A DNA stretch of 64,000 nt from a virus: the IMG/VR virus record IMGVR_UViG_3300030419_007131, positions 101,066 through 165,065 of that record. One strand, written 5' to 3'. Position numbers and translations under genes: made by a program. Each line of letters begins with the position of its first letter. Within the stretch, counting starts at the first letter, position 1. This document shows positions 1 through 64,000 of the stretch, piece by piece. The notes under the pieces were generated by a model. That model was not told the DNA's origin. It searched no databases and worked only from the letters and a program-made list of their open reading frames with translations.

Positions 1-145
1 CCGCACTATCTGTTTTAATCGAGGCGTCAGATGTGTATTTTTTGGTCTTAAGCTTCAATCTATAAACGTCAGCAATCTCTTCCTTGAAAGGAATATTTAC
101 TGGATAAGAGAGATACTCTTTAAAATAGTTGAAGTTGGTTGCCAT
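1..145 (-). CDS. 5' part of a hypothetical protein, truncated by the window edge
   Basis: ATG at 145, 1 nt after the previous stop; frame MATNFNYFKEYLSYPVNIPF... stays open to position 1. Confidence 0.6.
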   Translation of the reverse strand, partial: MATNFNYFKEYLSYPVNIPFKEEIADVYRLKLKTKKYTSDASIKTDSA

Positions 146-146
146 A

Positions 147-1166
147 TTAGTTGGTAATATTATATTTGCTTAATATAAACTTTCCTTTGCAGCCATCAGC
201 CGCCTCAGAGCCTCCGGGCGTTTCCAAATAATTAAGTTGTACCGAGTTCATTTTTTGCATTTGAGTATTCAGCTGCAATTCAACATTTGTTAACTTGTTG
301 ATCATCGACTCAATACCGTCGGGCATCAGACCCTCAAAGTCGGGTGAGGTTAGTTGGCCGTAGAAAGGGGAGCGATGAGTGTGTTTAATCAAGGCCTGAG
401 TTAGGGCCCGATCTTCCACAACAAAGTTCTTAAACAGCTCCCTTAAATCATTGATGTTGTCTATTATCTCTTCCAAACAATCCTTAAGATTGCCACCCTT
501 CACCATAGGCTGTAAGTCTGAATCATCATTCATAGCCACCAGTTGTATACCATAATCGCCGGTATAAGCGCCCGTGAGGCTTCCCCCTTGAGAATTCTGG
601 GCGTCGGTTCTGGTTATTAGTTTTATGTTTTCGCGGCCGACGATACGGACCACGTCTGCTTTTAGGGCAACAGCACTTTTCGGTGAATCAATCGATGTTG
701 ATCGGATGCCTTCGGTTATATCGAGATAATCATCTATATCTGCTTTCTGAGATATATACACTCGCGCGGCGTCGTGGGTGAAACTGGGATCCACATTTAT
801 CTCTTCATTCTTTTTCGTGTGGCTTTTCCCGTACACACCCATTTGTCCTGCAACTAAATCAATTGCCGCAGCATGTGTCTGGTTGGTGCCCCCGGTACCG
901 GAATATATATTGTCCTTACGGTCGCGCTGGAGTCTAATAAGACATCCCTGGCCTTCAATCTGCGCGTCGCCCGGGCGAGAGACGGGTTTAGGCGTATCGT
1001 ACGGGTGGCCCACTCTCTGACTCGTTCCCAACCCATTGCTCTCGGCCTTTCCTTTCGCATCCTTAGAGTCGTACAATTTCTTATCAACATCCGACATAAG
1101 GTCAGTGTTAATCGCTTTACCGGTTCCTGCGCTAGATTTTTCGTCTTTTAAATCAATTTCAGACAC
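147..1166 (-). CDS. putative baseplate hub/central spike-like structural protein
   Basis: 339 aa; beta-rich middle (DAARVYISQK...SAVALKADVVRIVGRENIKL), coiled coil, then an HxH motif (KHTH) as in gp5/gpV spike tips. Confidence 0.5.
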   Translation of the reverse strand: MSEIDLKDEKSSAGTGKAINTDLMSDVDKKLYDSKDAKGKAESNGLGTSQRVGHPYDTPKPVSRPGDAQIEGQGCLIRLQRDRKDNIYSGTGGTNQTHAAAIDLVAGQMGVYGKSHTKKNEEINVDPSFTHDAARVYISQKADIDDYLDITEGIRSTSIDSPKSAVALKADVVRIVGRENIKLITRTDAQNSQGGSLTGAYTGDYGIQLVAMNDDSDLQPMVKGGNLKDCLEEIIDNINDLRELFKNFVVEDRALTQALIKHTHRSPFYGQLTSPDFEGLMPDGIESMINKLTNVELQLNTQMQKMNSVQLNYLETPGGSEAADGCKGKFILSKYNITN

Positions 1167-1194
1167 TTACTTTCTCTCCTTTCTCAACGGGCCC

Positions 1195-2361
1195 TTATAC
1201 AGTAAAGGTATCCGCCGGTGATGTCCCAGAACGATTGGCCCCGAACCTATGATTGCGGGTATGATCAGTTTCTCCCACCGACCAATGCCAGTATTCATTT
1301 GAAATTCGTCGCAGGCCGGCATCATATAACGCCTGATAAATAGGCCCGTGAGCCAATATATCTGCTCTTTGAGTTGGGTTCTGGGCGATATCGAGGGCTT
1401 GTCCGTGAGTATGATAGCCTTTACACGGATGTGCCAGGTCGCCTGCTTTAACTTGTCCTGGCTGACCCTTTGTCATGTAGGCCTGCTTTTGAACTTGATA
1501 CGAGCGATAAGAATCACCAATGATCAACTCTATGCCTTGTCTTTGCAAATCTAAATACGCAGTTTCAACTTTCCTAACAAACGACTCTTTTCCTCTAATA
1601 TAGCCCCCATACGCATTCGGAACAATCGCAGACTTCACAATAGGCTCATTAAGAATCCCCTGAGGCGGATTCATACCGGTTCTAGAGTCGGAGCACCCCT
1701 CTGCTGTAGCTGGGACTAGGCGCCCGCGGGAATCAATCTGATCATCCACATTGCTAGAGTCACGGCCTGGGGAAACCCACGGAGGGCCAGATGCATGAAC
1801 CGAGGAAGCGTTTTCTTCATCTTGTGCGAGATCAATTACTTTACCAACTTTAACAATCAGAGGGTTGTGTAAAGTCTTGAAGTTTTCAAATACGACAGTC
1901 ACAAGCTGTCCATAACTAAGTTGTTTTGGGCTTTGCTCGGGATGCCGGACAAGCTGATAAGTCTGGATCACGGGGTCGGTGGGGCTTCTTGGCGCGGGGC
2001 GAGGCTCTATCTCTGGAATAAACACATAATATGCCGTCTCATTACCGTCACTTAACATGTTCTTAAAGATATCTGCCACGCGGCTGAACAGATTCATTTT
2101 GGCATAGCTGTCTAGCCAGGTTTCTTTATTGCCCAATACTATACTAGGAACCTCCTTAGATCCTACTACAATCCCATCATATTGATTAATTTTTTCCAGA
2201 GCGCTGGGGCTGACTGTGTGGTATGTGGCGCGGCGCAACCATTCAATATTGGTTGTGCGGCGAACGTCGCCGGCGCCATCTATGGAGGTGTCGGCCGTAT
2301 CGTTTAAGGTACCCTGCTTAAGTTTATCTAAGCTTAGTTTGGACCCCGAATCAGCAGACAT
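1195..2361 (-). CDS. protein with C-terminal M15 (VanY-like) Zn peptidase, probable virion-associated lysin
   Basis: SYRSYQVQ...H-x6-D (YHTHGQALDI)...EYWHW are M15 motifs; lies next to the spike-like gene. Confidence 0.75.
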   Translation of the reverse strand: MSADSGSKLSLDKLKQGTLNDTADTSIDGAGDVRRTTNIEWLRRATYHTVSPSALEKINQYDGIVVGSKEVPSIVLGNKETWLDSYAKMNLFSRVADIFKNMLSDGNETAYYVFIPEIEPRPAPRSPTDPVIQTYQLVRHPEQSPKQLSYGQLVTVVFENFKTLHNPLIVKVGKVIDLAQDEENASSVHASGPPWVSPGRDSSNVDDQIDSRGRLVPATAEGCSDSRTGMNPPQGILNEPIVKSAIVPNAYGGYIRGKESFVRKVETAYLDLQRQGIELIIGDSYRSYQVQKQAYMTKGQPGQVKAGDLAHPCKGYHTHGQALDIAQNPTQRADILAHGPIYQALYDAGLRRISNEYWHWSVGETDHTRNHRFGANRSGTSPADTFTV

Positions 2362-2362
2362 A

Positions 2363-2668
2363 TCAGCCGTCTTCCTCGGTATTTAATAAATCATAAAGCT
2401 GTTCTTTATCATCAGCCGTGAGACCAAACTTAGTGTTTGTCTGTTTTTGAAGCAGCCCGGTAAGCTTAACGAGTTGTTCGTTGGAACGCTGGAGGTTTTC
2501 GACGTATTTGGCTGCTATGGGGCCCAGCTCTTTGCGCGCGGCGTCCGACAGTTTCATGTCGTTGATAGCATCTAAAAGCAGAGCTTTGGCCATGGCACGG
2601 TCCTCGCGTATATTCGTTGTTGTTTCTTCTATGTAATCATCAAGATTTAAATTTCGCCGTTTTCCCAT
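2363..2668 (-). CDS. hypothetical coiled-coil protein
   Basis: 101 aa ORF tightly packed in the operon. Confidence 0.6.
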   Translation of the reverse strand: MGKRRNLNLDDYIEETTTNIREDRAMAKALLLDAINDMKLSDAARKELGPIAAKYVENLQRSNEQLVKLTGLLQKQTNTKFGLTADDKEQLYDLLNTEEDG

Positions 2669-3342
2669 TTTCCTTTAAATACCCTATACCTTTTTCTGAG
2701 TTTGTTAAGATTATTGACAACCTGCTTAGTGTTTAGTCCTGTGATTTCTCTCAAGTATAAGTAAATAGCTTTTTTATTAAAAATTTCTATGGTATCGGCT
2801 GAGTCCATGAGTATTCGTACAGCCATCAAAACCTTTTTTTCATTTTCTTTTAACATGAAAGAATCCCAGGTGTCAATTTCTCTGTATAGCGAACTCCAAA
2901 ACTCGACTTCAGTTCTTTTCTGTTCATATGTGGGGTCCGCAGAAACCAAGTCTTCTTCGAGTTCGTTTAAAACGTCCTCCATAAAAACCTCTGTCTGGTT
3001 CCGTTTTTGAGTTTTTTTAACTTTATGAATAAACCAGTTTTTGGTTACTACTGAAAAGTAGGAAAAGGCTTTTGATCCTTTGTCGGGATCATATTTGTTT
3101 AGAATAGTGGTGAGCCACACTTTGCAATCGTCTTTTAAATAATCTATGTTAGGCAGACTAGTAAATCTATATGTATAGATAATTTTGTCCACCATTTGAT
3201 CGAAAGCTGGCTGTATATACTCTATATAGAGTTTTGATCTTAACTCAAGATCGTTGCTACCGGCATATTTAACGATGGCATCTTCATGAATTTTAGTAAA
3301 ATAATGATTTTTAGTAGATTTCTTCTTTTTCCGTTGCGCCAT
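2647..3342 (-). CDS. phage sigma factor (sigma70 region 2; T4 gp55-like late sigma)
   Basis: DYLKDDCKVWL...KYDPDKGSKAFSYFSVVTKNWFI matches the region 2.2-2.4 pattern; C-terminal HTH-like segment. Confidence 0.75.
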   Translation of the reverse strand: MAQRKKKKSTKNHYFTKIHEDAIVKYAGSNDLELRSKLYIEYIQPAFDQMVDKIIYTYRFTSLPNIDYLKDDCKVWLTTILNKYDPDKGSKAFSYFSVVTKNWFIHKVKKTQKRNQTEVFMEDVLNELEEDLVSADPTYEQKRTEVEFWSSLYREIDTWDSFMLKENEKKVLMAVRILMDSADTIEIFNKKAIYLYLREITGLNTKQVVNNLNKLRKRYRVFKGKWENGEI

Positions 3343-3640
3343 CCAGTTCGTCCTCTAGTTCGTTGTCTAATGTATATTGAAAAATCTCTCGAAAACCTTC
3401 TATCTCGTCTGTCACCTCTCGTGTACGCACAACTAAGTTTTCTATCACAGGCTCGCCGTGGTAGCTGTCCATGCTGTACATGTCACTAACGAACACTTGA
3501 AATGCCTTCGTAGTTAAAAATAGGTCGGACAAGTTTTCAGATATAAAAAGAAACTTTCTTAACAGCTTAATCACATACCATATCAGCAGGCCATTCAAGA
3601 TAAGAGAGGATGCCATAATAATATAAACCCACATCATCAT
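3311..3640 (-). CDS. hypothetical membrane-anchored protein
   Basis: N-terminal hydrophobic helix; ATGA overlap with neighbour. Confidence 0.6.
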   Translation of the reverse strand: MMMWVYIIMASSLILNGLLIWYVIKLLRKFLFISENLSDLFLTTKAFQVFVSDMYSMDSYHGEPVIENLVVRTREVTDEIEGFREIFQYTLDNELEDELDGATEKEEIY

Positions 3641-3885
3641 CGTTCCTCATTTATTTCTTGTTTTTGGCGCGCAAGATCGCCCCGAGCATCCTGAATAAAT
3701 TCTTCTGTCAGGTCGCCCACGCGGCGTTTAGCTTCTTTTTTGACATTTGTACTAAACGTCGTTAGCAATTTAACGAGCGTGTCTTTTTCGTTACACTGTA
3801 TGCAATCTGCCGCACTTTCGTGCGACAGATGCTGAATTGTTAATATCTCATTGCAGTGGCCACATTTATATTGGTAGCGTGGCAC
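3637..3885 (-). CDS. FmdB-family zinc-ribbon protein
   Basis: MPRYQYKCGHC...CIQC. Confidence 0.8.
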   Translation of the reverse strand: MPRYQYKCGHCNEILTIQHLSHESAADCIQCNEKDTLVKLLTTFSTNVKKEAKRRVGDLTEEFIQDARGDLARQKQEINEER

Positions 3886-3888
3886 GTG

Positions 3889-4059
3889 CTACCGCTTGGT
3901 CTCTAGCTGGACCAATCGCTCGTGAATACTGTTAAGGTGTGCTTCCAGGTCTCGTGCTTGTTGTTGCACAGCCTCGCGAACCATATCTTCTGCGATTTCG
4001 CGAGCGCGGCCTTCGGTCACCGAACGCTTCTCATTCTTTGTAGTTTTTCTAGTCGGCAT
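3889..4059 (-). CDS. small hypothetical protein (56 aa, not in the ORF track)
   Basis: Translated by hand: MPTRKTTKNEKRSVTEGRAREIAEDMVREAV...LETKR*; GAGGAG upstream; fills the gap between genes. Confidence 0.65.
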   Translation of the reverse strand: MPTRKTTKNEKRSVTEGRAREIAEDMVREAVQQQARDLEAHLNSIHERLVQLETKR

Positions 4060-4279
4060 CATTATTCTCCTCTCTCAAAAATTCAACCTCTTCATCAAGA
4101 GTTACTCCCTCAAAAGAGACAACCGGCGGATTAGTAACCACCAGTGTGGAGTGACTTTGATCATCAGGGGCAACCTGAAAATTCATTTCTTTCAACATTG
4201 GAACAATGTCACTCTGCTCCATTAATGACTTCTGAAGGGCCATCATTAGTGCCCCTACGGCTTGATCTGTTAATTTCAT
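4049..4279 (-). CDS. hypothetical protein
   Basis: 76 aa, AGGAG SD. Confidence 0.6.
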   Translation of the reverse strand: MKLTDQAVGALMMALQKSLMEQSDIVPMLKEMNFQVAPDDQSHSTLVVTNPPVVSFEGVTLDEEVEFLREENNDAD

Positions 4280-4292
4280 AGTTTCCTCTCCT

Positions 4293-5243
4293 TTACCAAT
4301 GAAAATTTTCCTTATAATAATCTACAATTGCGCCAATTTCATCATCAAAAATCTTTTGCGGACTCCAACCTAAGCTTCGAAGTTTTTCATCATTTAATGA
4401 ATATCTAACGTCTTGGCCCGGTCGGCGGTAGTCTAAGTTGGTAAACTGTTCCAATTCTACCTCTTTCTCAAAGAAATGTTTAAGGATTTTTTTTACTGTT
4501 TCGACGTTTTTTTGTTCAAAACTTCCTGCCACATTGTAAATTTCATTTCGTGCGCCGCTTTCAATAATAGTTGTTACGGCGGTTGCGGTATCCGAGGCAT
4601 GAAGCCAGTTCCTCACTGGCTCGCCTCGATCATGAAGACGTATTTTCTTGCCTCGCTGTAGCAACTTAATGCTTAGCGGAACAAGTTTCTCTGCATGCTG
4701 ATATACTCCATAATTATTGGTGGGACGTAAAATAATATACTCTAAAGCATATGTTCTAGCCCATGCCTTGATTAGCATATCGGACGCGGCCTTAGACGCC
4801 GAATATGGATTGCTCGGCTTCAGTACGTCTCTCTCAGTATGAGACCCCTCCGCAATATCTCCATACACCTCATCTGTACTGAAGTGGAAAAAGACCGGGG
4901 CCTCACAAACATTTGTAGGCTTATACCTAATGATATCTAATAAATTTTTTACCCCATTCACGTTCGTGTGAAGGAAGTCGTCACTGTCTATAATACTGTT
5001 TCCCACATGTGTTTCTGCGGCAATATTAATAACATAGTCACAATCGGGAAGACTCGTTAGGGTTGCAATGTCCTCGTTTTTAAAAGTGAAGCGAGGGTGC
5101 GCCTCAAAATCGGCCAATAAATGAAGGTTTGCGGCGTAGGTGCACTTATCGATTCCATAAACGCGCCAGCCCTTGTCCAAGCAAGCGCGAGTCACATAAG
5201 ACCCGATAAACCCTAAACATCCCGTTATTACGACGAGCTTCAT
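4293..5243 (-). CDS. rfbB: dTDP-glucose 4,6-dehydratase
   Basis: TGCLGFIG, AAETHV, STDEVYG, PYSASK, NNYG, RPGQDVRY. Confidence 0.9.
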   Translation of the reverse strand: MKLVVITGCLGFIGSYVTRACLDKGWRVYGIDKCTYAANLHLLADFEAHPRFTFKNEDIATLTSLPDCDYVINIAAETHVGNSIIDSDDFLHTNVNGVKNLLDIIRYKPTNVCEAPVFFHFSTDEVYGDIAEGSHTERDVLKPSNPYSASKAASDMLIKAWARTYALEYIILRPTNNYGVYQHAEKLVPLSIKLLQRGKKIRLHDRGEPVRNWLHASDTATAVTTIIESGARNEIYNVAGSFEQKNVETVKKILKHFFEKEVELEQFTNLDYRRPGQDVRYSLNDEKLRSLGWSPQKIFDDEIGAIVDYYKENFHW

Positions 5244-5600
5244 CTAATCACCTTTAATAACTCTATGGCTATCGCTATCGAAATGCTGAGTTGAAAACTC
5301 GAACAACTCGGTGTCTTCTAGCGCAATCATCTGGTGCCTAAGGCCGCGTTGAACATGAAAATTGTCTCCGCGACTTAACACAATCTCATTAGCGTTGTCC
5401 AGATCGTCTTGGTCCGAATATTTAAGCAAGATTTTTCCCGACTGAATGTAAAATACTTCGTCTTTTATCACGTGATAATGCCATGAACATCTCTTGCCTT
5501 TTACAAAATACAGCAACTTCCCACAATACTCACTGCAATTTACGATCCACTTTTCAAAGCCCCATCCTTTGGGCACAAATTTAATCGGTAAAGAACTCAT
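5244..5600 (-). CDS. cupin-family sugar isomerase-like protein
   Basis: KGWGFE...CSWHYH...KDEVFY...H cupin motif. Confidence 0.8.
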   Translation of the reverse strand: MSSLPIKFVPKGWGFEKWIVNCSEYCGKLLYFVKGKRCSWHYHVIKDEVFYIQSGKILLKYSDQDDLDNANEIVLSRGDNFHVQRGLRHQMIALEDTELFEFSTQHFDSDSHRVIKGD

Positions 5601-5901
5601 TATCATTTATTCCTTTATCGTCAACATACACATCTCCGGACGGCTTGCCCAAAAATAGGGAATGGTACTTGACACCCCATTCTGCTAGCTGCTTCTGTGT
5701 CACATCAAAGAACTTAGCATACGCGTAAGCTTCGGAGTTGCCGCTGCGTCCCATGCCTCGTGCCGTTTGAAATATAATTGTGTGCCCCTCGTCATAAAGT
5801 TGGTTAACCTTTTCGATCCTGTCAGTCAAAGGGGTAGAGTTCTCGTAGTCGCTGTTGGCATTATCACAGATTGTGCCGTCAATATCAAATACATATACCA
5901 T
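5581..5901 (-). CDS. small HAD-family phosphatase (capsule-biosynthesis type)
   Basis: FDIDGT, TARG, GKP, YVDDK. Confidence 0.85.
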   Translation of the reverse strand: MVYVFDIDGTICDNANSDYENSTPLTDRIEKVNQLYDEGHTIIFQTARGMGRSGNSEAYAYAKFFDVTQKQLAEWGVKYHSLFLGKPSGDVYVDDKGINDNEFFTD

Positions 5902-6290
5902 TACATGGTCTCCAAAATGCGCGTGGTAGAATATCCCTCAACAAACTGAAATATCCTCACCGATGCTAGGTCGCTCCCAACCACTTGATCTGCTGTATAA
6001 TCGCCACCTTTGACTATTATATCAGGTTCCACTTGCTTTATTAACTCGTACGGAGTATTCTCGTCGAACACCTCTACTCTGTCCACATAGCGACAGCCTT
6101 CAAGCATTACCTTACGGTCTTCAACATTGAAGAAGGGTCGACTGGGGCCTTTAAGTCTTCGGACGCTGTCGTCACTATTTAAACCCACAACTACAGTCCC
6201 CAGTGATTTGCAATATTTAAGCAACTCCATGTGTCCTCGGTGCAATATATCAAAACACCCATTCGTAAAGATTAGTTTAGTAGTTGGCAT
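5901..6290 (-). CDS. rfaE2: HldE/RfaE domain II-like sugar-1-phosphate nucleotidyltransferase
   Basis: FTNGCFDILHRGH, GLNSDDSVRRLKG, VKGGDY, YSTT. Confidence 0.9.
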   Translation of the reverse strand: MPTTKLIFTNGCFDILHRGHMELLKYCKSLGTVVVGLNSDDSVRRLKGPSRPFFNVEDRKVMLEGCRYVDRVEVFDENTPYELIKQVEPDIIVKGGDYTADQVVGSDLASVRIFQFVEGYSTTRILETM

Positions 6291-7203
6291 ACCAGGGGCT
6301 CTCGATAATAGAATAGGTCGTTATCAGCTGTTTGATACCGTCATCCAAATCAAAAGCACAAGTATATCCCCTCGAATAAATCTTCTCACTACTCACAATA
6401 TAATCACGAGTATCAGGATCGCTAGTAAATTCCGCGCGAATTATTTCAAGTGGAAGGTGCTTCTGAATTGTCTCGGCGAGCTGCAACTTATTCATATTCA
6501 AAACATCATTGCCTACATTAAAGGTTTCCCCGGTACATGCATCCCAGTTATCGAGCACAAATTTGAACGCATTGCATACGTCATGAATATGCACATAATT
6601 CCTCATAAATTCGCACTCATAGAGCACCAGTACACGGTCTCGTAAAGTTCGTAACACAAAGTTATTAACGAGCAAATCGGTGCGCATGCGAGAAGATGGG
6701 CCGTAAACAGTCGCCAAACGGAACGTTACGCAGTTCACAGCGCTCCTGTAGGCGTTTTCAGCGTCAACCTTGGTTCTACCATACAGAGACACGGGATTGA
6801 GCGGAGATTCCTCTGTGCGGACTGTACCGTCTTCGCTGGTGCCATACCCTGAGTTGGTGCATGGATAGATCACCTTTTGCTCCGGAAGCTTGTTGTCGGC
6901 GATCCACTGATTAATCTCGTAGTTAATTTCTACAGCTGCCCGGGGATCCCGGTCGCAAAGTGGGAACCCAACCAATGCGGCCAAAGGAATGATGACATCG
7001 CAACCTTCCATGAGCTTTCCCAATAGCTCTCTATCACGGACGTCACCGCGCACAAAAGTAAAGTTGGGACTATTAGCGTACCTTAGTAAAGACGTGGCAT
7101 CGTACATTAAGTTATCGATTACCACCACTTCGTGATCATCAATAAAATAGTTCACCAATTCGCTACCAATATAGCCGGCTCCTCCAGTAATTAATATCTT
7201 CAT
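6277..7203 (-). CDS. NAD-dependent epimerase/dehydratase
   Basis: TGGAGYIG, YGRTK, RLATVYGPSSRMRTDL. Confidence 0.9.
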   Translation of the reverse strand: MKILITGGAGYIGSELVNYFIDDHEVVVIDNLMYDATSLLRYANSPNFTFVRGDVRDRELLGKLMEGCDVIIPLAALVGFPLCDRDPRAAVEINYEINQWIADNKLPEQKVIYPCTNSGYGTSEDGTVRTEESPLNPVSLYGRTKVDAENAYRSAVNCVTFRLATVYGPSSRMRTDLLVNNFVLRTLRDRVLVLYECEFMRNYVHIHDVCNAFKFVLDNWDACTGETFNVGNDVLNMNKLQLAETIQKHLPLEIIRAEFTSDPDTRDYIVSSEKIYSRGYTCAFDLDDGIKQLITTYSIIESPWYANY

Positions 7204-7204
7204 T

Positions 7205-7495
7205 TTACCACTCCAACTTTCCGGTTAATATATCTTTGAGCATTACCCAGTCGCATGCTTTTGCCCACAAAGGCTTAGAAAATGCGGCCGGCTCGTTCTT
7301 TTCAAAAAAGAAGTGTCCTGACCATGCGAACGGATAAACCACAAAAGGTGTCAGCAACAAAAGCGGCCATGATTTAAAAATGATTGCTGCAACCAAAGTT
7401 AATAGTGTAACGCACTGGCCCACTACATGCAATCGCCTACAAATAGGGTTTTGATGTAAAGTCAGATAATACTCGTAGTATTCTTTAAACGACAC
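7205..7495 (-). CDS. DUF962/Mpo1-like membrane protein
   Basis: YYLTLHQNPICRRLHVVG...AWSGHFFFEKNEPA; start moved to the GTG at 7495, which has an SD. Confidence 0.8.
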   Translation of the reverse strand: MSFKEYYEYYLTLHQNPICRRLHVVGQCVTLLTLVAAIIFKSWPLLLLTPFVVYPFAWSGHFFFEKNEPAAFSKPLWAKACDWVMLKDILTGKLEW

Positions 7496-8213
7496 CGACG
7501 CCCCTCCTTTGGACCACCTCTGTGGCACACTCGTTTGCAAAGACAATCGCTTGACGAATATCTTGGGTTTCCATATACTTGGCTACCAGGCCGGCCAAAA
7601 AAGTATCTCCTGCTCCTGACATATCTTTCACCTCTACGTTTTCCACCGGGAACCTCTCGCCCTGGTATTCACACCCTTTCTCTCTCAAAGTAATAATCAT
7701 GTTATCAGTGTTGTCAACCGTATGTTTCGTACGATTGAACTCATATTCATTAATTTTGATAAACTTGGCGCCGGTCGACCAGGGCCCTAGGATCTTTTTT
7801 GTGTCCATGAAAACAGTAGAATGATTTTGGCAAATAAAAGCAATATCCTCTTCGATCAAAAAGCCCTTATTATAGTCGGATATAACAATAGCATCATATT
7901 TTGAAAGAAGTTCTTTCGTTAAGCCCTCAACGCGCCGAACATCTTCCTCGCCCGTGTCAACGCGTAAAAACATGTAATTGGTTTGCTGGTCCACATACCT
8001 AGTTTTTTCGGTTTTCTCAGCGTTACTCATTAAATCACAGGCGGTCCCGAGTTGTTGGAGATTAGCTGCTACATTTGCCGCCATTCCTCCGTTGCTGCAG
8101 GTTTTCTTGGGAACGAAAACTGGTGCTGGGACGTCCGGACAAAGGCGCGTACACTCACCATATACAAATACATCAGTACATGCGTCCCCTATAACCAGCG
8201 TCTTGCTACTCAT
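7485..8213 (-). CDS. PfkB-family kinase (HldE/RfaE domain I-like)
   Basis: GGMAANVAANL, ISDYNKG, DMSGAGDTF. Confidence 0.9.
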   Translation of the reverse strand: MSSKTLVIGDACTDVFVYGECTRLCPDVPAPVFVPKKTCSNGGMAANVAANLQQLGTACDLMSNAEKTEKTRYVDQQTNYMFLRVDTGEEDVRRVEGLTKELLSKYDAIVISDYNKGFLIEEDIAFICQNHSTVFMDTKKILGPWSTGAKFIKINEYEFNRTKHTVDNTDNMIITLREKGCEYQGERFPVENVEVKDMSGAGDTFLAGLVAKYMETQDIRQAIVFANECATEVVQRRGVGVV

Positions 8214-8616
8214 CTTTCCAGCTAACTTCCCAATCCTTAAAATCGGCAGCTAAGCAGTCTATCTTATAGTCCTTTCTGCCGCCAACTATCTCTTGAATTT
8301 TATTTTTGGCAACGTTGCGGATACCATTTAGCCCATGGGTCAACTCTAGATTGTTGCCGTCTTTGATTCCTTTGCGGTAATTAGATTCATTGTGCCAAAT
8401 ATGAAGGTTCATTTGTGATAACACAACAATAGCACGAATAGTTTCGCCCGTAATGTTTTCGGAAGAATCCAATATCAATTGAACATCATGAACAATGTCC
8501 TTGATTTCCTGGGAATATTCCTCTTTGTGCTCGGGAATGAAAACTTCTTTAAGCTGTGCGATAGAAAGTCTATCAATCAGCTCTGCTAATGTGGGCAAAT
8601 ATTTTCTTTGACTCAT
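8206..8616 (-). CDS. hypothetical helical protein (DUF4254/DUF6165-like)
   Basis: TLAELIDRLSI...NLHIWHNE...RN pattern, often found in glycan clusters. Confidence 0.55.
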   Translation of the reverse strand: MSQRKYLPTLAELIDRLSIAQLKEVFIPEHKEEYSQEIKDIVHDVQLILDSSENITGETIRAIVVLSQMNLHIWHNESNYRKGIKDGNNLELTHGLNGIRNVAKNKIQEIVGGRKDYKIDCLAADFKDWEVSWKDE

Positions 8617-8625
8617 AATCTACCT

Positions 8626-9771
8626 TCACCTAGGGGCACTACAGTTGGCTAAACCTTCTTTCAACGCAACAATGATTCGGGCGACGTCGTCGTCGCTCAA
8701 ATACTGATGGCAGCCGATATGAACACCGTTGTCTCCCACCCATTCAGATTCAGGAAAATCACCCAATGAGTGACCCATGTCTGCAAAAGCCGCATGTTGT
8801 GTAGGAATACACCCAAAATTTCTCTTGTGATGAATATTGTGATGATCTAAGGCAGCCTTGATATGTTCAATATCTCCTTCTGTCTTGCACGTCACACTAA
8901 ATCCATGAGGACAGTTTACATTTCCCTCGTCTTCCTCGGAAAACCACGCAACGTCTTCAAACCCCACAACGCCAGCGCGCATTTCTTTCATGAAACGATG
9001 ACGTGTCCAAAATGTATCCCAGAACACACTAAGTGCTTCGAGGCCGATAGATGCTTCTAGATCGTTCATCTTAGAGTTCAGCCCAGTTCTCAGATGATCA
9101 AAATAAATAGAATTGTGTGGGCGGCCGTGTGAGCGTGTAGAGGTCAGAAGATTGCCGATTTCTTCACTATTAGCCGACACCATACCTCCTTCGCCACAGC
9201 ACACCAGGTGAGCAATGTAGAAACTGTAAACCGACATGTCGCCCCACTGGCCGACGAGCTTGCCTTTATATCTTGCGCCATGAGCTTCGCACGCATCTTC
9301 AATGACGAGAAGATTGTGTCGAGACGCGATATCACAGATAACATCCATTTCCGCCATGCGGCCCATCGTGTGCACCGGCATAATAGCTACCGTATTTTCG
9401 TTAATAGCCTCTTCAATTTTCGACTCATCAATATTCAAAGTTTCTCTTTTGACGTCAACAAACTTCGGTACCAGGCCTGCAGCGCGGACTGCATTAGAGG
9501 TAGCAATAAACGACAACGCTGGGACGATCACTTCACTAACATTTCTTTTGGCGCCCTTCAGATCATACAAAGCCAAGCAAGAGTTTAGTACACCATCCGT
9601 ACCTGAACTTACAGCAACACTTTGGGTATATTCAAATAACTCGTTCCACTGCTTTTCTAAAGCCTTTACTTTCGGACCTCCGGATGCCCAGTTGGTATCG
9701 CAAACATCCATAAGATGCTCCCGAGCCAAATCGCCGATTACTAGTTCACCAAATTCAATTCTTTTTTTCAT
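8626..9771 (-). CDS. DegT/DnrJ-fold B6 enzyme with His in place of the catalytic Lys (ColD/E1-type 3-dehydratase)
   Basis: SSGT, IEDACEAHG, SFYIAHLVCCGEGG (H where aminotransferases have K). Confidence 0.8.
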   Translation of the reverse strand: MKKRIEFGELVIGDLAREHLMDVCDTNWASGGPKVKALEKQWNELFEYTQSVAVSSGTDGVLNSCLALYDLKGAKRNVSEVIVPALSFIATSNAVRAAGLVPKFVDVKRETLNIDESKIEEAINENTVAIMPVHTMGRMAEMDVICDIASRHNLLVIEDACEAHGARYKGKLVGQWGDMSVYSFYIAHLVCCGEGGMVSANSEEIGNLLTSTRSHGRPHNSIYFDHLRTGLNSKMNDLEASIGLEALSVFWDTFWTRHRFMKEMRAGVVGFEDVAWFSEEDEGNVNCPHGFSVTCKTEGDIEHIKAALDHHNIHHKRNFGCIPTQHAAFADMGHSLGDFPESEWVGDNGVHIGCHQYLSDDDVARIIVALKEGLANCSAPR

Positions 9772-10292
9772 CTGTATAAATCTCCATGTTCAATTATTAA
9801 AGTAGATCGATCGCTGTTTAAAGCTCTCTCGTACGCAGGCACCACCTCAGGTCCGTACAGCAACTCAACTACATCAATATTGGTACAAGCGCTCCTGAAG
9901 CACTCTGTATAGTCCGCTTTATGTTGGTGACCCGGGTCGAGGGGGTACTGTGATCCCACAACAGCCTTCATGATAACCTTCGGCTTACTCTGACCCACAG
10001 ACATGGCCTCCCACTTGTCTAGGTGATTTACGATTTGGTTCATTGCTAAAATGATGAAGTTCATTCTGGGATAAACAGAAACCGGAATGTATCCCTCGAT
10101 GGCTAGACCTAGGGCGACTCCCGCTTGAAATTCTTCTGCAACTGGTAGTTCAAGAAGCTTCTCTGGAGGGAAATGCTTCACCTGATGAGTAAGGGCGGTT
10201 CCCTTATATTCTACGGCCTGTCCAATAAAAATTGTTTTGGGATGCTGATTTAGCAATTCCATTCCTTTATACACTTCTTCTTTATAGTTCAT
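9768..10292 (-). CDS. TPP enzyme beta subunit (pyrimidine-binding domain only)
   Basis: FIGQ, LELPVAEEFQAGVALGLA, NQIVN, GHQH; start at MNYKEE (10292). Confidence 0.85.
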   Translation of the reverse strand: MNYKEEVYKGMELLNQHPKTIFIGQAVEYKGTALTHQVKHFPPEKLLELPVAEEFQAGVALGLAIEGYIPVSVYPRMNFIILAMNQIVNHLDKWEAMSVGQSKPKVIMKAVVGSQYPLDPGHQHKADYTECFRSACTNIDVVELLYGPEVVPAYERALNSDRSTLIIEHGDLYR

Positions 10293-10293
10293 C

Positions 10294-10926
10294 CTAAAAC
10301 TCCACAAATACGCCCGTACCCGAATGGGGATAAGACATCTCATACGTATAATAAACAAGATCTGTACTAGTATCCGCAGACATAGTTTTATAGATCTGGT
10401 ATAAAGACTCCGTGGGAACGGAGCCCCAGCACTCTTCAGTGATGGTCCCCACCGACTTGCCGTTGTCTTCGATTATGAAGGTGATTGGGAGGTCGTGGGA
10501 TATTGCGTAAACAATAGATTCATGGGATATGCCTGTTCGAAAGCTCATATCTCCAAGAAAGCAGAATACACGATTAAGCTTATTCTGTTTCTTAAGCGCC
10601 AACGCGGTGCCGGTTGCAATCGGGGAGATTCCTCCAACGATAGCAGAACTATAGAAATTATAATCCGGGTAATGCAGGGTAATAGACCTTCCCTCTAAAA
10701 TATCTTGCTTCACTCTTTCAGGAGGAACTCCCTGTAAAAGAGCGTGTAAATGGCTAGCCCAAGTTGAATAAACATAATGTTCATTGGAAATCTGAAGGTT
10801 TTTAAAGATGTCGACAAGTATCTGCTCATTACCATCTCGTAAATGCACAGGAGCGGTAATGTGGCCGGCTTCGTAGATGGCGGCGATATCTTTTTCAAAC
10901 TCGATCAAATCACTGGCTTGTAACAT
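10294..10926 (-). CDS. TPP enzyme alpha subunit (PDH E1-alpha-like, short)
   Basis: PVHLRDGNE, SAIVGG, GD...IEDN TPP-binding motif. Confidence 0.85.
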   Translation of the reverse strand: MLQASDLIEFEKDIAAIYEAGHITAPVHLRDGNEQILVDIFKNLQISNEHYVYSTWASHLHALLQGVPPERVKQDILEGRSITLHYPDYNFYSSAIVGGISPIATGTALALKKQNKLNRVFCFLGDMSFRTGISHESIVYAISHDLPITFIIEDNGKSVGTITEECWGSVPTESLYQIYKTMSADTSTDLVYYTYEMSYPHSGTGVFVEF

Positions 10927-11419
10927 TCTTTTTTAGCTCCTTTAAAGATTGTGAACGGCGATCCCTCTCTGAGACTATTTGACACAATGAGTCGTCCCAT
11001 TCGGGCGATATATCAGAATCATCATAGTGAACACTCCATTGGTCTTCCGGTGCTGTATAGTACTCGCTCCATTTATAATAGAAAATGCAAGTTGTACTCA
11101 AGCACTGATGCGCGTTTAACGTGCGTGGCGGCACTAGAACCGAAGTAGATTCAAGCGAATCACCATCTAGAATATAAACCTTTTTTTCGTCTGTGTCAAT
11201 GTTATACGTAACTAATTTTATCTTTCCGTGTAAACAAGAGATAAGCTTCCACGTCTTATCGTCGCCATGAAATCCCCTAATCACTCCTTGGTTAGATTTT
11301 GAAACCTTATCTTGAACAAACGTACAATCTACTGGGATTTTTCTTTCATCATAAATCGTATAGATATTACCGCGGGGCTCAAAATGCTTCTGATCCACCA
11401 ACGTAATATCATTGTACAT
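10910..11419 (-). CDS. rfbC: RmlC-family NDP-4-keto-6-deoxysugar 3,5-epimerase
   Basis: PRG, FVQDKVSKS, GVIRGFH, AH, YK. Confidence 0.85.
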   Translation of the reverse strand: MYNDITLVDQKHFEPRGNIYTIYDERKIPVDCTFVQDKVSKSNQGVIRGFHGDDKTWKLISCLHGKIKLVTYNIDTDEKKVYILDGDSLESTSVLVPPRTLNAHQCLSTTCIFYYKWSEYYTAPEDQWSVHYDDSDISPEWDDSLCQIVSERDRRSQSLKELKKNVTSQ

Positions 11420-12365
11420 GGTTTTTATACCATTCGCAAGTCTTCCTCAAACCTTCCTCAATACTGGTGCTTACGGTCCATCCGAGATCTCGCTCGGCTT
11501 TATCGCAATTAAGTATAACAGTCGTAGGAATGTCCGGCTTGGTAAGGTCGAACTGAAGATCTAGCTCCTTGTCGTTTAGCTTCATGATTGTTTCGGCCAA
11601 CTGAAGAATGGGATAAGCTTGTCCTCCTCCGCAATTGTATAGCTCATACATTCCCTTTTGGTTGTCGATGCACTTATGAATAAAATCAACCAAATCGTCA
11701 ATGTAAATGATGTCTCGCGAGGCTTTACCTTCTCCCCAAATCTCTAACGTATCTTCCGCATTGATAATCTTATTTACAAAAGCGGGAACTACATGGCACT
11801 TGTCCAAGTCAAACTTGTCATAGGGTCCGTAAACATTAGAGTGACGGAAAGCCGTGAATTTCGTCGTACCAATACGTGAATAAAAGTCGCACATATTCTC
11901 ATTAAAAACCTTCATATGGCCTACGCCAAAATATGCACTGTATAACTCATCGCTGGCGCTCCAATCAGCCTCAGACTGAGGATGGTCTTTGGGCTGATAC
12001 ATTACCGTGCAACTGGGGAAGAGCACATGACCTACACCAGCCGTCATTGCTTCTCGGAAGATCCAAGCATTCATGACCACATTGTCAGTCACATGAACAT
12101 ATGGCCTCTCTACCACGTCCTTTGCGCCGGTGGTGGTGGCAGCAGCCTGCAGTACCACATCAAAATGCTTGCTAGCAAACAGCCCCTTAACCTCGGATTC
12201 GTTGCGCAAGTCGATCGAAACATAGTCAACCCCTTCCACTCGGCCACGCTGAGGTTCTGTCTTATTAAATAACGTCGCCGTTATATCATAGCTGTCTTTA
12301 AAGTGGTCCAAACATGTTTTGCCGATCAACCCATCAGCTCCACAAATCAGCATAGTCTTCGTCAT
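11409..12365 (-). CDS. GDP-fucose synthase-like epimerase/reductase (atypical active site)
   Basis: GADGLIG, SNVYGPYDKF, HVVPA, WGEG, R. Confidence 0.8.
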   Translation of the reverse strand: MTKTMLICGADGLIGKTCLDHFKDSYDITATLFNKTEPQRGRVEGVDYVSIDLRNESEVKGLFASKHFDVVLQAAATTTGAKDVVERPYVHVTDNVVMNAWIFREAMTAGVGHVLFPSCTVMYQPKDHPQSEADWSASDELYSAYFGVGHMKVFNENMCDFYSRIGTTKFTAFRHSNVYGPYDKFDLDKCHVVPAFVNKIINAEDTLEIWGEGKASRDIIYIDDLVDFIHKCIDNQKGMYELYNCGGGQAYPILQLAETIMKLNDKELDLQFDLTKPDIPTTVILNCDKAERDLGWTVSTSIEEGLRKTCEWYKNHVQ

Positions 12366-13024
12366 TCTGCTGTCTCCTTTATCAGATATGCGATCCCCAC
12401 CTCCTTGGAGTGGGAAATAAATTGCCAGTTATAGTCGGTTTCTCGCAGAACTCGCGGAGTTCCGTACCTGTCTCCCTCAAAATTTGCATCATGAAGAGCC
12501 ACGATTCCGCCGGCCTTAACCTTAGGATAATAGTTTTCCAAATCCTTTTTAACATACTCATAAGAGTGATTACCATCGATGAAGACAGCATCGTATTCTT
12601 TGTCGAGCGTCGCATGTAGGACCGTAGAATCCCCCTCTAAAATCGTCTCTAAAGTAGAATCCATTTCGGGCTTGTAGCGCTCAATAAACTGTGGGTCGTA
12701 CTCAATCGTCGTGATATGATCCAGGAGCAGACTCAGTACAAAATGTGTAGAGGCCCAGTGGCCCAGCCCAATCTGTAGCATATCTTTAACATCGTTTTTT
12801 AACAATAATTTCAAGAAGTCCACCAACTCTGCTCTGACCTGTTGGGTTACCTGTGGGTGACTATTAACAATGTCTACATCTGGATTAATGTACAAATCTT
12901 TGTACCAATCGTTTTGTGCTAAGATGTTCCGTGAACGTTGTTCCGAGAGAGACAAAACTAAATCTATTTTTGGGAGCAACTCCTGGTTATGGATATACTG
13001 TTTTATAAATTGCTTATTAATCAT
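12362..13024 (-). CDS. class I SAM methyltransferase (Methyltransf_24-like)
   Basis: LQIG, GDS, FIDGNHSYEYVKKD, GGIVALHD. Confidence 0.85.
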   Translation of the reverse strand: MINKQFIKQYIHNQELLPKIDLVLSLSEQRSRNILAQNDWYKDLYINPDVDIVNSHPQVTQQVRAELVDFLKLLLKNDVKDMLQIGLGHWASTHFVLSLLLDHITTIEYDPQFIERYKPEMDSTLETILEGDSTVLHATLDKEYDAVFIDGNHSYEYVKKDLENYYPKVKAGGIVALHDANFEGDRYGTPRVLRETDYNWQFISHSKEVGIAYLIKETAE

Positions 13025-14009
13025 TGCTATTCTCCTCCACCTGAAAGGGGTTAAACCTACCAGTCGTCGGACCATTTGCCAGATACCACTCCATAGTCTC
13101 CTTCAGGCCTTCCTCTAAGCTCACAGAGGGCTGGAATCCATATCCGTTAAGGCGCTCTGTGTTGGGTACCCTAAACTGATCTCCGGTAGGCTTACTAAGA
13201 TCGTGGGTAATGGCTAGATCTTTTCCGGACACGGCCACTAGGGTCTCGATGACCTCCTTAATAGTAAAGGTCCTTCCATGACCAACATTTAGGGGTTTCG
13301 TAATTTGATTTTCTACGGCAAAGATAGCGGCGCCAGCAATATCGCGGGCATGAATAATATCCCTACCGGCAGAACCATCACCCCAAATCTCAACGGAAGT
13401 CTCAGCCTCAGCCACCTTACGAACCAACGAAGGAATAAGCGTCGAAGTACGCAAATCAAAATTATCAAATTTACCATAGATGTTGGCAGGCTTAATAATA
13501 GACATCTTCTTTTCCTCATACTGCTCGTCATAAGCATTAACCTGAACTTCGCCCATACGCTTCGCCCAGCCGGCAAACCAATCATTGGGGGAGGGGTTCT
13601 GAGTCCACAAATCGTCCTCCTTAAAGGTCCGAGCAGGACCATATGTGCCAATGGTGCTGGTATAAAGCCCCCACTTCACTGAGGGAGTGTTGTAGATGGC
13701 GTCGAGTATGTTGGTGTTCATCATGATAAAGTCTCTAAATATTTGATATTGAAAGGTTTTCATAACAACAGGGGAACCTTTAACTCCGGCAATATGGAAA
13801 ACATAATCCATACCTTCACACAACTCATAACAGTTGGTCTTCGACCGCAAATCTTTCTTGACATACGTAGCGCCCCATGCAGGATCAAGATTGTTCTCGT
13901 CCAAAGATACGGACGTAACGACGGCTCCCTTCTTAACCAGCAGTTCTACTAGTTCACGACCTACAAGACCCGTGCCGCCAGTAACCAAGACTTTTTTATT
14001 CTCAAGCAT
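13017..14009 (-). CDS. GDP-fucose synthase-like NAD(P) epimerase/reductase (atypical active site)
   Basis: TGGTGLVG, PANIYG, WGDGSAGRD, KPTG. Confidence 0.8.
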   Translation of the reverse strand: MLENKKVLVTGGTGLVGRELVELLVKKGAVVTSVSLDENNLDPAWGATYVKKDLRSKTNCYELCEGMDYVFHIAGVKGSPVVMKTFQYQIFRDFIMMNTNILDAIYNTPSVKWGLYTSTIGTYGPARTFKEDDLWTQNPSPNDWFAGWAKRMGEVQVNAYDEQYEEKKMSIIKPANIYGKFDNFDLRTSTLIPSLVRKVAEAETSVEIWGDGSAGRDIIHARDIAGAAIFAVENQITKPLNVGHGRTFTIKEVIETLVAVSGKDLAITHDLSKPTGDQFRVPNTERLNGYGFQPSVSLEEGLKETMEWYLANGPTTGRFNPFQVEENSND

Positions 14010-14955
14010 GTTTGTTCCTCCAAGTTATTAATGATTGATCGTCTGTTTGGATATAACGATAGATTTTCTCTACAGTATACTCTTGGCTTTTAAGATACGC
14101 TGCTTCAATTATATCCTGATATTTTTCAAAGTTGGTTGACACGTCGTGGATGATATCTCTCAACTCTTCGAAGTTTTCAAAGTAAAGAAACTCTGTACCG
14201 GGCTCATAAAAGTCTTCCACCAAGTCCCAGGGGTCCTTCTTAACCAGCATCAATGACTTTGAACTGGTAATCTCGTGGGTTCTTACTTTAAACTGTGGCA
14301 TAATGCCCTCATCAAACCTCTCGAATGCCTTGAACTTATTCTTAACTGAGGATGGGCTCATGTAAATCATGTTGAAGCTCAACGAAGACCGACAGCGACT
14401 TAGCTCGATCAGCTTCTGGTCGCCCGGGAGCATAACGTGAGTACACTTCGCGAACTCATATGGGTGCCTCATCCATGTATTCCTCTGGGATGTCATGAAT
14501 TTATAGTTAAACTGCATGAGGGTTTCAACTGCAGATATATGGTCTTGTCCATGAATAGAGCCCATCCATGAGCAATCAGCATCATAGTTCCCGAATTCGG
14601 TCACCGTATAGTTGGTGAAAGGATAGGGGATGTATTTAAACTTCTCATACCCATAGTGATCGTTCATAAACTCACACGTAAAAGGACAAACACAATAGAC
14701 CTCAGTGAAAAAATCAAAATGATCAAAATGATAATAGTCGGCCTTAGCGGTGAACTCGCACGGACTCCATAACGCCAGCAAACAGCGGCGTTCATAGTCG
14801 CGATATGGCTCCTTTATTCCATGATCATAAATCCAATGCGCGCCGTTCATCAAGACCGCGTTGGAGGTGTCGTCGTTGAAGGGCTCTAGGCTCTTATGCA
14901 TGTAGGGTACAACCCCCCACAAGCAATCGCCCTGCCAATTACATACTATTTTCAT
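14002..14955 (-). CDS. putative glycosyltransferase (GT-B, CgeB-like C-terminus)
   Basis: KVRTHE...EDFYEPGTEFLYF. Confidence 0.6.
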   Translation of the reverse strand: MKIVCNWQGDCLWGVVPYMHKSLEPFNDDTSNAVLMNGAHWIYDHGIKEPYRDYERRCLLALWSPCEFTAKADYYHFDHFDFFTEVYCVCPFTCEFMNDHYGYEKFKYIPYPFTNYTVTEFGNYDADCSWMGSIHGQDHISAVETLMQFNYKFMTSQRNTWMRHPYEFAKCTHVMLPGDQKLIELSRCRSSLSFNMIYMSPSSVKNKFKAFERFDEGIMPQFKVRTHEITSSKSLMLVKKDPWDLVEDFYEPGTEFLYFENFEELRDIIHDVSTNFEKYQDIIEAAYLKSQEYTVEKIYRYIQTDDQSLITWRNKHA

Positions 14956-15669
14956 TTAACGGTATCCCCTTGTTTTATAGTTTATATCATATTCTCGGAA
15001 CATTTCAAACATTTCATCATAATATTCGGCAATATTCCACAATCCCTTGGTCACAGCAGTCGCAATACAGGGGTAAATGGTCGAATCGTAATGAAATATT
15101 CCTCTTTTCGGAGAGCCCGAGTAGTATTGGAGGCCCTTGAGGCCCAATTGGCGGCACAAGCTAGACCCTTGTGGTTCTTGCTGCATGCGTGTATTTCCCT
15201 CCGGTGCGGCTTCAAAAATGCTCTCAAAGGCGCGAGTATCCCACAAACTTGCCTGTTGTGCGAAAAAGTTAGGATCTTCTGGGTCGATAATATAGAGATT
15301 ATCTCGATAAGGCGTTGTAGCTTCGGGCCCCTTAATAAATTTGCAAAAGCTGTATTCTGTTTCGTCCAACAGTCGTGTCAACTCTTCTATTTTAGCCTGC
15401 TGGATGTCTGCGTAAAGAATATAGTCTTCGCTCGTATACAAAATATATTTTTCTTCGACTTGATTTATGCAAGAAAGAAACTGATCCCGGTAAGCTGCCT
15501 CGTTATCATAAAGAATAGGAACAATATCGTCCGGAAGACCATCGGCAGTGTCCGTGAACGCGTACTTTTTGATCCCCTTCGCATGGCGGGAGAGGCGGCC
15601 AAAACAAGGAGCCCATACATCTGAATAGTTTGAGTTAGTATCTACAATTAAAGCTAGATTATCAGCCAT
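14956..15669 (-). CDS. putative GT-A glycosyltransferase-like protein
   Basis: YSDVW...ILYTSEDY...QASLW...KGLW; cluster context. Confidence 0.55.
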   Translation of the reverse strand: MADNLALIVDTNSNYSDVWAPCFGRLSRHAKGIKKYAFTDTADGLPDDIVPILYDNEAAYRDQFLSCINQVEEKYILYTSEDYILYADIQQAKIEELTRLLDETEYSFCKFIKGPEATTPYRDNLYIIDPEDPNFFAQQASLWDTRAFESIFEAAPEGNTRMQQEPQGSSLCRQLGLKGLQYYSGSPKRGIFHYDSTIYPCIATAVTKGLWNIAEYYDEMFEMFREYDINYKTRGYR

Positions 15670-16291
15670 GAGGACGAACCTCCACATCCTTAAAAATATC
15701 AAATTCAGTAAGATCTCGATACGGAGGATTCTCAGGAATATCCGGCACGTTTTGCGGGTAATTCTGCATCAATGTCAAGCCCCTGGCGGCTTGCTCTGGT
15801 GTCATATACATATTCCAGCCCTCCTCATCAATGTTGTCCTCGTGGTATTTCATGCCGGCAGTACGCCCCTCATAGCGTCGAGCCTTGAACCATTCAGCTG
15901 CCTCTGGATTATCTGTGAGTATCATTCCACCTTTACCAATCTTAAGATGTTTTTTGATATGAAAGCTTAAGCACATAAACGTGCCCGGAATATACATATT
16001 GGAAGTAAACCTCTTGGCTGCGTCATAAACCGGAAAAGGCTTAAGCTGATATATTCCCTCCCACGGGCGGTCATCAAATATCAGTTTGCCACCAGCTTGA
16101 CGAACGGACTGTGGCGGAGATAAGTAGGTGCGCTTTGGTATTATAACTTCTTTGTCTTTGACTCCCACCCATTTACAAGCGAGAAACAGGGCATTCGTGC
16201 AACTATTCAGCGAGACCGCGCAAGGAGCGCCAGTATAGTGGGCCACTTCCTCTTCAAACATTTGAACTACTTTATAGGGACTATGTAGCAC
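15662..16291 (-). CDS. shortened DegT/DnrJ aminotransferase (~209 aa)
   Basis: NSCTNAL, DAA, SFHIKK...GGM; GTG start at 16291 overlaps the upstream TAG. Confidence 0.8.
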   Translation of the reverse strand: MLHSPYKVVQMFEEEVAHYTGAPCAVSLNSCTNALFLACKWVGVKDKEVIIPKRTYLSPPQSVRQAGGKLIFDDRPWEGIYQLKPFPVYDAAKRFTSNMYIPGTFMCLSFHIKKHLKIGKGGMILTDNPEAAEWFKARRYEGRTAGMKYHEDNIDEEGWNMYMTPEQAARGLTLMQNYPQNVPDIPENPPYRDLTEFDIFKDVEVRPHG

Positions 16292-16671
16292 TATTTCTCC
16301 AATAAATAATATTTCTTTGTAAAGCCACAACTCTCAAACAAACGCACGCTAGCTTCGTTTTCAATTTTAACCTTCGCAACCCCATCAGGATGACGCTTCA
16401 TCAACTCATTAATCATGAACTTTGCCACGCCTCTTTTCTGAAAGTCTGGATGTGTTGCAACACGAATATCATTATCAATAGCGCCCACAAAACCAGCAGG
16501 TTGACCCTCCACCAAACAAATATAGTACATCTTACCATACTTCTTCATGTATGTCACGTGATTATTAAAACTTATTTCACCTTGTTGGATAAACCCCTGT
16601 TTGACATCTTCGTGGGTTCGCAACAATCGAATAAACTCCCAATATTCTTTTTCATTCTCTACTAATTCCAT
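16291..16671 (-). CDS. GNAT acetyltransferase
   Basis: HPDFQKRGVA, NEASVRLFESCGF. Confidence 0.85.
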   Translation of the reverse strand: MELVENEKEYWEFIRLLRTHEDVKQGFIQQGEISFNNHVTYMKKYGKMYYICLVEGQPAGFVGAIDNDIRVATHPDFQKRGVAKFMINELMKRHPDGVAKVKIENEASVRLFESCGFTKKYYLLEK

Positions 16672-17459
16672 CGATCTACCTGATGTTGAAATGGGCTTCT
16701 TGAGTTAAGCCAATATCCGGTGAGATATCCTCGCGTGTGCTTCCATCCTTCTAGGCCGAGCAACGGATTGAGGCAACTCCCGATATCTAAAAAGGTATTG
16801 TTAGGATTTGATTTAAACCCTTCATAAATCACATAGTTGCTCAAAGTTGCAGCAGAACACAAAACAACACTATTCTCTAGTTTGTTCTCTTCAATATAGT
16901 CTGCAACTTTCTGAGCAGTGTCATAGTTGTTAACCTGACAGTTGGATCCCACCAAGAACGCCTTTTTAATCTCAAAGGGCAGCAGCGAAAGATCGGCCAA
17001 TTCATTGACCACATACAGCAAATCGCGGTCAGCAAGAACAGGCACCATTTCTTCTACAAATCTAGAATAATTTGCGTTGATAAGTAGATTGGCAAATGTA
17101 AGATTTTCATGGTCACCGCCATGGAAGTCTATCATCCAGTTAAAGTTGTCGCGACCGACGTGACCATCGGTTGCTGTACAGATACCCTTATAATAATGGT
17201 CTTGATTATGTTTATAACATTCGATAAGCTTGTCGCGATATTTTTGATGTTTCTCTGGATGAAACTCTTTGTGTTCTTCCTGGGTATATCTGTTGGGGCC
17301 CTTTATATCGCCGGTGACGTAATGGTTGTCGGCTAAGACAACCGTCTTGTTTTGTAACATAAACAACTCGCCATCAGAAAATCTAGTAAAGGCAAAGTTC
17401 TCTACTTTCTTTAATTTATCCAATACAAAATCAAAGTCTTTTGTGAAATCCTTGAACAT
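16662..17459 (-). CDS. GT-D/DUF1792-like glycosyltransferase
   Basis: AFTRFSDGE...LDIGS. Confidence 0.6.
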   Translation of the reverse strand: MFKDFTKDFDFVLDKLKKVENFAFTRFSDGELFMLQNKTVVLADNHYVTGDIKGPNRYTQEEHKEFHPEKHQKYRDKLIECYKHNQDHYYKGICTATDGHVGRDNFNWMIDFHGGDHENLTFANLLINANYSRFVEEMVPVLADRDLLYVVNELADLSLLPFEIKKAFLVGSNCQVNNYDTAQKVADYIEENKLENSVVLCSAATLSNYVIYEGFKSNPNNTFLDIGSCLNPLLGLEGWKHTRGYLTGYWLNSRSPFQHQVDRWN

Positions 17460-18464
17460 TTACTTTTCCGACAAAATAGAAGCTATCCGTTGAGAGGATG
17501 CCCCATCGCCGTAAGGACAAACTTCGTCGGGTGCAACTTTAAACTTTTTATCAGCCTCCAGCCAATTGACTAAATCTAGTAACTCCGCCGGATGAGGACA
17601 CATAAAGGAAAAAACTCCCATTCCTTCAACTCGTTCTGTAATCTGCCGACACACAACGCACTTCTTCCCCAAGAACGATGCCTCTTCCTGTATCCCTCCA
17701 CTATCGGTAATGATGAACCTACAATTAGCAATCATCCGTATGAACTCTTCATGACCTACCGGCTCTATCACTTTAACTGTTTTTAGTATATGTTTATATT
17801 GTTGCACATTAGGATTTGGATGGAGCGGTATAATAAACTCATACTGCGAATAGAGCGATGCAATCTTTTCCAACTCATTAAACCATTTATCCATTAGGGC
17901 GTGGTTTTCACGGCGATGCATGGTTATCAAGATAGTATTTCCATATCTGGTCTTTATGTCTTTTAGGTTGTCCAACACAGTGTTCCCCACGACGTACACA
18001 TTTGAGGTGATATTTTCGCGACGCAGATTGCAAGCCGACAGGTCCGTGGGACACAGGTGAATATTGGCCATTCGAGCAATGGCTTGACGATTAAACTCTT
18101 CAGGATAGGGATGCATCAAATCGCCAGTACGTAGGCCAGCTTCCAAGTGAATAATCTTTAACTTACGATGGAACGCGGCAAGGGCTACAGCGAAGGCTGA
18201 GGTTGTGTCTCCCTGAACCATAACGCTTGTTACATTATTGAAAACATGATCACTGTTCATAATAGATGCAACAATAGAATCTAGTCGATTGGGCCCGTCT
18301 TTAATTTCCAACTGACGTACATCAGTGGTAGCTACCACATCTTTTAGAAGACTCGTGTGTTGGCCAGTAAACAAAAGAGCATACGGTATCTTTCCATCAA
18401 ACTCTTTTAATAAAGGTTTAATCTTAATATACTCGGGTCGCGTTCCGAAAGAAATCAATATCAT
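17460..18464 (-). CDS. wecB: UDP-N-acetylglucosamine 2-epimerase (non-hydrolysing)
   Basis: GTRPE, TGQH, QGDT, HLEAGLR, PEE, HRREN, TDSGGIQEEA, PYGDG. Confidence 0.95.
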   Translation of the reverse strand: MILISFGTRPEYIKIKPLLKEFDGKIPYALLFTGQHTSLLKDVVATTDVRQLEIKDGPNRLDSIVASIMNSDHVFNNVTSVMVQGDTTSAFAVALAAFHRKLKIIHLEAGLRTGDLMHPYPEEFNRQAIARMANIHLCPTDLSACNLRRENITSNVYVVGNTVLDNLKDIKTRYGNTILITMHRRENHALMDKWFNELEKIASLYSQYEFIIPLHPNPNVQQYKHILKTVKVIEPVGHEEFIRMIANCRFIITDSGGIQEEASFLGKKCVVCRQITERVEGMGVFSFMCPHPAELLDLVNWLEADKKFKVAPDEVCPYGDGASSQRIASILSEK

Positions 18465-20077
18465 GATTTAGTAACTCCCCGTACGGTTTGCCATCCCTTG
18501 TCCAGGCCGGCCCTAACGCACTCGTCTCTCTCGCTAAAAAATTGTTTGTGCGAAACTGCTTGATTAGTTGATGTAGCTTTAGCATCTATACCAAGTTCGT
18601 TTCCTAAGATGGAACCATGAAGTTCGCGGTCCTCTGGCGGGTGTGCGGGACAATATGTTGGAATATTGCCGTGAATTTTACTCATGAAGGCAAATTGAAT
18701 ATCTTCACCATTATCCCATGTGGTCGGCTTTTCTTGCCACAAATATCGTAGCCATTCGCGTTTAAAAAACCAACCATGGCCGACCAGGTCGACCTCTTTG
18801 ACTTCAGCATTTTGTGTGGGCCACCCACAGCGATCATGTTGCACATACCGATCGCCTTTAAGGATAACCCCAGCTGTACCCAAAATGCCTTCATGAGTTT
18901 TCATTGTTTCTAAACAGTTATGATGCCATTTTTTCCCTGGAACTGTGTCGTCGTCATACATCGCGACGTACTCTGTGTCGGCCAAAAGCGCAGCTGCAAA
19001 GCGGCCGTAAAACTTCCAGTTATAATCATTTTTAAAGATGCGATCGACGCCGAGGGACTCAAAATCATAGCCCGCATTATCTTCGTGAGCGTTAACCCAC
19101 AGCCAGATCTGTTTTGGGGGATGGGTTTGAGCACGAATGGCCTCAATCTGCATGGAGAGGTTATACGGCCGCCTGTAGGCGTTTAGAATAACCGTAATGT
19201 CTTGAGGAGTTTCCCGAGTTGGTTCCCGAGTAATAGAGTCGGCTACCTTTTGAGCTACATTCACCCGCTCTGTGCGTGCAAAATCAATAAGCTCTTGTCC
19301 TTTCAGGTCTTTAAACCATGGCTCAGAAATACAGCCATTAAAATTATTGGTCACAACCCGACAATTCAGCATTCGCGCCTCTATAAGCATTCGATTAAAG
19401 GTCTCCAACACCGCTGGAAAGAAAACGAGCTTTTCACATTTACTCAACTGTTCCATAAAAGTAGCATAGCTGGGAGATCCTATCCTCGTATAGGACAGGC
19501 CTTTGCTCTCGCAGAACTCAACATTCCTAAACGTGTTCTTGGTCGGATTACGACTGTCCAAAACGCCGTGGGTAAATGTTTTCTCTGTATCTACCAAAGC
19601 TTCTATTATATCCAGATGTTCATCGGACCAGAGGCTCATCCCCAGATTCACTACATTGGCGCTGTTCAGGTTCTTTTTTATGACCTCGGCATGAAGCGCC
19701 GATTGCGCAAACACGTTCTTTGCATTAACGTAGAAACTCTGATTTCTCAGATCATTCTTCGAAACTAAAAAATTAGGGTATCTTGATGGATCCCGAGCTT
19801 TAATGTACTTATGATCGTGCTCCATGATGGAGTACACAGCGGGATTCTCTACAAACCATGATTTGGCTGGCGCGCCCAGTTGTATAAAATTGGAAACCAG
19901 AAAATGAAAACCAAAGTTTTTATACATCTCAAGATGTTTGGGACCAACTTCATGGGCCTTGAACCTAACAATCTTGTGGCCAGCGCTTTCCAGCAACGAC
20001 AGAAGAACACTGTCGCACAGTTCGGCGCCCCCAGCAACCTCTCCAGCAAAAAAATCAGATATGTAGAATAACTGCAC
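18461..20077 (-). CDS. two-domain glycosyltransferase (GT-B + GT-A/GT2)
   Basis: GGAE...ETFNRMLIEA in the N-half; ITVILNAYRR...YDDD...GEDI in the C-half. Confidence 0.8.
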   Translation of the reverse strand: MQLFYISDFFAGEVAGGAELCDSVLLSLLESAGHKIVRFKAHEVGPKHLEMYKNFGFHFLVSNFIQLGAPAKSWFVENPAVYSIMEHDHKYIKARDPSRYPNFLVSKNDLRNQSFYVNAKNVFAQSALHAEVIKKNLNSANVVNLGMSLWSDEHLDIIEALVDTEKTFTHGVLDSRNPTKNTFRNVEFCESKGLSYTRIGSPSYATFMEQLSKCEKLVFFPAVLETFNRMLIEARMLNCRVVTNNFNGCISEPWFKDLKGQELIDFARTERVNVAQKVADSITREPTRETPQDITVILNAYRRPYNLSMQIEAIRAQTHPPKQIWLWVNAHEDNAGYDFESLGVDRIFKNDYNWKFYGRFAAALLADTEYVAMYDDDTVPGKKWHHNCLETMKTHEGILGTAGVILKGDRYVQHDRCGWPTQNAEVKEVDLVGHGWFFKREWLRYLWQEKPTTWDNGEDIQFAFMSKIHGNIPTYCPAHPPEDRELHGSILGNELGIDAKATSTNQAVSHKQFFSERDECVRAGLDKGWQTVRGVTKS

Positions 20078-20078
20078 T

Positions 20079-21344
20079 TTAAAACTCTAGGACAGCATCC
20101 CCGTCTACAGGAGGCGCCGACACGCCTCCACACGCTTCCAGTACCGAATCGGCAAACTGTTTGTACATCTTCTCGGGAGTAAATTTATCGAGCACATGCT
20201 TTTGAAGTGCCTGCGCTTCGTTTCGGTAATGGCCCTGCTTATCAATTGCTTCACGCAAAGCGCGCTTATAAGAAGCCTCCTTAGGATAAGCCCACTGGGA
20301 GCCCTCCACGAGCATTTGCGGCACGCGGGCATATGGCTGAATCTCAGCCAGTTCGTAGTCAACCTTAATAACCCTAGGAACATCCTTGCCCTTCTTGTTG
20401 GGCTTGCAAATAAAGTCCATCTGGCCGCTCCATGTTACAGTAAGAAGAGGGAGACCATTACAGGCTGCCTCGAAGAGGGGGAGACCCCAGCCTTCTCCAT
20501 GGCCGATGTTCACTAAGGCCTGCATTGTGGGGTGCAAATATAACCACGATAGATGATTCGGAGTCAGTTCCCCGTGCAAAAAATACACCTTACACTTACG
20601 ATCGGGAATATCTAAACTATTCAGCACATGGTTGATGCGATGTGTAGTAAATTCTCGATCCATAATGCTATCTGCGGCAGTATTTGTCTTCAGTACTAAG
20701 CCGACATCTTCATCATCCTTAAATGTTTCCACAAACCATTTAAGAGTGTTTTCTACGTTTTTTCTGGGCGCCCATTGAGACATTACTAAAAAGTTTTTAG
20801 AGGTTGTAAACTCAACATCCAGTGGCTCAGGAGGCACGACTCCTCGAACGCAGTAGTTCACTACGTCGATAGGGACCTTTACGCTCCAGTCATCAAGAAC
20901 TTCTCCGGTCTCTTCATTCGTCGCCTGATAAACGGTATTTTCAAATACTGACTTGGCATGATTAGAGACGACAATGACCCGCTCCATTGTCTCGTTCACT
21001 TTTCCGATCCACTCCGGGGCAACTTTCGTCGTTTCTATCCCGGCGGTGTACCCAATATTTACGGGGGTGATTCGTTCGAACTGATTCGGGACTGTAATTT
21101 GGAGCGATGCGTCAAACTGGCCGCCGGCTTGCATGAAGTGGTGGGTTTTTTGAAGCAGAAACTCAATCTCCGCTCTTTCGGGGGAACTCTCGGCGATGTT
21201 TTTCGTGGAGCCCCATGAAGTATTAATGACATAAACATCAAACAAATCCCGATGAGACTGCATCGCTCTAAGAGCGAAGCGTGACTGTTCGCCATAGCCA
21301 GATCGAGAGAGAAGGGGCCCTCTCATTAAAAGTTTTTTCTGCAT
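20079..21344 (-). CDS. GT4-family glycosyltransferase
   Basis: SGYG, PRKN, GEGWGLPLFEA. Confidence 0.85.
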   Translation of the reverse strand: MQKKLLMRGPLLSRSGYGEQSRFALRAMQSHRDLFDVYVINTSWGSTKNIAESSPERAEIEFLLQKTHHFMQAGGQFDASLQITVPNQFERITPVNIGYTAGIETTKVAPEWIGKVNETMERVIVVSNHAKSVFENTVYQATNEETGEVLDDWSVKVPIDVVNYCVRGVVPPEPLDVEFTTSKNFLVMSQWAPRKNVENTLKWFVETFKDDEDVGLVLKTNTAADSIMDREFTTHRINHVLNSLDIPDRKCKVYFLHGELTPNHLSWLYLHPTMQALVNIGHGEGWGLPLFEAACNGLPLLTVTWSGQMDFICKPNKKGKDVPRVIKVDYELAEIQPYARVPQMLVEGSQWAYPKEASYKRALREAIDKQGHYRNEAQALQKHVLDKFTPEKMYKQFADSVLEACGGVSAPPVDGDAVLEF

Positions 21345-21345
21345 T

Positions 21346-22599
21346 TTAGAGTACCCTCATTTCATATGGTGTATATCCCGTGCGGTTATCCCATGATCCG
21401 CAATCTTCATTCAATTGCGTAAAAAGATCATCCCAAGATTGCACGAAGTCGTCAAAGTTAAACTGCTTTAAAGTCCACTCACGAGCCTTAGCTCCCAGTT
21501 CAGTGCGTTCTTCGGCTGTCATATTGTATACCTTAAGCAGCGCATTTACAAAGTCTTCCTTTGAGATTCGATCTTCATAAATATAAGGAACAGACTGAGA
21601 TCCAATGATAGATTTTGAGGTCGGTTCAATACCAACTCCAAAGCACGTTTCGCCATCCGAGATCTGGTCTTTAAGACCTCCGGTCAGTGTCACTATGATA
21701 GGCGTCCCGCAAGATAGGGACTCCAACGTAGAAAGGCCGAAGCCTTCTGCATCAGATATATTTACAGTACAGTCGGCGACGTTATAAATCCCGGCCAGGT
21801 CGCGAGAATCCACCTTTTCACGTGAGAAAAGCACCTCTCCTGAGGTGAGTCCCAGTTCGTGAATAATGGCTTCCAGGTCTTGACCATGAACATCCTTAAC
21901 ATCTGTGTGCATGATCAAGGTTGCCTTATCATGGCCCACTTGGTCCAAGAATTCTTTAAACCACCAAATCAAAGTACCAGACTGCTTTCGTCTTGCGTTT
22001 CTATTATTCCAGAAACAGACAAACTTATCTGTCAGGCCTTTCTGGTGACGATACTGTGCAATTTCGCCCGGAGGCATTGGCTTAAAGATGTCACCGTCCA
22101 CAGCATGTGGAATATAACTGCTTGGTGTCTCGGGCGCAACTGTTTGAAGAATATCGTGAGTTAGCCGCGAGATGCAAGCCACATGATCATTTGAAAGATA
22201 AAAGGGTCGATTAAATTTAGGATGAGGATAGTTGTCCCATACGTGATAATACACCATCGGCACATGGGGTCGAATCTCATGCTCGATCTCCCAAAGCCAC
22301 CCATAAAAACGAGGGTCGGTCATAAACCACAAAATATCAGGCTTTTGCTGATATATCATAGCTCTCACCATTTCTTGTGTACCATAGCCATCCACGGGCC
22401 AAATGATCCAGTCTTCTCCCCACTGCTCTGTATGTTGGGGGTCGTGACGGGGGTGTTTTATAGCCCCCCCAAAAGAGACAAACTGATATTTACCGGTTTT
22501 AAGCATCCCTTCGATAATATACTTTGTCTGAGTTCCAACCCCAGAGGGGGAAAGTGGATGATCTCCGATAGTAAAAATCTTAATTTTATTATTAGACAT
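21346..22599 (-). CDS. GT4-family glycosyltransferase
   Basis: SGVG, RNARRK, EGFGLSTLESLSCGTP. Confidence 0.9.
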   Translation of the reverse strand: MSNNKIKIFTIGDHPLSPSGVGTQTKYIIEGMLKTGKYQFVSFGGAIKHPRHDPQHTEQWGEDWIIWPVDGYGTQEMVRAMIYQQKPDILWFMTDPRFYGWLWEIEHEIRPHVPMVYYHVWDNYPHPKFNRPFYLSNDHVACISRLTHDILQTVAPETPSSYIPHAVDGDIFKPMPPGEIAQYRHQKGLTDKFVCFWNNRNARRKQSGTLIWWFKEFLDQVGHDKATLIMHTDVKDVHGQDLEAIIHELGLTSGEVLFSREKVDSRDLAGIYNVADCTVNISDAEGFGLSTLESLSCGTPIIVTLTGGLKDQISDGETCFGVGIEPTSKSIIGSQSVPYIYEDRISKEDFVNALLKVYNMTAEERTELGAKAREWTLKQFNFDDFVQSWDDLFTQLNEDCGSWDNRTGYTPYEMRVL

Positions 22600-22611
22600 T
22601 AATGTGTTCCT

Positions 22612-23391
22612 TTACGGGCAATGTTCCGTTTTATACAATCTGCAACGATACGGCTTTAAACAACTCAAACGATTTTTAATCGTACGCCCCTGTAGAATAT
22701 TATAGATTGCTTGGTATAGAAGTTTAAGAGCGTTTTCCGTTTTTTTGAGGCCGCTCGTTACCCTAAATAGTTCAACCCTGTTTTTACTGGCTGTTCTTTT
22801 AAGCAACGCGAAGTGAGTTTCTACCTTGGAAGGGTCGATTTTGTGCTTCTGGCAAAAGAAATGTTTATACAATGTTAGCTGATATGTCACAAGCTTTTCA
22901 GACTTCTTGCGAGAATCCCATCCCCACGAACACGTCTTCCAATCAAACAGGTGATAGGTGTCCCCTACTTTAATAACAGCGTCAACAAACCCTTTGAAAT
23001 AAACATTAAAATTCTCAATAGGAACATACAACATTTCCTCTGAGGAAAAGACTTCATATTCTCCGAAGTATTCCTCAAGGGCCTTGTCGACCTCGGCCAG
23101 GATCTCGGGCCCCGCGGTACGCATTTGTTCTACGTTTTTGTCATTTACTTCAATATTCTTTTCTAACAATTCCTGCAGACGCTTATTGAAACCTATTTGG
23201 AATACCTCTGCCTCATCTATTTGTTCCTTGAGGAGCTTTTTTTCACAAACGTCATGAACTGCGCTGCCAAAGGCTGTGTATTCATTTCCTTCGAATGGGC
23301 TTACCTTTTCAACCCATGATTTTTGATGATAGTGTGGGCAAAAAGCCCAATCTTTAAGTTCAGAATAAGATATGTGTTCACGCTTGCTCAT
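22612..23391 (-). CDS. PD-(D/E)XK nuclease (Cas4/AddB-like, 4 Cys)
   Basis: SYS...CP, GSAVH, GFVD, DWKT, QLTLY, C-terminal C-x5-C-x7-C. Confidence 0.85.
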   Translation of the reverse strand: MSKREHISYSELKDWAFCPHYHQKSWVEKVSPFEGNEYTAFGSAVHDVCEKKLLKEQIDEAEVFQIGFNKRLQELLEKNIEVNDKNVEQMRTAGPEILAEVDKALEEYFGEYEVFSSEEMLYVPIENFNVYFKGFVDAVIKVGDTYHLFDWKTCSWGWDSRKKSEKLVTYQLTLYKHFFCQKHKIDPSKVETHFALLKRTASKNRVELFRVTSGLKKTENALKLLYQAIYNILQGRTIKNRLSCLKPYRCRLYKTEHCP

Positions 23392-24004
23392 TTATTATTT
23401 CTTCAATCTTTTTGTGTAAAAGTGGGCTTATGTCTTTAACTGTTTTTGGGCTATCGAGAAAGTATTTCTCAAAACCATTTGCAAAATATTCCTGCAGCGA
23501 CGTGGCACCATAAGGAGATACAAACAATCCCATGGTTAAAGACAGCAAAGTGGGATACCCGACTTCATCGGCAAGAAATTTATCAAACTTAGGATTATAC
23601 TCTATTTGAGCATAAGCCTTGGGATTGATGTGGTATCCTTCTGCTTCAAGTATGTGTTTCAGTCGCGACCTTTTGCCCCTAAATTCGTCGACCAAATCCT
23701 TGTTATAAATTTGGCCGCCTAGGCGATCCTCCAAAGAGTGGGCTGTTTCATGTATAAAGTCTTCCATCAAATCGAAATTCGTTGGCTCTTGAGAAGAGAT
23801 ATATATAGCTCCATTTCTATATGTGGCATTACGGCCCTGTAGTTCTTTAAAGTCGCCAATATAAACCACATCCAAATCATGCAATAGACTTTGCGGGAGA
23901 ATCTCTTCTACCTCTTCGCAAAAGGCTGGTATATCCACGCTTTCTTCGGGGGTGTTAAGCACAAAAAGCGGAATATTATAAATATAATATTCGTAATGGG
24001 TCAC
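23378..24004 (-). CDS. zincin-like metallopeptidase
   Basis: HETAH...YGATSLQEYFA. Confidence 0.7.
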   Translation of the reverse strand: MTHYEYYIYNIPLFVLNTPEESVDIPAFCEEVEEILPQSLLHDLDVVYIGDFKELQGRNATYRNGAIYISSQEPTNFDLMEDFIHETAHSLEDRLGGQIYNKDLVDEFRGKRSRLKHILEAEGYHINPKAYAQIEYNPKFDKFLADEVGYPTLLSLTMGLFVSPYGATSLQEYFANGFEKYFLDSPKTVKDISPLLHKKIEEIINEQA

Positions 24005-24234
24005 TGCTGGGTGCTTTCAACATCTAAAAGTGCCTGCTCATAACCGCGTAAGAAGTTTTCTTCGGCAACAGCCATCAAAAACTCCGGGAATTCTGCAGCA
24101 AATACCTGCACGGCCATGTCCACCGTCACGGCTTCCTCAGCCTCAAGTCGTTCGCCTATATAATTAACGACGAGTTCTTGTAGGCCCGTGTTGGTCTCGA
24201 CAGCCTTTTCTAAATCGGGATTTTCATTTTCCAT
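24001..24234 (-). CDS. acidic hypothetical protein
   Basis: start MENENP at 24234 avoids a long overlap with phoH. Confidence 0.6.
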   Translation of the reverse strand: MENENPDLEKAVETNTGLQELVVNYIGERLEAEEAVTVDMAVQVFAAEFPEFLMAVAEENFLRGYEQALLDVESTQQ

Positions 24235-24241
24235 TATGGTC

Positions 24242-25558
24242 TCACAAATTCTGTGCAGCGAAGGTCGCAACTTTCGATCTCTCACCCTTGTGTAGGGTGA
24301 CATGAGATGCCAGCTCAAACTTCTTGAACTTTTCGACGGCATGCGTCAACCCATTGGAGGTAGCATCGATATATACATTATCAATCTGTTCTACGTCTCC
24401 GGTCAACACAATTTTGGTTCCTTCGCCCACTCTAGTTATTATAGTCTTTAATTCGTGGCTTGTCAAGTTTTGAGCTTCATCAATGATGATAAAGGCATTT
24501 GAAATCGATCGACCACGAATATAAGTCAATGCTTCTATCTCTATTGTACCCTTTTGCATGTAAATGTCAAGGGTTACTTTATCATTTCCCATTAAAAATT
24601 GAAGATTATCCTGAATTGGCATCAACCAGGGTGTCATTTTCTCTTCCATAGTTCCGGGGAGGAACCCAATGTCCTTTCCTAGGGGCTGTACGGGCCGTGA
24701 GACGATTACGCGGGTGTATTGTTGTGTCATCTCGTCTATGGTCTGTTCAAGGCCTGCAGCGATGGCACAGATCGTCTTACCACTACCTGCTTTTCCGATC
24801 ACACTCACGATTTGAATCCCGGGATCCATTAAGGCATCCATTAAAAACTGTTGTTCTTTGTTTCGAGGCTTAATTCCCCAAATCTTCTGACTTTTTAGTA
24901 ACTGACGAATTGGCATGGCGTGGTGAACAAATCGTCCTAAAGCTGTCTTTTTTTCATTTGCATTTGAAACCAACATCACATATTGATTGGGATGAAGGGA
25001 TTTATCATCTAAATACACGCTTTGCTTTTCATAAAACCTGTCGATTATCTGATCGTCTACCAATACAGTGGTATACCCTTCGTAAATGCTTTCGCTATTA
25101 TCAACAACTTGATTATTTTGAAAATCTTCTGACGTAAGACCAACTGCATCCGCGATAACACGCATGTTGATATCCCGGGATACTAAGATTACTTTACGAG
25201 AACTTTCTCTTTGTGCCTTGAGGGCAGTCGCAATAATGAGATGATCTGGGATTTTTATATCTAGGTCGCGAGGAAGATCTTCGGGCTCGATACCAGATGC
25301 ACTAATCGATTTAACAAGGCCTAGGCCCTTCCGGATTCGCACACCCTTGTCAATGGATCCTTTTGCTCGGAGGTCATCCCAAATACGAATAATTTTACGT
25401 GCCTGAGCACCTACGGCATCTTGACGTTTTTTGTGCTTGTCGATTTCCTCGAAGACCTTTAAAGGCACGTGGATATCGTTGTTCTCGAAAGCGTATATAC
25501 ACTCAGCATTTGTCAAATAAACACTAGTGTCTAATACGTACGTTTTTTTACGACTCAT
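24242..25558 (-). CDS. phoH: PIN-PhoH (PhoH2) ATPase/RNase
   Basis: VLDTSV PIN domain; GKAGSGKT, GFLPG, IRGRS, DEAQN, GDVEQID. Confidence 0.95.
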   Translation of the reverse strand: MSRKKTYVLDTSVYLTNAECIYAFENNDIHVPLKVFEEIDKHKKRQDAVGAQARKIIRIWDDLRAKGSIDKGVRIRKGLGLVKSISASGIEPEDLPRDLDIKIPDHLIIATALKAQRESSRKVILVSRDINMRVIADAVGLTSEDFQNNQVVDNSESIYEGYTTVLVDDQIIDRFYEKQSVYLDDKSLHPNQYVMLVSNANEKKTALGRFVHHAMPIRQLLKSQKIWGIKPRNKEQQFLMDALMDPGIQIVSVIGKAGSGKTICAIAAGLEQTIDEMTQQYTRVIVSRPVQPLGKDIGFLPGTMEEKMTPWLMPIQDNLQFLMGNDKVTLDIYMQKGTIEIEALTYIRGRSISNAFIIIDEAQNLTSHELKTIITRVGEGTKIVLTGDVEQIDNVYIDATSNGLTHAVEKFKKFELASHVTLHKGERSKVATFAAQNL

Positions 25559-25593
25559 AAAGACCCTTGGCTTTAAATAAATAGAGAGCGCGG

Positions 25594-26121
25594 CTAATAT
25601 TCTCCTTTCTTAGACACATCTCCGCCAGAGACTACTTCTACGCGGCTTGGAGTAATATCTACTCCATCTATTTCTGTTTCACTTTCCTTGATCATCCCTG
25701 ATGAGTTAACTAAATCGGAAGAGCTTTGGATTTTACCTCCGCCAACGCTCCATAAAAGTTCTATACCCAAAGTCTGGCACAAATCCATTTCGGGAGTGTT
25801 GTTGACTTTACGGTCTCCTCCGTTAGCAAAGAAATCTGGTTTTATTCTTTCTAGGGCTTCGCATACCGTTCCGTCCGTGTCATCCACCTGAACAGTGTCG
25901 TGGACTGCAGCAAAACCACGCAAAATTTCACACCTCTCTTCGAAAGGCATAAAGATGTATCCTTTTTTTCTCATCAACCATTCATCTGAATTAACGATGA
26001 CAACAACATTGCCGTATTCTGCGGCAGCGCGGATCATGCGCAAGTGACCTACGTGCACAGGGTCAAACCCTCCCGAAACACAAACAGTAGTGTAAGGAGT
26101 GCTTTCCGTGTTAGTCTTCAT
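25594..26121 (-). CDS. HIGH-family cytidylyltransferase (TagD/RibL-like)
   Basis: SGGFDPVHVGH, ANGGDR, KIQSSS. Confidence 0.9.
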   Translation of the reverse strand: MKTNTESTPYTTVCVSGGFDPVHVGHLRMIRAAAEYGNVVVIVNSDEWLMRKKGYIFMPFEERCEILRGFAAVHDTVQVDDTDGTVCEALERIKPDFFANGGDRKVNNTPEMDLCQTLGIELLWSVGGGKIQSSSDLVNSSGMIKESETEIDGVDITPSRVEVVSGGDVSKKGEY

Positions 26122-26359
26122 TGTCCGTGGTCCCGGGTCGCGATCGTACCAAAAGACGGTCTAATGCTTCCATTGACCGCTCGGCTTGCGCCAACTTTGC
26201 AGCTGCAGTGCAAACCTCAGTAACAACAGCCGGGTGATCAGCAACTCCAGTTACAGCATTTACATATAACTGAATCGTGGTCAGAGCCTCCTGTCGGTCG
26301 GCCTCAAGGCGCGCCAACGTGGCGCGGACAATTTGACTTCCTAATGCATTATTTTCCAT
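26111..26359 (-). CDS. hypothetical protein
   Basis: 82 aa, AGGAG SD. Confidence 0.6.
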   Translation of the reverse strand: MENNALGSQIVRATLARLEADRQEALTTIQLYVNAVTGVADHPAVVTEVCTAAAKLAQAERSMEALDRLLVRSRPGTTDNED

Positions 26360-26401
26360 TTCTTATCTCCTTTCGTTATGGTGGCTGCGGCAGACGCCGC
26401 A

Positions 26402-26656
26402 TTATTCTTCTTGCAAGTATACTACATTTCCATCTCGTTTAAAGCTCTTTCTTTCTTCCGTCTCAATATCCTCTACCTCCCAAGGGAGCGGGAGAAGATC
26501 ATGATGAACCATCACCATCTCTAGATAATTTAGACGATTATATAAAGTTATAATTCTCATTTTATGAGTTTTTAATACAGTACTAAATGCCCATAAATTT
26601 AAAACACTAGTTACCGCACCCACAATGAGTGCAAATATGGTCAATTCTAGTGTCAT
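26402..26656 (-). CDS. hypothetical membrane-anchored protein
   Basis: N-terminal TM helix. Confidence 0.6.
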   Translation of the reverse strand: MTLELTIFALIVGAVTSVLNLWAFSTVLKTHKMRIITLYNRLNYLEMVMVHHDLLPLPWEVEDIETEERKSFKRDGNVVYLQEE

Positions 26657-26663
26657 TTTGTCC

Positions 26664-26927
26664 TTATGTCAAGTTGGGATCATACAAGGATGCCTCTTTA
26701 GTTATCTCAGGCAACCCGTCTTCGCTGTCTCGATTATATAATACAACAGTATAAAGACCATTCCAAGTACCTGGCACTTTTTTTCTCATGAGCCGAGCAT
26801 TTGAGTGTGTTTCGGCATGTATGTGAAGAGTTGGGCCTAAAGTACTGTGTTTGACTGTATAGGTACAGTCAGGCCCGAACTCTATGGCTGCCTGCAGTAT
26901 AAGTGAGTCTCTGTTGTCGGGGTGCAC
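26664..26927 (-). CDS. hypothetical protein
   Basis: 87 aa, packed against neighbours. Confidence 0.55.
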   Translation of the reverse strand: MHPDNRDSLILQAAIEFGPDCTYTVKHSTLGPTLHIHAETHSNARLMRKKVPGTWNGLYTVVLYNRDSEDGLPEITKEASLYDPNLT

Positions 26928-27116
26928 TTATTTCTTCTTTCGTCGTGTTTTCTTGTGGAGTTTTTCAAATAATAACTTTTTCCACAATGTGCCTTCCACC
27001 TCTTCTTTCGGCATGTTTAAAGAATACAGACCTGCAAGAATGAGTCGTATTTCCCTGTTCGATAAGTAAACCGTTTTTAAAAAAGGTGGCAGCTTCTTTT
27101 GTTCTTGATCAGACAT
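26928..27116 (-). CDS. small basic hypothetical protein
   Basis: 62 aa; AGGAG and CTAGTTA motif upstream. Confidence 0.55.
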   Translation of the reverse strand: MSDQEQKKLPPFLKTVYLSNREIRLILAGLYSLNMPKEEVEGTLWKKLLFEKLHKKTRRKKK

Positions 27117-27175
27117 CTCTAAAGCGAACTCCTTGTCGTCGTGTTATTAATAACTAGTTCATTTTCGACTTCTTC

Positions 27176-27418
27176 TCACAGAGTTTCGGGAAGCTTGTGT
27201 AATACAAGCCAATGAGGATCTTTCTTTCCGCCACGTTTAATAACCTTGGCTTCAAGTAGCTGTTTATTAACACTCACTGGTTCTTCTTTTATGTGGTCGA
27301 TTGCGGCGGCGCGACTGTCAAACCGATATTGCAAATATAAGACCCAGCCATCTGGGAGACTTTTTGCTACTTCGCGGTTTTGTAAAAGCGTAAGTTTGGT
27401 TGGAGACGTTTTGGCCAC
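27176..27418 (-). CDS. hypothetical protein
   Basis: 80 aa, TAGTG overlap. Confidence 0.5.
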   Translation of the reverse strand: MAKTSPTKLTLLQNREVAKSLPDGWVLYLQYRFDSRAAAIDHIKEEPVSVNKQLLEAKVIKRGGKKDPHWLVLHKLPETL

Positions 27419-27699
27419 TACTTCTTTCTCCTCTTTTTGTTGAGTTTGGCTTTACGGCGTTTCTTTTCGGCACGTCTTGCTGCTGCCTCTTCTTCGAGTG
27501 CAATTGCGGGGTCAAGGCGCGTCTTTACGGCATAATAACGATTGTTAACTTTTCCCTGCCAATGAACTTTAACTTGAAGATTTTCCTCCATTGCTAGCTC
27601 CAAACGTTTTTGATCGGCCGCATCAAACGTAGGAAATCTCCCTACGATCGTCCACGCTGGGCCGTCTTGGTGAACTTTTTCTACTTCTTCAGTACTCAT
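27418..27699 (-). CDS. hypothetical protein with basic tail
   Basis: 93 aa. Confidence 0.6.
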   Translation of the reverse strand: MSTEEVEKVHQDGPAWTIVGRFPTFDAADQKRLELAMEENLQVKVHWQGKVNNRYYAVKTRLDPAIALEEEAAARRAEKKRRKAKLNKKRRKK

Positions 27700-27922
27700 T
27701 TGTTTCCTTCCATAGATAAGTTGCTGTCATGGGCCAGTAGATCTCTTCACCACTGTCCACTACTTGTATTCTATAGACTGTAATAGATTTGTCAAGTACT
27801 AATCCAATAAATTTTCGATTATGCCCGTGCTCATTCACGCGCGCTGAATCAACACAAATGACCAAATCGCCTATGGTCGCTTGTTTTCGAGGCCGCTCTT
27901 GTCCCAACCACCCTGTGTCCAT
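27689..27922 (-). CDS. small SH3/KOW-like protein (IGDLV family)
   Basis: TIGDLV...IGLVL...YRI. Confidence 0.55.
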   Translation of the reverse strand: MDTGWLGQERPRKQATIGDLVICVDSARVNEHGHNRKFIGLVLDKSITVYRIQVVDSGEEIYWPMTATYLWKETNEY

Positions 27923-28467
27923 TTCTCATTCATTAAATGATTAAGTTTATTAAAATGCAAAAATCCCAAAGCATGACCTATCTCATGTTCCAAGACTGTA
28001 TCTCTAACCTCGGGCTTCATGTATATGATTGCCCACTCAATTTCATTATGGTCATTATCTACATAAAAGTGAGTTTCAGCTAAATCTTCCTCATCCATTC
28101 GAATATCTTGATGGACCAGGCGTACTACAATATATCCCACCGGTGTCTTGCTTTTACACTTGTCTAAAGGATCATATTTATATTGAGTAGTAAAAAACCT
28201 ATAGTTTAAATCTTTCCAAAAGCGTACAGCATTTTTTACACGCTCTTCACTAACCGGGGCATAATCACAAACAATTACCGTTGGAGTTCTTTTCCACGTG
28301 GCTACTTGAGGTGGGCGATCTTGAATCGCTGGAATTCGTTCGAAATTTGAGACATAATCACTAGCAGTTGCAGTTACAGCACCAAGGACCATTAAACTTG
28401 ATAAAGCCAATATAAGGGCCCCATAATAAAAAAATGAAACCAGTTTTGCTTGGGATTTCGTTTTCAT
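27871..28467 (-). CDS. secreted matrixin (M10) metalloprotease
   Basis: signal/TM segment, HEIGHALGFLH, Met-turn LM. Confidence 0.85.
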   Translation of the reverse strand: MKTKSQAKLVSFFYYGALILALSSLMVLGAVTATASDYVSNFERIPAIQDRPPQVATWKRTPTVIVCDYAPVSEERVKNAVRFWKDLNYRFFTTQYKYDPLDKCKSKTPVGYIVVRLVHQDIRMDEEDLAETHFYVDNDHNEIEWAIIYMKPEVRDTVLEHEIGHALGFLHFNKLNHLMNEKWTQGGWDKSGLENKRP

Positions 28468-28479
28468 GCTTTATAATAT

Positions 28480-28995
28480 TTAGTCAGAAGAAAGTATTTT
28501 ATAGTAAACTGTTGATTTTACTAACGTTCCATACTCTGCGTTTTCAACGATTAATGTAATCATTTTATGAGAGGCGTCTTCGGGGCGCCAAATCATTTGA
28601 AGCCAGCCCTTCTCTTCGTCCCAGTTCCAATCAAACTGGTTTTCTTTTTCTTTATCTTCTGTAATGTGCAAACAATTATAAGAATCTGTAGTCAAAAGGC
28701 TTACTAGGTTATCATAGATCTCCAGGCCTGAATTTAGCGTTAGATCGCGCCCACAAAAATATAGGCTGTCTGCATGCTCTAGTTCTAGAAAAACAAGCCC
28801 TGAGAGCGTATCGGTTTCTACATCGCCGCCGCATCGCCACACTGCTTCTCGGCCGGGTGGAGGTGGCCATGGGTCGACCCAGGTACATTCAAGTTCGAAA
28901 TAAGGGTCTCCGATTTCTAGAAGTTCCGGAGCGGGACAATCACTTAAACAACCATTCATTAATATTAATAAAACAACTAAATATAACTTATACAT
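28480..28995 (-). CDS. putative lipoprotein
   Basis: signal peptide ending in MNGC; several Cys. Confidence 0.55.
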   Translation of the reverse strand: MYKLYLVVLLILMNGCLSDCPAPELLEIGDPYFELECTWVDPWPPPPGREAVWRCGGDVETDTLSGLVFLELEHADSLYFCGRDLTLNSGLEIYDNLVSLLTTDSYNCLHITEDKEKENQFDWNWDEEKGWLQMIWRPEDASHKMITLIVENAEYGTLVKSTVYYKILSSD

Positions 28996-29055
28996 CCTTA
29001 TATTAATTATATTATAATAATATTAATTGTAGGATACAAACAAAAAGTAGATTTT

Positions 29056-29367
29056 TGGTGGAGGTGGCGGGGCTCGAACCCGCGTCCAAAGCAGTTACTA
29101 CTTCAAGTCATTCACAAGTTTAGTCAGTTTTTCTAAACAGACAAAATAGTCAATTTATTTCGATCCGCTGTATTGACAAAAGCGTACTCACTTGTTATGC
29201 TCTTCTTGAACACCTGGCGAAGAGCAACCAGGGATTAAGCAGCTAAGGCTAAATCGTAATCTGCGTCATTGGCAGTTAAGTGTTCCGGAAAAAGATTAAC
29301 GTGATAATTCCAGCTTGCACGACTTGCACTATCCATCTTCCCTACTCTGTCGATACCATTCACCCCC
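29056..29367 (-). ncRNA. ssrA: tmRNA, 312 nt, one-piece; tag ANDADYDLALAA*
   Basis: 5' GGGGGUG pairs with 3' CACCUCC-A-CCA and contains the G3.U alanine wobble; D-like UGGUAUCGAC; T-arm GCGGG-UUCGAGC-CCCGC; resume context UUAACU-GCC; tag ORF 29273-29235 ends in LALAA. Confidence 0.97.
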
Positions 29368-29398
29368 ATATTTTTCTTGACAACTATTCTAGAATCAG

Positions 29399-29758
29399 TT
29401 ATTCTATATCAGTGTCGTATTCTTCTCTTATGTTATATTTTCTTTTCAAAGATTTAAATGTGTATTCATTTATTCCTAGTACCCTTGCAGCCTCTTTGTT
29501 GGTGCTAGTAATACTGATAACAGCATTATATAGTGCTTCTTTCGTGATGTCCACTATATTCGACCATAAATTTAAACCATACAGTCGCCCATTGCTGAGG
29601 CGACTGGCACATTCAAGCTTGAGGCCCAGTACTTCTTCCAGTGTTAGTGCAGAAAGCATTATTTCAAATGCTTCATTAGATTTACCATCTTTTCTCAGTT
29701 TATTTGAAAACGATAGATCATTGCAGAAACCCTGGGTATCAGATTTCTTTCGTATCAT
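29399..29758 (-). CDS. Fis-type HTH protein
   Basis: EALYNAV...NKEAARVLGINEYTFKSLKRKY. Confidence 0.7.
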   Translation of the reverse strand: MIRKKSDTQGFCNDLSFSNKLRKDGKSNEAFEIMLSALTLEEVLGLKLECASRLSNGRLYGLNLWSNIVDITKEALYNAVISITSTNKEAARVLGINEYTFKSLKRKYNIREEYDTDIE

Positions 29759-30637
29759 TTATAATAAGTTTTTTATAATGTCATCAAGGTCTAAGTGTTG
29801 CAACACTTCTTGGAGTTCGAACTCAGGAGCTTCAGTTTCTTCTCCTTCGAGATCTTCGGTTTCTTCCCCCTCAAGGTCTGCTTGCAGGGGATCGGGCTCG
29901 GCATCTGCAGCTTCGAGGGGCGCTTCGGGCTCGTCGTCGAGTTCATTTTCGTACTTTTCAAAATATAAAGCCAAGTTCTTAATGAGGTATTCTTCGAACA
30001 TTGCCAGGTCTTCGGGGTTATCCAGGTCGTCAAAAGCAGTTAAGATATCTTTCTCAATCTTGCCAAAGTCTGTGAAGGCCCTATTACGTCCAGTTTTGTC
30101 TTCCCCGCTTAGGCCAAATTCTTCCTTCTCATCGACTTCTACCTCTTCTACCTCTTCTTCAGCGACATTGATAAAATCCGGATCATCTTCAGGCTTATCA
30201 GCGATATCGATGTCAATATCTTCAGTGATTTCAACATCTTCGCCGGCTTCCTTCCTTGATTCTTCTGGGGCAAGAGATTTTTTCACTGCGCTAAGAATAT
30301 GGTTCTCATACGATCTGCGCTGCTTCGTCTGTCCCGTTGGAGGGTCTTCCTTTGTTCTAGTGGTTAAGGACTTATATCCTGTTTCAATAACAAACAAAAC
30401 ATTGGAATTCCTTAAAAGATCTTCAAGTGCGTTAATCCCAGTACTATCGTGTCGTGCTACAGACGCAACCGCGGACTGCCCTTCGCTCAAAAGATCTCGT
30501 ATGATCTCTCGGAGTTGCAACTCATTCTTCTTCTCTTCGGACAGCAGAGCATTCTTTCGCCGCTTAACAATTTTAATTGCGCTTCTTATGTGCTCTCTGA
30601 GGATCAGCTCTTGTCTTAATTCATCACGATCAATCAT
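29759..30637 (-). CDS. very acidic hypothetical protein, probable head/scaffold component
   Basis: LREHIRSAI / LREIIRDLLSE helices, TGINALEDLL, acidic tail. Confidence 0.6.
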   Translation of the reverse strand: MIDRDELRQELILREHIRSAIKIVKRRKNALLSEEKKNELQLREIIRDLLSEGQSAVASVARHDSTGINALEDLLRNSNVLFVIETGYKSLTTRTKEDPPTGQTKQRRSYENHILSAVKKSLAPEESRKEAGEDVEITEDIDIDIADKPEDDPDFINVAEEEVEEVEVDEKEEFGLSGEDKTGRNRAFTDFGKIEKDILTAFDDLDNPEDLAMFEEYLIKNLALYFEKYENELDDEPEAPLEAADAEPDPLQADLEGEETEDLEGEETEAPEFELQEVLQHLDLDDIIKNLL

Positions 30638-30639
30638 TT

Positions 30640-32793
30640 CTAGCCCACCGTTATACCTAGTAAATAGTCAACTACTTCGTTAACTAGCTCATCTTCTTCT
30701 TGGAGCGGTTTTTTCTTACGACGTCTCTTTTTCTTTTCAGAACCAGTAACTTCGGGCGCCCTTCCTGAATATCCCCATCCGGTTCCGCCCATTCCCGCAG
30801 CTGTGGAGAATTCATTGATATTCATAGCGCTTGGTAATATTGATTTTACATCATCCACATCAACGTTTTCAGGTAAATGTAAACTTAATAGTTCATCGTT
30901 GTTTTCGCGTGCAGCTTTTCGCATCACAGATGCGCTTAAGTCAATCCCGTCAGCGCTTTCTACCGGGCAAGGATCCAGCACTCCCACTTTTACATTAAGA
31001 GGGTTCTTGTCGGGATTATTGGCAAACCAGTTTGCAAAATCCACAGCCCGCTGTGCGTCGGAGGGGCCCTTGGCGCCTACTTTCTGGCTACACCCCAGCA
31101 CAAAGACGGCATCATCGCTGAATTGTGAGACAAACTCTTTATTTCCTAGCAACTCGAACGCGGCCCTCATCGGCTGGTTATGTTCGACGAAACGAATCTT
31201 AGGATCAAGACCTCCATACAGGTCAAATAATCGTTGAGACATCTCTTGCGTGACTCCCTCACGTGCCTTAGGACCGTTCAGTACCACAACGTTTTCCACA
31301 TCTGGGTTATCTGCATAATAGTTGAGCATCGCATAGTGACCTTTATGAGGGGGCTTAAAGCCTCCAGGTATAAGAACCACGTGTCCGCTTTGTTGTTCGT
31401 TAAGAGCCCAATTTACAGCCTCTGCTAAAGCAATTTTCACGCTAGCTGCATTTTTAATAAGAGAAGTAACTGGTACGCCGGCGCGCAAGCTTTCGTACAA
31501 CATATGATTTTTGTTTGTCGTTGCGGGAAGATTTTTTGACCACTCCAGAAGTGATTTAGTCACCGAAAAACCATCCATGCCCCAATATACTGTGAGGCTT
31601 TCGGCTTGTTGAAACTTTGAGCCCTTATCAACAGCGAAGTTTGCCTTGCTAAACTCTAGGCGATCAACAAATTTTACACCATTTCCAGCGTGGTCAACAG
31701 CCACATACCCCTCAGGATTGCTGGCCACTAAGTCACCAGATCCATCATCGATAAAGTGCTTTGTATTATAAACAGCATTGTTATATTTGCTGATAAAGAT
31801 ATTCTTGGCCTCGAACAAGAGCCGCGAGACTTCAAAGAGACTTAAAATATCTGGTCTTTTTTCATCAAAAGCCCGGACCATTTCTTCCCCTTTTTGGGTA
31901 GCTCTCATTCTGCCCTTTTCGGACTTTAAAGAATCAATCCTTTTTTCAAGCCGCGTAAGATACCAGGTTTTAAAGCCCTCAAAGGACTGTTCTGGATTTT
32001 CCAAAAACTTGCCACCCTTAATCTCACTATTGATATAAATGTTGAGAAGATCCATCGGCAGATCATCATAGTTAATTTTTTCATTTACTCCATCGGCCGC
32101 CGCAACCAGTTCCTTTACTTTCGCTTCTTCAGCAACTGTAAGGGTAACAGTACCGGTATCATCGGTGAAAAAGGCGTCATCGAACCAGACTCCAGGTACC
32201 TGATTCAGGCCACTAACATCGGCGCCGAACGAGGCTCCGCTGTCTAAGCCATCATAAGTGGTATGAAAAACAATACCAAATTTTGATTCACCAACTTCTT
32301 TGCCCAACTTAGAGTCCACCGGCACAGCATATGTAATTGTGTTTGGCTTAAACGTATAATGTGGCTCTCCATCAAGTTCGACCACATTTAACATTTCATC
32401 ATCAAACATAAAGTCGCCTTGAAGAATTTTTTCAATCCCCAAAGAGGGCAAAAACCTTAATGCTTTAGTTAGCTTATCAACCAAACCCGGCGCGTGTCCA
32501 TGATTTCTCTGAACATCTTCGGGACTATAGTTTATTTTGGGAATCTTGTTAAAGATGGATTTAGTTCCAACGAAGAATTTCCCATTTTCAGGGTTGACCC
32601 CTGCAAAGATAGCAGGCGCCCCGTCCCACTTAACAGAGGTTTGAACTTTTGATTTAGAGTTTCCTTTAAGTTCTTCTAGTAACTCTAGCAAAAAAGCCCT
32701 AGCCATTCCATAGCCCTTAGGACCTTGCGTTAAAACAAGCTCTTCAAGGTGTGTAAGATGGGTATTCGCCTTTCCCTCGTTCAAAAGAGACAT
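30640..32793 (-). CDS. DUF6267-like KxDG nucleotidyltransferase fused to a HIGH-family nucleotidyltransferase
   Basis: NTHLTHLEE, VKWDG, LQGD, FKPNTITY, PEGYV, VKFVDRLEFS; C-terminal PGGFKPPHKGH...SASVMR. Confidence 0.8.
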   Translation of the reverse strand: MSLLNEGKANTHLTHLEELVLTQGPKGYGMARAFLLELLEELKGNSKSKVQTSVKWDGAPAIFAGVNPENGKFFVGTKSIFNKIPKINYSPEDVQRNHGHAPGLVDKLTKALRFLPSLGIEKILQGDFMFDDEMLNVVELDGEPHYTFKPNTITYAVPVDSKLGKEVGESKFGIVFHTTYDGLDSGASFGADVSGLNQVPGVWFDDAFFTDDTGTVTLTVAEEAKVKELVAAADGVNEKINYDDLPMDLLNIYINSEIKGGKFLENPEQSFEGFKTWYLTRLEKRIDSLKSEKGRMRATQKGEEMVRAFDEKRPDILSLFEVSRLLFEAKNIFISKYNNAVYNTKHFIDDGSGDLVASNPEGYVAVDHAGNGVKFVDRLEFSKANFAVDKGSKFQQAESLTVYWGMDGFSVTKSLLEWSKNLPATTNKNHMLYESLRAGVPVTSLIKNAASVKIALAEAVNWALNEQQSGHVVLIPGGFKPPHKGHYAMLNYYADNPDVENVVVLNGPKAREGVTQEMSQRLFDLYGGLDPKIRFVEHNQPMRAAFELLGNKEFVSQFSDDAVFVLGCSQKVGAKGPSDAQRAVDFANWFANNPDKNPLNVKVGVLDPCPVESADGIDLSASVMRKAARENNDELLSLHLPENVDVDDVKSILPSAMNINEFSTAAGMGGTGWGYSGRAPEVTGSEKKKRRRKKKPLQEEDELVNEVVDYLLGITVG

Positions 32794-32800
32794 GGGATGA

Positions 32801-33049
32801 TTATTCCTTCTTAGATTCTTCTAGAATTTGGACCTGTTCCTCAAGCAGAGTGACCCGCTCTCGAAGGCGTCTAGTTTGTCTTCGAACTTCTGTCAGATTA
32901 GCTGTTGCAACTTCAATCCGGCGCTCGTCTCTCCTAGAACGAGGGACGATAGATTGTAAAACTTCGCCGATAGATTGAATATAACTATCTAAACTTGGTT
33001 TTTTACTTTCACCCAGCATGAACTCGCGAGTGAGTCGCCGGAAGTCCAT
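32801..33049 (-). CDS. hypothetical coiled-coil protein
   Basis: 82 aa. Confidence 0.6.
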   Translation of the reverse strand: MDFRRLTREFMLGESKKPSLDSYIQSIGEVLQSIVPRSRRDERRIEVATANLTEVRRQTRRLRERVTLLEEQVQILEESKKE

Positions 33050-33053
33050 TAGC

Positions 33054-33254
33054 TTACTTATCCGAAGCTGCAGATTTACGACTTGACTTTTTCGCCTTGC
33101 GTGCGGCCTTTTCTGCCGCGGCAGCTCGTGCAGCCTCTAACGCTTGCGCTTCCGCAGCTTCTGCGGCTTGCGCTGCTTGTGCAGCCCCCGCCTCAGCTGC
33201 CGCTGCTTCATCAATCGCCGCTTGGCGACGTCTTTTAATCCATGGTGCAACCAT
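33054..33254 (-). CDS. Ala/Lys-rich small protein
   Basis: 66 aa, AGGAGG SD. Confidence 0.55.
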   Translation of the reverse strand: MVAPWIKRRRQAAIDEAAAAEAGAAQAAQAAEAAEAQALEAARAAAAEKAARKAKKSSRKSAASDK

Positions 33255-33255
33255 T

Positions 33256-34467
33256 TTACTTGGCCTCCTTTTTAATTCTCTCTACAATCCGGCGCGTGAT
33301 TTCTTTCGCTTCCCGAACTGAGATTTTGCGTGGAAGTTGTTGAGTTTCTCCCAGTTTAGCTTGGGCCGCCTCTCTTACCTTGACAGGTCGAACCTTTGTA
33401 GTTGTCCTCGATAGATCTCTGCCTGAAACGCGTACTCCCACCGGCGGCGGCGCATCTTCTGCGGCATCCTCTCCAGCCTCTTCACCAGCAAGTTCCCAAT
33501 CAGCCTTCTTGATGGCCTCAGCCTCGCCGGTATCATCGTCATCATCGCGCCAGCCCCAACCTTCTTCGATTTCCCCTCTACGTCGTTTCGCCGCCAGAAA
33601 CTTCTTTGCCGCAGCGATTTCTTCGGGGGTGCTTGGTTCGTAAGCTTTATCTCCCAATTCTAGGCCTCCAGTACTCGGAGCAACCGTATGACCTTTGACG
33701 CTACTGTGGTGTCGTGGTCTTGTGGCCGTTCCCCCTTGGGCGATACGTTCCCAGGACCTCTTAGTTTCTTCCAGATCTTCGGCTTCTTGTCCTTCCCTGA
33801 AGTGGGTTCCTTCCTCGCCGTAGTCATAGGTTTCTTCACCCTCAGTCTTCTCATTAAGCTTTTCCTCTTCCGACTCCTGCTGCAGTTCGACACATTCGCC
33901 ATCCTGCCACTCAAATCCTTCTTTGCATTCGCTGCCCTTGTCTTCCTTAAGAAGTCCCCACTTTTTCATCAAGAGCGTATTCAGCTCATTATTTTTCCAC
34001 TCGTTTAGTGACATGTTTGGTTCTCCTGAATCCGAGAAATCAATCTCGATGTTAATTTTTCCTGTCTTAATTAGGTCCTCAAAGTCTCTAAAGATTAAAT
34101 TACCTTTAGTATATGCTTCGCGCTCCATTTTACGCATGTGAGGATCCGTTTGTGCATAGCCCGGACCGGTCTCCTTATCTCCTAGGTCACCGCGACAATT
34201 TTGAGCATGATGAACAAGCTCATGCGACAAGGACCGTAGGATATCTTTAGGATGGCGCCCATCAACGTATAACACAATCTCTAGAGCCACAGGATCATAA
34301 AACGCTGTTTTTCCAAGCATTTTTGTAGCATTTTGCTCATCGCTTTGAAAAATAATAGATATGGGTTTATTAAATTGGAGAGCTTTTTGTGAATAAGGGA
34401 AAAAATTATCCACCATTTGCTCCAAATGGCCCAGGTCTCCGTGAGATTTATTTATACACTTATGCAT
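33256..34467 (-). CDS. zincin-domain protein with acidic C-terminal half
   Basis: DILRSLSHELVHHAQ...EREA. Confidence 0.7.
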   Translation of the reverse strand: MHKCINKSHGDLGHLEQMVDNFFPYSQKALQFNKPISIIFQSDEQNATKMLGKTAFYDPVALEIVLYVDGRHPKDILRSLSHELVHHAQNCRGDLGDKETGPGYAQTDPHMRKMEREAYTKGNLIFRDFEDLIKTGKINIEIDFSDSGEPNMSLNEWKNNELNTLLMKKWGLLKEDKGSECKEGFEWQDGECVELQQESEEEKLNEKTEGEETYDYGEEGTHFREGQEAEDLEETKRSWERIAQGGTATRPRHHSSVKGHTVAPSTGGLELGDKAYEPSTPEEIAAAKKFLAAKRRRGEIEEGWGWRDDDDDTGEAEAIKKADWELAGEEAGEDAAEDAPPPVGVRVSGRDLSRTTTKVRPVKVREAAQAKLGETQQLPRKISVREAKEITRRIVERIKKEAK

Positions 34468-34476
34468 TATTCTTAC

Positions 34477-34794
34477 TTAAATAGTTGTAAACAGAAGAAA
34501 GAGCAGTCCCCATAGGTGGTAAACAAAAACAGAAATGTAGATGAAGTTGAGTACCAATAAGGCCCTGAAAATAACCTTTGTAAATCGCTTGCGAAAAAAA
34601 TATAAAATCCAAATCCCTGCGGCACTGAGCCCTAACTTGGCCAAGACAAAAAGAAGGGGACTTACGTCCAAGAAAAACGCCATAATCGGGTTGGCTTCTT
34701 GGCCCAAGTCGTAAGCAACCCAACATATAGTAGCGGTAAGATCAATAAGAATAAAGATTGCCAGGATATATGCTAACCGGACAATTTTCTTCAT
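34477..34794 (-). CDS. DUF5658-like membrane protein
   Basis: D..AT...EANPIM...K; 3 TM helices. Confidence 0.7.
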   Translation of the reverse strand: MKKIVRLAYILAIFILIDLTATICWVAYDLGQEANPIMAFFLDVSPLLFVLAKLGLSAAGIWILYFFRKRFTKVIFRALLVLNFIYISVFVYHLWGLLFLLFTTI

Positions 34795-34811
34795 TCATTA
34801 ATCTCCTTGTT

Positions 34812-35117
34812 CTACCGTCGCGAGTTATCCATTTCTACAGCCTTGAAAATTTCTTCAAACTCTTTAGCAAGTCGATTAATTGCGGCTACTGTTTTATCTT
34901 CCAGCTGATCTTTGGAAGTATCATGTTTTCCGGCAGTTACTATTTGAAATAGAGTTTCTGCTTGCCGCGATAAATGATGTAAAGCCTGTGCAGTAAGATC
35001 GACAGGTTCTTCATATTCTGAGTCGTCTTCCCGATAGGGCATTTCCAACAGAACAGAACGTGAATTCTTGATTTCTTCGTTGATGAGGTCTTTAAGGCTT
35101 TGTCGAGTAATCTTCAT
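34812..35117 (-). CDS. hypothetical protein (MKITRQSLKDLINEEI leader)
   Basis: amphipathic L..LI.EE N-terminus. Confidence 0.6.
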   Translation of the reverse strand: MKITRQSLKDLINEEIKNSRSVLLEMPYREDDSEYEEPVDLTAQALHHLSRQAETLFQIVTAGKHDTSKDQLEDKTVAAINRLAKEFEEIFKAVEMDNSRR

Positions 35118-35120
35118 TAT

Positions 35121-36002
35121 TTAACCCTTCTTCTTTTTCTCTAAGTTGCGCACGATTGTATTGGCTATAGCTTTATCGCTAGGGACATTTAGCTTTCCAA
35201 ATATAGAAGCTAGCGCATCTCGCAACTTAAGTGGTTGAACTCCCGGCGCGCCTAGTACGGTGAGCAATTGTTGTTCAATAGCCTCGGGAGTTTGAATCTC
35301 TGAGCTTGTCCCGGCCACCGCAATTCGTTTGGCGCGTGTGGATGCAGGATCCTGTTCTTCTGACACTTGCATGCTCATTGCATCCAACACGATTTCTTTA
35401 TCGTCGCCGTCTAATGCCGCCATGGCTTGAAGAGCCTTTTGAACCTCCGCTACGTTTTTTACGCCGCGTGCTTTAAGTGCTGCATCGTCTGGAATACCTT
35501 CTTGAAACATTCCCACTGCATCGCCCATGGGCATTGCAAAGCCACCCATGCCACCGGTATAATTACCCGCCGCAGCACCGGCCGCATTATACTGCTGTTG
35601 GTCACGAGGAGGTGCCACAACGCGTTGGTCCGGCATTGGATGGGCGCCCATGTCGATAATACCATTCAAAACATTTCGCATGCATGCTGATGCTTTAAAT
35701 GCATCTTCATAGATTTCATCGTAAACCGGGTCATCCAGCTCTACGATGAGTTTTTCAACGGCCTCACGAGCAGCTAGCGCAACCTCATAAAGTGCGTTGG
35801 CCTCGGGATCTCCCATATCCTGTTCTTTGTCCGAGGTATCGGCCGCGGGCATTCGATGAGGAACCCCTGCAGGCGCCGACGGTACCATCATTCCTCCGGG
35901 TCCATCATGTGCGAGAGCGCCTTCGACAAAAAGTTTAAGTTGTTTGTAATCTATAGTCATTTTAGCCTTTTCCTGGTTTAGCTGAGGCGGGAGTTGTTTC
36001 AA
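35121..36002 (-). CDS. hypothetical protein
   Basis: ORF track; the true start may be MTIDYKQL. Confidence 0.6.
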   Translation of the reverse strand: MKQLPPQLNQEKAKMTIDYKQLKLFVEGALAHDGPGGMMVPSAPAGVPHRMPAADTSDKEQDMGDPEANALYEVALAAREAVEKLIVELDDPVYDEIYEDAFKASACMRNVLNGIIDMGAHPMPDQRVVAPPRDQQQYNAAGAAAGNYTGGMGGFAMPMGDAVGMFQEGIPDDAALKARGVKNVAEVQKALQAMAALDGDDKEIVLDAMSMQVSEEQDPASTRAKRIAVAGTSSEIQTPEAIEQQLLTVLGAPGVQPLKLRDALASIFGKLNVPSDKAIANTIVRNLEKKKKG

Positions 36003-36996
36003 TCCCCGGAAACTTCTTCTTTACAGCGCTATGCACTCTTTTAACTAGGCTTTCTAGGCTTCCATCATACCAACTCGGGGCCGAGGAATACTGATTGGCG
36101 CGTGAAAGGGCGTTTCTTCCGTGTGATTCATCAGGGATGGGAAATTTCCGTTCTTTCGGAAAGATAAAACTACTAGACGACATATCTTTTCGCTCCTTAG
36201 AAGAGAGTTTTTTCTCATCTAGTTGAGTTTCTTCCATCATCTCGTCCAACAAAGCGGACATGTCGAGATCAAACATTTCTTCTGCTTCTTCATTGGTCAA
36301 GACAACTTCAACCTCTTCTTTAATAATTCGATAAATATCAGCTACTTTAATTTTCATTTCTTCTAGTTCCTCTTCTGCGGGCTTTTCTCTTTGCCCAATT
36401 TTACTCTTTAAACTTAGCTTCCAATTCTCCCAATCTTGAAAATGCGCGTCTTTGGGAAACCCTTGCTTTTGAAGCGAATGCAAAACAAACCGAGATAGGC
36501 CATAATCATCAATCCATGTGAAGATGGGAGCTATCCACTCCCACATAACAGAAGCATCTACAGGGCTGGCGACATATAAGGCTGCCGTCAAAACCTTTAG
36601 CTTTAAATCAAGCGGCATTTTTGTCGACTTGTCTTTATCAATGGCAGCAAAATATGCGGCCGCAAGTTCGTCCCCGGCCGGAATGCCAGCCGTAATCGCA
36701 CCGACGCCTGCACGGGCTCGTGCTGCTCCTCTGCTACCTTCGGGGGGAAGCTCACTTCCAGGCCCACTACGCCATTGCGACAAGAGGGGATCCTCTTCTT
36801 CGGTAAGCTGGCGCTTCATCAAAGCATGCAAGAGTTTATCGTTTTCGGAGCCCGGTGTTCCCCCCGCCATTTGGTTTACAGCTGCTAGAATTTTTTTAGC
36901 ATGCGGTTTTAGAAGTTTGTCTATTATTTCTGGTTGAGTATCTCGTTCATGAAGAACTGAATAAACTTCTTTTGCAATAATGTGGGCAAGATTCAT
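35962..36996 (-). CDS. multidomain protein with C-terminal DUF6582-like domain
   Basis: LSSKERKDM...F.FPKERKFPIPDESHGRNALSR; internal MKIKVADIYRIIKEEV. Confidence 0.65.
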   Translation of the reverse strand: MNLAHIIAKEVYSVLHERDTQPEIIDKLLKPHAKKILAAVNQMAGGTPGSENDKLLHALMKRQLTEEEDPLLSQWRSGPGSELPPEGSRGAARARAGVGAITAGIPAGDELAAAYFAAIDKDKSTKMPLDLKLKVLTAALYVASPVDASVMWEWIAPIFTWIDDYGLSRFVLHSLQKQGFPKDAHFQDWENWKLSLKSKIGQREKPAEEELEEMKIKVADIYRIIKEEVEVVLTNEEAEEMFDLDMSALLDEMMEETQLDEKKLSSKERKDMSSSSFIFPKERKFPIPDESHGRNALSRANQYSSAPSWYDGSLESLVKRVHSAVKKKFPGIETTPASAKPGKG

Positions 36997-37044
36997 ATGA
37001 CGCGACTCCAGAGTCTTTTTAATTAGTTCTTTATCGAGTGTTTC

Positions 37045-37968
37045 TCAATTTTCTTCTGGCGTTATATAGACAGGCACTTGGCGTAATCCAAGTTTTTTGG
37101 CAGCCTCTAAACGATGGTGACCATTCATTACATGGTAAAAAGGCTCAGGAACACCCGATTTTGGCGCGCGCCCAACTTTTTCTGCCTGCGTTCTGTAAGT
37201 TTTAACTGGTTTTTGATTGCACACTTCTATGGGTTTAAACTCGCCCTTCTTGATATCTATCATTTTTCTTTTTATGATGTTATCACATTCCGAACTCGGG
37301 CAATTGTGATCTTTGCCGTGCCCCAACTCTTCTGTGGGCAAGACATTATCTATGTTTACATACAAGACCTTCTTGCTTTCCGATAAATCTTCTGAATTCT
37401 TTTCGGCACTTAAACAGTTAATCCACTTATTTCGTAAGAGTTCAGTCTCTTCACCGGGCACTGGGACATGCTCCCCTGCGATCCCAGAACCTTCAAGAGC
37501 CGCAAGCTCTTCTAGGTCGTCATCCCAATGTTTGGTGACTCCAAGCTTTTTTAGCATCTCTACTTTAAAATCTCCGCTCGTGTATTCAACGATCTCTATA
37601 GGCAGATCTAGTGCGGCAATAAGCTCTTCTGGTGTGGGAGCGTCATCCCATGGTTTTTTAGGACCTTCAAGTTTGCACCGCGATGTAACGATTACAACCT
37701 GGTGGCCTTCATCTGCCAATTGACGCACAATGTTGATGTATTTTTCATGTGGTCCAAGATACTCCACATCTCCATCTTCTAAAGTTTTATACCGGATAAG
37801 CGTGTTGTCAAAGTCAAACGAATAAGTGTTTTGTTCTAGGTTGTCTTCGTCTTCCACGACGATCGTACGTTTTTTATACCATGGTGAGTCATCCGGGGGT
37901 ACTCCCTCTCCAAATCCTCGTCCTTCGTTAAGGAACCTCCGCCATTCTTTTAATATTTCTTTCATCAT
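37045..37968 (-). CDS. HAD phosphatase + ParB/Srx-like domain, with EWRRFLNE leader
   Basis: FDFDNTL, IVTSR, K, WDDD; NGHHRLEAAKKLG. Confidence 0.75.
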   Translation of the reverse strand: MMKEILKEWRRFLNEGRGFGEGVPPDDSPWYKKRTIVVEDEDNLEQNTYSFDFDNTLIRYKTLEDGDVEYLGPHEKYINIVRQLADEGHQVVIVTSRCKLEGPKKPWDDAPTPEELIAALDLPIEIVEYTSGDFKVEMLKKLGVTKHWDDDLEELAALEGSGIAGEHVPVPGEETELLRNKWINCLSAEKNSEDLSESKKVLYVNIDNVLPTEELGHGKDHNCPSSECDNIIKRKMIDIKKGEFKPIEVCNQKPVKTYRTQAEKVGRAPKSGVPEPFYHVMNGHHRLEAAKKLGLRQVPVYITPEEN

Positions 37969-37995
37969 TATAAATATACCTTTTCATTCATTTAT

Positions 37996-38023
37996 AGTAT
38001 AGCAGCCCCGAAAATGATGTCAA
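37996..38023 (-). promoter_or_regulatory. sigma70-type promoter
   Basis: TTGACA-16-TATACT with extended TG. Confidence 0.55.
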
Positions 38024-38238
38024 GGATTATTTTTGTTGCGATGGACCATTCGCTCCAATAGTGGTAGTTTGCTGGACACTGCGGTAGTAAACATAAATGG
38101 CATAAAAGAGTGAACAAGACACTTAAGTGTCAAAATCTTAAACATGTACACCAACTTCCATGCAGCGAACATATGCTCAAAATAGCCTTCATTTTGGTCA
38201 TCCAGGTGCTTCCGCCAATTTTCAAGCAGTAGTTTCAT
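38020..38238 (-). CDS. DUF6356-like protein with MKLLLENWR leader
   Basis: HL...GYFEHM.AW...LVHSFMPFMFTTAVS. Confidence 0.7.
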   Translation of the reverse strand: MKLLLENWRKHLDDQNEGYFEHMFAAWKLVYMFKILTLKCLVHSFMPFMFTTAVSSKLPLLERMVHRNKNNP

Positions 38239-38882
38239 TATTTTTGCTGTGCCTTTTGTAAAAACGCTTCATAAGTCAGAGACCATTCCAAAGGAAGAAT
38301 GTTTTTCCCATCCTCGGTTTGATCCCATTCGACAGAATAGGCGCTGTCGCCCTGCCCAAAAATGGCGCCCGAATCTTTACCAACTAGTTGCTTCTTTAAT
38401 AAATCGACAGAGTTGGTTTTTACCGCTTCGCGAAAGTTACCGGCGTTCTTATAAGGAGAATTCGGCCCTAAGTCGGCCGAATCGGGAATATTGCCAGGCT
38501 GGACATAAACAAAGCCTGCCTTCACTCCGGCAGGTGCAGGGGTTAGGGGATAATCTTGAATATCTTGCATGGTAACATAGGTGCCCGCGGTGGCATCCTG
38601 AGTTTGTGCGGCCACGTCTTGGTCGTAGTCTTGCCAAGCTTTTTGGGTCTGCGCGGTGGCGCCAGCAACACCGCCAGTCGCAACGCTTAAGGCAACAGCA
38701 AGGGGAAGTGCTTTTTGTGTGACTTGCTTGCGAACCCAGGCCGCCTTTTTTGGCCCAACGAGATCAACAATTCGATCCCACAGCTCGCCCTCAGTAAGTT
38801 GTCCGGACTCATAAAGCACACAAATATCCTGTGCTTCGACTAAAAGTTGGTACCTTCTCCAGTTTTCAAGTAGGAGCTTCAT
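38238..38882 (-). CDS. hypothetical protein with MKLLLENWR leader and a hydrophobic segment
   Basis: start at 38882 (TAATG overlap). Confidence 0.65.
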   Translation of the reverse strand: MKLLLENWRRYQLLVEAQDICVLYESGQLTEGELWDRIVDLVGPKKAAWVRKQVTQKALPLAVALSVATGGVAGATAQTQKAWQDYDQDVAAQTQDATAGTYVTMQDIQDYPLTPAPAGVKAGFVYVQPGNIPDSADLGPNSPYKNAGNFREAVKTNSVDLLKKQLVGKDSGAIFGQGDSAYSVEWDQTEDGKNILPLEWSLTYEAFLQKAQQK

Positions 38883-40312
38883 TAAACGTTCCACCCATGT
38901 AAATAATTGGTCCATTTTTCCCAGATTGCTTGCATTACTGGCTGCAGTTCGCTTGTGTTATATCCACGCTCTATCGCATCGTTAAATATGAGATTAATTT
39001 TATTCGCCACAATCCGTTCGATATCTCCCCCAGTCCGTCGGGCCCTTCCGCGAGCACCAGCAAGATGTCCCCGAGTTTCTGCCTCGGATGCAAAGTGTTT
39101 ATAAATGTTCTCTAGACTATCCCACTTTTCTTCACCCTCGGGAATATCACCTGTCAGCATATCTGTAGGATCACAGCTATGTTGTAGTTCGTGTGATAGG
39201 GCATCTTCCAACTCCTCTGTCAACCACTCTTCAAATGTCTCTATCTCCTCATATCCGCGCGGAATATTGAGGGTGATCACTAGGTTTGATTGTGACCGAT
39301 CTTCAGGGACGCAAAGGTAAAAGGCCTTAATGCTGGCCTCGCCACGATCGTTTATCGCCACGCCCAGATGGACTTCATTAATTGTTTCATAGTTCGCGAA
39401 AAGGGCGCCTGTGTCCAATATAGTGATTGCTTCACCACCGGCCGTTTGTTGGTTTAAGTGCTCAATGGATTCCGGGCGCAAAAGAAGAGAAGATATCATC
39501 TGATTCAGCTCTTCGCTAAACTTGATGAGATCGGGCTCAGTATCGGCAGCCTCACTGATACCTTCTTTTAAATCATCGTCCTCGTCCCATTTTGAACTGA
39601 ACACGGATGAATCGATAATCTTGAAGTTATAATCGTCGTCATGACCAATGTTGGAGCGGTTGATCTCATATTTGTCGATTTCGAATTCATGCATTGCCTT
39701 GCTGAGTTCTTGGTACGCTGCGCCCGCAACAGGAGCAATTATTTTTTGAAGTTCTAGGGCCTTTCTGTCTGCATCGCTGGGGTCGTCAGATACATTGCCG
39801 AGCGCAATCTCGCGATCGGCACGAAAAGAGTCCATGAGGCGCCCCATAATGTGAAAGGGATCTGCCGGATTAAACTGCTCCCCCAGCTCATCTGCGACTT
39901 TTAATAAAGCCTCCTGCTCTTTGGGGAAAGATTGATCCAAAACTTTCTGCATTTGACTTGGCCAGCTGATTGGGCGAGTCTTTTCCATTACAATCCAAGA
40001 AAAATCATCCGCATGTGCATATGCTTTGGGAAAGATGAATGGGTAACGCTTTGCTGTCTCAAAGTCGTCCTTGTTCATCTGCATTTTATAGTCGTCAGAG
40101 TCATGAATAACTTTGATGACATATTCAGGGTCTCCAACGGGCTTGTACACGCTGCGAAAAGAGCCCCTTCCGATCCTTATGAAACGATCAGATTCTACGA
40201 TGGCTTGGATTTCTTTTAAATCATCCGTCGCTTGGATTTCTTTGAGCCACGGGAAATGCTGGGCTTCGCCTTCTGTGAGATACTTCCGCCAGTTTTCAAG
40301 TAGGAGTTTCAC
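38882..40312 (-). CDS. protein kinase-like domain + zincin domain, with MKLLLENWR leader
   Basis: IGRGSFRSVY, VIKV, IVME, EINRSNIG, IIDS; HELQH...EAETRG. Confidence 0.7.
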   Translation of the reverse strand: MKLLLENWRKYLTEGEAQHFPWLKEIQATDDLKEIQAIVESDRFIRIGRGSFRSVYKPVGDPEYVIKVIHDSDDYKMQMNKDDFETAKRYPFIFPKAYAHADDFSWIVMEKTRPISWPSQMQKVLDQSFPKEQEALLKVADELGEQFNPADPFHIMGRLMDSFRADREIALGNVSDDPSDADRKALELQKIIAPVAGAAYQELSKAMHEFEIDKYEINRSNIGHDDDYNFKIIDSSVFSSKWDEDDDLKEGISEAADTEPDLIKFSEELNQMISSLLLRPESIEHLNQQTAGGEAITILDTGALFANYETINEVHLGVAINDRGEASIKAFYLCVPEDRSQSNLVITLNIPRGYEEIETFEEWLTEELEDALSHELQHSCDPTDMLTGDIPEGEEKWDSLENIYKHFASEAETRGHLAGARGRARRTGGDIERIVANKINLIFNDAIERGYNTSELQPVMQAIWEKWTNYLHGWNV

Positions 40313-40946
40313 AAAGAAGCTCCAAATCAGAATTAAAAGCTGCCTCTATTTCAGCTAACCCGCCAAACTCTTCCCAGTCGCCCCAGTAGGCGGCGGGTTT
40401 TAAGGTATCCTTGTGATAGGCCACAAATTTCTTTACCATTTCGGCCACATCTTGAAGATCTCCGAACAATTCTTTAATAGCCTCTGCTACTTGGCCCCCT
40501 CGAAGCATTGTGAGAATCTGTTGAATTTTTTCTATTATCTCCGGGGTCTTTGCCACCTTATCTAGAACATAGCCACCAGTTAGCTTAAACAATGCTGTTA
40601 ATATCATTACGCCAAGCTCTATGTGTTTGCGCGTCATTAAAAGTCTTACGGCAGCGATTTCATTGCGAACCTGGTGTTTCCCAATTAGCCTCTTTTGTCG
40701 AAGCTTATTAAACAAATCAACCAACTTAGTGCCTAATGATTTAACGAACTTTTGGGCGTATTCAATTCCCTTATCTTTCATCTGGGTCATTTTGGCTTTG
40801 GTATAATCCCAAAGATCCCCTAAGCCTTCATGAAGGTCTTCATTTAAGAAGTCCAAAATCTCTTGTTCACTAATCGTAATGGTTGCAGGATCGTTATAGG
40901 CTTCTGTAAGAAACTGATCCCACTTAATGGAAGTGAAATTTGACAT
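40296..40946 (-). CDS. hypothetical helical protein (KWDQFLTE leader)
   Basis: 216 aa. Confidence 0.6.
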   Translation of the reverse strand: MSNFTSIKWDQFLTEAYNDPATITISEQEILDFLNEDLHEGLGDLWDYTKAKMTQMKDKGIEYAQKFVKSLGTKLVDLFNKLRQKRLIGKHQVRNEIAAVRLLMTRKHIELGVMILTALFKLTGGYVLDKVAKTPEIIEKIQQILTMLRGGQVAEAIKELFGDLQDVAEMVKKFVAYHKDTLKPAAYWGDWEEFGGLAEIEAAFNSDLELLCETPT

Positions 40947-40961
40947 ACACTATAAATAGTA

Positions 40962-41624
40962 TTATAGCGTCAATAACCAATCAATTGAGTGTAATATCTC
41001 AGCAGGATTATATCCTCGATCAATATCGCGCAGAACCATTTCGCCATCAATATAATAAAACGTTGGCCAACCTGAAAGAGCCCAAGTACCGCCTCCACTT
41101 TGCAAAATTGCCCTACTTGCAGCGACCACCGGAGAATCAGTAAGGTTATACTCATTCGCCCAGGCGGCAACATCTGCTTGCGTTGGGACTGACCCGTTGG
41201 CTGTTTCTATCAAGACGGTCACATAGATAAGTCCAGAGTCCCGGTAAAGATCTTGAACTTCTTGCGCATGGGCCGCCGCGGCTCTACAAGGCCCACACCA
41301 GCCCGTAGAGAAGTCTAGAACGATCGGGCGCCCATAGTTTGCATAAAGCCCGAAAGTGTCTCCATTTTGATCAGGGCCCATGAGATTGCATGGGTGGTCT
41401 CCCTCCTCTCCCGAACAAGTATCCCAAGTGATGGGGCTTGGCGGCAGAGTATCCCACGGGTCCACATCGTGGATCCCTTCTAATGTGGAAAGAAATAGGT
41501 CGTCTTCCACGTCCGCTGGTGAAAGATCCTTTTGATTGTCGTCGAGGTCATCAGAAACTGTGGTTTGAGGCGCTTGGCAGGCGCCAACTAACAGACAAAA
41601 TATTACTAAAATCATTCGTAACAT
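40962..41624 (-). CDS. lipoprotein thioredoxin-fold redoxin (TlpA/AhpC-TSA-like)
   Basis: lipobox VGAC; LDFSTGWCGPC; GWPTFYYID. Confidence 0.85.
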   Translation of the reverse strand: MLRMILVIFCLLVGACQAPQTTVSDDLDDNQKDLSPADVEDDLFLSTLEGIHDVDPWDTLPPSPITWDTCSGEEGDHPCNLMGPDQNGDTFGLYANYGRPIVLDFSTGWCGPCRAAAAHAQEVQDLYRDSGLIYVTVLIETANGSVPTQADVAAWANEYNLTDSPVVAASRAILQSGGGTWALSGWPTFYYIDGEMVLRDIDRGYNPAEILHSIDWLLTL

Positions 41625-41633
41625 AATAAAATA

Positions 41634-41655
41634 CCTCCTATTTTTAACTAGGAGG
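41634..41655 (-). promoter_or_regulatory. hairpin sequestering the redoxin SD, overlapping a CTAGTTA motif
   Basis: minus strand CCUCCUA-GUUAAAAA-UAGGAGG. Confidence 0.65.
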
Positions 41656-41681
41656 CATTTTAGTTAACTTAAAATAAGTTG

Positions 41682-42047
41682 TTATATTTTATATTTAATC
41701 CAACCCCATCGCTTACGAACTGCGAGTGCGTCTTCGTTGTCATCCAACTCATATGCTTCTTGCTCAAATGGATTTTGATGATAGGCCTTCTTTCCATCTC
41801 TATATTTGGCAAATCCAATCAACCAGCATAATCCATAGCATATCCACTGCAATAAAAACAACATTTCTAATTGTTGTTGATAATGGATGGCCTCGTGCCG
41901 TCGTGTTCGATCACTCATTTCTCCACGACAAAATACCCAAAACGCAAAGCTAAATGCCCAGACGTTTATTGGGGCAATTTTCGATAGCCAAACAGGCAAT
42001 TTGCTATTTTCGAAATACCACGGCTCCAATAGTTTCATCGGTTTCAT
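41682..42047 (-). CDS. small HExxH protein (DUF4157-like)
   Basis: RRHEAIHYQQ...NPFEQEAY. Confidence 0.7.
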   Translation of the reverse strand: MKPMKLLEPWYFENSKLPVWLSKIAPINVWAFSFAFWVFCRGEMSDRTRRHEAIHYQQQLEMLFLLQWICYGLCWLIGFAKYRDGKKAYHQNPFEQEAYELDDNEDALAVRKRWGWIKYKI

Positions 42048-42101
42048 AGTTTGTCTCCTAAAGCTTAAATAGGGACACGATGCGCCAAACTCACCTGGCG
42101 C

Positions 42102-42503
42102 TTAAGTGAAATCTTTAGGGTTGCGATACTTGAGCCGAACGCGCTCAGAAATAGGGATTGCCTCTCCATCTCCATCGATTCTTACAAAAGTCATTTTAGT
42201 ACAAACCACGACTCTTTGAGTGCCATTATAAACAGAATGTCTCCGAGCCTCCATGCTTAGTGTAAGTGAAGTTTTTCCTATTTTTTCGACCTCGCCGTAA
42301 ATCTTAATAATTTGTCCCGGCCGAACCGGTCGCTCAAACGTCAGGCCTGAAATATGTTTGGTGACCATACGGGGCGTATCGGCAGCTTGGGCGGCGTATG
42401 CTGCAGCAGCTTCATCAAGCCACGCCAACATAACACCACCAAAAAGGTTTCCGTGGTACCCTACATCACTTTTCTTGACAAAGTGTGTCGAGATGAGTTC
42501 CAT
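42102..42503 (-). CDS. hotdog-fold acyl-CoA thioesterase (YciA-like)
   Basis: D..YHGNLFGGVMLAWLDEAAA...FERPV...GKTS...TFVRID; start MELIST at 42503. Confidence 0.85.
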   Translation of the reverse strand: MELISTHFVKKSDVGYHGNLFGGVMLAWLDEAAAAYAAQAADTPRMVTKHISGLTFERPVRPGQIIKIYGEVEKIGKTSLTLSMEARRHSVYNGTQRVVVCTKMTFVRIDGDGEAIPISERVRLKYRNPKDFT

Positions 42504-42675
42504 CGATTTTGCTTTCATTTTTAGACAACATTTTTTCATGAACTGCTTTAATCTGGGAGCATTGTCCCGTACTTTCGCACAGTTCGTTAACTTTCGCCTG
42601 AAGGGTTTCAATTTTTTGGCTGAGTACTTCTACAACCGATGTAATATCATCTAGAATTTGTTTATTAGAGTCCAT
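42466..42675 (-). CDS. small coiled-coil hypothetical protein
   Basis: ORF between the amidase and thioesterase. Confidence 0.5.
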   Translation of the reverse strand: MDSNKQILDDITSVVEVLSQKIETLQAKVNELCESTGQCSQIKAVHEKMLSKNESKIDGTHLDTLCQEK

Positions 42676-43285
42676 TTTGTTCAATTTCCATAATCATCAT
42701 AAAGTGAGCTTCAGCGATTTTCTGTCGCATGCTAGGACACATTAAGGCCTTTGCATCACTTAAGTTAGTCATAAATCCATTTTCTGAGAGGATAGCGGGC
42801 ATGTGGGTCTTTCTAAGCACATAGAAGTTGGCCCAATTCTCGTTGGCCTTGACTCCACGATCTTTCATACCCGTAAGGGTTGCCAAATGTGGCCTGAGCG
42901 TTTCAGCTAGCATTTTTCCGCCTTTTGAGCGATAATGATGAAAAATAGAGACTCCATTAGCAGAATTAAACTCTTTTCCATTTCCAAAAGCATTTGCATG
43001 AACAGATACATAAATACTGTTTCTATTTTCTTTATGTAACAGGTTCGCCTTAGTCACACGATGTCGAAGCGACAGGTCTTCCTGTGTATCGACTAAGTTT
43101 ACCACATTTACTCCCGCATCTATACAAAGATTAATTATTCGTGACACAACATCTCGATTAAAGACACCCTCATATAAAATGGACCCATCTTCAAAAAACG
43201 GTGATCGTTTTCCGGCAGTTTGATAAACGCCATCGATAAGACCCCCGTGTCCTGGATCCAATAGCCAAGTATATCGACTCATCAT
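42665..43285 (-). CDS. N-acetylmuramoyl-L-alanine amidase (Amidase_3), probable endolysin
   Basis: LDPGHGG, E, VSVHAN, FYVLR..MPAILSENGFM; no signal peptide. Confidence 0.9.
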   Translation of the reverse strand: MMSRYTWLLDPGHGGLIDGVYQTAGKRSPFFEDGSILYEGVFNRDVVSRIINLCIDAGVNVVNLVDTQEDLSLRHRVTKANLLHKENRNSIYVSVHANAFGNGKEFNSANGVSIFHHYRSKGGKMLAETLRPHLATLTGMKDRGVKANENWANFYVLRKTHMPAILSENGFMTNLSDAKALMCPSMRQKIAEAHFMMIMEIEQNGL

Positions 43286-43316
43286 AGATTCCTCATCTAT
43301 AACTAGAATGAGCGCC

Positions 43317-43826
43317 TTATAAGTACTCTTTCCAAGATAAATTAGCTGTTTTAGCTATTCCGATGCGTTTTTGGATGATCGACCGGTAAGAAGGCTTCTT
43401 TGGGCGCCGAATTAGTGAAACTGGAGCATTTTCGACCAAATAATCACGTTTTTTTTGATTACAAGGCTTGCAAGCGGCCACAACGTTGTCCCACGATGAT
43501 AATCCGCCTTTTGACTTCGGAATGACGTGATCTAGGGTTAAATCGGGCCCCCGAAAGTGTTTTGCGCAATATTGGCATCGATTTTCGTCTCGAATAAGAA
43601 CATTCTTGCGTGTACAGGGCAAAGTGAAGAATTTTTCGTCAATATACTTGAATAAAACGATAACAGAAGGAATTTCGAAGGCTTTTGTGGATGAATGGAC
43701 CCATTTTCCCGAATATTCGGCCGCCCAGGCCTTATTTAGCCACGTAAGTAGGAAAGCTTCCTCCCATGGAATAATTTCAATGGGTCTGAACGAAGAATCG
43801 AGTTTCAAGACAGAAAGATTGTCCAT
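43317..43826 (-). CDS. HNH endonuclease (McrA-like)
   Basis: RDENRCQYC...TLDHVIPKSKGG...WDNVVAACKPCNQKK. Confidence 0.9.
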   Translation of the reverse strand: MDNLSVLKLDSSFRPIEIIPWEEAFLLTWLNKAWAAEYSGKWVHSSTKAFEIPSVIVLFKYIDEKFFTLPCTRKNVLIRDENRCQYCAKHFRGPDLTLDHVIPKSKGGLSSWDNVVAACKPCNQKKRDYLVENAPVSLIRRPKKPSYRSIIQKRIGIAKTANLSWKEYL

Positions 43827-43853
43827 TTTTATCCTTTTTAAGTGATTTCGGTG

Positions 43854-43882
43854 TTGACACTAACGTATATATGAATTATAAT
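43854..43882 (+). promoter_or_regulatory. perfect-consensus sigma70 promoter of the yeaH-spoVR-prkA operon
   Basis: TTGACA (43854-59), 17 nt, TATAAT (43877-82). Confidence 0.85.
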
Positions 43883-43915
43883 AGTTAATAGTTCCCCTCT
43901 TAAGATAATTAGTAC

Positions 43916-45160
43916 ATGAGCGTCTTCCGTAAACACAAATCCATCGTCGATCGCGCTGCAAGTGATCGAACGAGACACAAAAAGAAGATTGAGAAAGCAA
44001 TTAAAGAGTCTATCAAGGACGTTATAGCCGAAGAATCGATTATTGGCCAAAATGGAAAGAAAAAAATCCGAGTACCGGTCCGTGGCCTTAAAGAATACCG
44101 ATTTATTTACGGATCTAATGAAAATAACAAAACTGTAGGCTCCGGAGGCGACCATTCACTCAAAAGAGGTCAAAAAATCGGCAGAAAGCGCGCTGAGAAG
44201 GGGAAAGGACAAGGAACCGGCAAAGCAAGTAATGAAAAGGGCGATGAATACTACGACGTAGAGGTCAGCTTGGAAGAATTAGCCGAATATCTCTTCAATG
44301 ATCTCGAATTACCAGATTTAGAGAAGAAACAGTTCCGATTTGTCTCTCAAAAGACCATAAAACGCAAAGGATATCGCTTTAAAGGCATCCGACCGCGTCT
44401 TTCCAAGAAAGAAACACTAAAAAGGAAGATTCGAAGACGCAAAATGGCCGAAAAAATCGGCACATACGATCCCGAATCGGATGAACGCTTTCCATTTCAC
44501 AAAGATGACCTAAAATATCATCATATTAAGCCAAAAATAAAGGAAAACAGCTCCGCGGTAATCTTTTTCCTGATGGATGTCTCCGGATCGATGTCCCAGG
44601 AGCGCAAATACCTCGCCAGAAGCTTCTTTTTCCTTCTATATCAGTTTTTATACCACAGATACGAGAAAGTTGACGTAGTTTTCGTCTCACATTCGACCCA
44701 TGCCGAGCGTGTAACAGAAGAAGACTTCTTTAAAGTTGGAACATTTGGTGGCACCATTGTTTCGAGTGCCTTGGAGCTGGAATTAGAGATTGTAGATAAG
44801 GAATATCACCCAAATAGTTGGAATATTTACACTTTTTACTGCGGCGACGGCGAAAATTGGCACTCTGATAACGAAAAATGCATAGATTTGTTCAAACAGA
44901 TTAAAGAGATAAGCCAACTTACAGCATATTGTGAGATAAATGAGGCATATCAGGGGCTAGCCGACGAAGTTGATAAAGATGACCCCTTTCACGGCACCCC
45001 ATGGGGCACTTTTTCTGCATGGAAAAATGAAGAATCCGACAATTTATGGGCAAAACTTACTCCTATTTGTGAAAATAAGTTTAAAAAAATAATGATCGGC
45101 GAGTCATCTCATATCTGGCGCGCTTTTCATGCATTATTTGGAGGAAAATTCAAGAAATGA
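43916..45160 (+). CDS. yeaH: YeaH/YhbH (DUF444) VWA-like protein
   Basis: DRTRH, LELPDL, FPFHKDDLKY, MDVSGSM, GGTIVSSA, WNIY...GDGENW. Confidence 0.92.
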   Translation: MSVFRKHKSIVDRAASDRTRHKKKIEKAIKESIKDVIAEESIIGQNGKKKIRVPVRGLKEYRFIYGSNENNKTVGSGGDHSLKRGQKIGRKRAEKGKGQGTGKASNEKGDEYYDVEVSLEELAEYLFNDLELPDLEKKQFRFVSQKTIKRKGYRFKGIRPRLSKKETLKRKIRRRKMAEKIGTYDPESDERFPFHKDDLKYHHIKPKIKENSSAVIFFLMDVSGSMSQERKYLARSFFFLLYQFLYHRYEKVDVVFVSHSTHAERVTEEDFFKVGTFGGTIVSSALELELEIVDKEYHPNSWNIYTFYCGDGENWHSDNEKCIDLFKQIKEISQLTAYCEINEAYQGLADEVDKDDPFHGTPWGTFSAWKNEESDNLWAKLTPICENKFKKIMIGESSHIWRAFHALFGGKFKK

Positions 45161-46464
45161 GCACCTGGACAGAGGCCGATTTGGTTCATTGGGATGAAAA
45201 AATCATCCGAGTAGCAGAAGATTTAAACTTAGATTGGTATCCAATCGATTATGAGATCATTGACTATCAAGAAATGTTGGGCGCCATGGCCTATGTAGGT
45301 CTTCCTACGCACTATAGACACTGGTCTTATGGTAAGGAATACGAACGAACCCACACATTGTACAATATGGGACAAACAGGCCTTCCTTATGAGATGATTA
45401 TCAACTCAAACCCAAGTATAGCCTATCTCATGCGGGAAAATGCTCTCTATATTCATATACTTACGATGGCACATTGTGTAGGTCACAGTGATTTTTTCAA
45501 AAATAATCGCATGTTTGCTGATACTAACCCAAATCACATCATCGATAAGTTTAAAGCCGCGGCAAAATATGTACGTAAGCTAATAGAGGACCCCTCGATT
45601 GGTATCGATAACGTTGAGAATATCTTAGATGCCGCCCACTCAATAAAATACCAAGTGCCACGATTCCCAGGGATTACTTATCGCAGTCATGAGGAGATTT
45701 TAGCCTCAGAAAAGCTTAGAATGGAGGAAGATCCCGCATATCTGCCGGATTTAAACCGAATTCCACTAGAACCAGAGTATAATGTGTTGAAATTCATTGC
45801 TGAACACAGCAAACACCTTGAAGAATGGGAGAGGCACCTATTATTAATCGTTGAGGAAAGCTCAAAATACTTCATCCCCCAGGCACTCACTAAAATTATG
45901 AATGAGGGCTGGGCTTGTACCATCCATTATAAGATTATTAATGAACTCAACTTGCCAGACTCTCTTCATCTCCCATTTGTAAAATTACACAACCAAGTTG
46001 TCCGACCACATCTGGGAACATTAAACCCCTATCACCTGGGGTTTAAGCTTTTTGAGAGGATTATCGAAGAGAAGGGAATGGAAGAAGCGATGCATATAAG
46101 AGAAATCCATAATGATATTACCTTTTTACGATTCTATTTAGATCAGGCCTTTATGGAAGAGATGAATTACTTCAGTTATTCCTTTAAAAAAGATAAAAAG
46201 GGGAATACAATTGATGATGTGTCAGACACTCAGGGCTGGGAAGCTGTGCGTGATGATTTGATCAGCAATGTAGCTCTTAATCGTATTCCTACTGTATTTG
46301 TGCAAGAGCTGGAAAAAGATAATACGCTTTCTCTAGTTCATGAACATGACGGCAGGGATTTAGATTTAGCATATGCCCAAAAGGTGTATGAGAACCTTCA
46401 AAGATTGTGGGGTGATAATGTACGCCTCACTACCACGGTGGAAAATGAAATATGGGAGTTTTAA
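45157..46464 (+). CDS. spoVR: SpoVR/YcgB-family protein
   Basis: YRHWSYGK, YEMIINSNP, AHCVGHSDFFKNN, TKIMNEGWA, NPYHLG. Confidence 0.95.
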   Translation: MSTWTEADLVHWDEKIIRVAEDLNLDWYPIDYEIIDYQEMLGAMAYVGLPTHYRHWSYGKEYERTHTLYNMGQTGLPYEMIINSNPSIAYLMRENALYIHILTMAHCVGHSDFFKNNRMFADTNPNHIIDKFKAAAKYVRKLIEDPSIGIDNVENILDAAHSIKYQVPRFPGITYRSHEEILASEKLRMEEDPAYLPDLNRIPLEPEYNVLKFIAEHSKHLEEWERHLLLIVEESSKYFIPQALTKIMNEGWACTIHYKIINELNLPDSLHLPFVKLHNQVVRPHLGTLNPYHLGFKLFERIIEEKGMEEAMHIREIHNDITFLRFYLDQAFMEEMNYFSYSFKKDKKGNTIDDVSDTQGWEAVRDDLISNVALNRIPTVFVQELEKDNTLSLVHEHDGRDLDLAYAQKVYENLQRLWGDNVRLTTTVENEIWEF

Positions 46465-46469
46465 AAAGC

Positions 46470-48404
46470 ATGAGTACCACAGATAAATTTTTAGAAAATA
46501 TTAAGCGTCACCAAGAAAGCAAAGAAGACACTCGATTTTCAGGTGTTTTAAAAGATTATTTGCTTCTTTTAGAAAATAATAAAGATATTGCCTCTTTGGC
46601 CCACAAGCGATTATATAGTCGCATCATAGAAGAGGGGATGGTCACCCTTGATGAAACTGACGATCGATGCAATAAGCTTTTTGACGGAGAACCGGTAAAA
46701 GTTTACAACTATTTCAAAAGCCAATTCTTTGGTATGGAGCGGGCCCTAGAAAAGGTTATGCGTTTTCTTCATTCTGCCTCTATGAAAGGCGAGGAAAGCC
46801 GCCAAGTACTCCTTCTGCTGGGCCCAGTGGGCGCTGGTAAGTCCGCATTGGTCGAACACATAAAACACGCCCTAGAGATGTGCGAGCCGGCTTATAGTCT
46901 GGAGGGCTGCCCGATCCGCGAGGAGCCATTGCATCTAATCCCTCGTTCTTTGAGAGCAGACTTTGCAGAAGAATACGGCATCTCTATTGAGGGCGATTTA
47001 TGTCCCGTTTGCCGTCATCGCCTTTTAAATGAATACGATAGTGATTTTACCCAATTTCCCATTACCCAAACATCATTTTCGATTCGTGGGCGCAAGGGAG
47101 TCGGCGTGGTTCCACCAATGGATCCCAATACGCAAGACTCTAGCCTCTTGATCGGCTCCGAGGATATCTCTAAGCTTGATCTTTATCCAGAAGACGATCC
47201 CCGGGTCCTCAGCCTCAATGGCGCCTTCAATGTAGGCAATCGCGGCATTGTAGAATTTGTTGAGGTTTTCAAAAATGAAATCGAATTTCTTCACACTATG
47301 ATTACTGCCACCCAGGAGAAGAATGTACCCTCTCCAGGAAAGCAAGCAATGATTTATTTTGATGGAGTCATTCTCGCTCACTGCAACGAGGCAGAATGGA
47401 ACAAGTTTAAGGCTGAGCACACTAACGAAGCTATTCTAGATCGTATTGTTCGTGTTAACGTACCCTACTGCTTAGAGTATGAACAGGAGGTAAAGATTTA
47501 CGAAAAACTCATAGGTCGATCTGACTACAAATGTCACATCGCCCCTCATACTCTAGAGGTGGCGGCCATGTTTGCTGTTCTTTCACGTTTAAAGAATTCC
47601 AATAAAGCCGACCCGCTCACCAAGATGAAAATCTACAATGGAGAGGAAATCGTCGAAAAGGGTCTTATCAAAAAGATCGATATTAAAGATCTCCGCGAAG
47701 AGGTTGAAGACGAGGGCATGACAGGCATCTCGACGCGCTTTATTATGAAGGCCATCGATGCAGCATTAGCTGATTCAACTAAGAGTATGATCACTCCTAT
47801 CTCAATTCGTGATTCGTTGATTAAGCAGGTTAAAGAACAAATCGTAAATCCAGACGAACGCGCACATTGCCTTCAGTTTCTCCAGAAGACACTTCATGAA
47901 GAATACCTGTCTATTTTAGAAAAAGAAATTACAAAAGCATTTGTCACAGCTTATGAAGAACAGGCTGAGTCCTTGTTCAACAACTACCTGGACCATGCAG
48001 AAGCCTATGTTAATAATACAAAGGTGAAGGACCGAGTGACCAATGAAGATATGGAGCCAGATGAAAAGTTCCTGCAATCGATTGAAGAACAGATAGGAAT
48101 CAAGGGAAGCTCCAAGAATAACTTCCGGGCTGATATTACTTCTTACATGTTTGCCAAGTTACGACGTAAGGAGGTCATTGACTGGCGCTCCTACGGCCCA
48201 TTAAGAGAAGCAATCGAAACAAAGCTTGTGGCATCGGTTCGAGACATCTCAAGAATCGTCACTAAAAGCAAGAGCCGCGATGTGAAACAGCAAAAGAAGT
48301 TTAACAGTATGGTACAAACTCTAATAGACGATTATGGTTATAATGAGGATTCCGCTGAAGAAGTAATTAAGTTTGCTTCGAATAACCTATGGCGCGACTC
48401 ATAA
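46470..48404 (+). CDS. prkA: PrkA/YeaG AAA+ protein
   Basis: LLLGPVGAGKS, CPIREEP, DPR, NRGIVEFVEVFK, NEAEW, VPYCL, APHTL, GISTRF. Confidence 0.95.
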   Translation: MSTTDKFLENIKRHQESKEDTRFSGVLKDYLLLLENNKDIASLAHKRLYSRIIEEGMVTLDETDDRCNKLFDGEPVKVYNYFKSQFFGMERALEKVMRFLHSASMKGEESRQVLLLLGPVGAGKSALVEHIKHALEMCEPAYSLEGCPIREEPLHLIPRSLRADFAEEYGISIEGDLCPVCRHRLLNEYDSDFTQFPITQTSFSIRGRKGVGVVPPMDPNTQDSSLLIGSEDISKLDLYPEDDPRVLSLNGAFNVGNRGIVEFVEVFKNEIEFLHTMITATQEKNVPSPGKQAMIYFDGVILAHCNEAEWNKFKAEHTNEAILDRIVRVNVPYCLEYEQEVKIYEKLIGRSDYKCHIAPHTLEVAAMFAVLSRLKNSNKADPLTKMKIYNGEEIVEKGLIKKIDIKDLREEVEDEGMTGISTRFIMKAIDAALADSTKSMITPISIRDSLIKQVKEQIVNPDERAHCLQFLQKTLHEEYLSILEKEITKAFVTAYEEQAESLFNNYLDHAEAYVNNTKVKDRVTNEDMEPDEKFLQSIEEQIGIKGSSKNNFRADITSYMFAKLRRKEVIDWRSYGPLREAIETKLVASVRDISRIVTKSKSRDVKQQKKFNSMVQTLIDDYGYNEDSAEEVIKFASNNLWRDS

Positions 48405-48626
48405 ACTCCCACTTTTGTTGAGGGCGCCAGAAAGAGGAGAACTTAGGTTCTCCTCTTTTTTTGTAGTAGGGATAAGGCCGTCTAGTTTGCACCATTGATA
48501 GGTTTGAACAGGGTGAGTAAACAACACTCGAACCCATGGGTTACTTTTGTTTAAATCATCAAATATTTCGACAACAATGCCCATTTGTCCATATCGTGTG
48601 GATTTAACTAAGTCACCAAGTTTCAT
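48399..48626 (-). CDS. small SH3/KOW-like protein (MKLGDLV family)
   Basis: MKLGDLVK...MGIVVEI...VRVLF. Confidence 0.65.
   Translation of the reverse strand: MKLGDLVKSTRYGQMGIVVEIFDDLNKSNPWVRVLFTHPVQTYQWCKLDGLIPTTKKEENLSSPLSGALNKSGSL
48431..48462 (+). terminator. rho-independent terminator of the prkA operon
   Basis: AAAGAGGAGAAC-TTAG-GTTCTCCTCTTT followed by TTTT. Confidence 0.85.
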
Positions 48627-48647
48627 ACGCCATTAAATAGTTCCACG

Positions 48648-49145
48648 TTAATGGAATGTGCTGTCGTCAGTCTTGCCAAATTTAGTCATAGCCAAAGGAT
48701 CCCCACTAGCCAGATCATGATTAAGAGAGAGTATCAGCTCTTCAGTAGTGGGATCCACATAGAGAGAGACATATTCTTCTTCGACATTTTCGAAATCTGA
48801 TAAGTTAAGTCGCATGGTACCTGACTTCCCGATCAACACGGTTATAAGAGACGAAAGCAACGGCGCAGCCCCAAGCTCAGGGATAGAGCCCTTGGGATAG
48901 CCGGGCGAATTTATGAGGGACATGAAAGTATTATCCTCCGACCCGTCGCCAAAAATTTGTTGTGTTTTTTCGAGCAAAATTTTGTTTTTAGCAACTTCTT
49001 GCTTTACATTGGTCATCAACCTTTCTAGTTGATCATAAATAAGTTTATTAACTTCACGTACTTGGTAGTTACGGTAGGCTTGATAGCCGACCCACACCAG
49101 GGCCAGCAGCAATACAGCCGAAAGAATAATATTTAAAGTTAGCAT
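48648..49145 (-). CDS. membrane-anchored hypothetical protein
   Basis: N-terminal TM plus coiled coil; start MLTLNII. Confidence 0.6.
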   Translation of the reverse strand: MLTLNIILSAVLLLALVWVGYQAYRNYQVREVNKLIYDQLERLMTNVKQEVAKNKILLEKTQQIFGDGSEDNTFMSLINSPGYPKGSIPELGAAPLLSSLITVLIGKSGTMRLNLSDFENVEEEYVSLYVDPTTEELILSLNHDLASGDPLAMTKFGKTDDSTFH

Positions 49146-49401
49146 AATAAGATGCCCCTTTCTATAAATAGTCAAAAATCCGCGATTTTTTTGGCGTAAT
49201 TTTTTTCTCCTTCTCTCTTAGGGGCAACGCAGGCACATTAACGGAAGATATGTCTATATCGTACCCCCGCACCTACTTCAAAAAACACGAGAAATATAGA
49301 CAACTCTATAAACCAAGGATACCATTTGTTGTGGCCTACTTGCAGGTGAAGCCCTAAGATCTTTTCGTGGATACGGTTGAAGCGGAGAAAAGGGATAAGC
49401 A

Positions 49402-49509
49402 CTATATATGAAATAGTATCCAGGTGATCGAACCTACAATTGTAGCCGAGCAGATCCAAAAGATGGCAGCCGTAATATCAGGATTTTCTTTAAAAAAGGT
49501 GCGCATCAT
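49402..49509 (-). CDS. 35-aa single-TM peptide (not in the track)
   Basis: MMRTFFKENPDITAAIFWICSATIVGSITWILFHI*; CTATTTA motif 5 nt upstream. Confidence 0.4.
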   Translation of the reverse strand: MMRTFFKENPDITAAIFWICSATIVGSITWILFHI

Positions 49510-49582
49510 AGACGTAAATAGGCGAGAATACACCAGAAAGTATTAATAAGGTGTGAAAATACTATGCATTTAATGTGCCAAC

Positions 49583-49843
49583 CTAAGGTGTGTCATCCTG
49601 GTTACGTCTGAACTTGCGTGTTCTACGTGCACGTTCCAATTGCGCGCGCCGGGACTTGAGACGCAAAGATTCAGGGGGATACATTTCCTCAAAGGCGTTG
49701 CGTGCTTGCTCTATAACACTAGTAGGTTTCTGAGAATCCTTTTTGCACCTTTTAGCAGCGCGCCACCCCAAGTAAACGAGTAGGCCACCAGGTATAACGA
49801 TCGCGCATATAAGCACTATGGCATGTACAAGAGGGTGGCCCAT
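49583..49843 (-). CDS. small membrane protein with basic tail
   Basis: TM (AIVIPGGLLVYLGW) followed by K/R-rich sequence. Confidence 0.6.
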   Translation of the reverse strand: MGHPLVHAIVLICAIVIPGGLLVYLGWRAAKRCKKDSQKPTSVIEQARNAFEEMYPPESLRLKSRRAQLERARRTRKFRRNQDDTP

Positions 49844-49849
49844 TGCGTC

Positions 49850-50032
49850 TCACTGCTTAAGCCTACTAGTTATTGCTTCAAGAAGAGGCGCGCCGAATGT
49901 GTCCCACAATGCATGCAGTATTCCTACTGCGCAAAAGACCCATAGCAGCGCTGTGCCAGTAAGTCCTCCTACAATGAGGATGTCTCGCAAGATCTCCATG
50001 TCCATGTCGTCATCTCCCCTGCGCATGCGCAA
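49850..50032 (-). CDS. small membrane protein
   Basis: one TM; true start probably MDMEIL. Confidence 0.5.
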   Translation of the reverse strand: MRMRRGDDDMDMEILRDILIVGGLTGTALLWVFCAVGILHALWDTFGAPLLEAITSRLKQ

Positions 50033-50052
50033 TGCTAGCGAGAGAGTTCGCG

Positions 50053-50241
50053 CTAGCGGTCGAAGGCTTGCTGTCTGCTTTGTACAGTTGTGGGATCGCC
50101 GTATTCGTCGCTAAGCAGAGCTGCGACGTAGTCTAGTGAGACGTCGATCTTCTCTAGAGCGCGGACAACGCGACGGAGCGCGTCATCGACCAGTCTTTCT
50201 AGGAATTCTTCGGTTATTTCTTCTTTTATGAGATTTTGCAT
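50053..50241 (-). CDS. hypothetical protein (MQNLIKEEI leader)
   Basis: CTAGTTA motif upstream of the ATG at 50241. Confidence 0.55.
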   Translation of the reverse strand: MQNLIKEEITEEFLERLVDDALRRVVRALEKIDVSLDYVAALLSDEYGDPTTVQSRQQAFDR

Positions 50242-50369
50242 AATGGCCGCCTTCTCAATAACTAGTGTTTTTCGCAGCTTAAATGCAAAAAGTCTCAAAA
50301 TTAGCCTGCGCGTTGAAAACGTACTTAGTTTGTTCAATCGAAGCGGGTACTTGCATAGCACATACATTC

Positions 50370-50394
50370 GGGGCATACCGGGGGGGGAGGGGGG
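50370..50394 (+). other. G-tract cluster (G4-CATACC-G8-A-G6)
   Basis: read directly from sequence; intergenic once the upstream start is corrected. Confidence 0.8.
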
Positions 50395-50469
50395 TACCAT
50401 ATACTATTTTTAGCTATTTTCTAAGTGGCTGTTTTTACTATGTTTTTATTAGGTTCCCACGCTAAGCAG

Positions 50470-50512
50470 CTAAAAACAACAAAGCCCCGGCCAACTTAAT
50501 GACCAGGGCTTG
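50470..50512 (-). terminator. rho-independent terminator closing the early region
   Basis: AGCCCTGGTCA-TTAAGT-TGGCCGGGGCT then TTGTTGTTTTT on the minus strand. Confidence 0.75.
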
Positions 50513-50541
50513 ATTGCAACGCTAGCAGCGTTGGAAATTAA

Positions 50542-51000
50542 CTAGGAACGCTTGTTGTGCTTGCGCTTGTGCAATGGAAGCACGGCAAGGTCAAAGGTTA
50601 CAACGTCGCTAGCCTCGGAACCGTCAAGGTCGGCTTGCAACTCTAGGACACGAGCGCGAAGGTTGGAAACCTTTGCAACGTTGTCGGGGTCAATACCAAC
50701 CAACTCGCAGGCTTGCAGGGCACCGTCCAACTTAGACTGTGCATCGGAAACCAACTTAGCACCGGTTGCATCGGTTGCGGTAAAACGCAGGACTCGGTTG
50801 GTAAAGTTGCGTTCCTTGACAACTTTATTAGTAGCCGGAACCAACCCGCTAGCGGTTTCCAACATAAGCGCGGAACCTTCCGCGTTCAAGTCGCCGTGGG
50901 AATCGCGCACGAATTCCAATGCACTGCCAACGTTGGAGAATGCAACCGGGCGCTCGTCATTAGAGTTGGTTACGAGAAAAATGTTAGTGTTGTTTGCCAT
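50542..51000 (-). CDS. hypothetical protein, monocistronic
   Basis: own promoter, leader hairpin and terminator; start MANNTN. Confidence 0.65.
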   Translation of the reverse strand: MANNTNIFLVTNSNDERPVAFSNVGSALEFVRDSHGDLNAEGSALMLETASGLVPATNKVVKERNFTNRVLRFTATDATGAKLVSDAQSKLDGALQACELVGIDPDNVAKVSNLRARVLELQADLDGSEASDVVTFDLAVLPLHKRKHNKRS

Positions 51001-51057
51001 AGTATTGGGTCCAATCCAATTTAGTGTTTTGTGGGGCACCGCGCCCCAACTGTTTAT

Positions 51058-51085
51058 ATAATAGCATAATGCACGGAGAAGTCAA
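51058..51085 (-). promoter_or_regulatory. sigma70-type early promoter
   Basis: TTGACT-16-TATTAT, extended TG. Confidence 0.6.
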
Positions 51086-51428
51086 GCATTACTTTGTCAA
51101 AGGTTTGCAAACTGTTTGTCAAGCCCTTGTCGCTGTTGTTGTCGCTGTTTCCCGTGCTGTTCATAGTAATAATATAGCACACTGAGCGGAAAAGTATCGG
51201 GCATAATTGTGCCCGATCGAATTGTGATTCTCGATGCTTGCATGCCGCAAGGGAATGCTTGCGTGTGCGCAGCTTCTGGCTTATCTTTTGTTGTTTGTTG
51301 TCTCGCGCAATTGGCGACATTGCGCTAGCGCCGCGAACATTAGTTGTGGGCTGCATGCAACTCACGATGTTACGCTTGCAGCACACAAGCAACTCACGGC
51401 ATGCCGGGAATACTCACAAACTCACGCC

Positions 51429-51457
51429 TTGACTTGTGCCAGTTGTGCCTGTACTAT
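51429..51457 (+). promoter_or_regulatory. sigma70-like promoter on the plus strand with no gene downstream
   Basis: TTGACT-17-TACTAT. Confidence 0.45.
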
Positions 51458-51545
51458 ATCAGAGCATTCGCATACCCACCATTTCCCACAATGATAGCAT
51501 GATGATAACAATGTAAGGTACTAAATACATTTCCATTCATTCCCC

Positions 51546-52337
51546 CTAAACCGCTTTCGCCCATTCGACAGGCCGGGACAACACCTTGAAGCGCATGATC
51601 TCGCGACAGTCATCTGCATAGTGATTGGTAAAGGGCATTTCCCATTCGTGGATGTTACTCGTGTTGGCAGTCCAGTCTACACTCACCTTACCAAACTGAT
51701 CGACTTTCGTTACAATCCCCAGGACACTTCCCGTGTAATCAGTCGTTACCTTTCTAAGTTTCAATAGCTCGACTGTGACCAAATCTCCTGGCAAGATTTC
51801 TGCAACGATTTTTTGCAACTTTTTCTGAGAAGATTTCTTCTGTGGTTTTCTCTGAGGATTTCTCTGAGGATTTCTCGCTGCCTTTTTGACAGTGCTCGCT
51901 GTGATTTTTTTCTGTGGCTTTTTCTTCTTTGTTGTCGCTGCCTTTTTCTTGCCTGCCCATGCGGTCCAACACGCATTGGCGCAAACCACGTTGCCGCTCT
52001 TTGCTGTAAACTTCTTCGCCTTGCAGTGCTTGCAATTCTTTACAAACTTTTCTGCTGCTTCCTGTGCTTTGATTGTCTTGACAAGTCCGGTGTTGGTCGT
52101 GAAGATTTCTGTGGTTATCTCGCGCCAACTCTTCTGACGATTTACATAGCAGAGTTTTACTCCCACCTTGCCAACGATTTTTCCTGTCTTGCTGTCAATG
52201 CCGGAATCCACAACCACGCGCACAAACTTTGCGCTGGGATGCTTGCGGCTATAAATGATGCTTGTGCCCTTTGCGTTCTTCTTGTGGGGGAAGAAGCCTT
52301 CGGCTTTGAGGATTGCTTTTCGCTGTACGACTGTCAT
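51546..52337 (-). CDS. Lys-rich protein with C4 Zn ribbon and C-terminal SH3-like GDLV domain
   Basis: CKHC...CANAC; RNPQ repeats (12-bp unit at 51847-51876); PGDLV...LGIVT...VDW. Confidence 0.65.
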   Translation of the reverse strand: MTVVQRKAILKAEGFFPHKKNAKGTSIIYSRKHPSAKFVRVVVDSGIDSKTGKIVGKVGVKLCYVNRQKSWREITTEIFTTNTGLVKTIKAQEAAEKFVKNCKHCKAKKFTAKSGNVVCANACWTAWAGKKKAATTKKKKPQKKITASTVKKAARNPQRNPQRKPQKKSSQKKLQKIVAEILPGDLVTVELLKLRKVTTDYTGSVLGIVTKVDQFGKVSVDWTANTSNIHEWEMPFTNHYADDCREIMRFKVLSRPVEWAKAV

Positions 52338-52555
52338 TTTATTTCTCCTGTTGAAAGTAGCTCAACGTCTGTTACTTTTTCCCAACCTGCGCCGATGCCG
52401 TAATCCTTCGGGAAGGCAGTCCAATGAACAAAAATTTCCCGCGATTCGCCGCGCAAGCGGGCTCCAACTGTCTGGGTGCGAGATTGTGTGATGATGCCGC
52501 AAAGACCGGGATAATTGGTCTGATCGCGCCATTGAACGAAATCACCGACTTTCAT
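52334..52555 (-). CDS. small SH3/KOW-like protein (MKVGDFV)
   Basis: family motif; ATGA overlaps at both ends. Confidence 0.65.
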   Translation of the reverse strand: MKVGDFVQWRDQTNYPGLCGIITQSRTQTVGARLRGESREIFVHWTAFPKDYGIGAGWEKVTDVELLSTGEIK

Positions 52556-52713
52556 CTTATTGCCTTCCTGAGATTGCAAAGTGGTTCCCAAGACTTTGTG
52601 GTGTCGGTGTATTGAACAAAAGCGAACTCGGCCTTATGGTCAATTTCCACAACAACGCCAATCTTGCGATGGAAATAAAAGCCATGCACCAAATCGCCAA
52701 TTTGAATGTTCAT
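52552..52713 (-). CDS. small SH3/KOW-like protein (53 aa, not in the track)
   Basis: MNIQIGDLVHGFYFHRKIGVVVEID...; ATGA overlaps at both ends. Confidence 0.65.
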   Translation of the reverse strand: MNIQIGDLVHGFYFHRKIGVVVEIDHKAEFAFVQYTDTTKSWEPLCNLRKAIR

Positions 52714-52919
52714 GCCTCGCTCACAAGGTGAAGTTCTGTGATATATTCTTCTGTGGTCGCGGAATTATTCCATGTGAACCATTGGACTGCGACAACGTAA
52801 GGTCCGTTTGCGTTCACTTGAACAATTTTGACCACGGTGCCTTTATCGATGCGTAGCGAGTCGTCCACAATGTCCCCAACTTGTAGAAGTGGCTTTCCCC
52901 ATGCGTCTGATTTTCTCAT
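52710..52919 (-). CDS. small SH3/KOW-like protein (LQVGDIV)
   Basis: family motif, ends ELHLVSEA. Confidence 0.65.
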   Translation of the reverse strand: MRKSDAWGKPLLQVGDIVDDSLRIDKGTVVKIVQVNANGPYVVAVQWFTWNNSATTEEYITELHLVSEA

Positions 52920-53203
52920 GGGTAGCGATTCCCGCCTTCTTTGCGGTCCCACACATCTTCTGAAAACTGTTTGGCAAAACGAAGGCCAGTGCCATCGGTG
53001 GCGGCGTCTTCGTTCTCGACTTCTGCCTTTACCTTCGTTGCGAAGGTGCGAAGCATCTTGATGAACTCAATTTTGCCGAAAGTGCGCTTCTGCGCTTCTC
53101 TGAGTCGATGGCCCATGTATTGCGCGGCAAGCTGGTCAACGATTTTGATGGTGTTTGCCATCCCCTCGCGATCTTCGGTATCAAAAACGATAACCATCTT
53201 CAT
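52916..53203 (-). CDS. hypothetical protein (L7/L12 C-terminal-like KIEFIK..R...GLRFAK)
   Basis: motif resemblance only. Confidence 0.5.
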   Translation of the reverse strand: MKMVIVFDTEDREGMANTIKIVDQLAAQYMGHRLREAQKRTFGKIEFIKMLRTFATKVKAEVENEDAATDGTGLRFAKQFSEDVWDRKEGGNRYP

Positions 53204-53204
53204 T

Positions 53205-53669
53205 TTAGTTGCCTCCGAAAGCGGTGATGAGATCGGCTTCGGTCAAGCCGAGTTCTGCCATCGCGGCTTCCCGTCGAAGCTGCTTCTGAGACTTCGCTTG
53301 CACCTTCGGTGCTGCTTTTGCCTTCTTTGGCTTTGGCTTCGGTTCCGGCTTGTCGAGGAAGGAAGGAATGTGGCCGGTGAATACTGCGGCCTTGCGCTGC
53401 TTTGCGCGAAGACGGGCAAAGCGCATTCGGCGCTCTGCGCCTGGAATTCCGTTGCGGAACTCCTCATCTTTGGCGTTTGCGCGTGCGTGGTTGTTTGCAC
53501 CACCGTGACGCTCACAACGCCATCGGCCTTCGTGCTCTTTTGAAATGTTGGGGTCGAACACACGGCAGCCACCTGCAAAAGCGCAGGTGACTCCGTGCGT
53601 CGAATCGGCAGCTAGGCGGGAACCGTGTGCGAGGGCGAAAGCATTGTTTCCTTTGGGTGTGCGGGCCAT
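53205..53669 (-). CDS. basic hypothetical protein, possible Zn site
   Basis: C-x4-C...C-x2-H; own promoter and SD. Confidence 0.6.
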   Translation of the reverse strand: MARTPKGNNAFALAHGSRLAADSTHGVTCAFAGGCRVFDPNISKEHEGRWRCERHGGANNHARANAKDEEFRNGIPGAERRMRFARLRAKQRKAAVFTGHIPSFLDKPEPKPKPKKAKAAPKVQAKSQKQLRREAAMAELGLTEADLITAFGGN

Positions 53670-53719
53670 TTTGAACTCTCCTGGCTCGTGTGGGCTTCAT
53701 CGCCCCCCACTGTCTTTCT

Positions 53720-53748
53720 AATATAGCACGCTCGCATGCTGCTGTCAA
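53720..53748 (-). promoter_or_regulatory. sigma70 early promoter
   Basis: TTGACA-17-TATATT, extended TG. Confidence 0.8.
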
Positions 53749-53756
53749 GCAAAAAA

Positions 53757-54380
53757 TTACCGCGAATCTGCGCTTTCGCGCTTTGTGATCTCCGCGACCT
53801 TCAACATTGCCTTGTTGCGGAGCTGCTCGAAATCATTGCTGTAGTAAGAGCGCGCATTCTCGGGAGTCTTCATCGTCCCAATTCTGAGAGCAAGGTCAAG
53901 CGTGCAATTAGGGTGCGAAACAAAGCGCTCCAAAGTGTAGGTGCGCGACAGCTCATCTTCACCTAAATCGGCATAAATCTCTTCAAGCAGTTTGCCGGGG
54001 GTGCGACTATTTTGCTTTTTGGATGACCACCAATAGTTGCCGCCGAAGAATGCCTGCATCATGCGCCAGTGCGAACGACTGTTGTTCTTGAAATACTTGC
54101 GGTAGACTTCCGTGTATTCCTTCTTCTTCAACTTGATGGTACCGTGCGCCAGCATCGTTGCCTTGAAAACGTAACCACGATGCTCCCAGAGTTCCTTTGC
54201 GGCATCTGGTGTAAGATTAGGATTCGCAGCCAAATACTCTTTGCCGAGACGGTACCAATGCTTTGAAATCGCTAGCTGCGTTTCAGCATCCGTAAAACGA
54301 TTCTTTGCGAGTCCGACGACTTCGCTGTTCTCCATGTTTTTGATGTTGTTCGCATAAGGCGAAGTGTAAACTGTAGGCAT
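53757..54380 (-). CDS. helical-repeat (LRV-like) hypothetical protein
   Basis: LAANPNLTP / VSHPNCTL. Confidence 0.55.
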   Translation of the reverse strand: MPTVYTSPYANNIKNMENSEVVGLAKNRFTDAETQLAISKHWYRLGKEYLAANPNLTPDAAKELWEHRGYVFKATMLAHGTIKLKKKEYTEVYRKYFKNNSRSHWRMMQAFFGGNYWWSSKKQNSRTPGKLLEEIYADLGEDELSRTYTLERFVSHPNCTLDLALRIGTMKTPENARSYYSNDFEQLRNKAMLKVAEITKRESADSR

Positions 54381-54381
54381 T

Positions 54382-54615
54382 CTATTTCTCCTCGCTCGGC
54401 ATACTAAACGGGTCCACCGATGCGCTTGTTTGGTTGTTGGTTTGTGTTTCTTGTGCTGTCATAATCTTTTGCCAGCACCATTCGGCTGAACCGGCTTCCT
54501 GCTGCGCTTCCACGTTTGTTGGGTGACGCAGAAAGTCCATTTCCTGTTGGTCCCGATAGTTATCAAGAGCTATCAGGATGGTGGTCACTTCCTCGTCGGT
54601 TAGTTCAATCTTCAT
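54382..54615 (-). CDS. hypothetical protein
   Basis: 77 aa. Confidence 0.55.
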   Translation of the reverse strand: MKIELTDEEVTTILIALDNYRDQQEMDFLRHPTNVEAQQEAGSAEWCWQKIMTAQETQTNNQTSASVDPFSMPSEEK

Positions 54616-54895
54616 TGGGAATAAACTCCGAATTCTTGAAAACTGCCGGGTGCATTATGTGGTCCGCGATTCCGCGAGCCTTCCCGACATGACACGAAGT
54701 GGTCATGGATTGAAACGAGCCGCCGGGGGATGTGAAGTCCCCCACAATCGTAACTCCAGACCGCGAGCGATGCCCAATCTTCAGCTTGTATGAAAACAGG
54801 CTTGTTCCGTCAGTGCACAGTGCTCCGGTGTGGGAAGCGGCGTTTTCGCCATCCTTCCACTTTTGAAGCACCTGTTCATTTCTTAGTCTACTCAT
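54605..54895 (-). CDS. hypothetical protein
   Basis: TDG..LFSY..KIG...S.TTS.HV pattern; start MSRLRN. Confidence 0.6.
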   Translation of the reverse strand: MSRLRNEQVLQKWKDGENAASHTGALCTDGTSLFSYKLKIGHRSRSGVTIVGDFTSPGGSFQSMTTSCHVGKARGIADHIMHPAVFKNSEFIPNED

Positions 54896-55011
54896 CAGTT
54901 TCTTCTTCCTCATCAAAAAGGGGAATATCGTAGTCTTCGTCAAATCCATAACGAAGGGAATGGCAATTGGTCCAAGGGTCCATTACTAAATCTTTCTAGT
55001 TATTGGTTGTT

Positions 55012-56304
55012 CTATTTTTCAGTGGGAACGACAACCATTCGTTCCGGCTTCGGATTGAAGTAGGGACGGTTGCCGTGGTACTCATCGGTAATCCACATGC
55101 GCTGGACTCGGCACGCAACCGGCTTCGGTGCTTCCATGTCGGTGCAGATGATAAGACCATCGAACCCGCCGGTTTCATTGACAAACTTCGTCGGAGCATC
55201 AAAGCAGGTTCCACCGTACATGGTGCGCTCGGTCTTGCGACTTTGACCTTTCTTCCAAACCCAATTCTTCTCAGGGTCAACGCGAGTGTCAAACGGAACC
55301 ACTGTGAACTCTGCAATCTTTGCCAGAGTATTCAACTCCGCGAAGAATGCGGTCAGCATAGCCTCGGAGACAGAGCCGGATTGGTCGATTGCAACCGCAA
55401 TCTTTGCTTGTCGAGTTGCCTTCTTGCCGGGATGCTGGTAAGGATAGCGCTTGTTGATCTTGCGAACCGTGCTGCGCTTGTTGGCCTTCTGGCTCTGCTT
55501 CACAAAGTAGCGAAGCACCTTGCGCCAGTCAACCTTCGTTGAGATAGACGCGATGATTTCCTTGCGGCAGTCAGCCGGAACACTTCCCCAACCTCGGCTG
55601 GAAGAGTTTGCCTCTTCAACAGCGTCCTTGATGAACTCCTTGACTCGCTCCTCGGCAATCTGCTTTGTCTGCTCGTCCATTTCGTCCCAGCCGGAGTGGT
55701 CATCGAAAGAGTCCATTCCGTCCAGGGGGTTTCCGTTGCCGTTGCCCTGTCCTTGACCTTGACCTTCGCCATCACCTTGACCTTCGCCATTACCTTCGCC
55801 CTCGGGCGGGTCCTTCTGCATCTTGCGAAGTTCGCGAAGATAGTGCTCGGCAGTCTTGTGGGGCTCAAGGTGTTCAAACGGAGCCTTCCCAGGGAAGCAA
55901 GCACCCTCGGGAAGGTTCGGCAGGTTGCCGTTGATTGCAAGGTCCATCGCAATGTTGTGAATCTTGCGCTCGCTGGGTGCCATGTCGCGGAACGACAGAA
56001 AGCGGCCACCAGTAACATGCTGAAACACGATGTGATAGAATTCGTGCTTGAGAATGTCCTTGCGACACTCATCAGTCATGTTCGCAAAGAATTTCGGATT
56101 GTAGAGCATCTGCAACTTGCCCTCTTCGGTCACAGTCACACCAGCAGTCGGAATCGCGTTGCTTGCACGCTTATCCATCCGGCGCGAAAGCGCAGCGAAG
56201 AAAGGTTCGTCCATCAGCAGACGGTGAACATGGACATTTAGGTCGAAAGCAGACACATCCACTTCCTCGGTTTCGGCTACTTCGTTGTTAGCTGGCTCGG
56301 TCAT
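55012..56304 (-). CDS. DUF2201-like metallopeptidase + VWA protein
   Basis: PTAGV, HEFYH...H, NIAMDLAIN, G-rich linker, DHSGW, DQSGS MIDAS, GGT, TD. Confidence 0.9.
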   Translation of the reverse strand: MTEPANNEVAETEEVDVSAFDLNVHVHRLLMDEPFFAALSRRMDKRASNAIPTAGVTVTEEGKLQMLYNPKFFANMTDECRKDILKHEFYHIVFQHVTGGRFLSFRDMAPSERKIHNIAMDLAINGNLPNLPEGACFPGKAPFEHLEPHKTAEHYLRELRKMQKDPPEGEGNGEGQGDGEGQGQGQGNGNGNPLDGMDSFDDHSGWDEMDEQTKQIAEERVKEFIKDAVEEANSSSRGWGSVPADCRKEIIASISTKVDWRKVLRYFVKQSQKANKRSTVRKINKRYPYQHPGKKATRQAKIAVAIDQSGSVSEAMLTAFFAELNTLAKIAEFTVVPFDTRVDPEKNWVWKKGQSRKTERTMYGGTCFDAPTKFVNETGGFDGLIICTDMEAPKPVACRVQRMWITDEYHGNRPYFNPKPERMVVVPTEK

Positions 56305-56329
56305 TGAGCGTTCCTCCATTGTTAACTAT

Positions 56330-56358
56330 AGTATAGCAGAAAAGTGGTGGCCTGTCAA
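56330..56358 (-). promoter_or_regulatory. sigma70 early promoter
   Basis: TTGACA-17-TATACT, extended TG. Confidence 0.8.
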
Positions 56359-56398
56359 GCGCGGATTGGACAAGTTCACTTGACAGGCCGCCCACTAA

Positions 56399-57460
56399 TC
56401 AGCATTTGTCGCCAGTAAGGATTTCAACAAGGTAGTTGCCGACTGCTCGGCCTTTCTTGTCCTTTGTGGAATGGAAAGCAATTGCGTTGTCCTGATTCGC
56501 CTGACCAATCACGGTCCAGAGCTTCATGGCAGGCTCGGACGGCAAAAACATGAAGTATGCCGCGAGGTTTTGCAGTTCGCCCTCGTTCAGAGCATTCGCA
56601 AATCGCTCACTTGCTGCCATCTTGTCAATGAGAGCGCAGTGCTGGTTCAGGTCAACATCGGGAGTCTTTCCCTTGTCCAAAACATCGGAAATGGTGATAA
56701 CCTTGCTGTAGTTGGCAACGAAGTCGTTGAAGGACACCGCAGCCTCGAATCCGAGGTAAGCCGAAGCCAACGCAAACACAGCCGGGTTAGACTGTCCAGC
56801 TTCCAGAAGGCACGCAGCCGAAACAGTGTCGGAGAAGCGTGCCCAGGAACGACGCGAAGGATAAACCTTGTTCGGCTCCGGGTCGTCGTTGTGCTCAAGG
56901 TGCTCGGTGTTGTTCCGAATGAAGTCGGTAACGAGTGGCTCGCAGTTATCGGCAGCCCACGCAATCCAGTCATCAATTGAAGGTTCAACATCGAACACGG
57001 TGTAACGGTCCAGTTCAGCCGGGTCCATTTCGCCCACCTGATAGGAAGCCGCACCCGCGTGGGTTCCACCATTCACCGCAGCGAAAATCAGGGTGTCGGG
57101 GTGAAGCGCGTGACCTGCCAGCTTGCGCGAGTCGCACAACTCAAAAATGCCCTGTCGTACTTCCAGGGTTGCACGGTCAACCTCATCGAGGAAGAGGACG
57201 ACGCCATTATCGCACGCAGTGGCGAACCAGTCTGGAGGACAAAAGGAAGTCACCCCTTCGTCCACAGTCGGCAGACCCAAAAGGTCGCCTTCCGTCATCT
57301 GGCTAGCCCGTCGTTCGACGATGGGCAGTCCCAGGGCTTCCGCGTACTGGTAAACCACAGAAGACTTACCAATGCCGTGGCGACCACGAAGCAGGACAGG
57401 GTGATTCGCACTTGTAACGTGCGGGAGGACGAGGAGAAGATTCTTGAAATCAATTGCCAT
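56399..57460 (-). CDS. MoxR-like AAA+ ATPase
   Basis: GRHGIGKS, DLLGLP, LFLDEVDRA, AAVN, MDPAELDR, PSRRSW. Confidence 0.9.
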   Translation of the reverse strand: MAIDFKNLLLVLPHVTSANHPVLLRGRHGIGKSSVVYQYAEALGLPIVERRASQMTEGDLLGLPTVDEGVTSFCPPDWFATACDNGVVLFLDEVDRATLEVRQGIFELCDSRKLAGHALHPDTLIFAAVNGGTHAGAASYQVGEMDPAELDRYTVFDVEPSIDDWIAWAADNCEPLVTDFIRNNTEHLEHNDDPEPNKVYPSRRSWARFSDTVSAACLLEAGQSNPAVFALASAYLGFEAAVSFNDFVANYSKVITISDVLDKGKTPDVDLNQHCALIDKMAASERFANALNEGELQNLAAYFMFLPSEPAMKLWTVIGQANQDNAIAFHSTKDKKGRAVGNYLVEILTGDKC

Positions 57461-57506
57461 TTTAGTTCCTTGTTAGTGGGGCCTCTCAACCCCGTCCATT
57501 ATCTAT

Positions 57507-57535
57507 ATAGTACCATACCTGACCGCTGAAGTCAA
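57507..57535 (-). promoter_or_regulatory. sigma70 early promoter
   Basis: TTGACT-17-TACTAT, extended TG. Confidence 0.75.
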
Positions 57536-57558
57536 GCAAAATAATCATCACTTATATA

Positions 57559-58419
57559 CTAACTATCATTGTCCGGAAGTTCGGGATCTTTCATTTCAGA
57601 AAGTTCAATCTCGCCATTTACGTATTGCTGAAGCTGCTTCCTTTGCGAGTCATCGAAGGTTCTGAAATCCCTCTCCGTCTGCTCCTGTGGGGCAGCAAAG
57701 TGAACCTTTGTGGCCTTCTTCACTCCCTTCGGGGACACGAAAGCGTCTCCACTGAAATCACTCTGACCTCTTGAAACCACTTCCCAATCCACATTGGTCA
57801 AGCGTTCCTGCCGGTCCAACTTCTGGTTATACCAGCCAGCCATTCCGGCACGCGGGACAAGACCGGGAATACAAGGAAGAGTAATACCGACTGCTTTGTA
57901 GTAAGGCAGCTCAGCGAGGCTCGCCCCAATGCGCTCAAAGGACGCAATAGTTGTTGAGTGTAGCCAAAGATTAGTTCCAGGGATGCCGTGATAGTGGGTA
58001 AGACCTTCACCAAACACACTTTGCATTACCAGCCCAACGGGAGGAACATAACCTTCATTGTCCGGATAGTGGTAGTGATCGCGATCATGATACGACGCAT
58101 CCTTGCAACGCACCAAAGCGCCAACTCCCAGACCAACATCACTTGCCCACTTGACAAGCGCGGTGCGCCACAAAACAAGGTCATCATGAAAGAGCGACTT
58201 GTGCGCCTTCATTGTATCGCAACCGGCGCGAGTGTGTCCGCTTTCATCACAGTAGCCACAAATCTTTGGCTTTGCCTTGCGGTCAAGGATTCTCTGCCAT
58301 TCGCGACCCCTGTAACTGGTGGGGTCGTCCTCCCACGCTTTTTTCAGTGTGGGGCAACTCGTTTTATTGTGCCCGTTTTCGTAGCAAACACCGCATCGGA
58401 CTGTTCCACTCCAACTCAT
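57559..58419 (-). CDS. protein with two CCHC zinc knuckles
   Basis: CGVCYENGHNKTSC and CGYCDESGHTRAGC. Confidence 0.75.
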   Translation of the reverse strand: MSWSGTVRCGVCYENGHNKTSCPTLKKAWEDDPTSYRGREWQRILDRKAKPKICGYCDESGHTRAGCDTMKAHKSLFHDDLVLWRTALVKWASDVGLGVGALVRCKDASYHDRDHYHYPDNEGYVPPVGLVMQSVFGEGLTHYHGIPGTNLWLHSTTIASFERIGASLAELPYYKAVGITLPCIPGLVPRAGMAGWYNQKLDRQERLTNVDWEVVSRGQSDFSGDAFVSPKGVKKATKVHFAAPQEQTERDFRTFDDSQRKQLQQYVNGEIELSEMKDPELPDNDS

Positions 58420-58464
58420 GTTTTTCTCTCCCGTGTGGGGGTTCTATCTCTAGCTTCTGATTAT

Positions 58465-58493
58465 ATCATAGCACGTTTAGGGTGTGCTGTCAA
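58465..58493 (-). promoter_or_regulatory. sigma70 early promoter
   Basis: TTGACA-17-TATGAT, extended TG. Confidence 0.8.
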
Positions 58494-58660
58494 CCACTAT
58501 CTGTCATTTGATAAAAGGGGGGCAACCGCTTTTCAGGTGTTGCTACCTAGACAACTTTCAACATATTTCGCGACTTGGCTCCGTTCAATACTTCCGCGTG
58601 CACGCTGGGATTCATGGTTGTCATTGAATCCATTTATTACGTTTTATTCACCCCTTGTTG

Positions 58661-59269
58661 TTACTTTCGCTTTTTGGCCTTCTTCAGCCATCGTTCTTCC
58701 GTCCAAATCGGAGCGGCTGCCCCAATGGGCAAAACCTGGATTGGCTTGGCCCCTTTCGCATGGGAACTCACATGCTCGGCGTTGCCGTATTTTAGGATGA
58801 TGCAGAGCTGTCCTTTGTGGGTGCGGGCACCTGTACGAAAAACAGCAGTCCCTCCAACTGGAAACTTGCATTCCCCCTGAATGTTTCGAATTACACCAGC
58901 CGCGTACTTGTTGAGTACGAGCTTGTTATATTCCTTCTGAGAGGGAGGACCGGCGCACCGGACTCCCTCGGTCGTCAGATACTTCCAAACGATGTTGCCG
59001 TAGTATCCCGTCTTGCGGTAATACTGGAGGGCGATGTTGAACTTCTCTTCCTTTTCTTCGTTCCAGTCTTGTGTCCACGTTGCACGGGACTTCAAAGCCT
59101 CATCAGACCATCGGCCTTCGACCTGTTGCAATACCTCTTCTTGACGCGGCGATAAAGTGCCACGCTTCTTGAGTTGTTCTTCAAGAGATTGCATGAACCC
59201 AAAATCCCAGTCACTCTCATCACCGGCAATTGAGATTCGCCCCATCACGTTATTGATTCGTTCAAGCAT
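58661..59269 (-). CDS. hypothetical protein
   Basis: WDFGFMQSL..Q...LSPRQ; C-terminal SH3-like segment. Confidence 0.6.
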   Translation of the reverse strand: MLERINNVMGRISIAGDESDWDFGFMQSLEEQLKKRGTLSPRQEEVLQQVEGRWSDEALKSRATWTQDWNEEKEEKFNIALQYYRKTGYYGNIVWKYLTTEGVRCAGPPSQKEYNKLVLNKYAAGVIRNIQGECKFPVGGTAVFRTGARTHKGQLCIILKYGNAEHVSSHAKGAKPIQVLPIGAAAPIWTEERWLKKAKKRK

Positions 59270-59296
59270 GGTGTTCCCTTCGTCCACTGTCTCTAT

Positions 59297-59325
59297 ATAC
59301 TACCATAGTCCAGCCCGCTTGTCAA
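59297..59325 (-). promoter_or_regulatory. sigma70 early promoter
   Basis: TTGACA-17-TAGTAT, extended TG. Confidence 0.75.
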
Positions 59326-59678
59326 CCCTCAATCAAGATTTTAAGGTTTGTGATATGCTTGCACTTTCCACGAAACTGGAATCCAGAGCACTGACACTTC
59401 CACTTGTCACCCTGCTTTGTCACTGTGTAGACCTTGCCTTTCGAGCCCTTGACCTCAATGGTCTGGATGGGTTCTTCGGAGTAATTGGAATCCCAATACT
59501 TTCGGGCTTCAGTGCCCCAGCAAAAGAAGCCTTCAATGTCTTCTCGCGTAGTCTCAGGGGGCACTTCAATATGAACCCCGCCGGAGCCTGCGTAAGTCTT
59601 GCCGGAAATAGGCGCAACCCAAACTGCGGGAGGCCACGGCACGATGTAGCGATTGTCAGGCGTCGTTTTGGGAGGCAT
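59322..59678 (-). CDS. SWIM zinc-finger protein
   Basis: GSKGKVYTV...WKCQCSGFQFRGKCKH. Confidence 0.8.
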   Translation of the reverse strand: MPPKTTPDNRYIVPWPPAVWVAPISGKTYAGSGGVHIEVPPETTREDIEGFFCWGTEARKYWDSNYSEEPIQTIEVKGSKGKVYTVTKQGDKWKCQCSGFQFRGKCKHITNLKILIEG

Positions 59679-59874
59679 ACTCGGCAGCCAATCGGTCAAA
59701 GGTTTCGCGCTGAAAAGCCTCAATGCTGAAATACTCCTCATTGAGAGTATCCCAATAAACACCAGCCGAGGCTAGCATCTCTTCTACTTCTTCGCCTAGA
59801 CTGCCTGAAGCAATCCTGTCTTCTGTTAGACGCTCCAAAGCTGCCTTTTCCAAACTTAGAATTCCGTCAATCAT
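59656..59874 (-). CDS. acidic hypothetical protein
   Basis: start MIDGIL; GGAGG SD. Confidence 0.55.
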   Translation of the reverse strand: MIDGILSLEKAALERLTEDRIASGSLGEEVEEMLASAGVYWDTLNEEYFSIEAFQRETFDRLAAEYASQNDA

Positions 59875-60203
59875 TAGTTGTCCTCCGGTAGGGTCCTGTT
59901 TGACTCTCCCTCTACTATAACACCCAAGAGGGGCGTTGTCAAGCATGAATCTTCAAAGTCCACATCGAGCTGGATGAAATATTCATCTATCGCCTGCTGC
60001 GCCGACTGCACAGTGGGTTCTGTATTCCAAGGGAGAGGTTCAATCTCAGGAATACAGATCGGTTTAGTGAGATTGTAGACTTCCACTTCGCGGCCTCCCA
60101 ACCAAATACATAAATAAATGTCGCGCTCTACTGTAACTAGTTCTGCGCCATCGACAAGGTTCAAAAGATCAATAGCATTCCAAGAGCAATTTTTAATCGT
60201 CAT
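59874..60203 (-). CDS. hypothetical protein
   Basis: 109 aa. Confidence 0.55.
   Translation of the reverse strand: MTIKNCSWNAIDLLNLVDGAELVTVERDIYLCIWLGGREVEVYNLTKPICIPEIEPLPWNTEPTVQSAQQAIDEYFIQLDVDFEDSCLTTPLLGVIVEGESNRTLPEDN
59914..59942 (-). promoter_or_regulatory. sigma70 early promoter inside a CDS
   Basis: TTGACA-17-TATAGT, extended TG. Confidence 0.7.
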
Positions 60204-60950
60204 GTTCTTCTATCTCCACCATTTCTAAATCCGCGAGTTGAAAGTTTTCCTTCTCGCTAAACCAATACCGCTCCTGGTTCGTGACATTCAACATTCGTAC
60301 AAGACAACGACGTTCATATACCTCTTTCACCTCAAACAGGTGGCGGGAGTATTTCTCCATCCAGTCTATCGTCGGGTTGGGAATCAGTTCCACAATGTCA
60401 CCCGGCTTCATCAGCCAGTTCCAGATTGGCTTTGCCGATAATCCACACCCATTCGGGAACGCTTCCAATCATCTTCAGTTCCACCCCAGTTTCCGTAGGA
60501 AAATCAAGGACTTGAAAGGTCTTGTCCCGATAGTTCTCCATCCAATCCACGGTGGGTTTTTCAATCAACTTTACAATATCACCGACCTTCACTTACCAAC
60601 TCCAAATCTCTCGCTCTGTATGAGCCATGATCTCTACCTTTATTTTCGTGCCACCATTCTATAACTTTGAATTCATGAGTGCCGGGGATTTCCCGCACGA
60701 TTATTCCAAGCCAGCCGCCCCAATCGTCATGATGGGTGGAGGTCCGATACTTTACCAAGTCACCGACTTTCATTTACCAATACCAATTCCTCGGGCATGT
60801 GATTGACTGTCTCCACTGCGCCGTCGTCGGAGCATACCCACTGCACCGCTTTATGTTCTCCGTCAGTAGGCTCGCCAATTATAAGTCCCAGCCAAGCATT
60901 AAAATTTTCGTTCTCGTGCCGAGGGCGGCATCTTACCAAGTCACCGATTT

Positions 60951-61040
60951 TCATTCTTCATCCTTCCGTGGGGCACCCAAAAACCAAACCAACCCATAAA
61001 ACACAACTGTGACGGCCCAAGTTATGAGGTTATGCTTCAT
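60951..61040 (-). CDS. 29-aa TM peptide within the array (not in the track)
   Basis: MKHNLITWAVTVVFYGLVWFLGAPRKDEE*; ATGA overlaps at both ends. Confidence 0.55.
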   Translation of the reverse strand: MKHNLITWAVTVVFYGLVWFLGAPRKDEE

Positions 61041-61929
61041 TCTACCACCACAATCTCGTTCGTGCGAATGGATTCTTCCCATTCTTGTTGGTCGTGCAAA
61101 GAGTGGTGCGGCCCCTTACACCAATCCACAACCACTAGGTATTCGTACTCGTCATTGTCAAAGAAATTGATGCCTTCAAACTGCACTTCTTTCACAATCC
61201 CAACATCATGCTGAGGGCTGTCACGGTCTAGCGTGAAGTTATCATACCAGCGAAGCAACTGTCCTACTTTGGGAATCATTGCATAATCTCCATCTGCCCT
61301 TGATACAAGGATTCCTCAATCATTTCAGGGCTGTGGTGGGTGGTGTTTTTGGTTATCGCCCACGCAATATGGTAATAACCACTCCAATCCTCGCCGGGGA
61401 GTTGTGTCACAATCCCCAACTCATCAATGTCGGCACCCTCGGTATCATCCCCGTGCCAGCGAACCAACATTCCAATTCTCAAATCAGCGTGAGTTTGCAC
61501 GAGAGATTACCTCCAGAGTGTCGCGCCGGGTGTAAACATCCCAGCTATCTCCAGCTTCCAAATCAGTATCTAAAAAGCGTACCCAAACATGGATGCCTTC
61601 AGTTCCTACAATATATCCCGCCGCATGTGTGGGCAGACTTAGGGACCTTACAAGGTCCCCCACTCTCGGTGCTTCACTAGCCACGCTGAATCCTTATCTC
61701 GCCTGCTTCCAAGTAGTCGTCAAGTTCATGATAGTAATAGTGGAGAGGCATCCGGTGGGTGTCTTTACCCATAAATTGAATCAGCAGAGCTTGTTCGTCG
61801 TGAGGATCAACGTCGGTGCCCACAACGTAGCCCGCACAATCGTTCGCGCCACCTTCCCCAATAAAAACAACAAGGTCGCCCCGTCTCAAATCGTCTATCT
61901 GATTCACGCCTACCCTCCATTGTGCTTAC

Positions 61930-61958
61930 AGCATACCACACAAAGCAGGCTAAGTCAA
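61930..61958 (-). promoter_or_regulatory. sigma70 early promoter
   Basis: TTGACT-17-TATGCT, extended TG. Confidence 0.75.
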
Positions 61959-63456
61959 GGGCTATTTCTCAAACCATAGATTCACGCCGCCGAGACTACT
62001 TCAAAATACTTGGAGGGATACCAGTCATTATCAACTCGGATGTTGAACTGTGCTTCGGGGTCGCGCTCGTGGCGATACATTCCCGTCACGAGAACAGCCT
62101 GCCTCTTTGCCGACCACTCTCTATTGTACCTCCAGGTATAGCCGTGCTTCACTCTTACAAGGTCACCGACTTTCACTTACAATCTCCAAGTCTTTCGGTA
62201 TTACCCAACTCACATCCTGACCACCATCATCCAACCACTGAACACGCACTTCCTTGTAAGGAGGATCCCCCTCGAACATCGGTGACTTGAAGATCTCTAC
62301 TATTATTCCCGCAGCGCGTTTTCCTTCGCCCCACCGCAATGCCACCAAATCACCGATTTTCACCGTACCACCTCCAGTTCTTCGGCTACCCACTGTACTT
62401 CGTTCGTGGAGTCAAACCAGTAAACCTTCCAGCGTTTAATTCGCTTGCCACTCTTAGTACTGTATTCCCCTAAGCCAGTGATAAGACCCATACGCCTCCA
62501 CGGGGGCGGAGACTCGTGCAAGTCCTCGCGCCCTTTCCACGTTACCAAGTCACCGACCTTCACTTACAACCTCCAAAAACTCGGGCAACTCGGTACTCTT
62601 CTCGGGATGGCTCGCACGACCACTCGGCAGCGCGTGCTGGTCCAACCACAGAACATCCACCGCCATGCCGTTGAAACCAACTATTATTCCCATGCAGTTG
62701 TGCAAGCCGGTTAGGGATTTGTCGTATTTTACCAAGTCACCGATTTGCATCTTCTGGCTCCACGCTGGAGATTACTTTTACGCATGCGGCCCTTTGCCAG
62801 CTTCCGCCCGGCTTTTGTTTCAGGCTTCCAAGACCTTTGCCGTCCCAGATTACCTTGACTTCGTGCCGCTCCCCTAAGTCACGAATGTCTCTCGTGTCCA
62901 CAATAATCCCCTGAAGATTGTGGTAGGAGCCACCGACCCACTTTACTAAATCACCGATTTTCACTGATTACCTCCAACCCCGATTCTTCAAAAAGAATAG
63001 GATGAGTGACGCCCACGATTTTCACCCACTTATCGTCAGCCCACTCCACAATCCAGAGTGAGCCATCAATCTCATACCTCAGCAGGTCGCCCCGTTTCAT
63101 AATTTCTACTTACAACTTTCCAATGTTTCGGTGCAGCCATTTCTGGGCGGTCTGAATCAAAAAACTGAATCTGTATTCTATCGAACACAAGAGCTTCCAG
63201 GCTCACCACCATCGCAATAGGCGACGGACATTCGCGTGTCCCAAAGTGCTTTAGTGTAATCAAGTCGCCTACTTGAAAGTCCATCATGGCTCCAGCGAAA
63301 GGATTTCAAAGTTTTCCAACTGATACCATGCGTTCACATGGTCGCCCGCGAACTGAATCCACTCCCCGCGCTGGTCGCACTTGTATCCTGTAACAATTTT
63401 CATTATCTGAGAGCAGTCGCGCACGAGTGCTCCAATCATTACCATTCCGCGAGCCT

Positions 63457-63525
63457 TCATCGTCGGTCGTCCCAGTGATTCCAAATGTAAAGTAGACACG
63501 CAGTCCCGATCAAAAATTCTAGCAT
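63457..63525 (-). CDS. 22-aa hydrophobic peptide (not in the track)
   Basis: AGGAG SD; MLEFLIGTACLLYIWNHWDDRR*; ATGA overlap with the next gene. Confidence 0.45.
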   Translation of the reverse strand: MLEFLIGTACLLYIWNHWDDRR

Positions 63526-63536
63526 CTTATATTCTC

Positions 63537-63917
63537 CTAGTAGCAAATGTTAGTGGTAGCGTAAATGTCCCAGAAGCCGCATCCCCGAGTTTCGATGTCG
63601 GTGTCCTCCTCGCCAACTCTCACAAACTTGATGTGTTCGCTGGAGGCTTGCGGCTTGCCATCGACTTCAAACTCATATTCATCGGACTCGGCCTCGATAA
63701 TGAACCTCTCAAGTGTTTGGATACACTCGTAGGAGTCGTACCACTTGATACCGTCCCAGCGAATAAGCCACGATTTCTCGTTTTCGTAGTTGCGCTCAAA
63801 GTAATCGGCGTCGTTGAATACCAAGGCTTGCGCTGCGGCATTTTGAGAACACGCGAGCGTCAAAAAGGGTGTTAGATGCTTACTGATTGCTAGAACAACT
63901 TGAGAGCGATAGCCCAT
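63537..63917 (-). CDS. phage hypothetical protein (MGYRSQV...KWY...FVRVGEE..D family)
   Basis: own promoter and GGAGG SD. Confidence 0.7.
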   Translation of the reverse strand: MGYRSQVVLAISKHLTPFLTLACSQNAAAQALVFNDADYFERNYENEKSWLIRWDGIKWYDSYECIQTLERFIIEAESDEYEFEVDGKPQASSEHIKFVRVGEEDTDIETRGCGFWDIYATTNICY

Positions 63918-63939
63918 TACATACCTCCATTGTGCTTAC

Positions 63940-63968
63940 AGCATACCACGGGAAGCGGCTGCTGTCAA
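63940..63968 (-). promoter_or_regulatory. sigma70 early promoter
   Basis: TTGACA-17-TATGCT, extended TG. Confidence 0.8.
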
Positions 63969-64000
63969 GACCTAATCGGCAATCGTGAAATCATAGGGCG

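What the first reader, a model, noticed from the sequence alone, without database searches (positions are those of the whole stretch)
60193..63525. Self-coupling cassette array of 16 hypervariable SH3/KOW-like micro-genes
Seen: 49-80 aa ORFs with conserved ends (MK[VI]GDLV ... LE[VL][VI]S) and divergent middles. The junction, e.g. ttGGAGGTtgtaaGTGaaggtcggTGA at 62550-62576, does three jobs: the L-E-V codons are the SD of the next gene, and the same bases read VSEGR* in one frame and MKVGD in the other. Seven junctions overlap by exactly 14 nt (60398, 60579, 60760, 62163, 62550, 62737, 62951). TCGGTGA is invariant at eight starts despite synonymous freedom. Four ORFs are exactly 195 nt, and stop-to-stop spacing is 181, 181, 181, 197, 190, 187 and 214 bp. 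Neighbours 60193 and 60398 are close paralogs. Tiny TM peptides are slotted in by ATGA overlaps. Inference: a repeat/variable-unit array in which any cassette can be inserted, lost or swapped at the junction and remain translated, giving an expandable early-expressed library of binders (anti-defence, RNA or ribosome binding). The proteins themselves are probably common phage hypotheticals; the junction architecture is the new observation.
Basis: partly seen in the sequence, partly recalled or inferred. Interest (0 to 1): 0.82.

Follow-up and report, generated by a model that had tools for sequence, protein, structure and literature searches.

The report
Shufflable array of phage mini-barrel genes
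An uncultured marine T4-like phage chains 16 tiny barrel-protein genes through one shared 14-base start/stop overlap, and related strains gain, lose and reorder whole genes at that overlap, so it acts as a natural gene-cassette system whose protein function is still unknown.

Summary
Window 60193-63499 (minus strand) holds 16 paralogous genes of 49-80 aa plus two tiny membrane peptides. Seven junctions overlap by exactly 14 nt.

Two divergent members fold with good confidence as five-stranded SH3/KOW-like barrels. The family has no Pfam, PHROG, NCBIfam or PADLOC match and no hit in GenBank phages. It gives 527 cluster representatives in metagenomes, and its junction occurs in at least 119 IMG/VR stretches.

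The junction is family-wide. The last-strand codons L-E-V spell the ribosome-binding site GGAGG. The next gene's M-K-[VI]-G-D codons read, one base out of frame, as the upstream tail [SN]-E-x-R-stop.

- **Order and content:** they differ between relatives.
- **Junction conservation:** it exceeds codon bias.
- **Fold:** it is shared.

Near-identical strains differ by precise single-cassette indels, with crossovers inside the conserved junction (TCGGTGA or TTGGTAAA).

Orthologs are under purifying selection (dN/dS 0.05-0.41), so "hypervariable" holds only between paralogs. What the proteins bind is unknown. The closest analogue is PeSL-mediated shuffling in T4-type phages, here with a coding junction. 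This scan's first stage noted the same junction in another genome.

The parts
63940..63968 (-). Sigma70-like promoter P1 (TTGACA-17-TATGCT with TG extended -10). It heads the first transcription unit.
   Evidence: It is followed by the same 16-nt leader with GGAGG as P2.
63537..63917 (-). Conserved 126-aa upstream anchor gene (y). It is not a family member.
   Evidence: No Pfam or PHROG match. Homologues at 29-93% identity precede arrays in 15 viral loci.
63457..63525 (-). 22-aa hydrophobic peptide gene. Its stop overlaps the next start as ATGA.
   Evidence: 80% identical over 15 aa in L006 and L009.
63284..63460 (-). Cassette a (58 aa).
   Evidence: 97% identical in L006 and 79% in L009; dN/dS 0.05-0.11. 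It is the weakest family member (independent HMM E 0.02).
63072..63287 (-). Cassette b (70-71 aa). It overlaps c by 29 nt because c uses GGC GAC and so offers no TGA.
62951..63100 (-). Cassette c (49 aa). Its stop lies in a 14-nt overlap with d.
   Evidence: An identical protein occurs in 23 or more contigs with at least three different neighbour sets.
62737..62964 (-). Cassette d (75 aa). 14-nt overlap with e.
62550..62750 (-). Cassette e (66 aa). 14-nt overlap with f (the junction quoted in the finding).
   Evidence: In L006 an e-type cassette sits between m and o instead.
62360..62563 (-). Cassette f (67 aa). 4-nt GTGA overlap with g.
   Evidence: Its N-terminal third recurs fused to other C-terminal parts (L009 f', P0008).
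62163..62363 (-). Cassette g (66 aa, start corrected to 62363). 14-nt overlap with h.
   Evidence: called as 66 aa in independent assemblies.
61982..62176 (-). Cassette h (64 aa). It is the last gene of unit 1.
61930..61958 (-). Internal sigma70-like promoter P2 (TTGACT-17-TATGCT, TG), in the only intergenic gap of the array.
61677..61907 (-). Cassette i (76 aa).
61484..61684 (-). Cassette j (66 aa).
61276..61500 (-). Cassette k (74 aa).
61037..61279 (-). Cassette l (80 aa).
60951..61040 (-). 29-aa membrane peptide gene with ATGA overlaps at both ends.
   Evidence: 62-90% identical in L006 and L009.
60760..60954 (-). Cassette m (64 aa). 14-nt overlap with n.
   Evidence: The orthologous cassette is precisely absent in strains L148 and L151.
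60579..60773 (-). Cassette n (64 aa). 14-nt overlap with o. This is the member that was modelled.
   Evidence: AF2 pLDDT 90.5, five strands. KOW, NdhS and PsaE matches.
60398..60592 (-). Cassette o (64 aa). 14-nt overlap with p. This is the second member that was modelled.
   Evidence: AF2 pLDDT 84.5, five strands plus a loop helix. KOW, NusG and NdhS matches.
60193..60411 (-). Cassette p (72 aa). It is the last of the array and a paralog of o.
52334..52713 (-). Two further family members outside the array (53 and 73 aa, 4-nt overlap).
48399..48626 (-). Solitary family member (75 aa).

Best explanation
What it is. This is a tandem array of paralogous genes for single-domain SH3/KOW-like beta-barrel mini-proteins. 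It lies in the promoter-dense, presumably early and hyperplastic region of an uncultured 165-kb marine T4-like phage.

The junction. The genes are linked by an inherited, family-wide junction of about 35 nt.
- The codons of the last barrel strand (L-E-V, typically TTG GAG GTx) spell the Shine-Dalgarno core GGAGG, 6 nt upstream of the next start.
- The next gene's first strand (M-K-[VI]-G-D, RTG AAR RTC GGT GAY) supplies the upstream stop through GGTGA.
- The upstream protein's last four residues ([SN]-E-x-R) are therefore only the out-of-frame shadow of the next gene's start. They lie after the last modelled strand.

Shown:
- The anatomy.
- Its conservation in hundreds of viral contigs.
- Nucleotide conservation beyond codon bias.
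- A shared fold.
- Purifying selection.
- Whole cassettes gained, lost and reordered between relatives, with crossovers inside the junction.

Inferred:
- The junction lets each inserted cassette be translated from the preceding cassette's ribosome-binding site, whatever its neighbours.
- It also acts as a short portable homology patch for the phage's general recombination machinery (a RecA/UvsX homologue is encoded).
- Array content therefore turns over rapidly without breaking genes.
- The conserved residues look like hydrophobic core positions while loop lengths vary. I therefore think the proteins are a set of small binders with different host targets, made early in infection. Their targets are unknown.
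For: Anatomy:
-.

Fold:
- Cassette n has pLDDT 90.5 and cassette o 84.5. Both have five strands.
- The best solved match is the Spt5 KOW domain (Z 8.5, rmsd 1.9 A, 58 aligned), followed by NdhS, PsaE and NusG (Foldseek).

Family:
- The profile finds 527 representative clusters at E <= 1e-3, nearly all of 52-84 aa. Of the 143 small best hits, 75 start MKVGD and 66 end x-E-x-[RW].
- HMM hits lie only on the coding strand in 17 loci.
- An HMM built only from distant loci recovers 15 of the 16 window genes at E <= 1.3e-3. Neighbouring non-family genes score E >= 0.19.

Junction prevalence:
- 55 of 83 adjacent pairs overlap by 14 nt in loci chosen by flanking genes.
- 209 of 253 do so in 119 loci chosen by the junction pattern.

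Synonymous conservation:
-. GAG is used for 92 of 112 Glu in the L-E-V motif against 45% genome-wide.

Selection:
- dN/dS is 0.05-0.41 for 24 ortholog pairs, with terminal codons trimmed.

Shuffling:
- Different order and content in L006 and L009.
- L146/L147 versus L152 versus L148/L151 differ by 178-nt and 175-nt deletions with 96.6-100% identical flanks. The crossovers lie inside TCGGTGA and inside TTGGTAAA.
- L164 and L167 carry an extra 69-aa cassette between c and d, flanked by a 34-nt perfect repeat of the junction.
- The window's own order is confirmed by an independent 99.7-kb Tara scaffold at 99.84% identity.

Context:
- Eight of the ten minus-strand extended -10 sigma70-type promoters in the genome lie in the last 11 kb. 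None of the T4-type late motifs tested lies in the array.
- A RecA/UvsX homologue is encoded.
- The gp23-type capsid protein marks a T4-like phage.
Against: - No expression, ribosome or binding data exist. 'Early' rests only on promoter type.
- No conserved mRNA hairpin masks the start sites (z from -1.6 to +2.0). Strict coupling is therefore not required, and independent initiation at each GGAGG is equally possible.
- Crossovers at junctions could reflect selection for intact genes as well as a recombination preference.
- Mosaic joints also occur inside genes, for example f-type N-termini joined to other bodies.
- All comparative data come from short-read metagenome assemblies, not from clonal genomes or long reads.
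- Codon-bias p-values overstate significance, because related loci share ancestry.
- The codon bias persists in starts with no overlapping upstream gene (GGT 31 of 51). The present overlap therefore does not explain all of it.
Confidence: 0.7

Rival explanations
1. Passive by-product. An ancient tandem duplication froze a 14-nt overlap that dual coding now prevents from changing. Cassette turnover is ordinary recombination between any repeated DNA, followed by selection for intact genes. On this view the junction has no role as a coupling or exchange device beyond that.
For: - The upstream tail is just the frame-shifted reading of the next start and follows the last strand.
- Overlaps of 3n+2 nt are a usual class in prokaryotes (general knowledge).
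- There is no conserved RNA structure.
- Intragenic mosaics also exist.
Against: - Bases outside the overlap are also strongly biased (Leu6 TTG 63%, Val7 GTA 57%, Glu GAG 82%).
- Starts without an overlapping partner keep GGT and GTC.
- Unrelated membrane-peptide genes have adopted the same junction (the 43-aa gene in L146).
- Every indel resolved to the base has its crossover in the junction.
Confidence: 0.22
2. The differences in order are assembly chimeras. Assemblers switch between co-occurring strains at the shared junction repeat.
For: - Logan k=31 contigs break at the junctions.
- Several different continuations leave the same junction (loose ends at 62542, 62576, 62942 and 62977).
Against: - Exact shared runs between non-orthologous junctions are only about 18-34 nt, shorter than the final k of the assemblers named in the contig labels (k119, k127, k141).
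- The same variant arrangements recur in independent assemblies from different sources: L148 (ENA) and L151 (Logan); L164 (ENA) and L167 (NCBI); L146, L147 and L006.
Confidence: 0.06
3. The overlaps serve programmed +1 frameshifting, which fuses neighbouring barrels into multi-domain proteins.
For: - The downstream frame is +1 relative to the upstream frame at every 14-nt junction.
- Natural in-frame fusions and multi-repeat proteins exist (P0055, P0066, P0004, P0019).
Against: - There is no known +1 slippery motif or stimulatory structure.
- Each gene has its own start codon with a well-spaced GGAGG.
- The junction carries TAA just before the start, in the downstream frame, in most copies.
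Confidence: 0.02

Closest known systems
PeSL (promoter-early stem-loop) cassettes of T4-type phages (Arbiol et al. 2010, PMC2839356; Comeau et al. 2014, PMC4122927)
   Same: - Short repeated motifs sit between small non-essential genes in hyperplastic regions of T4-like genomes.
- Indels and replacements between close relatives are bounded by the motif.
- Recombination is presumed to be by the phage's general system.
   Different: - PeSLs are non-coding promoter-plus-terminator units.
- Here the repeated motif is coding in two frames and carries a ribosome-binding site, start and stop. It has no promoter or stem-loop.
- The shuffled genes all belong to one protein family.
- Mini-circles were not looked for.
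Integron gene-cassette arrays
   Same: - Promoterless small ORFs stand in a one-directional array read from an upstream promoter.
- Cassettes are gained, lost and reordered at a repeated boundary.
   Different: - No integrase was found in the flanking genes.
- The boundary has no attC-like folded site.
- Crossovers lie in plain sequence homology of 7-34 nt.
Conserved boundary or 'linker' sequences in lambdoid phage mosaics, and the conserved leader of T-even internal-protein genes (recalled from memory: Susskind and Botstein 1978; Clark et al. 2001; Repoila et al. 1994; not read here)
   Same: Short conserved sequences at gene ends act as exchange points between otherwise unrelated modules.
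   Different: Those cases involve single loci or scattered junctions. They are not an array of up to about 20 units with one dual-coding junction.
KOW domains of NusG/Spt5 and the SH3-like subunits NdhS and PsaE
   Same: - The same five-stranded barrel (Z 6.9-8.5).
- An N-terminal G-D-x-V strand followed by a G-x-V strand resembles the KOW motif. Sub-threshold Spt5 hits have E 0.09-0.35.
   Different: - No significant sequence match to any Pfam family.
- The proteins are stand-alone units of 50-80 aa.
- Fold similarity at this level does not give a function.

Membership tests
SH3-like / KOW barrel fold | Five-stranded antiparallel beta-barrel of about 55-65 residues. | tested here: met
   AF2 models of cassettes n and o (pLDDT 90.5 and 84.5) each have five strands. 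Spt5 KOW gives Z 8.5, rmsd 1.9 A and 58 aligned residues.
KOW motif family (Pfam KOW) | A significant match to the KOW sequence profile. | tested here: not met
   No Pfam family reaches its cut-off for any of the 16 genes. The family profile hits Spt5 KOW regions only at E 0.09-0.35.
PeSL-mediated modular shuffling | The repeated unit is a sigma70 promoter plus a stem-loop terminator between ORFs. | tested here: not met
   The array has only two promoters (63968, 61958) and no terminator-like hairpin at the junctions.
PeSL-mediated modular shuffling | Indels and replacements between close relatives are bounded by the repeated motif, in a hyperplastic region of a T4-type genome. | tested here: met
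   Searches show the indels. Searches show gp23-type capsid. One search shows the promoter cluster.
Integron cassette array | An IntI-type tyrosine recombinase and attC/attI sites. | tested here: not met
   The flanking genes y, x, z, SWIM and q give no recombinase family. No conserved folded site lies at the junctions. The rest of the genome was not scanned for an integrase.
Translationally coupled overlapping genes | The downstream start lies inside the upstream ORF, with a Shine-Dalgarno sequence in upstream coding sequence. | tested here: met
   The start lies 11 nt before the upstream stop. GGAG(G) ends 6 nt before the start in most junctions.
Translationally coupled overlapping genes | Downstream translation depends on upstream translation. 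| not testable with these tools
   This needs reporter fusions or ribosome profiling. No masking hairpin is predicted.
Diversity-generating retroelement target | A reverse transcriptase plus a near-identical template and variable repeat pair. | tested here: not met
   DNA similarity between cassettes is limited to 30-49 nt at the junctions. Orthologs evolve under purifying selection. No search for a reverse transcriptase was run.

The most novel reading that the evidence does not exclude
The junction could be the exchange site of an integrase-free, integron-like system. Recombination between two junctions would release a cassette, possibly as a mini-circle as shown for PeSLs. That cassette could re-enter at any junction of a co-infecting relative. 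Marine T4-like phages would then share a community-wide pool of interchangeable KOW-like mini-binders, each aimed at a different host factor or defence protein, for example the partners of NusG-KOW such as S10 or Rho.
Probability: 0.2. Interest if true: 0.85.

Novelty: new variant of a known kind. Interest (0 to 1): 0.68.

Why it matters
- **How phages renew accessory genes.** It gives a concrete answer at base-pair resolution. A dual-coding, self-translating junction lets any member of a gene family be dropped in or out without a dedicated recombinase.
- **A new family.** It defines a large, unannotated family of about 60-aa barrel proteins that is abundant in marine T4-like viromes and absent from the cultured phage records searched here.
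- **A practical design idea.** The junction is a ready-made natural design for modular, evenly translated mini-protein arrays.
- **Candidates for screening.** The variable cassettes are obvious candidates for host-takeover or counter-defence activities.

Tried and rejected
Family and sequence searches that found nothing:
- Pfam, PHROGs, NCBIfam and PADLOC gave no family for any member. Only sub-threshold SH3_1, DUF1918 and similar hits appeared.
- GenBank phages (INPHARED) gave no match for the array DNA, for two family proteins or for the junction. The junction search gave only chance-level hits at E of about 1-10.
- The search for related loci with the family alignment failed, because no stretch was conserved enough.
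- There is no RegB homologue, so GGAG cleavage as in T4 has no support (the control genomes did not ring either).
- No Rfam family lies in the array.

RNA structure:
- There is no stable or shared RNA structure at ten junctions.

Public sequencing runs:
- No RNA holder was listed.
- Logan contigs break at the junctions. The reported joints have sides of only 23-36 nt, so I do not count them as rearrangements.

Apparent variants I discounted:
- The apparent loss of cassette n in L154, L156 and L157 is a gene-calling omission. L154 is 100% identical to the window.
- The extra m-like cassette in L170 sits next to a run of N in a scaffold and was not used.

Weak or rejected readings:
- Synonymous divergence differs between cassettes only weakly (chi-square 29.5, 16 df, p 0.02).
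- I considered and rejected a DGR, a programmed frameshift and a non-coding repeat.
Full report
**Context.** The window is the last 64 kb of a 165,065-bp IMG/VR virus record, linear and about 91% complete. The record encodes a gp23-type capsid protein. The nearest cultured relatives by that protein are only 46-48% identical (Flavobacterium phage immuto, Microcystis phage Mel-JY01). It also encodes a RecA/UvsX homologue. Marine metagenomes from eleven studies hold the stretch or parts of it. Nearly all genes in the window are on the minus strand.

**Observation.** Between 60193 and 63499 the minus strand carries 16 small ORFs of 49-80 aa plus two hydrophobic peptide genes.
- Seven junctions overlap by exactly 14 nt.
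- Eight starts contain TCGGTGA.
- Four genes are 195 nt long.
- The spacings given in the finding are correct.
- The pattern RTGMARRTCGGTGAY occurs 9 times in the window against 0.00 in shuffles.

Two starts needed correction: 62363 instead of 62393, and 63460 instead of 63499. Independent gene calls on identical contigs agree with the corrected lengths. Three more members lie outside the array, at 52552-52713, 52334-52555 and 48399-48626.

**Anatomy of the junction.** The consensus over 55 junctions from loci chosen by flanking genes is TGGAGgTnGTaARTGAARRTCGGTGAyTTgGTaA.
- In the upstream frame it reads L-E-V-V-[SN]-E-x-R-stop.
- One base further on it reads M-K-[VI]-G-D-L-V.
- GGAGG ends 6 nt before the start.
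- The stop TGA is made by the Gly-Asp codons GGT GAY.

The upstream tail is therefore fully determined by the downstream start. ATG gives N and GTG gives S. AAA GTC gives E-S-R, AAG GTC gives E-G-R, and AAA ATC gives E-N-R. In the model of cassette n the last strand ends at residue 61, so the tail is not part of the barrel.

**Are these real genes of one family?**
- The paralogs are very divergent (mean column identity 20%, only Gly4 invariant). They share the pattern of strand 1 GDLV, strand 2 G-[IL]-I-V, a V-x-W strand and a last strand L-E-V-V.
- Cassette n models at pLDDT 90.5 and the dissimilar cassette o at 84.5. Both have five strands, and o has an extra helix in the first loop.
- Both models match KOW domains of Spt5 and NusG, ribosomal KOW proteins, NdhS and PsaE. 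The best match is Z 8.5, rmsd 1.9 A.
- HMM hits fall only on the coding strand in 17 loci.
- A profile built only from distant loci recovers 15 of the 16 genes and separates them from all neighbours.
- Ortholog pairs against two related phages have dN/dS of 0.05-0.41, like the flanking genes at 0.12-0.28.

They are therefore coding genes under purifying selection. They are diverse as paralogs, not hypervariable as alleles.

**Distribution.** No Pfam, PHROG, NCBIfam or PADLOC family matches. No GenBank phage record matches at the sensitivities used.

The profile finds 527 representative clusters among 1.84 billion proteins, none with a name or Pfam domain. Of the 143 small best hits, 75 begin MKVGD and 66 end x-E-x-[RW], which is the shadow of a downstream partner.

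A strict junction pattern hits at least 119 IMG/VR stretches, with up to nine copies in one locus. Many lie on contigs of 160-205 kb. In those loci 209 of 253 adjacent family pairs overlap by 14 nt. In loci chosen without reference to the junction the figure is 55 of 83.

**Is the junction conserved beyond amino acids and codon bias?** Genome usage is GGT 22%, GTC 18%, ATC 32%, AAA 45% and GAG 45%.

| Position | Observed | Genome usage |
|---|---|---|
| Gly4 GGT, 79 overlapped starts | 100% (required for the stop) | 22% |
| Val3 GTC, overlapped starts | 46 of 50 | 18% |
| Ile3 ATC, overlapped starts | 20 of 23 | 32% |
| Lys2 AAA, overlapped starts | 54 of 65 | 45% |
| Asp5 GAT, third base just outside the overlap | 46 of 79 | 59% |
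| Glu GAG in L-E-V | 92 of 112 | 45% |

The Asp result equals genome usage and serves as an internal control. The GAG preference fits selection for GGAGG.

Two things remain unexplained by the overlap alone.
- Starts with no overlapping partner still prefer GGT (31 of 51) and GTC (18 of 28 Val).
- Leu6 TTG (63%) and Val7 GTA (57%) are biased although they lie outside the overlap.

Homogenisation by recombination, or selection for the homology patch itself, would explain both. The p-values are inflated by shared ancestry.

**Order and content in relatives.** The flanking genes (y upstream; x, z, a SWIM protein and q downstream) are conserved in related contigs and anchor the comparison.
- Window: a b c d e f g h | i j k l | m n o p.
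- L006: a b NEW c f d g' .. i j k l .. U V n . m e o p.
- L009: a b. f' e g NEW h NEW i j k. NEW n o p.

blastn blocks between the window and these loci start and stop within about 25 nt of cassette starts. The 3' end of each cassette travels with it into the new junction.

**Base-pair evidence from near-identical strains.** Look-ups by exact protein identity returned independent assemblies.

In the L006 lineage:
- L146 and L147 read U V n s43 m e o p x.
- L152 lacks V.
- L148 (ENA) and L151 (Logan) lack V and m.
- Flanks are 96.6-100% identical, and the missing pieces are 178 and 175 nt.
- The V joint switches parent inside TCGGTGA. The m joint switches inside TTGGTAAA.

In the window's lineage:
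- L164 and L167 carry an extra 69-aa cassette between c and d. It is flanked by a 34-nt perfect repeat of the junction, and they have other cassettes in place of g and h.
- L158 has a-f at 96-100% protein identity and then switches to other cassettes.
- The window's own order is reproduced by a 99.7-kb Tara scaffold at 99.84% identity.

Mosaic joints also occur inside genes. The f-type N-terminus is joined to different bodies in L009 and in P0008. The junction is therefore the main exchange point, but not the only one.

**Expression context.** Two sigma70-like promoters with extended -10 elements and an identical leader head the two halves of the array, at 63968-63940 and 61958-61930. Eight of the ten such minus-strand promoters in the genome lie in the last 11 kb and two lie in the first 6.4 kb. 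None of the T4-type late motifs tested lies in the array. By analogy with T4 this suggests early transcription by host polymerase. That is an inference. No conserved hairpin hides the starts, so coupling, if any, would work through termination and re-initiation or through local ribosome supply.

**Interpretation.** This is a cassette array whose junction keeps every unit translatable and is the place where units are exchanged. The closest described mechanism is PeSL-mediated modular shuffling in T4-type phages (PMC2839356, PMC4122927). PeSLs are non-coding promoter-terminator units, whereas this junction is dual-coding and carries translation signals.

The function of the proteins is open. The conserved positions look like hydrophobic core positions and the loop lengths vary. 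This fits a scaffold presenting different surfaces, but the fold alone gives no target.

The main caveat is that all comparative data come from short-read metagenome assemblies. Recurrence of the same variants in independent assemblies argues against chimeras, but long reads are needed.

This scan's first stage noted the same 14-nt junction in another genome (e1-5772456). I reproduced that architecture here and in relatives.

Noticed in passing
window 29056-29367 (-): The phage encodes a one-piece tmRNA (Rfam RF00023, 128.8 bits) with tag peptide ANDADYDLALAA. It may be a clue to the host.
   Followed up: partly
L146:2378-2509 (+), also in L006, L148 and L151: A 43-aa hydrophobic peptide gene unrelated to the barrel family ends in S-E-N-R and uses the same 14-nt junction. 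The junction is therefore not restricted to family members.
   Followed up: partly
P0055, P0066, P0004, P0019, P0039, P0102, P0125: Some relatives are in-frame fusions of two units (127-132 aa) or long proteins with 4-6 matching stretches (311-1156 aa). The barrel therefore also exists as tandem repeats in one polypeptide.
   Followed up: no
L008:165-410 (P0008); L009:11185-11382 versus L006:5710-5913: These are chimeric cassettes. The first 24-29 residues of the f type are joined to an m-type body (P0008, a single 745-nt contig) or to an unrelated body (L009). This suggests a second crossover point near the G-[IL]-I-V strand.
   Followed up: partly
window 53748-63968 (-) and genome positions 4854 and 6360 (-): Ten minus-strand TTGACW-N14-TGnTAnnnT promoters cluster at the two ends of the linear record. 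This fits one early region split by the arbitrary ends of a circularly permuted genome.
   Followed up: partly
window 61914-61939 and 63924-63949 (-): An identical 26-nt stretch spans the -10 element and a leader ending in GGAGG downstream of both array promoters. It is also present in L006.
   Followed up: no
junctions, e.g. window 62536-62580 (-): Most junctions carry stops in all three frames within about 25 nt: TAA just before the start in the downstream frame, TGA at +12, and TAA at +20 in the third frame. The biased TTG GTA codons that create the last stop lie outside the overlap and are unexplained.
   Followed up: partly
L170:330-600: A scaffold with ten N carries an additional m-like cassette between m and n. 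It could be a real duplication or a scaffolding artefact.
   Followed up: no
window 59322-59762 (-): A 146-aa SWIM zinc-finger protein is conserved just downstream of the arrays in all close relatives, together with three unknown genes (x, z, q).
   Followed up: no
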